64,000 bases of DNA, from NCBI GenBank assembly GCA_021613535.1, contig CP075497.1, forward strand, positions 9,548,001 through 9,612,000. Reading direction: 5' to 3'. Shown here one piece after another: positions 1 to 64,000 of this stretch (within the stretch, counting starts at the first letter, position 1; the number at the start of each line of letters is the position of its first letter). The position numbers and the translations under genes are program-made. Source of the DNA: Adineta vaga (taxonomy: Eukaryota > Animalia > Rotifera). A model generated the notes under the pieces. The model saw nothing but the letters and a program-made list of their open reading frames with translations. It ran no database searches and was not told the DNA's origin.

Positions 1-3000
1 GGACAAGTAGATTAAATTAGAATGACGTTTTTATAGAACTAATAATATGACATGTTGTGAATGAGACAGATTATACGTAAACGGAAGTAAATGACCTTTC
101 CAGATAATAAAAATGTTCTCATCAAGAAAACTGACGTGCATGTATGCTCGTGTTTTATATCTATAACTTCCATTTTTTCTCACTTTGAACAACAAAGTAA
201 TAGTGCAAAAGAAAATAATTTTTTCTATTCTTACTTTAATGACAGTTTTTAATCGATAAGTGTTATAATGAAGAAAAAAGAAAAGGAATACCTGCCTTAT
301 GAAACTTTAAAAACTCAAGTAAATACTTTATACCTTTCCTCAATGTTATCAATAACTAGAATGGAAAAGAAGAGAACGAAGGAATACATTATTATATTTG
401 CTTCAAACAGAAAATCATCCTGCATTCAAATAGTCAATGAATAATCATATATGGTTCATTGGATATTCTCGTCCTATTTACACCTGAGAAACTCACTCGA
501 CTGACTAGACTCATTGTAATCACTGAGTTTTACAGACGAACACAAAGAGAGACACAGAGACATGCACACACACATAAGGGAAAAGAATCGCAGTATAGAA
601 TGCAGCAACTTGCAGAACGAAGAAAAAAAAGCAAAAAGAGTCCATGTTGTATTCTTGTGCAATTTGTCGTTACTCTCCCTCTCGCTCTCTATTCTTAGTT
701 GTCGAACACATAGTATAGAGAAAACTTTATATACACGCATATTCTATCAGCATGTTCAAGTACTCAAAAGAAAAATAGAAAGAACAGAGAAAAAATGGCA
801 TTGTTTCAAACACAGAAACTTAATTTATTTAATAATAGTTTATATTTGAATAGTACAGTAAATAAAACTTTCGATTGCATAGCAATCTTTCATTTTGAAC
901 ATCAAAAAAGAAAAAGAGAAAAAAGAAAAATGATTGATTATTTTTACTATATATAAATAAAAAAATGTCTAAGATTCAACTTACTCTTTTCAGATATTCA
1001 AAATCAATTGAAGTTTAAATCAACAAAAAAGAAACCAGTATGGGCTTTTAGTTCAAATCTTTTTCTTTAACATTGATTGTTTATTTCTACACAGTAGTAC
1101 TCAAATAACTAAGTGCTTTTCTATATGTATCTATTGATATAATTCTATCCATGTTATCCAATCTTTTTTCATCAATAGTTACGTTATATTATCTGTTCTA
1201 CATGAATAATTGTAACATGTTGTTATTCTTCTATTCATAAACGATATTGGTTCTGAAATAATCTGATGAATTATTAATTATCTCTGTAGATATGTGACGA
1301 AGAAGAAGAAGAAGCAAAAGAACGAAAGAATACTTATACTCATACACAATATCTTCAAGACGAGTAGCTAAGTTCATATATCCGTATAAACAAACAATAT
1401 TCATATAGTATTATTATTATTATTATTAAGATTATGATTTGTTCTTCTATTCCGAGAAAGTATGTGTTACAGCGTTTATGTAAGCGCTCTCCTAACAGCT
1501 GTCCTTGACATGCGTTGTCAGAACGTACAATTCTATAGTGGCAGCTTGCACAACGATCCTCATACAAAATACGTCAAGATTATTCCGTTTTTGTTCTCTT
1601 TTGCCTTTTGTTGATGTTAAGTAAATTTTACAATCTGCTGCATCTTTATTTTTCATCATTGATGAAAAAGAAAATGAATCATTTTCAAGCAAAATACTGA
1701 TCAATGTTAACAATGACATATTTTTTTACATGATGTTTATGAGAAAAGCTAATACGCTTCAAATGATTTATATCTTCACATAATCGATAATGGGAAAATT
1801 ACGATGTCTCTTCATGATTTAGTATATCTTCAGTTCTTTTCATCTGTTAACTGCCTATGTAATAGAAAACCTATTCATTCGTTAAATAATAATAAAAAAA
1901 GAGAAAAAAAAAGAAAATGTTTGTTGTTAATAATGTCTCTTTTGTTATTTAATGAACTGCTAGGATATAGTGCAGTGCGTACTCTTTTTTGATGACTAAA
2001 ATAGTAATTATGAATAAATTATAGTGAGAAAAATTGCTATTAATATTAGGCATTCATTTTAATAAAAAAAAATCGGGATAAAAGAACTGAGTGTGACTTT
2101 TCATAAATGTAAATATTGTACTATAACGATTGTTTTCTTCATTTTATGTTAGTTGAAGGAAAATCCTTGAGATTTACGGATATTTTCTATATAATTTATT
2201 AGTTTCATTTAATTGCGATCTTTGACAGTTATTTTCATATTTTATCAAATAAAATCAAGTCTTTCATTGACAAATGACATCATTGTTGGATAATTAACTG
2301 AGACAACATTGAATTTTTGATTTGTTAGACTAATACTTATGATGAGATGATGTCTGGAAATAGAAAGAGAATATTCTCTTAGGAATATTTGATTAATTTC
2401 TACTTTGTTCTTCAAAGTGCATTTGGAAATATTGATGAAAATCTTTAAAAATAGATTTTTCATGCTACAAATTAATCTTTACATAAGATCCATCACAAAC
2501 GAGCACATGATTACTGGTATTAACTCTTTCAATAGAATGTATTAATAGACGAGAAAAGTGTAAAAAGATTGGATTTTATAGTTAAATAATGAAGAGTTAT
2601 GATTGTTTACCTGAATTGTTAGTTTTTCGATATACATGATTATATCTCCATCAAGATATGAATGGTTCATAGTACCTGGATTTGTGTCATGTATATATCT
2701 CTCGAAAATGAATTAAAACATAGTTAGATCTGTTTCATCAAATAGAACAATGAACGGGAAATGAAATAAAGTTTAACTTTTGAAAGAAAAATCGAAATTC
2801 TTTCATGTCATTGAAACACTCATGTTTTCTTTTTTATTATAAAATTTTCTCTTCGAAATACATTCATAATTGAGTACTTATCGATGTATCTATTCATTTA
2901 TTTGATGTCTCTTTTTCATTCGTCCCGCCAAAGACATTTTGTTGAATGACAACGTCTTCCAACCGTACAATGTACAGGTCGATTTGATTAATAGCCTCTC

Positions 3001-3022
3001 TTGAGATCACCTTTGCCTTTTA

Positions 3023-3053
3023 TCTTTCTTTTCTTTCTTTCTTTCTTTCTTTC
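3023..3053. repeat. (CTTT)n microsatellite
   Basis: tctttcttttctttctttctttctttctttc. Other short simple repeats: (ATGT)n ~10212-10242, (TA)n ~14724-14743, (TCT)n ~23232-23254, (AG)n ~45450-45469 and (CT)n ~46603-46620. Confidence 0.85.
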
Positions 3054-4966
3054 TCTTTTCGTTTTCTAATAGTCTTCACACATACCTTTTCAAACTAACA
3101 TATTTTCATCTTGAATATGAATAATTCAATCTGATTTCATCATATCCTATGTGGCTTTTTTTTCAATGTTCTTTTAATCGTTTTTGTGAAAAGAACAAAA
3201 AAGATACTGCTGTTCAAACAGACAGATACCAAAATGATCGATGAGCATGCTGCTTCCGAACATAAGTGAGAAAATGATAATGACTTACGTTGTCATCCTC
3301 GAAGTCTCGATAAATATTTATACGCGTGCAGATAGATATGCATACATACATACATATATATATCGGAATTTTTTTTTCTTAACTCATTCAAAATAAGAAT
3401 TGAAGAATTGTATGTTCGCCTCATTAAAAGATCATTTTTCATTTTGTCTATTCTCATCTGTCGACCGACAACCAGATGCACAGAAGCATACATACACACC
3501 TTGTTCAATCTTACACTCAATTGACTCGAAATAACACATTGATTTCAAAACGGAGAACATCAATAATGTTAATTTGAATTAATTTAATTTTACATATTTT
3601 CGAAGAAAACACATTATTTATTGCCGACAGACGGAAAAAGAAAGCTTGTCTAATCTTCATGAAGTTTTCGTTCTTATATGTTCGAGATTGTGAGTAAAGA
3701 CAGAAGAAAAAAAGAAATCTCTCGATTTCATCAGTTACTCTTCGAGATCAAATAATTGCCTGATGGCTATTTTCATTTTATTTTTCTTGGTGATCGATTG
3801 ACAGGCGGCATTTCGTAAGAGTTTGTTCTTAGTGGGATGTGTGCGTATATATATAATTGTGTTACATCAACATTACGCCGCTTGCTATTGTCAGAAAAGA
3901 AGGAGAAAAAGAAAGAAAGTGAGTCAAGTATGTGTCTACTTGCAGAGAAGATGTGATCTTTCTCTTCTTCAGGTGTTATTATTTGTTCGTGAAAAAGTTG
4001 ACTTCACAACATCGTATGGCTCATTGAGCAAAGGCGGGACCCCTATGCCGACACTATTGAGAAGAATAGTGATCATACTCAACAAGCAAATATTGCAAGA
4101 TTCTTTTACTGTATTCATGTGCCGCTCGATCACTCTTGTAAAGAGATCATTGTTTCGTAGTTTTACATCTACTAGACGAAACATCTGATGATCAATTCAG
4201 TGTTTCTCTTCTGTTTCAAATAGAAACACAAATCAAAAGTAAACTTGATCCTCTATTTCATTTCATCATCGACATTTTGAATTCGATGTGCAAATGACAT
4301 CATCCGGATATCCGTCACATACATATACGAGAAATGTAAACCTGAATAAACAACGACAGAAATCATGCATAGGAAGACGTTGCAAGAAATTTTTATCTGA
4401 TTTATCTCTAACAAGCTTAGTATCATTCATCTTTTTCTGACAAATGAATAATGTGTACCACCTTGTTCTTGCTCAGAATATCTGTCTATATGCGTCTATC
4501 AAAATCTTTCATCACTTCCGTCTTGTCATCATTATATTAACCAATATAAAAGCAAGAAAAGAAATCTGTCTCGTGTGCTTGTACTTTTCTTTCCAATATC
4601 CTTATTAAATTGTGTGAAAAGATCAAAACTAAATTATTCAATAAACTCAATTGTTGTAATTAATTTGCATTACAATCAAAATGAACACATCACTTTTTTT
4701 TGCAAGAATGCTCATTGAAATCGATCGGAAGGCGTTTACTTTTGTCTTCATATCGTATGTGCTGCATAACGTTTTTTTCCTTTTTACAATAATATAGAAA
4801 TAGACGCACAGTATGATATCAAAAAAAGAACGGCAATAATAACTTCTGTCAACGATAATGAATGTATTTTGATCATGCGTAGCCTTTGGTTGGTGAAAAC
4901 GAACGAAGGTAATTATATCTTTCTTTCGAACAGGTAACGTACAAAAAAGAAATAGGCTTTTAAATG

Positions 4967-5015
4967 CCATAAATCAAATCTGGCAAGTTAGGAACACCCT
5001 CCTCGTCAATCAATA
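4967..5015 (-). promoter_or_regulatory. Candidate Pbx-Hox and Pbx-Meis composite sites upstream of Hox3
   Basis: ccataaatca at 4967-4976 reads TGATTTATGG on the minus strand. cgtcaatcaat at 5005-5015 reads ATTGATTGACG. Both lie ~600 nt upstream of the ATG. Motif match only. Confidence 0.3.
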
Positions 5016-5587
5016 TTGCTTATAGACCATGAGAACAAGGTAGAAGAAAAAATAAAACGACAAAGATTTTTCAAAAACCTTCTTTTATTTTACATGACTG
5101 TACTATTCACACATTTCTTCTTTTTTTCTCTCTCCAATCGATTGATACAAACAAACTTGAAAGTTGATCAAGAAAAAAAGGACCGACATATCACCTCTGA
5201 TTTCTTTTCTTTTTCTCTTATTGTTCTCTTGCTTTTGATTGGTTAGAAAAGATATTCTTTTTTTATCGAATGAGAATTGATTGCATCCCTAAATATGGGA
5301 AAGGAGAGTGAGAAGAAAAAAAGAAAGTTACTCGTCCATTAGATCGAATATATATTCTTTACATTGCAAAAAGGAAAAAAATTGTTTCTCCTCTTATTCA
5401 TAATTAATTGCTGACATTACATTCCATTAACGAAATTTCGATAGATACACTTAAATTACTATTATTTCAATTACTATCGACAAGTTATTTGTCAATTTTA
5501 TAATTACTATCATAGATATTTAGAGAGAAAAACTATATACATCTTTATTTGGGATTTTGTTTCTTTCTTCTTTACCTTGATTAAATA

Positions 5588-7511
5588 ATGGTAAAAAACG
5601 AGCACCAACTGCAGTCGATGCCATGGGATATACATCAAAATCATCATCATACACAACAACAGCAACAACAACAGCTTGACTATTATATGAATGTACCAGC
5701 AACTTCCTATACAAATGTCAATCTAATCATTAATAATACCAATCGAATTAATTGCAATGGAACAAATCAAACAACAATGGAGTCAAGATTGAGTCCTTTA
5801 CCAGTAGGTACAACACCTCAAACTGTGCCTTCTTCAACACACAAATCACGTTCAAATTCAGCAAAAAATTCTTCATCATCACCAACAGATTTCACATCAA
5901 CATCAATTCCTCAACATAAAGAAGTTTATGCATGGATGAATGATAAAAAACATGGAACAAATAAAAATAAAAATGGATCAAAAAATAATTCAGGACACAA
6001 TACAACATCGACTTCATCATCGTCTTCATCATCCGGTAAGATTTGTTTAAAAGTCTAGAAGAACTCATCCCTTGAGTGTAAATATGAGAATGAATAAGAG
6101 TGTGAAATCTTTAAGGGTCAACGATTTTTTTTTGCCAAAAATCGAACTAAACTAGGTGAGAAAAATTCATGGACCCTAGCAGTACAGAGGTGTCTCTTAT
6201 TCGACACGCATACGAAATGATTTAATTCATCCAATTGTCATCAGGTGATGATATTAGTTTACATCGCGTGTCATTCATTTGTGTCTTTTTCTTTTTCTAA
6301 ACAAATCTCCATAGAATACATAGATCGAGTTCTTCTCATCATTGAGAAGAAGACATCTAACCGCTTGTTTGTCTCGACTTATACATGTTTTTCATCTTCG
6401 TTTACTGACAGGCGCGCGCGCGCCCGTCCGCATTTCTTTCTATTGACGATGATAAATGATCATATCATTATTCATCCAATACCGACGCGTTCTCATCGGG
6501 CGAATAGGATACAGAACATTGAATCTTGTCATTGCAAAAGGTTTTCTTCTTTTCTCTTCCTCTCTATTGATCAATAGTTAAGATAATTATTATCTTTTGG
6601 ATTTTCTATAGATAAAAGCAATTCAGCATCATCAAAACGAGCTCGAACAGCTTATACAAGTGCTCAACTAGTTGAACTTGAAAAAGAATTTCTTTATAAT
6701 AAATATTTAAATCGTCCACGACGAATTGAACTAGCACAAGCATTAAGTTTAACTGAACGACAGGTAAAAAAATACAACTTTTTATTATTATTTCATTCAT
6801 CTGATTTTCTTTTTTTTCCTTTCCATTTGTCGTGTTGTATAGATCAAGGTAAGAAATATCTTTGTATTTTTTCTAATTGAAAAACTTACCATCCTTTTTT
6901 GTTCTCTTTTATAGATATGGTTTCAAAATCGGTATGTCAAACATCATATCTTTCGTTACATATATAAATAGTTTCATTGATTTCTTTTTAGTCGAATGAA
7001 AGATAAAAAAGATGGTAAAAGTCGAACATCATATAATAATGGTTGTGTTCTTGGTTTAAATAATTCTCCATTGGCTACATCGACAACAGACAAAGATGAA
7101 TTAAATTCATCGTCAGTTCTTCGTTCATATCATCATCATCATCTTCCAGCTCATCATCATGGATACTATCAACCACCACCACCACCCTCATCCATGTCTG
7201 TCACATTTTCAACCTCACCATCATCAAATTATTCAAAATCTTTTCAACAACAAATTGAATATAATACAACAACACCAACAGATATGTATGATATGTCAGC
7301 AAATTATTGTCTAAAACAATCACCGACATCACCATTCAATCCATCAAATTATTATACAAATAATGTTGGAAATAATTTGAAAACAAATTATTTACCTCCA
7401 ACTTCGTATGAACGTCCACCCGTACCATTTGATTCCTATTATTTTAATTCGGACACATCATCTGTTATACATCATCAACAATCCGGTCCAGTCTTACCTC
7501 CATTTGCATAG
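5588..7511 (+). CDS. Hox3: Hox3-like (paralogy group 3) homeodomain transcription factor, 5 exons
   Basis: Exons 5588-6035, 6612-6763, 6843-6848, 6915-6931 and 6992-7511, all GT-AG and in phase. Hexapeptide-like VYAWM in exon 1. The spliced homeodomain [59 protein letters not shown] carries the PG3 signature [19 protein letters not shown], followed by a long C-terminal tail. Confidence 0.9.
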
Positions 7512-9900
7512 AACATATATGATAAATAATCTTCTATCTGTTTCTATTCTTCTTCTTCTTCTCTTCTTCTTCTTTTTTGTCTAGTCTTGATAATCTTTCT
7601 TTTCTTCCTCTTGCAATTCATATGTTTATTATAATATTGTTGTTAGATGTTGATTTTCTTTCTCCTCCTTCTTCTTCTTCTGTTTTTGTGTTCTACGAAT
7701 TGTCTACATTATATAAAAAAACTGTTCTGTATAACTGTCAGAAAATGTCAGCTCTTGTATAAAAAAAAGAAAGATATTTGATAGATTTACCAAGTGATTT
7801 ATCATTAAATGGACTTCATTTATTTCAAACTATTTGTGAAGAAGGTTGAATACAGAAGAGTAAAAACAACTACTGAGCAATTAGTTTTTGACATAGTTGT
7901 CAGCCATTTGATCGTGATTCGTGTAATGTTATGTACTAAATATAAATGTCACTATAAGTTAGATAATGATATCACTCTATGATGATTCAATATACATTTT
8001 CATTATTAAAATATATGGTGCAATGTAGAATTATCAATAAATGAAGAACGTTTAATTTGTTCTGGATTGACAAATCATTTCTTAAAGTGTTGCAAATAAC
8101 AGAAATCACCGTACTTACATATTCTTCGATCAAAGAGCGTTGATGATCCAAAAGAATATTACTGTATAGATCTTTCAACAGGTGTCAGTAACGTGAAAAC
8201 TTGTTTATGTTTATATAAAAAAATGTAATTTCACCAATGTTTAAATGATTTAAATAATGCAATATGTCATACTTTCGAATTAAAGCTATTCGTAGTAAAT
8301 AATTATCGATTGATTTCTACAATACCAACACCCAGATTTTCTTACTGGGATAAAAATATTATAAATACAAATGAGTCGGTAGATTTTGTTAAACACACGT
8401 AAAAGATTTTATTTCATAACACACTGAATGAGTCAAAACTATGCTAAAAGAAAAGCTTTTCTTTCGTTAATTATGAATCATAATCCGCAATGCGATTTAT
8501 ATTATGGGTTAATAGTTTTGTTCGAATTGGATCTCTCTTATAATCTGATGATTTTGAAATCCTTACATATATTTACTAACGAGATAATATTCAGTAACAA
8601 TGTACACTTGATTCACAGTGTTTTAAATGTCTACCTTTTGTTTTAAGTTTTAGAACGAGAAAAAATTCCAACTTGTATTCTTTATTGTTGTTATTATTAT
8701 TGTCATATCAAATAGTTATTTAGTCCGACTTCATCACCTTAAGCAAACGATTGTCTTGTGCTTCATTTATTCATTCGCATTCTTCATTTTTTTATTTGTT
8801 TTGTCGCATAAAATGTGTTGATTACAGAATAAAAGTAGCACTCTTCAGATTGGCACTACTGATAGAAACAATAATACATTATAACGAGAGAAAAAGTCTT
8901 ACAAATGCTTTCAACGAATCGGCACGCGTCTTTTTTGTACAAACTTTGTTGATGTACAATATCAATTAGCATATTGGCGGATTGCTTTTTTGACTTAGCA
9001 GTTTCAAATAGAATGATAGTTAATCCGATGAAAACTCTCGTAATCTTTTTCTTTTCTCTTTACATTTGATATGATCTAAATATATTCTTGATATTAACTA
9101 ATTTGACGTGTTTTTCATGTTGAAACATAGTTTTACTTCGATCTAAAGATAAATGTATAGAAATGTACTCACCAAATGAATCTTCTAGAATCGAATGTCA
9201 GATTAGGGTCATTGTGAATTCGAAGTTCTCTCATAGGTCAAAGACAATCATATGCAAATGAGAACATAGCTTTTTCTTGATTAAAATATTAGTGAAATAT
9301 ATATCTTATTTGAAAATATTAAATTTAAATCACTCTTTTGACAATATTCTTAATGCAAATCTATATTTATCAATTGTTTTTCCTTTTTCATCTGATTCCA
9401 AACATTATTGTTAATTTCAATTTTCCGATCAAGACATCAAAACATCGAAGATCATCATATTGATGAAGTCATCAAATATTATTGATGTATAAGTAATGCA
9501 CAAGAATCAAAGATGAAAAAAAGAAAGCTTCAACTTGTTTATGTTTTCTTTGCGTCTTTTGTCGTCACAATTTACATGAGACGATTCGTTACAGAACATC
9601 AGAACAGCATTCAATATGTGTCTCACTCTTCTTTTTTTTTCTCCTTCACTTTTTTTCTTATATTTACCTTTTTGCCTGATTGAATTCTTCTTATGGTATG
9701 CGCATCGCTTTCCTATTGGTTATTTTGTCAAACATACTGCCACTTGAAAACGAATCGATGTTGGTGTTGTTATTAAAGTATAACATAATAGTAGGTGAAA
9801 GCAGAGAGAAGAGAGAGAGAGAGAGAAGAAAAAGAGCATACAAATTTCAGTCGAAAGTCATTCTATCACATAAAATATTCTTCAACATTCATTTGCCATT

Positions 9901-11732
9901 ATGAGTGGAGGTATTTGATGATTAAAAACTTTATTCGAAGATTTTCAACTGTTCTCTTCGTTTTATTTTTCATAGGTCGTATATTATACAATATTCCATG
10001 TTCAGTTTGTCATGATAATTCTTCTGGCAAACATTATAGTGTCTATGCATGTGATGGGTATGTGAAATATTGTATTCTACTTAGTACCTTTGTTCCGTCG
10101 AAAAGGTTACTAATGTTGTTCTTAGAAGATGATATTGTTAAACATCGATCTCTATTTTGAAAAGATGGAATAGCTTCAAGACATTCTCACCTTTTCGTCT
10201 TTTCAATAACGATGTATATGTATGTATGTATGTATGTATGTATATACATATACGCCTTGTTAATACATTAGGAGTGAGCACTTATAGAGATTCACCAGAA
10301 GTGTGTCGGACAATGGCTGACTCGATTCTTCAACTGTATTCTGTTGTTTCTCTATTTTAAGAATTATGATTGGTAGAAATAAAACAAAACTTTGTAGGAT
10401 TGAAATGATTTCAAGTTGAAAGATTTTTCTTGACATTTTGTCGTAATAGTTTACTAAAGATTTAAAAATTAATTAATTCAATAGTATCTTCATTTTAGTT
10501 GTGCTGGGTTTTTCAAAAGATCAGTACGAAGGAATCGTGTCTATCATTGTAAAAATCGTAACAAATGTGTCGTGGATAAATATCGACGAAATCAATGTCG
10601 CGCTTGTCGTTATCGTATGTATTCGTTAGATTGTCTGCAAGTCCTTATTAGATTATCGAATCTGTGTTTTTTTTTATAGGTCGATGTATCGATGCAGGAA
10701 TGAATAAAGATGGTAGGATTGATGTCTTTAGATAATAAATATATTAAGTTTGAAATATAATTAGCTGTTCAAAATGAACGAGGTCCAAGACAACCATTTC
10801 CTGATCGACATATGCATATAACCGGTTCATTTGGACTTAAACCAGAAGTAAAATCTTTGTATAGTCTTTAGGTAAAACATCAACTTTTCTCTCGATTTAG
10901 ACTTCTTATATCACCCCGGCTGTTCAAATTCCTTTATCCAATACTCAATTTCAATCAACACCCTCACCCTTCAAACTGGATCTATATGTTTATGAAATGG
11001 CTGCTCGTATTCTTTTCTATATGGTACATTGGTTACGTTCAATAAAAGATTTTCAAATGGTTCATGTCAAAGATCAGGTAAAACTAAACAATTTTATCTT
11101 CTCTAGAGAAAAAAAATCATATCAATTCAATTCAGATTGCTAGTCTTGTTCATTGTTGGCATGAGATATTTCTTTTGTCATTATGTGAATATAAATTCGA
11201 TGTACCATGGATGAATTTAATTCATTCAGGTAAGTTTTTTTTTGGTTCTGATACAAATGAATGCGAAAATGGAATTATTGTTTTCATATAGCTGATCGAT
11301 CGAATGCAATGGGTATTAAAAATTTATATATAATGCAAGATATTTATAATCGCATTCAACAGATGAATATTGATTATGTCGAATATTTTCATCTAAAACT
11401 TTTATTATTTTCTCGATGGAGTAAGTTTTTCAAAACATTGTCGAATTCTGATGATAGATTGAAAGATTTATGTTGTTTTAGTTGAACCAAATCAAAATCA
11501 AAATGGACGTAGTTTACTTGATGATCATCTAGCAGCATTAGAAATGCATATTCATCAAACATATCCTCTTCAACCACAACGTTTTGAACAATTAAAAAAT
11601 CTTCTATCTAATTTACGTACAATATCTTCTCCAGAAATTCAAAATATTTTCTTTAAAAACATTCTTGGATACTGTTCAATTGAGTTAATTCTACGAAACT
11701 TATATGAAACGATTTCGACATCATCAACATAA
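9901..11732 (+). CDS. tll: Nuclear receptor tailless/TLX (NR2E1)
   Basis: Exons start 9901-9910, 9976-10057, 10499-10614, 10680-10712, 10765-. DBD reads [39 protein letters not shown]...[30 protein letters not shown] (P-box DGCAG and the NERGPR box typical of NR2E). LBD motifs: [14 protein letters not shown]...KDQ and RFEQLKNLL...[11 protein letters not shown]...ILRNLY. Confidence 0.9.
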
Positions 11733-13890
11733 ATGTAACATTGCGATTGAGTTGGGAACAGTATTGATGAATGACATATGGAGAATTTCTTTGTGGTTTT
11801 TCAAAGTCTCGGATGTATTTGATTGACTTCAATCTGTTTGTGTGTGTTTGTATAAATTTTTACGTTAAAACTATCATTCAAGATGTGTTTGTTGTTTTTT
11901 TTTCATGAAATGTGAGAACGGTGTGTTGATTTAATAAGTTTTTCATATAGATTTTTAATTGATACTTGTTTAGATTAGTTCCTATAGTCAAATATAATCT
12001 TGATGGTGAATCGATTTGTACAAATACAACAAAATTTAACTTTTGATTCCCGTATTGTTGAATATCGATGGTATAGCTATATCCGATGGTGTTTTGCATT
12101 ACTTCTAGTCAAACTAGATGTTATTTCTTTAACAATAAGTTTTGAGTTAATAATCAATTCTATGTGTGTCTTTAACGGCCTCTACAGATAAACCATTTTA
12201 TCCTACAACGAATATTTCAAAAATAATTCATCAGTTCTTAACGGAGAAATATTTATTTTATTAGAAGCATAAAGTTTTTAGATAAATATCGAACAAAATG
12301 ATGGAATCTATTAATAAATAATACCAATACTACATTCTTGATAATATACAACATTGAAAGATCAGAACGTATTTGCATCCGTTTTGTCTAAAAGTTTCGA
12401 TATATTATTTTATATTCTCTTCGTTTATTGAATCTTTTTTTAACGTAAAAAATCAAAATGAACTAATCTCTTTACCGATGATAGTCTATTGGCCTTGTGA
12501 TTAGCATATTAAGATACAAAACAAGTTTAAGTCAATACTGAATGTGAACAAAATTTAATTAAATCCTCTTTGAAGTTTAACGATAAAAATTTTGTTCTTT
12601 TTTTTTCAATAAAATTCAAAATAAAATGACCTATTTAAACTTATATTACTTATTTAACCACTTTTGCCTTTTTGTTTATTCATCAGGCAGTTTATGCTTT
12701 TTGAATTCATCTGTTATCGTATGTGCTTATACAATAGAGTGACTGTATTAGTAAAAGAAATTTGAAATTATATTTTATTCCATTTACTGCATTATGAAAT
12801 TTGAGTGTGGGTAAATAGACAAATCTACAAGAATCCAATTCAATGAGAAAATGAAAGTGAAAGAAGAAGAAGAAAAAGTGCGTAACATTCGAATAGATTT
12901 TACATTTTCTTGATCAATGTTGAGAATCATTGAAATCTTTTGTTCTCCTTTTTTTTCTCAATTTGAACTTTGTCTTTGTTTTTATTGACGAAATGTAATA
13001 ATGAGAATGAAAATGCTATAAAGATTCGACTAATTCATCAATCGAACGAGAAATAGAAAAGCTAAATTTATTTTTCTGATTGTAAATATTTTCTTTTCAA
13101 ATCTCGTATATATTCAATGTGTGGGCCACTTAATGGGAAGAGACAGAGAGAAAATTATTGAAGCGAAGAATAGGAGAAAGAGGGAATATGCATGAATTTA
13201 ATTGCCGTAGTGGCAAAGGTGCGACCCTTTTTCCTCCCTTTCTTTCTTTCACCTGAGGGGTGAACGAATAAATCGAATATATATATATGTGTGCGTGTGT
13301 ATGTATGTATGTCTTTGTGAAGAAACGAAAAAAAAAAATGCGAAGGAGAAGATTGTAGTCTTTAGCGTCGTCGTCTTGGTGGCTGTACATATGTATGAAA
13401 CAAGCGACGACGTTCGTATTTGACAAAAGAAGGACATAGTGTGACTGTAGAATGAAAGAAAAAGAGAAAAAGAAGAAAGAGAAAGACGAATCACTCTACT
13501 GCCCACGTTTGGTTTGTATCGCGACGAACGAACGGAAGGCAGATTAGAGATCAACATAATAAAATTCGCCATACGATGTGTCACCATTGCTCAGTCATTC
13601 TTTTACTCTTTTTCTCATCATTTCGTTAGCTTTTTATTCTTACTTCTTGTTCTATACACAACAGCAACAATAACAACAACAACAAAATCATCATCATCAT
13701 CAACGAAACGTTTCACTTGTTCTGTTCGTAGCATACATATTAGACGTGATTTTTTTTACTTGTATTAACTACTTTCATTCGTTGTCGTTACCTGACTCGT
13801 TCTCATTCATTCATCCGTGTGACGAACAACATTTTATAACGCGCATGTACGCACATAACTAGCTTCTATTAAACGAAATAATAATCAACT

Positions 13891-16800
13891 ATGTTAATGC
13901 CTCCTACGCCTACACAGTTATTAACTATTCATCAAACTGGTCAAACAGCTCCCACATCTACATCACCAGCTTTATCTCCATTAACTTCGTAAGTCATTTA
14001 AATATAAAGAATATTTTATATTTATCATTAAAAATATTTATTATTTAGATCCTCACCACCAGCAACTCAAACTGATCCATCACTAACTGATAATCCAGAA
14101 TATTTGTCTCAATTATTAAAAGATAAACGACAGTTAGCTGCTGTACCTAATATGTTCATGCATATCGAACGATTACTTGATCAAGGTTAGTAAATCTATT
14201 CTTTAAAATCAATGAATTTAAACATAACAAATTCAACTTCGTTTTATTCCTTAGAAATCAATAAAGTTCGAGTAAATCTATTTAATTTAAGTACACGTCC
14301 AAAAATGGAATTACCTGAACCTAATGGAGAAAAGAAAATCTTTCAAGAAAAAGTATTCATTCCGGTGCAACAACATCCTGAAGTAAGTTTTAATGAAAAA
14401 TTTTTGCATACTAATATCGTAATCTTACTTAAGTTCTATCATTCTGCTTTCTTTCTTTTTTTTTACCAACATATATAATAACAATGCATGAATCCTTTGT
14501 TCGATACTGTGCAGAAATAACAATAAGACAAAGAATTCACATGTACTTTATCAGTATTCATTGTTTACATTTATATGAAGTGTTCGTATCCGATAGAGTT
14601 TGAAAATTTTTGTACTCTAGATTCATTAGTTCGTCGATATTCAAACGGTAAAAAAAATAATTTATTTGACAAAGTCGTTTCTTGCTCTTTCAAAATTAAA
14701 AAAAATTAAATCAACACATATAAATATATATATATATATATATCTTGTCTAAAATTCACTACTACACTCTATGATCTATTTCTTTCTGATATGCTTCTGC
14801 ACAGTAAAAAAAAACACTTCAATCGACTCATTTGATTCACCAAAACCAAAACAACCAAATCAACAAACTACTGATTTCTCGTCTATTGCGCTCTAATCTG
14901 AAAATAACTTGATAGATTGAATTCTCACTATTTTCATATTTTCTCTATCTCTATCTATTTCTAAACAAAAAACAACAACTTTTAATTATCTTTCTAGTTT
15001 ATATATTGATCATCATGGGTGTGTGCGGTAATTCTTTTTTAATATAATCATATTCTGTCTTGCATGTTTATTGGCTCAATCCATATAATTTTGTTGTTCT
15101 TTTCTTTTCCCCTAATAACTCATTATTCGCCCATCGTTCGTTTGTGCGTGTCGCATGTCGAACAAAAAAAAACAAACAAACAAACTCAGCTAATCAAATT
15201 ACTATATTTATATCTCTAATTTCCAACTATACTTGTGTTCATATCACTACTCGATCGTGTTTTGATTTTTCGATATAACAAATCGCCTATTAACTTAATA
15301 ATTTCATTTTTGTTCTGTTTGACTTTTCTAGTTCAACTTTGTTGGTCGAATTTTGGGTCCACGAGGTATGACGGCGAAACAGCTTGAAGCAGACACGGGT
15401 TGTAAAATAATGGTACGCGGACGAGGATCAATGCGGGATAAACAAAAAGTAAAATCAAGACGATTTTCATGTGTTGTGAAAAAAAGGTCATTCGTTTTCC
15501 GTTTTTAGGAGGATCAAAATCGTGGCAAAGCAAATTGGGAACATCTCGATGAAGAATTGCATGTTTTAATTCAATGTGAAGATCATGAAAATCGTGCTTT
15601 AGTTAAACTTGAACGTGCGAAAGAAGAAATTCTCAAATTATTAAAACCAGCTGTAAGTAATCATATTTCATTCTATCAACATATTCTTCTTCTTCTTTTC
15701 AATGAAATTTCCAGGCTGAAGGTGAAGATGATTTGAAAAAGAAACAATTAATGGAATTAGCCATCATTAATGGAACTTATCGAGAACCAAATCTCTTTCA
15801 GAAAAAACTACAACAAATTCAATTTCCCAATAATCGTATGCCAATTGGTGCACCTTTGATATTAACACCTCGTATGCAACAAAATATTCTTGCTGCACAA
15901 ATACAATCAGGTGCAACACCAACTATGTTCGCATCGGCCAATGCACAAGGACAACAGACACTAACAGCTGTACCACAAGGTTCACTTATTCAAACAACAT
16001 CAGCAAATGGTGAACAGAATTTTGTTCAATTATTTGCACCATTCTCAGCACTTGATCAAATGGGAGGAATGCTTGCTGGTGGTGCTCAATTATTCGAATA
16101 TCCGACACAAATTGATCCAAGTCAAGCAAGTAAATATATATATATATATATATTGACTGGAAGAGGAAATTAAAATTATATTGAATTTTTTTCCTTTCCT
16201 AGCTTTTCCATTTCTAACTGCAGCCGCAACTTCGACACCAGCAGGTATCAAATTTAATTCTCTCTACCTTTTGTCGTCCGCTCTTCGGTCGTCACCACGC
16301 TCTTGCTGTTATTGCCACGAGAGGCATCATCATCATCATCAGCATCAGGATTTTCAACAACATCATCATCATCCACTCAATCAGCCTATGTATCAAAAAG
16401 TTCCTAATCATGTTAAAAGCTAGAATGATCATACTTTCTCTTCTTTCTATTTTTTTCTTTTTCTCTTTTCTAAACTTTGCTTTAACGCATGATCTCTTTT
16501 TTTATCTCACCACCAAAAATTAAAAGATTATTGACAAATCTTGCTTCTTTTTAAAAACCAAAACCAAAACACCTGAATGCACTTTCTAACTAAAATCAAC
16601 ATCAACAACTAAGTTAGCATAGTTAATCTGAATATAATTATTTCATGGCAATAACAGCAGGTGGCGTGCTTTTCCATTTAGATAGACAGTTTAGTTACGG
16701 GTGAGAATAGCTCAATAGATTGCAAATGTCTCTCTCCTTCTAGGCTCATTGATTCCATGATGATGAACAAAAAAGAAAAGAAAGAAACTAAGCATATGGC

Positions 16801-17114
16801 AATAAAATACGCTTAAAATCTCTTTTGAGCATCAGGTTTTCTTTTAATATAATTTCTTCTTTTTGTAAACGCTGTAGAACTGACTGACCTTTATACAACT
16901 GATTTTGTTTTTTGAAAATTTCATGTACATATTTATAATGAATAATATCTCACTGCTTTGTCTGCTCTTTTCTCTTCTTTACCGTGCAGGTGTAGCTACT
17001 AGATCAACAACCAACAATATTTCCGGAAACATGACACCTGGATCTGCAGCCTCTTCTATTTCTGCCCGTTATCAACCTTACACAATTCAACCACCTCGTT
17101 TAAATCGAACATAA
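13891..17114 (+). CDS. qki: Quaking / held-out-wings STAR (KH-QUA) RNA-binding protein
   Basis: Exons 13891-13988, 14049-14185, 14255-14382, 15332-15448, 15509-15652, 15715-16129, 16203-16244 and 16990-17114. QUA1 [10 protein letters not shown]...IERLLDQEINKVR; [39 protein letters not shown]; QUA2 [22 protein letters not shown]; terminal RYQPY. Confidence 0.95.
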
Positions 17115-19356
17115 ATTTCTTCTTCTAAATAACTAAAAAAAACCTTTAACACCAAAACAACTCATCACAACAACAACGGTTAGTTTATCTCTTCTTTTTT
17201 TTTGTCTAACAAAACCAAAGAGATCAATTCAATAATGTCTCGTTCATTTTGTGTTTTTCTTGCATGAAGAAAAAAACAACCTCTCTTTCATTTCTTCTTT
17301 TTCCTAACATTTCATCTTTATACTTTCGACAAAGCACGCGATATATTATTACTAATACCATTATTATTCTGTTCTCTGCTTGCTTCCTTGATAACAAAAA
17401 AACAAAAACAAAAAACTCTCTCATTTTTTTCCATAGATCTGTGATTCGTTTTTTTTCTCTCCACTGATCAAACGATCTTGTTCAAGTTCTTTTCTTTTCT
17501 TGTGTTTTTTTTCTCTCTTGTGATAAAACGTGAAATGGTCATTATCATTATTATTAACGACTTTTTCTAATGTATTATATTGAAAAAAAAGACTTTGTTT
17601 TTGTCAAATTTTTTTGTTCATTTTCTTTTTTCAATCGTATATGCATTCACCAGTGTTTGGTTACATTTCTTTTCTTTTTCTATACGAGTGTGTTTTTTTT
17701 TGTTATTGCCTAAGATCAAAATTTATGCTCTGATGCATATCGAACATTATATTAAAAAAAAAGGAATATAAAGTTGAGATGGTGTTTTTGATCAATATTG
17801 AAATATCTCATGTTTTGTGATTGACAAGATGAGAACACGAGAGATCGTAATTTCTGACAAGAACTATTAAAAGATGAATGGAAAAATAAGATTTCTTCAT
17901 TTTTTTGTCGAAAGAAATTTCTGTCAAACAAAGGACATACTCATTTCCCGTTTATTCTTTTCTCTTGTGCATAAGTCTGTTTTGTTTCGGATCTGTCAAT
18001 GTTAAAAATCAAAAGAATGAATGAACTGAAAAAATAGAAATCGATTAGAGTTTCCAAGAAAACATGTCAAAAGCAGAATTACAAATGAAGAAAGAATGGA
18101 ACTAGCAGAATTTTGACAGTATGCATATACAAATTCCGCTATCTCTCTATGAACAAATATGATAATGAAAAAAATATAATTAAGATCGTCGTTCGAGTAA
18201 ATATAAAGTTATCTTATAGTTGACAAGTGGAACTGAAATTTGTTTTTCGATAGAGAACTGATCTATTTTAGTTCGTGTTGGAGAAGGATTTGCATGTGAA
18301 TCGGTAAGTAATTAACTAAAAAAAGTCAGTAATAAAAGAATAAGTAAGTGATGAAATCTCAAGAGTATATCATGTAATTAAAAATAGAAAAAAAAAACTC
18401 CTCTTACTAAATATAATAATCTATTATATGTAATGAAGAATAGTTTCTCTTTTTGATTACTAAGCCTCATCTCAGTTAAGTTTGTTTTTTTGTTATTCAA
18501 ATCTCAATAGAGAATCGTTGTCAAATTGATCTACTTGGTTTTTTTTAATTTATCAACATATAATTATTATTTATGAACTAAAAGAAAACCGGAAGGAAAA
18601 GGGAAGAATAAGATATCAGTGTTTTTTCTATCACTCGATTTGAAATAATTATTAAAACACGAATTGATGATTTTTATAGCACAAGAAGCTTTTTTAATTA
18701 AAACGATATGTAACGAAGATATTCTAAGGTTCTCTCAGAATACAATAGACGGATTTAGATTTATAATAAGACGGCGAAATATTTCCGTATGAAAGATATT
18801 CTATGATTATACTTTTCTCGTCATTTTGTTATTCATCTTAGCATTATTATATTAAATTTTTACATGTATACGCCTTTCTTGTCGCTCACTAATGATAGAT
18901 GAACGACCGACGAAGCGACAATGAGAGATAGCTGACTAGCTTACTAGCCTGTTGGCTCTAAAAAAACGGATAAAGACAAGCATAAGCAACGTAAATGAGA
19001 AAGAAAAGAAACGAAGAAAGACCAAAAGCTACTTAGTAGCTCTAGGGAATAAAGAGAAAGATGTTTCTTTTTTGCCTGTCTGTTTTCTTCTATATTCATT
19101 TTTTCTATCTCTCGTTTTATCTTACGCACATAAACATCATCACCATCACTAGTGCTTTATGAAGGCCTTATTCTGATTCATATCGACTCATTTCTTTAGT
19201 TTTGATTTTTTTATTCCTTTCTTTCGAATAGATACGACTACGCAAAACACTCTTACATATGTATAGGTAATGGTTACATATCATTACATACATCAATTAT
19301 ATTTATTTATCGCTAACTACATAAATCTATTACCTACGAAATAATTCTCAACAAAT

Positions 19357-23178
<3,822 letters not shown>

Positions 23179-24729
23179 AAAAGACAAAACGAAATAAACC
23201 ACTATTTACATTTATTTTCTTTTCGTCGTCGTCTTCTTCTTCTTCTTCTTCTTCTTTTTCTTTTTTGTCAATCGGTGTATGTGTAATGTGTGTATGTCGA
23301 ATTTGCAATGTCTTTCTTTTTATTTTTTGTCTCTTGCATATTTACTTTCTCTTATCAACTAAAGACTATCCAGTACTAGTTACTGGATGAAAAAGAAACA
23401 TAATCTTGTTAAATATATATTCAATTGATAAAGAGATAATCTGATGAATTATGAGAGAAAGAAAGATAGAATTAATTATATTGACAACTATTCAGTCATG
23501 AACAGATTTCATGGATAAGAAAAAACTTTCTATAGAATCCAATTAGTAATAAAAATCAACACAATCAATACAGTTCTCCAGATGAACCTTGATATAGATT
23601 GTGGAATAGTTTTCTTTGCCTTTACTGATAAATTCTCTAGTTAATCTGTATATTCATAAGTTCTGATTCATATTACAAAAAAAACATTGAATTACCTTTC
23701 TTATCTAAAAAGAAAATCTCTTAACATTCTGCAATAAATCAACAATCAAACAAAATTCAGAACAGACTGACTCAAGGATTTCAAATTTTTACATTAACAA
23801 AACGAATTCTTACCTTTCGGACGATTGTTCTTATCGAATCTGAATCCGTATGATAATTTTTCAAGTATATTAGCTTAAATATAGATCTCTATGAAAATAA
23901 TACCTCAAATTTATTCTTCAGTTAAAATGCCAAACTTATCGATTGATGAATATCGAAGTATCTGAGATAGGATGCCATGTATTTCTTATCTTTCTCTTTT
24001 TTTTCGCTCTCTAACTCACTTCTCTCTAGTACTTACCAGAGAAGTAAATGTTGATCTACAACTATTTTGTTTTCTGTACATATAAATGTCAATTCTTCTA
24101 GTTAAATTTATTGTTTTTTGTAAAAATAATATGTGATTAAGGTAAGCAACCTAGTATGAGAAGAAGTCATTTTATTTATGATTGGAGATGAGAATATGAT
24201 GAATGGAAAACATTTTGTATGAATATTTTTATTAATTTTTGCTAGTTAAAATTGAAGACTGACGCAAAAACAAATACTATCAATATATATTTAAAGTATC
24301 TACATATAGAACCATAAGAATCTCTCTGAATTTATTAGTCATGTTAATCAAGAAACATTCATATTAATGTGAGCATGCATTGCATGATATTATGTAGAAA
24401 TATTCTGTTTCTGAAGGAATGTCTCTATCGAATAATAGAGACTTAATTATATCATAAGGGATTTACAAATTCTGTTTATTAGAGATTTGTTTTTATTACG
24501 AAAACATTGTCTTAACAAATAATTCGATAGATATCTTATACCATAGATTGATATTTTCTATGGAATGATCAAATAAATTTGTATTTATTCTAGAATGAAA
24601 ATTAATCTCTAAAATTCCAAACAACATTTTGTTCTTATCATCAATAAAATTCTTTTTACATTCTACCAATAGACTTTATTTTATCTCTTGTTCTGTTCTC
24701 ATTTTCTTATCATCATTTGAGAAACAAAG

Positions 24730-26653
24730 ATGCCTATATCATGTAAGACGAACCTAAATCTTTGCCGAATCGAACATTCTTCTAAAAATATTTTCATTAT
24801 AGTCAAAAAATTTGTATCAAGTTTCTTTACGGATACATTTCTTACTTATTCAACAGTCAAAGTTATTCAAGTACCAAATACACTTGTTGCTTCAATATAT
24901 CGTATAATTCAATTTATTATCATTGCTTACATTGCACTGTAAATAATCGATATTTTAACAAAAAAAAAGAGAAAGTTTGTCTTACGAAATTTTCTGTTGA
25001 TTGGTTTCAGTTACATTGTTTGGTATAAAAAAGGTTATCAACAATTCCAAGAACCACGTGGAACAAGTATTATTAAAGTCAAAGGAATTACTAAAGTCAC
25101 TGGAAATAATACGAATCAATATCTCTGTATGTGAATTAAAGATAATTTTATTTGTATAAATATATAATAAAAAAATTGTTTTGATAATTAAGCTGAAAAT
25201 ACGGGATATTTATGGGATACAGCTGAATATCAACTTCCGCCACTTGTAAATCAAAACAGAATCCTTCTTTATTAGATGTTTATCTTTGATTTATTTGTAG
25301 GAAAATAATGCATTTTTTATTGCTACAAGACAAATAGTAACTAATGATCAAACAGAACGTAACTGTGATAGTGTAAGTAAAAAGAAAAATATTTTCTAGA
25401 CTAAAATTTCATATTCAATTATAGGCAATTGAAGATAAATTATTTTGTAAAAACAATACAGATTGTCTACAAGGTCAACAAACTCCAAATACATTTGGTA
25501 AATTCTTCATATCTTGTTACATAATGTTTAAAATCTTATATTTTAGGTTATTTCACTGGTTATTGTGTTAATAGTTCAAGAAATTCTTCACTAAAAGTTT
25601 GTGAAATAAATGCTTGGTGTCCTGAAGAACTTACGAATTCTGTGTATGAAATGATTTCCTATGAAATCGAATTAAATTTTTGTTTTTCTTCCAGTGAATA
25701 CATTGCAGATATGAATGATATTCAAAATTTTACAGTATATTTAAAAACCATGGTAACATTTACATTATTTAATATAAACATGTTTGTTTTTATGATAAAG
25801 ATATTCTTTCGAAATGAATTAGTTGCTTTGCTTTTTCTTTTTAAGGAGAAATGTTCGTGATGACACGAATTTTTCATGTCGATATAATAAAGAGACAGAT
25901 TCACGATGTCCAATTATACGCATTGGTGACATTCTTAATAGTCTAAACACTAGTCAAACTGCTCTTTTACATGAAGTAACTATCATATTGTTAAAGAATT
26001 AATGATTGAAAGAATCATTTAGGGTGGTTTGATTGAAATTCGTCAAGATTGGACATGTAATTTTGATTTTCATCATGATAAATGTTATCCAACACTTACA
26101 TTCAGTTTGCTACAAAGTGGTGATGATAAACAATCTCCCGGTGTCAATTATCGGTAAGGAAATAGATTTTTAGCGATATTATTTTCATATCTCTCATAGA
26201 GCCGCTCAAAAATATCGTATGAATGATACAGACTTTCGAGCTCTATCAAAGATTTATGGTCTACGTTTTGTTTTGGCTATATCAGGAAAAGGTGGGCAAT
26301 TTGATATTGTCAATCTGTTTGTTGCTATTGGTTTGTTAAAAATGAAATTTCGTCGTTAAGAACAGTTCCATGTCATCTCTTTTCTTGTATAGGTTCTGGT
26401 ATTGGTTTTATGGTGATTGCAGATATTGTATGTGATACAATCTTTATGTATTTTCATAAAGCTCGAAAACAATATCGTGAAGGAAAATTCAATACATGTG
26501 AGATCAAAGCAAAAACAGCACGTTCAGATAAAGAAACCGTATGTGTGAATAAATATTTGTTAATTAATAAGATCTGTACATTATTCTTATGTTTAGAAAT
26601 TCCGAATGATATGTGAAGAAGCTTATGAATCAACGTCCAAGGATCGTTTTTAA
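24730..26653 (+). CDS. P2X: P2X purinergic receptor (ATP-gated cation channel)
   Basis: Many small exons. N-terminal YSTVK (YxTxK); TM1 followed by KKGYQ; KVKG; WDTAEY; CEINAWCP; NFT; CPIIRIGDI; GVNYR; SKIYGLRF; TM2 GSGIG...VCD; C-terminal YREGK (YxxxK). The last exon, 26597-26653, ends in TAA. Confidence 0.93.
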
Positions 26654-26822
26654 ATGAATAGCTATATATTTTTTTTTTCTTCTATATTTTCTATGAATTG
26701 TTAAATGAAAATAAAATGACACATTTATTTATCTACATTTCGATTGAAATCGTTGGTGTTGAATTTTTGTTTTTCAAATAAAAGAAACAATAAGAGAATT
26801 TGTGTTTTATATACAAAAATTT

Positions 26823-28240
<1,418 letters not shown>

Positions 28241-28435
28241 AATCTAAAACAGATTCTACATTATCGTTTTTCAATAAATAATAATCTTATTGTAACCAAA
28301 ATCGGTTTACAATAATATTCTCTAAAATAGCACCCAGTAATTTTTATTTAAATAATGAGAAAAATGGAAAACAGAGTTTCTTTTTTTTTTTGCACTTTAT
28401 CATTACAAATATGAGATTGCACGGAATGAGAAGAT

Positions 28436-30339
28436 TCAAAATTCATCTTTGTTTGGTTTCGCATTATGTTGATCGATATGTAATGTTGGAAGTGAATATT
28501 TTAATCGTTTTGCTGAACGATATGCCGAATGTTCTTTAACATATTTAACCATTTTACGTACAATACGAGTAAATTCATGTTTATCAAAGGCATAATTTGT
28601 AAATTTCTTATGTGGCGTTCCTAATGTTGGATGTTTGCCTTCATCTTGAGGATAGGCTTTCTCTTCATTTTCCCAAGTATAATATTTCACACCACGAAGA
28701 CGAGCAAGATCAAGATAACAATCTTTATCTTCACAGTTATGAATTTCAAAGATTGCTGCCCAATCAGGTAAGAAAAGTAAATGAGTTAGACCAGCACCAT
28801 GCATACCTAAAATGAAAATTTTCAAATTAAACAATCATTTATACAGAAAAAAACAAAATTGTTTTCTCAGTTAGTTCTAAGCTCAAAAACACAAATATTA
28901 TCCCTTGGTGATTATTCTAAATACGGTGTTCAATCTTTAGCAAAAGCAATTCGTGCATGTTTATATATATTTACTAGAAAATTCATGTATCTAAAAGATA
29001 AGTATATTAAATCGATTCATTCGAATTAAATAAAATTTACCCATGAAAATATCAGTATTATGAGTAATATTCAATTGTTGAATGAATGGCATATTTATAT
29101 TATAATCAACAACATTGATAATATAATCATTGTTTCCATTAGTTGAAATATTTCTTAAATGATCAACGATTTCGTTAACATTTAAAATTTGTCGAAATTG
29201 TGTCGTTCGATTCAATAATGTTATGCGTATTTGATTGGATTTCAGTGGACCTAATTGTGGTATACGTAGTCGATGAACTAAGTACTGTTGAAATGAACGA
29301 AATAAACTTGTTTGTGTACATCCAGGTATCAATGGCATGTTGTAATAGAAACCTAAATGAGTTTTTTTTTGCAATGAAATAGAATGTGATGAAGATTTGT
29401 TTTGTTTATCTTACCATAAAACATTCGAGCAAGAAATGAGAAGATTACATTTTGAAAACAGACACGTTTTCCTTCGAATTCTTTGATATGTATCAGTCGA
29501 TTTGATGTAAATGCATTCCATGTCGGCGAAAAGAAACTCCAATAATCATTACTACTTGTATCCCATAAAATAATTTGAATATCTTTTGTAAATGTATTAT
29601 TCATATGTTGAGAAACATATAGATTAATAAAATCACAAAAATGATGATACATATTATAACCACTATCAAGTTTAATCAATATTGTTGGTTTTGTTATTGT
29701 TAAATCACAATGGAAAGAATTTGTCTCATTAATTTCTTTGAAAACTTGTAATTCAGAAAACCAACTTTGTAATGGACTTTTATGATCACCATTTTTAATC
29801 AAATCATCATGATTTAATTTACAATAACCACCAATATCACCAAATTTTAATATATCTTCTCGATATCGGTCATGATATTTGGATGTTTCCGTATGTCGAA
29901 AATCGATATAGATATTTTTTGCACGACAAAATTTCAAATGATCAACACATTCAAGTGATGATGATGGTGATGGTGAACATATTTCTCTCAATTCATTACG
30001 TTTTTCTGCTATATAACCGAAATCAGCTGTTCGCCAAAATTCAGAAATTTGCTTTTCTTTTGTTGTTGTCCAACCACGACTGTCATCCGGACATTGAATA
30101 AGTGAAGCATTAGTTTTACAATTCGGTTCATAACCCCAACAAGCAGTGTCGGCTGATGGAAGATTTTGAGCTTGTTTATAATATGGACATTGATCGCCAT
30201 CCAAAAGACATTGCGTATGAATGGAAGGATTATTGGTAAAGAAATAAATTGCATGTTCAAAAGGAATATCAAGATCAGACCAATTATAACTATCACCAGA
30301 AACAAAGGCAAAGAATGTGAAGAAATATATAAATAACAT
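28436..30339 (-). CDS. EOGT: EGF-domain-specific O-GlcNAc transferase (GT61)
   Basis: Three exons. Signal peptide; CWGYE; [10 protein letters not shown]; HKSPLQSW; [13 protein letters not shown]; [17 protein letters not shown]; [11 protein letters not shown]; C-terminal KDEF (KDEL-like ER retention signal). Confidence 0.95.
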
Positions 30340-30423
30340 CTAAAAATCAACGAAAGAGAAGTAATAAATGAATGTTTTTCTTTTATGAAAGAAATGAAAA
30401 AAAAAAGGAAATGATGAAAGTTC

Positions 30424-32323
30424 TTATTTCGTTGATGATGGTGTTGAAGAAGTTTTTCGCAAATCACGATCATAAAATAGAAAACTTTGAGGTTGGTTGC
30501 CAGTTTTGAATTCAAGTTTGTCTACATGCCACCTAAAGAAACACAAAAGACAAGAGTCAATCTTTGTAAAAACAAAGTATTTATAATCAAAATAAATCCT
30601 TATTTCTTTTTTTCATATTCGACCTTCATATAAATATACTATTAAAAGATACTAATCGCTTTTTAATAATCATTTGAAAAGTATTATTTTTCAAAAGACT
30701 TACTCATCATCGACTGATTCCCGTGTCGCATAACAATAAATAATTCCAGATCGCTCTGCACCACGAACAGGTATTTCAACCTAAATGAGATTTGTCATTT
30801 TGCTTATAACAAAAAAAAGAAGAAGTTTTTTTTTCTGAATTTCTTTCAACGCTGTTGTTTTTTATTCAACATAGAAAACAAAACAAAAAGAGTAAATCAC
30901 GCATCAGTACGATTCGATGATACTTGTCGTCGATTTTTCAAACGTTCTTTACTCTTTGTTACGGTTGGTTCATATTCAATTTCCAGTTTACGTTTTTTCG
31001 ATGAAGGAAGTGCTTTAATAATTTCTTTTTCAATTTCATCATCATCACCATCACCCATATCTTCCATATCTTCCACATCACTCTCTTCAAAATCTTCCAC
31101 ATATTCGACTTCTTCTCCACTTTCATCTTCCTCTTCCTTTTCTTCTTCACTTTCCGTTTCTTCTTCATCCTCTTCGTCGTCTTCTTCATCCACTAAAATA
31201 AAATTGAAAAACATAATCAACATTTCGTATCAAATCACAAGAGACTATTTACATGAAATTGTATTGACTGGAAATGTATATGTATCACCATATGTTCCTT
31301 TTTTCAATCGTTCCAATAATTCATTTTCAATCGCACGATCAATATTCGCAGCAACAAATGCTTTGTCTTCATGAACTTTTTCGCGTCTTTCAGCTTTCTT
31401 TTTAATTGGTACTAATTCTTGTTTAGCTGTTTTCTTCAACATTAAACGTCGTGTTCGAATAATGTATTGAGTTAATTTTGTTAAACGTTGTTTACATTTA
31501 TGTCGAACAAACCGTGGCCAATAGATTAAATGTTCATTGATTTGTTTCAATGCACGAAGATAATTTTCATGTAATTTAACTTTTTCCCATTGTTTTTTTG
31601 GAAAATGTGAACGTTCAACAACTTTCATATAAAGATATAAAATACCTTTTTCTTCACGAACAGTTGCATATTGAGAATTTGCTAATGGGCATGAACGACG
31701 ATCACATAAACCAGTTAGATTGTATTCATTTGAACAGAAGATTTGTGTTTTACTTTTTTGTTGTTTATAGGAACAAAATTGTCCATTGAGAACTGACCAA
31801 ATGACATCATCGTGTTGCATTGTTTTACCGAGATTTTAGATATTTTATCTAGAATGAATAAATGACTCGGTTCCTTGAACTTTTCATTGAGTCTCGATCA
31901 TAAATTTATGAATATGTAATTTATTTGAATAGTAGAGCGAAGAAAAAGAAGAAATAGTCGAATGAATAAACTTACTTGTGCACCAAGAGGTGAAAGAGTA
32001 TTGAATTTACTTGTTGTATCAACTAGTAGTGGTTCAATAGGTTCGATTAGTTTATCTACTATTGGTTTATAACCACGTGTTAATTCAAGTGCTTCTTGGT
32101 AGAAGGATGTTTGAAGAAATAGATCTACATTTAAAATACATATTGAAGAAAATAAAGATGAAAATAAGTTATATTAACTTCGAGCTTTTTGTCGAGCACG
32201 AATTTGTGCATAATAAACAGCACTTGAACCAGCAAGACCAATAACAGATGCAAATAATACTAATGGATGACCCCAACGAGATCGATTCATTTTTGGTAAT
32301 GAGTTTTTATTATTCGAAGACAT
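30424..32323 (-). CDS. COA1: Cytochrome c oxidase assembly factor 1 (COA1/MITRAC15)-like, 4 exons; intron 2 contains MAK16
   Basis: Exons 32323-32179, 32124-31976, 30780-30704 and 30532-30424 (phases 1,0,2; all GT-AG) give a 159-aa protein. It has a basic N-terminus and one TM segment ([18 protein letters not shown]), then [24 protein letters not shown]...GAQ|[34 protein letters not shown]. This follows the COA1 pattern YxxALxxL...A.l.IPVxG...G.lY....r......W.ld.l as I recall it. Confidence 0.8.
30897..31820 (-). CDS. MAK16: MAK16 60S ribosome biogenesis factor (nested in COA1 intron 2)
   Basis: [19 protein letters not shown]...[27 protein letters not shown]...[10 protein letters not shown]...[13 protein letters not shown]...[16 protein letters not shown], then one short intron, an acidic tail and LEIEYE. 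AATAAA on the minus strand at 30866-30861. Confidence 0.96.
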
Positions 32324-32759
32324 TTCAAATGAATAATTACTAAGTCAGATAGTTTTAGTATAGTATAAATGAGAGATGCTTTTTTTGTCGCAAGTATTTG
32401 ATCAAATGAAGAATACAACGTTAGAGTATAATATTTAGTAAATAATCTTATTGAATAGAGGTATAGTATATGTTAACGAATCAGATCTATGATGAGATAT
32501 TGCTCTGATTACTAGCGACATCTATCATAAAAGTATTTATTAAGAAATTCGTATTTTGATTGAAATTTTAATGAATAAATTGATTCTTTCTATAGATATT
32601 ATTCTACAGTTTATTTTGATTCATACGGATAGAAAGCTAATATCTTTTCCTATTTCATTCATATGATTTCACAGGTAAATCAGATATTTTATTGACAATA
32701 AAGAAAAGAAGTGTATTTCCTTATATGTACATTGATAGATTTCTGTGATTTGAGATTCT

Positions 32760-35758
32760 TCAAATAGTTGGTAAACTTCGTCGCTGTCGAGCTGGTCGAA
32801 TTGGAGGAAAACGTACTTGTTCATTATGAATCGATGAATACAATTCATCAATTCGTGTCCTCAATGTCGATGGTCCACAAATATATGTTTGCAAAATATT
32901 TAAATAATGTGTTTGAATACGACATCTAATTCAAAAAGATTCAATCAAATTAAGAAGAAAAACCAAGACACATAACCTACTGTTTCAATAGTCTTCTTTG
33001 TCCTTCTGGTGAATGTTGAATAAGACAATCGATTGTTAGAGCTGCTCCACCATGTAAAAGTTGATCTGAACTATTCAATAGTGAAATGAGATGATCAAGA
33101 CCATCACTTGCAATAATCGCTTCACAAACACCTATATCAATAAAAAAAAAAGAGAAAAGACAATCTACTTTTCAAGGAAAGAAAAACAGAAGAAAAAAAA
33201 CATGCAAGATTTTGTTATTTATATTCCAAGCAAAATTATATATAAATCAACTCTTCAAACCTGAATGTTTATGTATTCCAAAACCTTAAATATTTTCATC
33301 AATGATTTTGTTTATAGAACATTTCTTTCGATAAGAAAAAAAAACCGAACCTGTAGGAATATGAGCTAATCGACCAATAATATCAGTTGGAAGAAGTTTA
33401 TCTTCATCAGCAATACGTGGATCACCAATAACTCGAAATAAAATTAACAAAGCACGACCGATCCATTCTGCTGCTGTTGTTTCATCGATAAGTCGAATTA
33501 AAATAATCATCTAAAGATATTCAATTTTCAATACTCATATAGAAACTAACTATGATTTACTTGAAAAGCTGCATTACAACGAAAATAGATATTTTCAGAT
33601 GTTAATAGAAGACGAAAATGTTCATGATCAAGAGATAATTCTTCCGAACAAAGATTATAATAATTAACATCATTACAAATAAATGTAATTAATCTAAAAA
33701 TCAAAGAAATTTCTTGTAGATATTAAATTCGATTTTTATGCTATACCCATTTCCAGCTTCAATTTGAATGATTTCATCGGATGAATAGATTAATGATGCA
33801 ATACGTCTAAATAATTGTCGAACACCTTCTTTTGTTAATACATCTTTATTTTCTTTATGATCTATAATGAACATTAGGAAAGATTCGATTTCTAATTTTA
33901 AAGATAGATTTTTACCAAAAACAGCATAAGCAATTGTTGATATTGCTTTTGCTTGTAATAATTTATCTTTATTTGTTCGACGAATTAATGTTAAAAGTTG
34001 ACTGATACCATTTGCTTTTTGAAATATCGTTTGATTTGTTCGACAAGGACGAAATGTTGGTAGAAGACACAATTGTTGAATACAATATAAACATTTAAAA
34101 AGTATACGTTGTTCATGATCAGCTGATAATAATCGAACAATAGGTGGTATACAATGTCGACGACCAAATATTACTGGAATATTTTCATTTTCAGTTGGAA
34201 TTCGTCGAAGAAGTTCACTGATCGCATCAAGAACAACATATAATTGATCACTTATTTTTAAATTTAAAAATTCAACTAAAGTAGATACTCCAATCGAATC
34301 TAGAATAAGAATAATGGAAAATTTATAGATGATTCACTTGTTTGTTCAAGTAAAACTTACAAGCCATTGATTGTCGTCGAGCTGGCTCATTTCCAGTTAA
34401 TGACCATAGAGTACAAATGATTGAAATACGTAATCTTGGTAATGTTGCTTTATTTAATAAGATAAGTAATTGTTCAGCACCACCTTGTTCTAAAATTGTC
34501 AATTGAGATGCTGTATTTTGTGTTACAAACATCTACAAACGAAAATATAGATATAAACGATTCCGAGTTTCCTATCTAATGTTCTTACTTGAAGTGTATC
34601 GACACTTGAACGTTGTACATCTCTATAAGGTGAATTCAATGCATTTAATAAATGAGCAATTAATGAACGACTATCTGCACATATTTGTTGATGTTGTTCA
34701 TTATATAAACATAATTCACGAATAAAACGAAGAATTGATATGATTAAATGTCGATCAAATCTTCCTAATAAATCAATTGCTTGTTCAAGAATTGTTCGTT
34801 TTGTTGTCGAAGAATTTTGTATTAAAATTTGATAATCCGGTTTACATCGAGCAATTTTACTAAGAATATCAAAGTAAAGACATGCTTGAGTTTTCGGAAT
34901 GTTCATTGTATCTTTATCTAATAGAATTTGTATATCACCAATAAGATTATGATTAACAAATGATTGAATAGCACGTGTATCATCACATAATTGACAAACA
35001 ATTTGAGAATATAGAAGTGAAAGTGTCTCATTTGTTTTACGTATTCTAACAAATACTCGTGCATTTTCTTCAGTTTGATTGAATGCTACTCGCATATTTG
35101 TATCAATACTTAAAAGATTATAGAGTATAATTAAACAACTCGTTAATAATTGTTCATTTGTATTTTGAGTATTATTAACTATTTGCATAAGAACTTGAAA
35201 TGTTTTTTCAATTGGACGTAAATTCATCAAATGTGACCAAACAACTTTGATGTATTTTGGTGACGTTAATTGTTCAAGTATACGACCTGCAGCTGATGAT
35301 TCATCTGAATTCTTTGATGTAAACATATTCATTAATGTATTCCATATATCAAGTTCATTTGCATAAGGTGCTTGTGAAAAATATAGAAGTAATTCTACAT
35401 TCTGTTTTAAAATTGCTATTGAAGCCATAGAACGATTGTCACCATCACGACATGTGACTTTCGCTCCATGACTGATTAAACATTCGATAGTACGACGTGC
35501 ATTACCAACAGTTGCAGCTAATACTGGTGTTAAACGAAAATAATCAAATGTTGTTGCATCAAGCATCTCTTGTATACGTGCTTGATGAAGGAGATCTATT
35601 CGGTCATCATCATCCGATCGTATTCGATGATCTTCATCATCTTTATTTCCATCTTTTGAACATAAATTTGCAAGAATTCGATCAACAACAACATCATAAT
35701 TACGAAATGATGCTTCATGAATTGGTAAACGTCCTTCATTGTTATATTCATTTGCCAT
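32760..35758 (-). CDS. Ankyrin- and armadillo-repeat protein (ANKAR-like), paralogue A
   Basis: N-terminal ankyrin motifs (EGRLPIHEA, LTPVLAATVGNARRTIECLISHGAKV) followed by helical ARM-like repeats (ILEQGGAEQLLILL, ANGISQLLTLI). Multi-exon; ends ...SLPTI* at 32760. Confidence 0.8.
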
Positions 35759-35953
35759 AACTATAGTTAAAAACAAAACGTAAACATCGTATCCAACTAC
35801 ATTTTCATTCCAAAACAATTTCTCTCTTGGGAAAAGAACTATACTTACTAAATGCAAGTAAGTTTTTAAATCAGCTTAAATCGACGTTTGCTGTTGTCCT
35901 TGTAATCGAATTGTATTCCTTTTTAGGTATACATAAAACTGAATGAAAGGATT

Positions 35954-36187
35954 TTTCAATTGAAAATGCAATCATATTTTCGAGTATTGTTCTTTTTCTT
36001 ATTGAATTATTTTTTATTTGCTTATAAGATTTCATTTGATGCATGTATAATCTTCAATATTTCTTTTCTTATTTCTTCACGAAGAAAAATGTTTATATTA
36101 ATTGAACTGCATATGAGATTCATTTATCATGGAAACGTAATGTAGCGATGTGAATTGGTATTAAGAAAAAGTAAATGTTTAATTCTT
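35954..36187. repeat. Degenerate direct repeat, copy 1 (pairs with 37683-37871)
   Basis: catattttcgagtattgttctttttctt...taagatttcatttgatgcatgtataatcttcaatattt...aaaaagtaaat aligns by eye with copy 2. Confidence 0.75.
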
Positions 36188-37682
36188 GGTTGATGTTGAT
36201 AATTAACTTATTTGAAGCAAAAGATTCATCAGTTCAATTCTGACAGAATGCAGTGAATACTTTTGTCATATTTTGATCAACGAATGACTATTTGTTTCAC
36301 AAAACAATCTGTGATAAAATCCTGTTATCAACAAAACATACTTTATTTGCTATTGAAGCTCTTCAATTGAGTAGTGAAATATCGAAGATAGATTCCGACC
36401 AATGTGATTGTGATATTAGTTTTATCACTCTGTCAACTAATTCAAACTTTTCAACATCTCTCTTGCAAGCCAAAGATTGATTGAAAAAGATGAAAATAAT
36501 TTTTGCCAAGGCTTAGGAGTCGGCACGTTCATAAGAACCTATTTACAGTCCCTTTTAATTAACTGTTATGCATTTGGAAATTTTGAAGAGAAACGTTTTG
36601 TCCTGATTGGAATTTGTACAAGTGGACAAAATCAAATGAGGGATAGCGATTGATCCATTTCTCAACTGTGTACCTAGTTAGACGTTTGGAGAATCAAAAG
36701 ATAAAGATCATGTTAAGCGTATAATCTATTTTTTCTTTTCCAAGACATCAAATAAGCTTTTTGGTCAGGAGAATCTTCTCGATTAGAGTTTATGTAACTA
36801 AATGAAACAATTTCAAAAGAATATATCGACTTTTACTCCAGTAATAGTTGGATTTCAATCTTCAAAGAAAATAGTGTAAAGCTATGGTCGAAAAAGAAGT
36901 GCTATCAAACAGTTTTACAAACTTGATAAATGAATGTATTCATTCTATTTCTCCCTACTGATACGAAAACACTCAAGTCGCAATCAAAACTGATCGAAAA
37001 AACATCGCAACAATAAATACTTGTGATACCATCTATATATGTTCTTTTTAACAAGATTTTTCCTGGAAAAGTATCTCAGTCGTTCTTCATTTCATGGTTA
37101 CATTTTGTTGGGACGGTTCAGTTGTTAATTAGGTTCAAATTCGATTGTGATAGGCGAATAATATAGAAAATTTCATCATAACAAATAGGATGTTTCTAAT
37201 AGTGTTCATCCTCATCGATCCACATCCTTTTTTTTCTTCTAGCAACTGTTGGTTTCACATTACCAATGAAATAATCTAATTTAGATGTTATTCAAAAATC
37301 TCTTCTTCATCATGTATTGTTAATGAAGATGACACACGACAACTAGAAGGATATTTCATATTTAAATTCGATTATTCATCATCCTTTGTGACTAATAAAG
37401 AGACATTTGATTTATTTAATGAAGATAAACATAATCATGACCGTTTGCGTATGTTTAAGAATCACATTCTACTAATAAATTATGCATTTTGTCTCTGAAA
37501 AGAGAATATATTTACTATCACTACAATCAAAAACTTGCCTTCTTGCCGAAATATGAGAAATATCAGCACTAAAAATTGATTTTCACTACGTTTGCATTTT
37601 CCTACATAGATATTTGTTACTATCCTAGTCGCCATATGATGTTCCTCTTACATTATTATACACAGAACTAAATGGAAGAATG

Positions 37683-37871
37683 TTTCAATTAAGAACGTAA
37701 CCATATTTTTGAGTACTGTTCTGTTTCTTCGTGAAATATTTTTTTAATCTTTTTCTAAGATTTCATTTGGTGCATGTGTAATCTTCAGTATTTTTCTTCT
37801 TATTTCTTTGCGAAACAAACATGTGTATATGCATCAAACTATGATTCTTAAAAAAGTAAATAGAAATTCTT
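37683..37871. repeat. Degenerate direct repeat, copy 2 (pairs with 35954-36187)
   Basis: catatttttgagtactgttctgtttctt...taagatttcatttggtgcatgtgtaatcttcagtattt...aaaaagtaaat. Confidence 0.75.
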
Positions 37872-38152
37872 CATTCAAAGTTTGAAATCAATTTGACAAA
37901 AGAACGAAAGAATTTTCTTAGATCTGATTTACTACGTCGTTTAATATGAAAGTATAATCGTTTTCTTTGATTTTTGTCAATTTGTTTTCAACCACTTCAA
38001 TTGATTCGAAGTTTCGTCTCTTTAACAACAACAACAACAACATCAGTAGGAGAAAACGAGGAGTGAAATCCATTAGTGATTTGTTTCAAACGATATAGAA
38101 AGCGTACTGGCGACATTTTTGTTTTAGTCAAATATAAAATAAAAGTCGAGCA

Positions 38153-41100
38153 ATGACACTATCACATAGGTAAATATGTTTAATGTAATATCTTATCTAT
38201 CGAAAATCATCAAATCGATTTTTTTCTCTCACAAACATTAGTGCGAAAGGATCAGCATCTTCACGAGGTGGTGAATCAATCGATGATGGAATGCGATCAT
38301 TGAATACTTATGATGATAATGGATATTTACCAATTCATCGTGCAGTATCTAATGGTTATGAAGTAACATTAAAAAATATTTTGGATGATGCACAAAAACG
38401 CAATGAACTTAATCAACAATTAGAAGCGAAAACTGAACGAACAGAATTAACTCCATTACTATTAGCTGTTGCCGTTGGTCGACTACCAATTATCTCATTT
38501 CTACTTAAATATTCAGTCAATATAAATGCAGTTGATGCAAATGGAAACGGTAAATATATGAAATAAACAAAAATATGATGATTTATTTTATTCTTTTTTT
38601 AAACTTTTCAAAGGTATTATTGCTATTGCTGCTCTATCACAAAATGAACGTACACTTCGTTATATGATTGAAGTACTTCTTGCTGAGCATTCATATAATG
38701 TTTGGAAACCTTTGTTAAAATTATATACGTCGTTAAGTGAAGATGAAAGTAGTGTCGGTGGTCGTGTACTTGAGATCTTAACTCGTCCGAAAGCGGATAC
38801 AAAGGAAGCAAGTTCATATTGGCCACCGATTATTGATAATGGCTTAATTCCAGCATTAGTTCATACATTTACTGAATCAAAAAATGAAGATACATTAATC
38901 AGTACATATTTAATATTATTAAATGCAATTGATGAACAACCACGTATTCATAATGAGTTGATACCAAATAAGAAAGCATTTGGTGCGATGTTAAAACATA
39001 CGCGTTCAAAAAATACTGAAATTGTTACATTATTAGGTCGATTGTTAGCATCATTAACTAGAACAAAATCGTTAGCAAAATCGATTATTGATCAAGGTCT
39101 TTTTGAAGCAGCGATGACTCTTATTGAGAAAGAACGTACACCAGAAATAATCTCTTCATATTTTGATTGTTTAGCAAATGTTGTTTCCTATTCATCTGTC
39201 TATCAAGTTCAAATTGCAAACTATCCATTATTTCTTCCACTACTTATCAATCATTATTTAGAAGAATTCGATTTAGATCTATCATTAGCTGTCATGCGTT
39301 TTGTTCGTCAATTAGTATCTAAAAATGAAGAAATTCAAAATTTATTAGCACAGAATGATGCTTGTGAACATATTCTTGGTGCTTTAACCGCATCATCGAA
39401 AGATTTACAACAGATGGCTATTGAAACAATTCAAGAATTTGCTGACAACAATCCCCATGTACAATATATTATGATTCGAGAAAATGCTTTTGAACAATTA
39501 TTAAATTTACTTGATAAAACAAATGTTGCTAGTTTACAAATAGCGATTGTTCGAACATTATGGACATTGTGTGGAACTCATTCATCACGCAAACGTGATG
39601 TAGCAACTCGAATTGGTGTAAAAAAACTGATTAGTTATTACAATCTCAAATCGGACGAACATTTACTTGCCTTAACGGATATATTGGGAGAATTGACTAA
39701 ACGATCAACGAGTATAAAAATAAATGTTGCAGAAGAAATCAATCGTGCTGTGGGAATTCCACCGATTCTACGATTATTAACATCAGATAATGAAGCACTT
39801 GTGATCAGTGCTTTGAGAGAAATACAATTACTTACATGTGCACCAGGTTTTATTTCGAATACATTGAATCAAGAAACGATTGTTAAATATGATGGTATTC
39901 GATTTCTTGTTGCGTTAATGATGCATGTGAAAAATGAAGATATTCAAGTTGAAGCAGCTCAAGCATTAGCTTGTATTACATTAGGTAAGAATCAGACAGT
40001 TTTAAATGACTTATTTTAAAATATTTTTAGCAAATAACCATTGTTTAACGGTGATTGAAACAACATTAGATTTTTCGTTTACATGTTTATTTACTTTAAT
40101 GGAATCAACGAATCCAATTGTACAATTAAAAGCATCAAATGCTTTAGCAACATTTATATATAATAATCGTCAACTAGAAGAATTTCTTGCCCAACATTAT
40201 CGATTTTCATTTGATTATTTTCAAAAATTTCTGGAACATAATAATAATCATATTAGATGTGCAGCTGCATTTCAAGTTTGTTTTTATTCTATTGAATGAA
40301 TTGAAGAGAGAAAACATTGAATAATATTTAGGTTGTTGTCTTAGCGAACTTGATTCCGGAACAATCCCAAGCAATTAATACAGCAATTGGATGTGGAGTA
40401 TTGATGGATGTTCTACGAATGTCATCAACAGATGAAGAAAAATCAAATGCAGCTGAATGTCTCGCTCGACTTTCACATATAAAATCAAGTAAATTATCAC
40501 CTATACTCTCTATTATCTTTTTCCTTCGATTAAAAACATATAGGAAGAATATTTCTTTTAGGCGTTCCACATGCATTAATTGCAGCAAATGGAATTGATT
40601 ATTTATGCGATTTATTTTCGTCGAAAAATGATACAACAATCGGTGTGGCATCAATCGCATTGGGATATTTATCTTACATTCATGAAGGAGAACGTCAATT
40701 ACTTCACAGGTAATAGAAGATAAATAATCAGATCAGTTTTAGTATTTTCCTCGTTAATTAAGATGTCGTGGTGAATTGGATATAATGGCTTTTCTTAAAG
40801 TATATAATTGTTTACCCGGTCAACCTCCACGTCTATCAAAACATCTGCTTGAAGCTTGGGATCGATATAGTGCATTAAAATTACCTAAATTACGGTCAGC
40901 ACGCAAGCTTCATACTACTTTGAAATGACAGTACTAATTGTTAACTATCCTCGAAACATAATCTCAAGCTACTTACCATTGAGCTTGAGATTATGTTTTT
41001 TTTTAATATGTTTGCGTGTCTTTCTCTTCAATGCTTTCTTTTGTTATTAACACTTATAAAAATAACTTTGCCATGAACATTATTTTCCTCTTTTCATTAT

Positions 41101-41253
41101 AGATCTCGAGGATCAAATGTTCGATATTATAAAGTTCTTGCGAATAATATCGAACGATTACGTGTACCATCATCTTCAACATCTGCAAAAGAATCCAATC
41201 GATCATCTCCAGTCAAATTTTATTTACCATCCATTCGTTCAAAAGTTCACTAG
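38153..41253 (+). CDS. Ankyrin- and armadillo-repeat protein (ANKAR-like), paralogue B
   Basis: Exon 1 (38153-38169) splices to 38242. Ankyrin motifs NGYLPIHRAV and LTPLLLAVAVGRLPIISFLLKYSVNINAVD are followed by ARM repeats (AVGIPPILRLL, YDGIRFLVALM...VEAAQALACI). The last exon, 41103-41253, ends ...LPSIRSKVH*. Clearly homologous to paralogue A. Confidence 0.82.
40954..40998. repeat. Perfect 17-bp inverted repeat (hairpin) in the last intron of ANKAR-like B
   Basis: aaacataatctcaagct (40954-40970), 11-nt loop acttaccattg, agcttgagattatgttt (40982-40998), running into a T tract. Confidence 0.9.
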
Positions 41254-41639
41254 TCTTTTCTATCTATAAATCATTATATTGTTCTAAATTTACATATATA
41301 AATAGATTGAATCCAACATCAGAATTCAGTAATTAAGATTATGTTTATCCAATGAGATTAGTCTGAGTCGAATTCACTGTGATCATGAAATAAACAAATG
41401 ACTATTCTCGTATTGATATATGTTTTAATAGATTAGTTTCGAAAGCCTGTTGTTAACATAACGGAAACGTTGCAATTAACTTGTCGCGAAGGTTTTTCTA
41501 ACATAGATAAGAAAAAGAAGTATTTAAATAATCATATTAAAAACGGCAAAATATACAATCGAAAGTTGTTAGTTATTTTTCAAGAAAATATTCCATTTAT
41601 TTCAATCATCAAAACATGAATAGAAAAGAAAAACAGTTT

Positions 41640-43137
41640 CTATAATGGTGAGTCTAAATCTTCTAAATCAGGATCAATCGTATTTTCGATAAATGTCTGA
41701 TCATTAGGATATTTCATTGAACTAATTGCTAATACTCCAGTTCCATTACGTTTTTGACTTAAATCTATTGATTTGTCAATACTACGTCGTGTTGAATTCA
41801 GTAAGGGAAGATTTGTCAATTGACTTTTTCTTAATGTTGGCGTTGCTGTTGCTGTACCTGTTTGTAATACACCGCCATCGACTGTAGTTGGGTTTGCAGC
41901 ATTTACTGTACCTATACGAGCAGATGGTGGTAAAATTTTTGAACATCCAGGTAGAGTTAAAATCATTACACGAAGTTCTTGACGAAAAACATTTGCAGTC
42001 AAAAAATAGAGTAGAAAATTCGCTGCTGTATTCGCATAATAGATTAAAGAAAACATTGTCCATAAAGATTGATAATTAGAACCATGTAAATTTTTAAGTA
42101 AATGTCCAAAACCCATAAATGTTGATGCTGGTGCTGTTAACAAAATGAATACACACGAAACAGAAAGAAGCATAATAGTCATATTTCGTTGTTTCGCTTT
42201 TTTACGTTGATTTTTTTGATTCATACGTTCTTGTATTCGTCGTGCTGATGCAATGACTTTCAATATTAAAGAATTAAGTATTAACATAACGATAAATGGA
42301 CATAATGTAAAGAAAAACCATTGAATATATCCGATCATATGTGATCGAAACCACATATAGCGTGGGTAATCGGTTGTTATATTACAAACACGTTGATAGA
42401 CAACCGTTCGATTAATTGATGTTGACACTTGTTTCATTGGTACTAATTGTAATTCATAGAAAATAGCCCAATGCAATTGTATAAAGATGGAAAATAAACA
42501 AATGAGACCAATAATTATATAGGCATTTTTCACTGTACAATGTCTTTTCGAATAATGATGTTTAGCTACAGCAAGATAACGTTGTACACTAACAGCAACA
42601 AGTAATGTTGGAGATAGATTAATAAAATAATATGTAAAAAATATATGTAATTTGCAGGCAAGATTGCTATAGAGACGCATATTTTGTTGAGGATCAAGAC
42701 GGACAAGATAGAAATTTAATACACTGAAGAAAACATTACCTAAATACACGAATCGAATTAAAAATTGTCAGTTGTTGCAAAAACAAGATTTTCTTACCAA
42801 GATCTGATAATGCTAAGGCAATAAGATAGATAGATGTAACTTGAGCTCGTAATTTCTTTCGGCTAAGTGTGAATGCAGATAGAGTATTACCAATACCACC
42901 GATGACAATTAAAAGACCACCAATAATTCGCACAGACCATTTGAGAACAAGGAGACGATTCGAATTGGAAAGTACTGTTGCAATAGTTGATGTTGTCACA
43001 GTTAAAAATGACATGGATGGTGAAGAAGGATTTGATGATGATTCGAATTGATAACTAAATGTTGCTTCAACCATAGTTAAATTAAAATCGAAGAAGAGTG
43101 GCTCGAGCCAGAGCACATCTTCGTTGACCATTGACAT
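41640..43137 (-). CDS. Rhodopsin-class (class A) GPCR, neuropeptide-receptor-like
   Basis: Two coding exons. TM1 GGIGNTLS; TM2 IYLIALALSDL; TM3 CKL...VAVSVQRYLAV; TM5 PFIVMLILN; TM6 FILLTAP; TM7 NTAANFLLY; helix 8 FRQEL. Confidence 0.9.
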
Positions 43138-46100
43138 CGTCAACGACAAAAGTAAACGATAAATGAAATAAATGATGAACATAGAAGGCAACAGTCAGAA
43201 GCGGCCCGTATTCTCGCCGTATGACCTAAATGAATGGCAGTCAATATAGAGAGAGTCGAAATCAATATTTGATCTTTTTACAATAACAGACGTTTTTTTC
43301 CTTTACTTTGCCCGAAAGAAAAAGGAAAACTGATTCTTTATTTTTAATCACACAAACCTTCTCTAGTTCCGTATGTCATCCTATTACCGACTTTATTCGG
43401 TACAGAAACTAACAAGTAATTTCTTTTTTGCCTTAAGAAAATAGCAATTCTTCTCTGTGTTTCTTACTCGTTTGTTTCATTGGAAAGTACATTAAGTTAA
43501 ATATTAATCTATCTTCACTATGTAAACATCAGGAAAAGTATTCGATGAAGTTCTGACAATAAGAAAAGATCTCTATGATATATATATATATATACTTGTC
43601 CTTTTCTTATTTAATCTTCTTACCTTTAGCTTTTTCTTTCTTTTCAATAGATGTTGACAAGATATGAGATGAAAAGTCAACTAGTCACACTAATAATAAT
43701 AAGAAAGTCCTGATACATAGATATAAATAAGTCTCTCAGTGTAGATTGTTTGATGAAGAGAATATTTCTAACGAATCGAAAAGAATTCCGCTTTTTTTCT
43801 TTTTAATAAATTTCATGTATAGACGATTTTGCTTTTTCTTTGTGATATGTGTGTGTTCTTAATGCAATTTCCACGATCTTTTTCGAACTAAATCAATTCT
43901 GTCATGAGCAATTATACGAAGAACAAGAATAACAAAGAAAAAACGTACATGCGTGTTTGAAAAGAAGATAGGAAGACATCTCACCGATGTTAACTTTTAT
44001 TGCCATCATTGTCATCGTCATTTCTCATTACTTGAATAAGAAGAAAACGAAATTTGCATGCAGAAAAATATGGGGTTTAGCTCAATTTTTCTTTTCTTCA
44101 TCTCCCTTTAGACTTGATTAGACTACATCAGTTGTCAGAAGAAGAAAAAAAAGCAAGTTATGATTATTCTTAAACTTATCTTTATCTAACTCAGACGAGA
44201 ATCTTCTTGTTAAATATAAACATTATTTGTACTACAGATCTTAAAACAGAACTAACGTTTATGTTATTTAAATTCAACAGTAAAATTAATGATGTATAAA
44301 AGTAAATTATAAGAACTAACTAGTCGAATTGTTAATAGTACTTGACAGGAATCTCTCGAAACAAATTAATGGCGACTTGTTGTGTCGTCACTAAAAATTA
44401 AACAAGAATCTATCTTTTCTATTTGACAAATACTTCGATATTTTCTGTAAGAAAACTATTTTTTCTCAATTGAACATTCATTATTCCTACCTTGATTTAG
44501 TTTCTTCGAAATGATCACATAAATGAATGCATCAATCAATTGAAATTTCTTGATCAAATGCAACAGAGACAATGATAAGATTCATTGCTTGAATTACTTC
44601 GTTCTTTTTATCGAGCGGTTCTCATTCTGTTTTCTTTTTTTCTCTCTGTCTAACACGAGTAGAAAATATTTATCCCGTTTATATGTGCATCTTATTCAAA
44701 AAAAAAAATAAGCGACTAAAGACAGAACTGTTCCAATGGAGAGGTTCCCATGGGGATTAATGTATTATATGTTCTGTTGAGTTTTGCTCGATCTAAGAAA
44801 CATAAATGAGAAAAAAAAACGAAGAAGAAAAAAATATATATATATATAAATAGATCAACAACAACAACATAAAATATTACTGAAATAAATAAAGATCATT
44901 TCAAATAGGATGTTATTTAAAAGCAATCATTTCATGCAATATATTATCTCTAATTACAATTTTCTTAAGATTTGTTTTTTACCGATGAACATTTGTGCAT
45001 CCATGTTTGATCATTGAAAGAAATCTATGATTTATATCGAACTATTCGCATAACAACTTAAGATATTGTTGTCGCCTGGGATTGCCTAGGTTATTGAAAA
45101 AAAAATCATTGTTTGATGATGAATCTATGTTCCGACTAGTCTTTCAACTGATGTTCTCATACTGTTGCCGTTTGAATAATAAATGAATGCAATTCTTTTA
45201 TTGATTTCATTCACATCTAATCTTTTTGTTCGGTAATACGTTTATTCGTTTTTTTTTTGTAAGAAAAATACAGAAGAAGAGAAAGGTGAAATAACAAAAG
45301 TAATCGATCAGATCAAAACATTTATTTTACTTACATCGAGAGAAAGAAAAAATCGTACTAATTTGTTAATAATCTCATTTCCCTATAGTAATTAAAGACA
45401 AAATTCCATCGGTTAAACTTCGAGCTAGAAATGTCTATTCTATATATAAAGAGAGAGAGAGAGAGAGAGTAAATAGACAAATGTCTAATAGTTTTGTTAA
45501 TGTATCAATGAAATTTTGTTTCCTAGTTCCATTAACGATTTGTTTGTCTTTTTATGTTAAAAAAAAATACAATTATCGTAAATAACTATGTAGAGAAAAC
45601 AGCGAGATGAATAGCAAATTATATTATCTTGACGACTCAATATCACTTAACTATTAAGTAATTCTATCGATTACATCTTTCCAAGAGAGAAAACACTTGT
45701 TGATAAAAAGCAAGACGAAGAATTATATTGATTCTATCCTTCGATGTTCTATTCATATGGAATACTTTCTCAAACGGAAATTTTTGACATGTCAACTAAA
45801 ATATTTAAACGACAGAGTATGCATTTAATCTTTTATTATTTGCTAATTTTTTTTACTAAAGATTATTCAACAGATAGTTTCTTCTAAACTCGAAACATTA
45901 GTCTTTTATCGTCATATTAAAAAACATTTTTGGAGATCGAAACATTTCAATGATTGAAAACGAATGACATCAGTTTTTTTTGTTTCTTATTGTAATTATT
46001 CGACTATTTTTAATCTGTTGTTTCATCTTTACTCTCTCGAGACATAGAAGATACTTAATAAAATCAATCATTTTCATATAAATCTCTCATCAACTCGTTG

Positions 46101-48642
46101 AATTATCTTTCTAACTTTTGTCTATAAGATTTTCCAAATTTAATTCAGTCGATTACAAGACAAGTTTTACAACATTTCTTCTTGAAATATTATGTAATAA
46201 CAAGATCTACTTGAGTAATCATTTATTAGTAAGATGTAGAAGATTTGTTCTTTTTTAGTAATTTTTCAAGATTGAATCATAAGAAGAAATATTTCTACTA
46301 ATCTTTCTATAGTCATGCTATGGAATACAAATGACACTAGTTATATAAACAAAATTAAATCAATATTAAAGAGAGAAAAAACACCGAAGACATTGTCATA
46401 ATTTAAGCAAGCGTTGAAAATTGAATCAAAGTTAATCAATTGAAAAAAAAATTTACTATAAAAAGACTTGTTGATGATTGCTATTAATTGCCGTTACATT
46501 TCATTATTTTATTATTAATTGATAGGCGAAAATGAAGAATTTGTGTATTTAACGGAAATCAGACCTTCTTCTCTTTTTTGTTTTGTTTTGTAGCAGAAGC
46601 CGCTCTCTCTCTCTCTCTCTTTCTTTTCTTCTCTCTTTCTTAGCAGATTTTTTGTCACTATGTTCTATCTTCGTCGACACTGATCGAACGCATACACGCG
46701 ACTAAGTGCCTCTAGGGTGTAACAATGACTATACCAAGATGCGAACTAAATCTCTTCTCTCTCAATTCTTTTCTCACTCTTAAACCATTTCTTCTATCAT
46801 CACCAACGTCATATTAATAGATACTATTCGATTAGATCAAACAATGAAGTCAATGGCTTATGAATAGAAGAATTTCAAAGTAGTCAATTTAGAGAGAAAA
46901 AGTTCAGTTGAATGATCATTTTTAATATTCATATGCTTTGGCATATTGTTGACGATAGAATGATTCGATGTAAAGATGTCAGATCGATGTAGTTTCGATC
47001 TGTTGACTCTATTATTGTGTAAATAGCAATCTGTACTCAAACGTATCAAAAATTACTTTTGTACGAGTGAAATTTGAAACGAACAGAGAGAAATTCGTAA
47101 CATTTTGAAAATCGAATTCGTATTGAATACTTACGGGCATAGTTGATGTATTGATTTGCATTATATTATTGTATTGGAAAATGAAGGAGAAATAATGATG
47201 GCAACTTAGTTTCTTATGATTACTTTCAATCGTTCGTTGTCCTTGTAGTTGACTGTAAAAAGAGTAATAAAGACAAGATTGTTCGAGAGAACCGATTCTT
47301 CTTTGTCACTTGTATTGCTACAATGATAAACACGATATAAAGTGAGAAAGCACGGTTTGATCAAGGATCGTACAATGAAAGAAGTAAAGAGAAGAATAGA
47401 GAGATAGAGAAAGGGAAGGACAAGCTCTAACGAAAGAAAGGGAAACTTTTCATATTTTCTCGTTTTCTGCTTTGCATTTTGGCTTTTTTTCTCTCACTAC
47501 ATGAAAAAAAAAGAAAATAACAAGTGAAGACATTCGTCGTTGTGAATGCTATTGGCGTCACTCAATCCATTCCGCCCCCATTGTCATACAGAGATATTGC
47601 ATATAAATCTGTCGAGACTTATCTGAATAAGAAAAGATATGTAAACAATATATGGATTAGTTGATCGAGAAAAAAAACTGAAATCATTAAACAAAATATT
47701 AATCATCATTTAGAACTAAATAGTTGCTGAAGATTCGGAATGTAGAACATCATGGACGAACTATTGATTCAATTGATTTAATGTAGTAGAAAAGAGAAAA
47801 GATAGACAGTCCTAGAAAAAAGACTGGAACTATCCGATGACGCTCATTTTTGAGTCATTATCTACATAAATCGTTCACGCTTTTAGACAGATTGCCTGAA
47901 GCAGTCATCCAACTGACGACTTAGCATATGCACAGGTCATGCAAAGAACGATTTATGATATAGCTGAAATAAGTTCTCATTTTTTTTCTACGATAAAATT
48001 AGCGTCCAAGTACAACCATTGTGCTCAATCGTTGATTTATTCAAGTGTTGTCAGTTCATTCATCAACTGAAATGATAGAAGATATTAAAAAATAAAAATA
48101 TATAAATAACGACAAAAGTGTTTCTCCCAGTTCTCATTCAAAGTTTGACATGCGATCTATTTCTTTGTTTTCCCTAATGAATCTCCAACAAAAATCAAAA
48201 GTATGTATATTTATATCACCAAGTGAGATTTATTCAGCTGTTCCAGTAATACCTTCGTTTGTCATTTATATTTAAATAGAACTACATTGTATTTCTTCGA
48301 AAACATGGACTGTATATTCATGCTTATGCATCTGCAGATTTTACAAGATATCTATCTAATTGATTGATCTTTTTCTAATGAGAAAAATTCGTCGCCATAG
48401 AGATAATCGACAATGAATAGATAAGTTAAGGATAGAAATGTTAATAAACAATAGTAATCTTCAACTTATCTAGTGAAGTATGTTTGACCTCATAGATGGT
48501 CAATCAATATTGAATAGTCATGAAAAAGTGATTGGCAAAAGGAAAAGAAAGAAAAGAAAAAGAAAGATAACGGTCGAGAAGGACGAATCATTTCTATTGA
48601 CCTTATATACGAAGCTCATCTTCTCATTCATTTCATCAGAAA

Positions 48643-51362
48643 ATGATGGACTATTTTGTTTATGTCTATGTGTTACTTCTTGGATTTCTTATTCTGAACG
48701 ATGCGAGAAAACCGGATGATCATTTAAAAGGTATAACAAAGCACACTATCATTCTTCATTTTCTTACAATAATCTCGATTTTATTTAGGAACATATCCTG
48801 TATGTGCAGATGTATGCACATCATCTGAAGCTCATATAGAATTAGATTTAAGTGAACCACGAATCATTCGCGAGAATGAACGTGCTCAAATAACACTTCG
48901 TCGAACTGGCAGCGGTCGTTGTCGAGAACCAGGTAAAACAAAAAATAAACAAGAAGAAAGCTTGATATTAACATCGAAGAACAGATCTATTTTTTTTATT
49001 CAAGTCTCTTCCTTTGCATTATATCTGCTTGAAGGAATATATCGATTTATATTCTATTAATTCGAAAAGATGAAACGGAACTAACATAAAGAGAGAAGAC
49101 GAATGAAGATTTCTTTTTTTTGCAGCTTTGATTGAAATACCTTTGGATAAAATTGGGCAACATGGAATCGTCAAATTTGATCTTAATTTTGGTCCTGTTT
49201 TACATAATTTCAGCATTGATATTGGTATATTTTTGAGTTTTGTTGTTTATCAGAAAACTTAATGAGAAAATTTTCATTTTCAAGGATTTAATGATGAAAA
49301 TAATAGTACCATTCGTAATTTGAATATCTTCAATCAACAAGTTACAATTGAATCTCGTTCAGATATTGAAAATATTGTTGATATTTATGAACAATCAGTT
49401 ACACTACTTGAGCCAGGTGAAGATTTAACAATCTATATTTCGAATGAATGGATACAAATTGAAAATAAACAACGTCAACAACAAAAACTTACTGTTCAAT
49501 TAAATCAAACTGATATTTTCTTTTTCAAGTCAAATGTTTCATATCTTTCCATTGGTCTCAATCGTAATATTAATGGAAAACAAACTGGTATTGGTCTCTG
49601 TTCAGCAAATTTAACATTCATAGAATGTTTTGCCAATGAAGGTATGTGTTTTGAGGAGAAGAAAAACATCGTCTGAACAAAAGAAATACAATTTTCAATT
49701 TAGAATCGGCTTTGGATATTGATGTGAATAATAAAACATATGTTCAACGAGATTTGGAACATATCAATTGGATTAGTCATTTAACATATCTTGATCCCAA
49801 TGCTGATGTACGAGAATGTACAGCACAAGGTTTGTAGATAATTCAACGATTGTTTATTATTTCATTTTTGGGCGAACAAAAAACTTATTTAGGTGTTGTT
49901 CGATTAACATTTGATCCATTTGGAACGAGACGTATTGCTCGATTTGATTTAAGCATGGGTTCACAAATTCATGGTTTTACATTTAATATTGGAGATTCAG
50001 CAACGAACAATGGTTATGGTGGTGATGGTGGTACAACATCGAATTCAGCTGAAATACATTCGAATGATAATCGATTTTATGTATGAATAGAAACAAGAGT
50101 AGTTCTTTTTCAAAAGATTAATTGGTCGATTCATTTTAGATTTGGGCAAATACAAAAATATGTGGTGACACACTCTTATTAAAAATCGATTATAATGTTA
50201 TTGAACCATTTGATAACATTACAATTCTAGTTAGGTAAAATTATCGAAACTTTGTTTGAATATCTCTACTATTTGTCTGTATTTAGTAATGAACGAATTG
50301 AATTAACAAATCATCGTTCATATCATCAAATACTGTCTAATCCTTATTTATATGCACTTGCGAGACAAAATGTTACTTGTAATTGGTAAGAGATTGAATA
50401 TACATTGTTCAAATAAGTGAATCGATGTTTTTAGTTTTGATTCACTTTGTTATCCTGGTGTTCAACCCGATAATGATATTTATTTTGGTATCAATCGTGT
50501 TATTGGTGGTACTTATCGTCCAGGCACTGGAGTTTGTAATGCAAATGTCAATTGGATTCAATGTAAAAAAATTGGTAAAGCAAAAAAGACAACTAATCAA
50601 CATATGAATTCTTTCATGAATAATTTTGTTTTATTTAGAAGTGTCTCCCCGAAATAAATACGAACCAATCATTACACCCGACTTAACAACAACAACAACA
50701 ACAACAACTATCAGTTCGAGTACAACACCAATCGATATTACAACGAAGTCAGTCGAGCATTCAACTGAAATGATAAATAATATGGAATCGACTACAGTAA
50801 CAATGACAACGGAAGGAAATAATCAAAATGACACATTGTCATCAATAGGATCAACAATGATTTATTCCGAAGAAACAACAACAATCGGACAAGAAGAAAT
50901 AACTTCGACAGAAATACAAGTTGATTATATGACAACGAATGAAATCACCACCGAACAAGCAATTGAATTGACAAGTCAATTATCAAATGTAAATAAAGAA
51001 GAATCATTATCATCAACAAATAATCCATCACGGTTATTTCATTTATTAACGAATGCATCACAACATCTAATTACAGATGAAATACTTCATTCAGCGACAA
51101 CAGAAATGGAACAAACTACAACAGGTTAAATGAATATTTAAAATTTTCTGTTTCAAAATGTTGTTTTATTCTTTTAGTTTCAACAGCAAGTATCAATCCA
51201 TGTACTTTAGAAAATCTCCGAGCTAATTTTGTCTACCATGAATATCCATCTGATAAACATAAATTTATCTTTTGTGATAGTGAAGGCAAAATGAATGTAA
51301 TTGCATGTTCACCAAATTATGTTTGGTCACAAAGTGAACAATCATGCATTATACCTGTTTAG
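48643..51362 (+). CDS. Secreted protein: two tandem beta-rich domains, a Thr-rich mucin-like stalk and a C-terminal Cys-rich chitin-binding-like module
   Basis: Signal peptide MMDYFVYVYVLLLGFLIL. Repeat 1 ends IGLNRNINGKQTGIGLCSANL. Repeat 2 contains FNIGDSATNNGYGGDGGTTSNSAEI and ends FGINRVIGGTYRPGTGVCNANV. Thr/Ser/Glu-rich exon 50638-51124. Last exon NPC...YHEYPSDKHKFIFC...CSPNYVWSQSEQSC resembles a peritrophin-A/CBM14 pattern. Confidence 0.75.
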
Positions 51363-51639
51363 ACTTAAAGTTAAACTTTTTTTCTTGTTTTGTCGTTTCG
51401 TTTTTTTGTCTGATGTGTTTGTATCTGCGAAATTCATTTGGTTCAGAAAGAATAATTATTTGTGAGATATTCTCGCTTGAAAAAAAAAACAATCAATTAT
51501 TTTACTTTATTCTATTGAATCACGAACTACTTCAAGTTCCGGATTCCTTATCGGCTGATGTTTTCAGTAGCTAATGATTTCCAAGGACGAAAGGCATATC
51601 CGTTATCTTTCAATTGACAAAAAGAGAAATGAATACAAC

Positions 51640-52377
51640 TGTTTAAATGACATTTCCTCTTCTAACATGCATCAATAAAGAACAGAAGAAGTACTTATCA
51701 TTATTACGCTTATCATTCATAACTAGACGAATTATTCACGTTCAATTCATACACAATTTTTAAATACAGATATCATATGTGAAGTGAAAAATATTATATT
51801 TAAGAAGGATACACTGCATTTTTACATAAGATTAGTCATTGAAATCAAATTTTGGACAATTGACAATTAACCAACTTATAGAAGCGATGAAAATAACTCG
51901 ATGTGCCGTTAATCGATGACGTACATAATGAGAATAGGATTCTTTTTGAAAAACATTCATATATCGATAAAAAGCTCCTAAACAAAGATAACTAATGGAT
52001 CCTAATGAAGCCAATGAGAAGCAAAATGTTGAAAGTGGACAATGAAGATTTAAATTACTCGTTTGTGTTATATGAACAATCACAATAATGATATGAGTGA
52101 ATAAAATATTAATTAAATGACAGAAATCAAAGAATAATCGAATAAGAATTTGTTGTGAAAATGATTTCGTTTGAAAATAACGTTGAAATAAAATTTTTAT
52201 TTGTAAAATACCAGTAAAAATTCCAAAAATACAAAGTAAAATACTTGTAAATAATTGAAAATGATTATTGATTAATGTATCTTCATCAAAGAATGATAAC
52301 ATTCGATGATAATGAGCAAATTGATAATCATTCTGTAAAATATTCTCATCAGAAGTTTCTTCAAATATCATCATCAT
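51640..52377 (-). pseudogene. Divergent class A GPCR-like ORF truncated after TM4 (probable pseudogene)
   Basis: ORF 52377-51832 has four TM segments (CIFGIFTGILQI; FDFCHLI; HCPLSTF...GAFYRY; SWLIVNCP). After the TAA the same frame continues SYVKMQCILLKYNIFHFTYDICI* (ECL2-like Cys) and then degrades. No convincing splice rescue was found. The lower boundary is approximate. Confidence 0.5.
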
Positions 52378-53696
52378 GAAGTTTCTAGAACAAAAAAAGA
52401 TGTCACGTTATATTATAAAGATGAAAAAAGATAGTTTTTCTTCTTCTTCTTCTCTCTTATTAAAATTAGAAAGAAAATCTAAGCACGAGCATTATTTTAA
52501 CAACGTGTACGAAATGATTCTATAGGTTTTTAATTAAATACGCATTTACCAATGAATAATTACTCATAGAACAAAAGAATATTTGATATTGCTTCTTTTT
52601 TTTTATTTTCTTATTGAAATTTATAATCGTTTTGTCTAATAAGTGTCTTATAGAAAATAAAATTGTCAAAGACAAGAACGGAAAGTCAAAGAATAAATCT
52701 TCAAAAAAAGTACTTCCTTCTCTTTTCCTGTTGAGGATGAGAAGAAAAAATAGACTTATAAAGCTCTTCTCTTTTTATCTCATTACCTTTCCTTCAAGTC
52801 GCATGAAATGCACCTACATCCTGTCAATCAAAATAGAAATATACATGCAAGATCATTCGTTGAGAAGAACTATAGTGATACATAGTAACTAATAGATAGT
52901 TCTACTTAATGAACAAGTTTGAGATAGTATATCATCGAAGAAAACATACATTCGAAAAACAATGGTTTCTACAACAAGAAATGTTATTCGTAGATAGTTA
53001 TCTCATAAAAATGCGAGTCAATTTAAATCAGGAATATGAGAATTATGTCAATCGAGCACACACATAGCACATGTTTATTTATTCAACATGGGTGATTATC
53101 TGAAAACTTTGACTCCTACGTATAAATTCTCCTAAGTATCTCAACGTGGTTTTCTGTATATAACTTTGATAATACTTCATTTTATCATGTTATTATTATT
53201 TTAAGTAGCTTTTCCAAGACATCTTATTAATAAATTGCTTACTAGTAATCTAATGTTAAAAATATGATCACAAACATTAGTATTAATAGTCTAATATCAA
53301 AGGCAAAAAAACATCATTGATTCCGATGAATATACAAAAATCATTTTTATAGAATTTATAATTATTAGACTGATGAACGAAGCAAAACTGATTAACATTG
53401 AAAATATCTTATCAGAAACTTGACTCATGACTCATTTTCACCAGTCAATATTTTTATATGGTCATAAAATATCATCATAAGAGGCGAGATAAACTACGAG
53501 TCAAGTTATATACTGATTACAGCTGTGTCAATTCTCATTTTCGAAAGTATATCTAGACGATTCTATTCTTCACATACATATAATAATCAAATAAATAATC
53601 GAAAGTTTGTGTTTTTTTTCATTTGTACCTATCATTCTCTTTAAATTGTAACAGATTTCATGTATATACTTATTGACTAGATTGTTTATCTTTCTA

Positions 53697-54942
53697 ATGA
53701 AAAAAAGTGAATCTTCCAATGAAAATGAAAATGAAAAATATCATACAATTTCATTAAGAAATGATCTTCCACGAATTCCGAAATATTATCAAGAAGAATC
53801 ACTTCATTTCGATGTACCCAATGAATTCTGGATGAAAAAATTAACGTCATCTTCATCTGAAAAATATCATATTCACTTTAGTTCAACAAATGGTCCATGT
53901 AAGTTTGTCATTGTTTTTCAATGAATCATTATATACATATGATTTAGATACATCAATTTGTGAGAATCATCCAATTCTAACTGCTTTTCTTCGTGCATAT
54001 AATTCTCATGAAGATATTATTTTATCACCTGATGATCTATGGTTAATGATTTGTATCTATTTTGCAAAATATGTGAATAATAATTCAACAAAATTTTCTC
54101 ATTTGTTTATTAATAATCAAACGAATCGATCTATAACCATTGAAAATGATCAAACAATTGAATCGAAGTAAATTTTCATCGAAAATGTTTTGTTGAAGAA
54201 ATTATTTCGCTTAATTTTAGTTGGGAAAATTTCCTTCAACAAATACATTTCGAAATGACAGAATTTCTTCCTAATAATATTGTTGATTTATTACAAACGA
54301 AATTTTCTACGACAACAAAAGTCGAATCTCTTCTTTCATCTTTAACTTTAATGAGTACATTTAAAAAATCCTTCGATTATTCATATTTGATAAACTCCTG
54401 TGGAATTCGTCATGTGCATTTTATGGGAAATTTAAATGATTGGATTCTATTACGAGATAAAACAGATCAATTAAGATTATTCAATAAAGATCATGAAGAA
54501 TTTCGAGATTATATTCAAGGAATTTTACCTATCTTCGATCAGTTTATTCAAACGTATCAAGGTCATGTCGATAATCAATTTTGGGATACAATTTTTGATC
54601 TTAATCATATCAAAGATGAATCGAAGTAAAAAAATTTTGTAGAAAAACTTTCTATTTCAATCAAATATTTATTTTAGTCAATCCGATGGAATATCAATCA
54701 ATGGTTGGTTTCTTCGTTTATGCTATGGAATTCATCTAAAGCAAACAAGTTTCATGACATCTATTCAATTAAATTATCTTATCGTACCCGTTCAATTCGA
54801 AAATGAACATGATAATACATCGAAAACTTGTTATATATTAGGAGGTTTTCATGGTGTTTATTCATACAATGAAAAACATCGACCAGTTATGAGTTTAGTT
54901 ATTCTAGATGATGAAACTAGTAGTACAAAACTAGATATTTAA
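53697..54942 (+). CDS. DUF4419-domain protein
   Basis: Four exons. Motifs AFLRAYNSHEDIILSPDDLWLMI, FSTTT, LMSTFKKSFDY, CGIRHVHFMGNLNDW, ILPIFDQF, FW, INGWF and VPV...ILGGFHG match the DUF4419 pattern as I recall it. Confidence 0.82.
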
Positions 54943-55400
54943 ATTTTAATGAGAATTTCGAACTTTGTTTTTTACCATCCAAATATGGAAATAACATATC
55001 AAGTAAAGAGTGGTTTAATTAAAACATTTGTTAGAAAAACTTTCAAAGGAAGTTTTTGACGAGGAAAAATTGAAAGATCAAAAGTTGATTATGAATAAAT
55101 TGACGATTGTTTAGAATTTGTATAAGAATATTTTTCTTTTAATTAAAAATTCTTGTCAGAAACAAATTTAGATCATGTGTCTGATGTTGATTAATGAAAA
55201 TATTCAGATATTTTCCATTTGTTGTTCTTTAAAATTTGTTAAAAATCTAGATTATGTTCTCTGTCAATGCAAGTAAAACTTAGTTTTTTTTTTATAAAAA
55301 GAAAAAGAAATTACATTCCGACTCGTGATTTTCACAAACATTTTTCTACTTGTTTGCTTGAAAAAAACTATCAGTAACCATTCTCGTCATTTAATCTCGA

Positions 55401-56546
55401 ATGAATATGTCTATTAGACCAAATTTTAATCGGACAAGAAATTCCACAAGACGTCCTTCATTCAACAATGGATCGAATGGTTCAAATTTTACTAATGGTG
55501 AAAATATGTTTGACGAAAGTCCGGAAATTTTATTCTATCTTCTGACAACATTGGTCATTCCATCCATTCTTTGTTTTATATTTATCTTCTATAATTTTAT
55601 TCGTTTACCACAATTACGTGGTAAATCAACGAATCTTTCGATTATTTGTCTACTTATTATCAATTTCATTCATGTAAGTTCTACGATGACATCTATATTG
55701 ATTTAAAAAAGAATAATATTTCTTCTACATGTTTAGATATTAATTGATTTACCATTTCGTTCATATTTTCTCTTTACAAGTGAAGTTCTTTTTCGAAAAC
55801 CACTCTTTTGTCTCTTTTGGACATGGTCAGATGTTATATTAACTACTATTGATCTTTTCATCATGGCATTTGCATCAATTGAAAGATATATTTTTGTTTT
55901 TCATCATATTGTTCTTCGTAAACATCATCGTTTATTCTATCAATTACCGATTGCAATATGTTGTGCTATACCAACGATTTGGTATACAGTTTTAATCTTT
56001 GGTTATCCATGTCAAAATTCATTTTCATATTTCATATTTCAATGTGGAACAATTTGTTATCTAACAGATTCTCAAGTATTTAATCATATTGAAAACATTG
56101 GCTTTTTCATGATTCCATTGTGTATTATCGTTGTAAGTAATGGAATATTGGTTGTTCGTGTTCTTATTCAAAAGAAAAATATGAAACGAAAACATCGTCT
56201 TGGTTTATGGCGAAAAAATCTTCGAATGATTAGTCAATTGATGTTCATTGCAATTTTATATATGAGTATCTATGTTCCATCTTGTATTTTATTAGTTTTT
56301 GGTAGTTATGTTCGACGGAATCGATTTCAATCATCGGCAGCAAGTATTCGAACGCGTTATTTTACTCATTTGAAATATTTAGTTATATTTGGATGTCCAT
56401 TTGTGGTACTTGCTGGTCAAAAAGAAATGCATCAAATGCTTAGAAATCTATTTTTATATGTCAAAACTCGACAAACATTACGATGGAAAACAAATATTCA
56501 TCCATTAACAATGATGAACACTCAAAATCGAAGAGAAAATGAGTAA
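55401..56546 (+). CDS. Orphan class A GPCR
   Basis: Two exons (intron ~55674-55736). Seven hydrophobic segments; FCLFW...MAFASIERYIFVFH (ERY motif); ECL2 YPC...QCGTIC; TM5 IPLCIIVVSNGILV; TM6 RMISQL...YVP; TM7 GCPFV. Confidence 0.85.
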
Positions 56547-57029
56547 GAATTTCAGATTTCTCTTCTATTCTTTTTTTTCTTGTTGTGATGTACAATGACC
56601 ATTTTCAAATAAAGAAGAGATTGATTCAAAGATTCACGATCTTCAATTCATCAAAATATACATCAATTTCAATGAAATCGTGTACAAGGAACATTTTATT
56701 CTGTATTGATTTCTCAAAATAACTTGTATAATCTTTTAGTTGAAATGTGAAAGTCTATACTTACTCATTTGATTTCGATTGCAAAATGAATAAAACGTAC
56801 TATGTCTTTTACATGGTTATTCTATTTTTTTTTTCTTTCGTAACTAAATCAATGAAGAAATTAATCAAGTGAAGAAATCTCTTTTGTTCTTCTTGAAAAA
56901 TCATTCTTGATTAACAATCATTAAACATGGTTATTTTTTCTAATCTAATAAATCTTCACAGAGAGAAGATGAAAAAAAAGAGAAAAGCACACACACATAA
57001 CGAAACACAGAGAAGCAAATTTCTTTCTT

Positions 57030-58033
57030 TTAAACTTTTGTTTGTCGAACAAATCGAATTTGTTCAGATGGAACAAAACGTTCGGATAGAGTTGGTTGTA
57101 TTAAAATCGAATTGGTTCGTTTTTCATCTTCATCATTCATTGACAATGTAGATGAAGTTGATGAAATTTTCATTTCAACAGTTACGGACGTAAAAAATGA
57201 AATGATTATTAACGCTAAAACGATTAATATACAAATATAAGATGCACCAATATGTATATCTAAGGAATTTTCAATTTGTTGAATAATTAATTCTAAATCT
57301 TTTGTAAATGTATAGATTTGTATTCGAGAATAATGTTGTCGCATGGAATCGAATAAATATAGTGGTTCAACAAGACGATTGCTATTGAATTGTATAAGAA
57401 TAATAATAAGAAAAATAAACGATGTTAATAATGATAAAAGTGAAAATAAACGAAGTAAACTATCATTGAAACAAAATGTATTACATTGTTGTCGAGATAA
57501 TCGTAGAATATTAATAGAAAAGAAGAAGATTTCTAAACTGATTAGTAGTATTAAAAATGTATGAATGATTTTTGCATAGGACGGTGTTTGACATGTACAT
57601 TTGGTATTATTATTGATTATAAGAAGATTTGAAAAAATACATTGATGATGATAATTAATATGATGACATAGACGATAGTTTGTCTCTGAAAATGATGGAA
57701 GATAATTCTGTCCACATTCTCCACCAACGATACAATGAGTTGTTAAACCAAATGAATGTGTTTCATCTACGAAATAGAAAAGAAATGCATTGTTGTCGTT
57801 TTGTTTGCTATGAATTTACCTCGTCGATAGAGTATTGAGATATATTTATCAAGTTCTCCACGAATTAATGGATCCATCGTTTGATCTTCAGATAAAACAT
57901 TAGGAGTATATGTTGACCGGAGTTGTATATATTTCCAATTTGGTAAATATAATGCAAACAAACTTAGAATGAACGATGCCAAACTAAGAATGAGTGATAA
58001 AATAACAAAAATCCGTACGAACGACTGCTTCAT
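57030..58033 (-). CDS. Claudin/PMP22-superfamily-like four-TM membrane protein
   Basis: Two exons (58033-~57820 and ~57766-57030). TM1 followed by PNW; SFGLTTHC...EC; three more TM segments; GASY before TM4; C-terminal QTKV is a class I PDZ ligand. Confidence 0.65.
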
Positions 58034-61000
58034 TCATTCATTCAGATAATTATCATCGACACAAAAAAGAATTTGACTATTCGGTATTTGGAGAAGTTAA
58101 ATAATCATAAAATAATTGATGTCATATCTGAAAATACAGATTAAAAATTAATCTTAAGAATCAACTGTCTATTAACATTCGTAATAGAATCTTTTTTCAT
58201 AGAAAAGACTCTTCTCAAACAGAATTATGGAGAAGAAAAGATGATTACATACCTGTCTAATGTCAGTCAAAATTGAAGTACTAGAAATAATTTGAGACGT
58301 GTGTCGTCGATCTAGCTGTATTTGTGCTGATGCGTTACAATTAGTTATTAAAGCAGAAAAAAAGACATTATCACGTAGAAAGACAGAAGAGCGAAGAGAA
58401 AAAAGCCAGTGAGCGTATATAAAAACTGTGTGTTTATGACAATCTGACATCATAATGGATTTTTTCTTCTTGTTTCGTATAATTTATGTGGTTAGTGACA
58501 GGTGTATATGAATCTATGTGTACGTTACTCATAAACTAAAATAGTAGCGGATGTGCGTCCGTATTTATGTCAGCTCAATGAGCAGTGATGTTCCTCCCTT
58601 CTCTTCATTCCCTTGTTCAAAGGATTACAGAAATAAAGATAGATAGATGGATAGATAGATAAAAACTAGAGAGAGAGAGAGAGCAAAAGAGCACAAGAGA
58701 CAGAGAAATAGAAAAAGACTCTGAGAATATGTTGGTCACGTATTCATTATATACGAGAGATAGGCGTGCTAATATATTAGTAAAATGATTCTCTGCTTCA
58801 CCTGCACACATACATATATACGTACCCTTTCTAACACTTTATGTAATGTCAATGAATAGTTGTAATAGTAATTCGGACACTTTGTTTCTTTTTCCCTTTA
58901 TGTCAATCTTCTTTTCATATTAAATAGACAGACAGTCAGGCGTAGAAAAAGTAGTAATTCAAAAGAATACCGCCGTTTTCTTTTTTTTAGGAGAAGATGG
59001 AAAAAAACCTAGTAGAAGAGAGAGAAAAAAAGAAAGAAAACTGTAGTTATTTGAATTATTCTGATGATTTTGTTTGCATATTGATTTTAAATAGACGTCA
59101 AGTTACCAACGTCTCTGATCACATCACTTCTTTCTCTCTTGAGTTGACAGATAAAAAAGAACGGCATATGAAGAAGTGATAGAACGATTAAAAGAAAGCA
59201 TCAAGTGTCGATACACATGTGGATGTGAATTGATATCTTTGAAAAAACATCAATGTCTAGAGAGTGTGCTGTACAGAATAAGTGAGTGGCTAACTAAGTA
59301 AATGAAACAACTACTGTGCCTTCATTACGTGCAAATGTTCGAGAGGGAGGATATGACTTTTTATGAAGAATTCACACTCGGAAATCTTGTCAATGCAGTT
59401 CTCTTCTATTGTATAGTAAGCGATGTCACTTTTCTCTTTTCCTCTCTCTCTCTCTTTGTTACATTTTTTTTAAATAGGCGCCCAGAGAGATAAAAAGAAG
59501 ACTTAATAAGTTCATTGTTTGTATCGAGCATAGAAAAAGAGAAAAAGGTGTGGACGATTATTGAAAGATTTTAATCCCATGAGAAAAGGTAATGCAAGTA
59601 GAATTGGTCAGAAAATATGATAAATGAGATCTGACATGCTTGCAATGTCTAAATTAATTTTTCTTTACTAGTTCATTCTCTGGTGTCTGTACTTGTTCGA
59701 TGAAAAGAACAGAATGAGAAGAAAATCGGTTGAATTTTTTTCCTAGACACTCATCGAAGGTTCGATTATAAAGATTCCAGTGGGATTTGTAGCATGACTA
59801 AACTGTCATTGTGGCTGACTAGGCCGTGTATATGTACGTCATTCGAACAAATATTTGATGATAATGGATGCAAGAGACAAAAAAACTCCGACAGACAACA
59901 TTTCCGGACGTGTAAAACATCAGAACATTGATTTTTGAAGCAATGTACAAGATTGATTGATCTTTTTTTCTTCTCTTGTTCTATTCTTGACTTTTTTTCT
60001 TCTCCTCGTTATTTGACAGGTGGGAGACAATGAACAGGAAATCTGTCGAGTATCTCCTTTTCAGCTCATTACGAAAAAATAGATCATTCATCATCATTAT
60101 TATTCGTGTTCTGTATTCTTGACTAGATAGCATCAAATACTTGTTTGTTTAACACAACAGATAGTCAGACAAACATCATTTCCATAAATGAAGGAAAAAT
60201 AAAACATTGATTTCTTCATTTCTTCTTCGTAAACATCTATAGGCATTAATGTACGTGCCTAGATTCTTGTTCTCAAGTAATAAATAACCATAGATATGTA
60301 TATATACATCAATCTAATGAATTAACGAGAAACAGATTACTTCTCTTAACGATACTTATACATATCTAGTAAGGTTCATCTTGTTACATTAAAATTCACC
60401 TTGCCATATTTGTTTACACATTTATAAACAATATGACAAGAAAAATGTGAATCTTTCAAATCAAATCAATTGATAATAGAAAGAAAAAAGTTAAATTTAT
60501 TCTAGCATGAATGAAGAATCAAGTTCTATATATACAAAAGAAATGTCACCTTTGATAATGTGCAAAGTCAGTTATTCAATCGAATATGATTACATCATTC
60601 AATGTTGAATTAGAAAGTTTTAAGAAATATGAAAATCTATTCTTAGAATTGAAATCAATGAAGTTCAAATAAATAGACATGTAATACTTGTAAATTGACA
60701 AGTGAATACAGAATTGTAACATAATGAAAAAGAACTTCCACACATTTTAATGGTATGTCAATAATTTCTAAAAACATTTTAGTCTGTTTATAGAAGTCAA
60801 TTAACACATTAAAATTTTAATAGAAATTAATGACCATTATCAAGGTAAAGTTAAATCAAAAGACTTGAATAAATCCGGTACCATATTGACAAAAAACTTT
60901 GCAAAAGATTATCAATCATATAACGATATTTAGATATCCATTTAGTTGATGAAATGTTTTATTAATCAAAAAAAGACATTAAAATAGCATATTTCTATAA

Positions 61001-61715
61001 GAATTGAATTAGGCTTTATTAAATCATTTAGTTCGATAAAATTGATCTTCGGATATCATCAAAGAACTCAAACAGATAGATATAATTTACCATGTTATGT
61101 GAAAATATCGATCATGTTGCTTAATTCACTTTGAATTACAAGTCGGTCTATTTGTATATTCTCAAGAGACATTGCAGAAATAAAAAAAGGCTTAATCATA
61201 TTCCACGTGTCAACTTTGTTTTTTTTCTAGTCAAATATTGTACTCTCTTGAAAACTTACAAGAAAACGGGCATTTCTAAAAAAATATTCATGGGTTAATT
61301 ATAGTTTTTTTAAATATAACTAACGCCCTCTATCGAATAATATGCGTTTTGATGTATGATTTTGACATTTTTTTTCCAGAAATGATTTATACAAAATATA
61401 ATCTGAAAATTTAAAGAAAATGTAATGAGGTATTTGTCAAAAATCTTACTTGATCTTTTTGAAAGACGAATCCGATTGATTCTTTCATTCTCTTTCTTTC
61501 ACGTGGCTATCGTCAGTTGTTACTTGCTACAATTTATCATTCTCTTCTTCTAACCACTCCTCTTCCTTTGATCTTTTAATGATTCTAATCATTGGCAATA
61601 ATTTTTTTTCTTCTATACTCTTGTAGTTCTCTTAATAACTTCTACGGTGCTTGATCAAATCTATATGTATATGTTCTTGTATATGAATTGACCTGCTGGT
61701 CAGATAACTATACTC

Positions 61716-63660
61716 ATGTCTCTTCTAACGGATACAATTGTTGTTACAATCTCTCAAGTATGTTTCTTTTATTTTGAATTGATTGTATCTAAATGAAATG
61801 AATTAAAAAATGAATTTAGATTGTATTTTTCGTTGGTGGTTGGTCGTTTTTCGTTCGTGGTCTATGTCGAAATTATGATGTACGAAATCGTATCGTTATT
61901 CTATGCTTCGCATTAACATTTGCATTGAGTTGTACTATGTTTGAATTGATTATTTTCGAAATTCTTGTTTTCTTGCAACCTGCGTATGTATAATATAATC
62001 TTTATTGCGATCATAAATTCATTTCATATAGATCTCGATATCTTCATTGGCGTATTGGTCTTTATTGTATGCTACTGTTACTTGTATTCTTAATTCCATT
62101 CTATATTGCATATCTATTACTAAATTCAGTTAAAATCGGTAGGATATTTGTTATTTTGAAATTAAATTCATAGTTTTATGACCATTATTTAGTTCGAGAT
62201 TTTCGTCTTGTCATATTTTTTACATTAATTGCGTGGTGTTTTTATTTGTATATGTTCTGGAAACTGGGCAATCCATTTCCGATTTCCAATCGACATGAAT
62301 TCTTTAGTATTGAACAGTGTATAAGTCGAGTTGGAATTATCGGTGTTACAGCAATGGCTATTCTAAGTGGATTTGGTGGTAAGTTAAAAAAACATTCCAC
62401 TCAAAATTAATGTACAATTCAGATGTTTTCTTTCAGCTGTCAATTGTCCATATACATATATGACGTATTTCATTAAAGTAAGTGTAACAAAAATCTATAC
62501 TTTCAAATGGATAAGAATTTTTAATCGTTCGTTTAGCCTGTTACTGATAAAGATATTAGTGATGCACAAAAACGTTTGAAACAAGTCATGGAAATTGTTG
62601 CTACTAAAAAGAAACGTGTTGCTTATATTGAGTATGAAAATTCTTTGAAATCTACATATAATTCTTCATTAAATTCAATGAATAATCGATTGAATTTTTT
62701 CCGTCGAGTATTAAATTCAAGTTTTATGTCACCATCGAATTCAAATATGTCATATAATCTATCAACAATTAAGCAAGATATTGTAACATATGAAGAAATT
62801 TCTTCACAATTATATGGTGTTCTTGTCGATTTACAAGGTGTACAACAACGAATTGAATATTCAAAGACATTGAAAGGCAAATATTTTCATGTCTTAGGAC
62901 ATTTTTTTTCATTATATTGTATATGGAAAATTCTTATCTCATTCATTAATATTATTTTTAATCGAGTGGGAAAAGGTAAGATCAAAGAAATAAATTCAAA
63001 CAAAGAAATTTATTTAAAAAAATATTTTTCTTATTTAGTTGATCCAGTAACACGAGGTATTGAATTAACAGTACATTATTTCAATCTTCAATTCGATGTT
63101 AAATTTTGGTCTCAATATGTTTCATTCATATTGATTGGTATTATTGTTGTTACAAGTATTCGTGGTTTATTAATCACATTAACAAAGGTTAATTAACCAT
63201 TGATTTATCATCATTTTTATCATATTTTCCTTTTTTTGTTCTATAGTTCTTCTATATTATATCCAGTAGTCGTTCGTCAAATGTTATCGTTTTATGTCTT
63301 GCTCAATTGATGGTAGGTAGTTTTCATTGAAAGACTAGGAAATCCGGGATGATTATTTAATGCTTCTTTTCAGGGTATGTATTTCATATCTTCCGTTCTT
63401 CTGATTCGCATGAATATGCCTGCACAATATCGGTACAGTTAATCTTGAAGAGAAGGATATTCTAAATAAAAATAAATTTTGATTTTAGACAAATTATTTC
63501 GCAAGTATTGGGTGATTTACAATTCAATTTCTATCATCGATGGTTCGATTGCATCTTTCTTCTTTCGGCATTATTCAGTATTGGCATTCTTTATTTACAT
63601 TATCGAATATCTCAACAATCAATTACACTCTTTGATAAGAATGTTCAAAAGGTTGAATGA
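61716..63660 (+). CDS. GPR89: Golgi pH regulator (GPR89/GPHR) anion channel
   Basis: Spliced translation includes [120 protein letters not shown] and LQFNFYHRWFD. Confidence 0.96.
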
Positions 63661-64000
63661 ATGAAAACAAAAATTCCGAGTTTCTATTTTTCGTCTTTTT
63701 TTTATTTAGGTTTATTCTTGATATTTGATTCCTATCTTCCGTATGTGTATGAATGTGTATTTGTCAGCAATAAATGCATTTATGGAAAACTATTGTTGAT
63801 TGATGTCTTGTCAAAAGAGAAAAGATTTCGGCTTCTTTTTTTTAACATATGAAACGAGAAATAAACTTATGTATTTAAATTTGAATTATTATTCAAAGAA
63901 AAACGAATATGAGTAAAAGTATTTAATTTGTGACTGATACTGAGGTCAAACAGCATATTAATCAAAAGAAAATTCTACCACCCACATGTTATTTGCATAG

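Follow-up and report, generated by a model that had tools for sequence, protein, structure and literature searches.

A bdelloid rotifer MAK16 gene nested in same-strand orientation within a COA1-like intron yields an mRNA that receives the spliced leader

In C. elegans, the unc-17/VAChT gene lies inside the first intron of cha-1/ChAT and the two form one unit from which either mRNA can be made (PMC3875643). Operons resolved by spliced-leader (SL) trans-splicing are known from nematodes, tunicates and chaetognaths (PMC7986045, PMC12460157); for rotifers, a 2021 survey stated that no operon was yet on record (PMC7986045). Trans-splicing of an SL in bdelloids was described by Pouchkina-Stantcheva and Tunnacliffe in 2005, as cited in PMC3795323, where the rotifer SL is given as a 23-mer ending in ACTTACCAAGAG; as represented there, that work deals with the leader and its use and not with intronic nested genes. 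In the mammalian pair H13/Mcts2, a separate CpG-island promoter drives the nested gene, and transcriptional interference operates under the control of DNA methylation (PMC13309782).

Here we describe a locus of Adineta vaga in which the complete MAK16 gene is contained in an intron of a COA1-like gene, both on the minus strand of the analyzed window (the whole stretch of 64,000 nucleotides, contig 6, 9548001–9612000). We hold it fairly probable that this same-strand host/nested pair is processed in an operon-like way, the MAK16 precursor coming at least in part from the COA1 promoter. RNA evidence was taken from Logan contigs, not reads, of four runs, three of which (X1, X5 and X22) look like RNA, in that they lack introns and show a poly(A) tail and the leader, and one of which (X19) looks like DNA. 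Such contigs give neither RNA starts nor levels, and a contig spanning two genes need not derive from one molecule. The coordinates that an earlier note on this DNA had given for the COA1 and MAK16 features all hold on the minus strand, and the features are listed below in the direction of transcription (residue numbers refer to P0132, a Rotaria protein described further on).

32179–32398, minus strand: COA1-like exon 1; coding sequence 32323–32179, with the 5' UTR drawn out to the RNA contig limit at 32398, where X5 and X22 both stop
32125–32178, minus strand: COA1 intron 1, 54 nt, GTTAAT..TAG; seen as a 54-nt skip in X1, X5 and X22, not in the DNA-like X19
31976–32124, minus strand: COA1 exon 2; aligns with P0132 residues 30–78 and has 57% identity to the contig 3 copy
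30781–31975, minus strand: COA1 intron 2, 1195 nt, with the entire MAK16 inside; RNA joint in X1 and X5
31849–31975, minus strand: COA1 donor to MAK16 trans-splice acceptor; an outron if transcription begins upstream; unbroken in X22 record 18
31849–31905, minus strand: non-coding conserved block before the MAK16 acceptor, with GAGTCA, a GACTC..GAGTC inverted repeat and ATTCTAG
31821–31848, minus strand: MAK16 5' UTR, beginning at the SL trans-splice site 31849/31848
31253–31820, minus strand: MAK16 exon 1 coding sequence, ATG at 31820; Pfam Ribosomal_L28e and Mak16
31193–31252, minus strand: MAK16 intron, 60 nt; skipped in X1 and X22, aligned in X5 as 62 nt with 2 letters between
30897–31192, minus strand: MAK16 exon 2 coding sequence; acidic tail, stop at 30899–30897
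30826–30896, minus strand: MAK16 3' UTR; AATAAA at 30866–30861, cleavage/poly(A) within a genomic A run at 30835–30826
30781–30825, minus strand: MAK16 poly(A) site to COA1 exon 3, 45 nt; pyrimidine tract and acceptor TTTAG
30704–30780, minus strand: COA1 exon 3; Pfam Coa1 at 13.2 bits when searched alone; P0132 residues 79–104; RNA-joined to exon 2
30703–30533, minus strand: COA1 intron 3, 171 nt; exon 3/exon 4 joint placed from homology alone (no RNA contig)
30424–30532, minus strand: COA1 exon 4 and stop; P0132 residues 105–135; kept in four species; without RNA contig
30337–30341, minus strand: trans-splice acceptor of the next gene (Glyco_transf_61), AG at 30341–30340, directly before the ATG

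The gene names proposed in the earlier note were borne out, for MAK16 by Pfam and for the COA1-like gene by collinearity with a Coa1-positive protein. Exon 1 of MAK16 matched Ribosomal_L28e (PF01778; 131.3 bits, 3.2e-38) and Mak16 (PF04874; 60.1 bits, 3.4e-16), both above cut-off, in that order and followed by the acidic tail. The protein shares 95–98% identity with bdelloid MAK16 (Adineta, Rotaria) and 66–70% with MAK16 of other animals, and the gene is single-copy in the genome of the window. The exons of the COA1-like gene sum on the minus strand to 480 nt, that is, 159 codons and a stop, with phase 0 at the exon 2/exon 3 boundary. Identity of exon 1 with Adineta steineri and Rotaria was 73–87%, and its translation, read by eye, holds one hydrophobic run of ~20 residues after a basic stretch, a predicted N-terminal membrane anchor. 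Single exons are too short for Pfam, and searches with single COA1 exons yielded no match to Coa1 (PF08695, cytochrome oxidase assembly protein 1/TIM21-like; curated cut-off 22 bits) except for the weak one of exon 3 (E 0.08, profile positions 73–93). A six-frame search of the genome (100.8 Mb, 6 contigs) with PF08695 was likewise without a match, as were its controls. When exon 2 peptides of five loci were combined into a profile, a search of a representative protein library with it retrieved P0132. This is a protein of 161 aa from Rotaria sp. Silwood1 that scores 26.8 bits for Coa1 against the cut-off of 22; it is the orthologue of the free COA1 copy described below and is encoded by a compact, uninterrupted locus without MAK16. 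Exons 2, 3 and 4 of the window are collinear with its residues 30–135 at 53–77% identity, and since they align in order, the exons flanking MAK16 are consecutive parts of one Coa1-family protein. A homologue search with P0144, a Coa1 protein of non-bdelloid appearance, returned no protein besides P0144 itself.

COA1 mRNA is formed by splicing of exon 2 to exon 3 across the 1195 nt that hold MAK16. The exon 2 donor reads CAA/GTAAGT (GT at 31975–31974), and a 1195-nt skip with GT..AG ends (31976/30780) is present in X1 and X5 contigs, the two runs belonging to independent studies; X5 record 19 consists of COA1 exons 1, 2 and 3. No such joint occurs in the DNA-like X19. This confirms the claim of the earlier note that a complete MAK16 resides on the same strand within a COA1 intron: the nested gene falls wholly within one intron, and that same intron is removed in the COA1 mRNA. 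The nesting is more than chance, because the exact joint was found in two studies and the contig 3 copy has an intron at the same position.

The locus could also be read without nesting, with COA1 exons 3–4 as the C-terminal exons of a MAK16 fusion and exons 1–2 as a separate small gene. Deposited models of Adineta steineri and Rotaria (P0020, P0018 and P0026) do join MAK16 in frame to the exon 3–4 peptide, deposited models also call a gene of 97–111 aa upstream, and MAK16 has an in-frame GT at 30962–30961. However, the fusion joint occurs in no run, whereas the joint of exons 2 and 3 was seen twice; contigs of MAK16 mRNA read across that GT as far as the usual stop codon and carry a poly(A) tail; and exons 2, 3 and 4 are collinear with the Coa1-positive protein of an uninterrupted locus. 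We therefore regard a MAK16 fusion as extremely improbable. The deposited bdelloid models at this locus, a truncated COA1 and a MAK16-COA1 chimera, are wrong, and for that reason annotation aware of trans-splicing is needed.

The MAK16 mRNA arises inside the COA1 intron, with the SL attached at 31849/31848, its own intron removed and a poly(A) tail ~30 nt past its AATAAA. The X5 contig for this mRNA (record 20) spans 30826 to 31850 with the 60-nt intron out, and carries at 30826 15 untemplated T (plus strand), which represent the poly(A) tail. Thus, the polyadenylation signal that had been attributed to MAK16, 80 nt ahead of the COA1 exon 3 acceptor, is in use. At the other end, 10 loose letters are found at 31850, the reverse complement of which is ACTTACCAAG, followed by genomic AG; the rotifer SL as published ends at its 3' side in ACTTACCAAG (PMC3795323). 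The leader is not encoded at the locus, it is joined at an AG acceptor (TTCTAG, AG at 31850–31849), and SL RNA genes lie elsewhere in the genome. Specifically, the 12-mer ACTTACCAAGAG followed by GT has 53 exact genome sites as opposed to 2 for the control, many of them in divergent pairs, and an SL RNA gene (leader, then GT donor) was read in L011. A junction of SL and MAK16 was also found at the homologous site in L026 and L027, two contigs assembled from sequencing runs of a different bdelloid. The same leader 3' end, an AG acceptor and multicopy SL RNA genes are features of the bdelloid SL as it is presented in PMC3795323.

The earlier note had joined the acceptor at 31849 in cis to the COA1 donor. 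The acceptor is indeed used, but it receives the rotifer SL instead. None of the contigs of the four runs held the cis joint 31976→31848; contigs drop rare forms, and a minor cis product may exist. Read from the sequence, this joint would bring the COA1 frame to a stop after seven further codons and leave MAK16 as a second, downstream reading frame. Like cha-1/unc-17, the locus has a complete same-strand gene in a host intron and products that, given a shared precursor, exclude each other on any one molecule (PMC3875643). It differs from that pair in that no cis joint of a host 5' exon to the nested gene was seen and the nested mRNA takes the SL, in that the nest sits between coding exons of its host, and in that cha-1 and unc-17 products share one pathway while those of COA1 and MAK16 do not. 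Of the known systems, cha-1/unc-17 is the closest counterpart.

The gene that follows COA1 on the same strand is named Glyco_transf_61 from precomputed Pfam matches on orthologues. Its ATG stands 85 nt past the COA1 stop, and an X22 contig has a loose end at 30341, CTTGGTAA, which is the same leader as on MAK16. Hence the genes are on one strand, with gaps of 127 nt (COA1 donor to MAK16 acceptor; 155 nt from the donor to the MAK16 ATG) and 85 nt, and both MAK16 and Glyco_transf_61 carry the leader. The single strand, the short spacing, the proximity of the SL site to an upstream poly(A) signal and the cap supplied by the leader are shared with SL-resolved operons (PMC7986045, PMC12460157). Unlike in those operons, the MAK16 cistron does not follow the first gene but occupies one of its introns, and because of this position its excision would compete with COA1 cis-splicing; a polycistronic precursor is here suggested by contigs alone. 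A more far-reaching reading is that MAK16 is a promoterless intronic cistron of a COA1-MAK16-glycosyltransferase(-MYST) polycistron, which would be the first documented rotifer operon, with output set by SL trans-splicing and polyadenylation against host cis-splicing and a layout older than the split of the bdelloid genera. We put this forward tentatively, as somewhat short of an even chance.

Two contigs bear on a common precursor. X22 record 18 (1465 nt) covers 32398–32179, then 32124–31253 unbroken over the COA1 donor, then 31192–30820; COA1 intron 1 and the MAK16 intron are out and the COA1 donor is unspliced. X1 record 2 contains MAK16 exon 1 with the intron out and runs past the MAK16 poly(A) site to 30727, within COA1 exon 3. 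Both are what host-strand RNA crossing MAK16 should yield, and transcripts from the host promoter plausibly do cross it. The proposal that one pre-mRNA gives two outputs is supported insofar as RNA contigs run from COA1 exon 2 into MAK16, but not in the cis joint by which MAK16 was to be produced.

Under the preferred reading of operon-like processing, some or all of the MAK16 precursor RNA would begin at the COA1 promoter. A shared molecule would then be open to three competing reactions: trans-splicing, cis-splicing, and cleavage at the poly(A) site of MAK16. The first and the last of these would each destroy the COA1 message, and upon cis-splicing MAK16 would be discarded in the lariat. MAK16 would need no promoter of its own because the leader supplies the cap. 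The split between COA1 and MAK16 looks constitutive and probably favors MAK16, unlike a regulated switch. A choice made on each molecule follows only if MAK16 precursors begin at the COA1 promoter. That the majority of them do so is supported by X22 record 18, the 127-nt gap and the operon-like neighbor gene, while the conserved block and the contig depths argue against it, and we judge the matter to be evenly balanced. Word depth was ~30 times higher in MAK16 than in COA1 contigs (X1 and X5), a measure unfit for ranking genes; taken together with a shared promoter, a difference of that size would imply that nearly all transcripts are diverted to MAK16.

On the other hand, MAK16 could be independent, with its own promoter in the block 31905–31849 or just upstream of it, the SL merely trimming a short outron, and any interplay with COA1 would then be transcriptional interference. 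Across four species, this block has 55–80% identity, compared with 20–30% in ordinary introns; over the ~60 nt that lead up to the MAK16 acceptor, conservation equals that of coding sequence. The MAK16 5' UTR is conserved as well, and GAGTCA beside the acceptor is invariant. By comparison, the spacer ahead of Glyco_transf_61 is poorly conserved, its TAG/ATG alone being invariant in the four species. An own promoter would also fit the far-apart contig depths of MAK16 and COA1 and the zero depth in X1 and X5 on 31874–31967, between the COA1 donor and the MAK16 acceptor, and it is the mode of mammalian host/nested pairs (PMC13309782). H13/Mcts2 serves as a model for it: there too, an intronic nested gene is tied to early ending of the host at an intronic poly(A) site (PMC13309782), but H13/Mcts2 is without trans-splicing, in contrast to MAK16. 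However, X22 record 18 joins spliced COA1 exons 1–2 to MAK16 and goes no further than the poly(A) site of MAK16, the room between donor and acceptor is just 127 nt, and the neighboring gene is SL trans-spliced at a very short, operon-like spacing. The block could alternatively be a trans-splicing or branch-site signal. Weighing these points, we see independent transcription of MAK16 as possible but rather on the unlikely side. Predicted hairpin pairing at the MAK16 acceptor showed no covariation, which speaks neither for nor against hairpins.

Comparison with relatives, one of the checks proposed in the earlier note, was carried out among bdelloid loci and recovered the nesting in Adineta steineri, two Rotaria species and Didymodactylos carnosus. 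Adineta steineri, Rotaria magnacalcarata and R. sordida all have COA1 exons 1–2, MAK16 and COA1 exons 3–4 in this order on a single strand, and the same nesting was observed in two further contigs. The MAK16 AATAAA is invariant in four species, as are the acceptor of COA1 exon 3 and the first letters of that exon. Values of dN/dS were 0.21–0.25 for the COA1 host exons and ~0.05–0.065 for MAK16, from which it follows that both genes are kept by purifying selection. The contig of Didymodactylos carnosus holds, between COA1 exons 2 and 3, a MAK16 copy with many in-frame stops, which is, as judged from its sequence, a pseudogene; this copy shows only that at least one duplication of the nested MAK16-COA1 locus took place. 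The Didymodactylos contig (L022) had, past COA1 exon 3, no glycosyltransferase or MYST match that would place it with either duplicate. The window's own genome has a second COA1 copy, on contig 3, that is free of MAK16: at the same GAQ/VEIP position its intron measures 59 nt, and the MYST gene follows it. The corresponding Rotaria locus has an intron of 121 nt at this position.

These results also bear on the idea of a regulated either/or switch that would couple cytosolic ribosome biogenesis to respiratory-chain assembly, with a ratio shifting under stress or desiccation. Its appeal lies in the retention of the arrangement across bdelloid genera, in tight signals with the MAK16 poly(A) site only 45 nt from the host acceptor, and in the mutual exclusion of the products on each molecule if the precursor is shared. 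Yet the 31976→31848 cis joint that it proposed is absent from the contigs, and contig 3 carries another, free copy of COA1, so that the supply of COA1 need not depend on the nested locus. We consider such a switch very unlikely, and the coupling of ribosome biogenesis to respiration at this locus is speculation.

Because the SL supplies the cap, an essential gene can be housed between the coding exons of another gene in the same orientation. The COA1/MAK16 pair offers a concrete, conserved locus for testing rotifer operons, at which cis-splicing, trans-splicing and polyadenylation are measurable together within 1.2 kb.

Other candidate RNA forms were discarded. A joint 29975→31165 had 97 letters between its sides and sides of 20 letters, and was also present in the DNA-like run; its contig was read as foreign, sharing a short acidic-repeat match. 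Contigs L031 and L032 were rejected as read-through RNA because they retain the other introns, and are most likely genomic DNA of species without COA1 intron 1. Finally, MAK16 itself is interrupted by the 60-nt intron at 31252–31193, which the earlier note had not mentioned.

The COA1-like host gene is followed on the same (minus) strand by a Glyco_transf_61 gene, whose start lies 85 nt beyond the COA1 stop (window 30337-30423), and then, some 195 nt past the stop of the glycosyltransferase, by a MYST acetyltransferase gene (window 28238-28438). The AG|ATG of Glyco_transf_61 is the end point of a contig bearing the rotifer spliced leader (SL), and reading of the sequence places an AG 3 nt upstream of the MYST ATG. 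This gene cluster is operon-like.

At the MAK16 trans-splice site, the acceptor AG is contained in a palindrome, TAGATA-AAA-TATCTA (window 31836-31850), just upstream of which lies a GACTC..GAGTC inverted repeat (window 31873-31903). Both elements are kept in four species, among which no covariation was found in either. The leader 3' end followed by GT occurs at 53 exact-match sites in the window's own genome (contigs 1, 2, 4, 5, and 6), many of them paired head-to-head about 167 nt apart; contigs 2 and 5 also carry arrays of them. The sites are presumed to be SL RNA genes. In the example copy read from this genome (L011), the 5' end departs from the published 23-mer.

A leader copy in the window's genome, and nested-locus features in relatives
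L011 1330-1520, window's own genome: example leader+GT copy
L004 3499-5382, Adineta steineri: split COA1 gene models, deposited annotation
L007 3340-5751, Rotaria magnacalcarata: split COA1 gene models, deposited annotation
L009 3488-6477, R. sordida: split COA1 gene models, deposited annotation
L022 927-2729, Didymodactylos carnosus: second nested locus, COA1 exons 1-3 plus MAK16 copy

In the deposited models of A. steineri, R. magnacalcarata, and R. sordida, COA1 exons 1-2 are annotated alone as a gene of 97-111 aa, and proteins P0020, P0018, and P0026 (305-326 aa) join MAK16 in frame to COA1 exons 3-4. No joint supporting this chimera was found among the RNA contigs of the window's species. 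The D. carnosus locus may be decaying as a whole: the MAK16 copy there shows about 60% identity and contains at least 10 in-frame stops, COA1 exons 1-3 are still recognisable, and exon 4 was not found in L022.

Separately, a short inverted fragment in A. steineri (L004 3033-3116, L006 4-66), on the opposite strand about 400 nt upstream of COA1, matches MAK16 residues 2-26 with 82-95% identity.

In the window itself, contig coverage of 32438-32700 was absent in all four runs, the DNA-like one included, and loose ends occurred at 32380 in the DNA-like run; the sequence upstream of COA1 may differ between haplotypes or strains. Two bdelloid contigs (L031 389-640 and L032 3443-3736) carry COA1 exons 1 and 2 contiguously and, since the other introns are present, some lineages seem from these sequences to be without COA1 intron 1.
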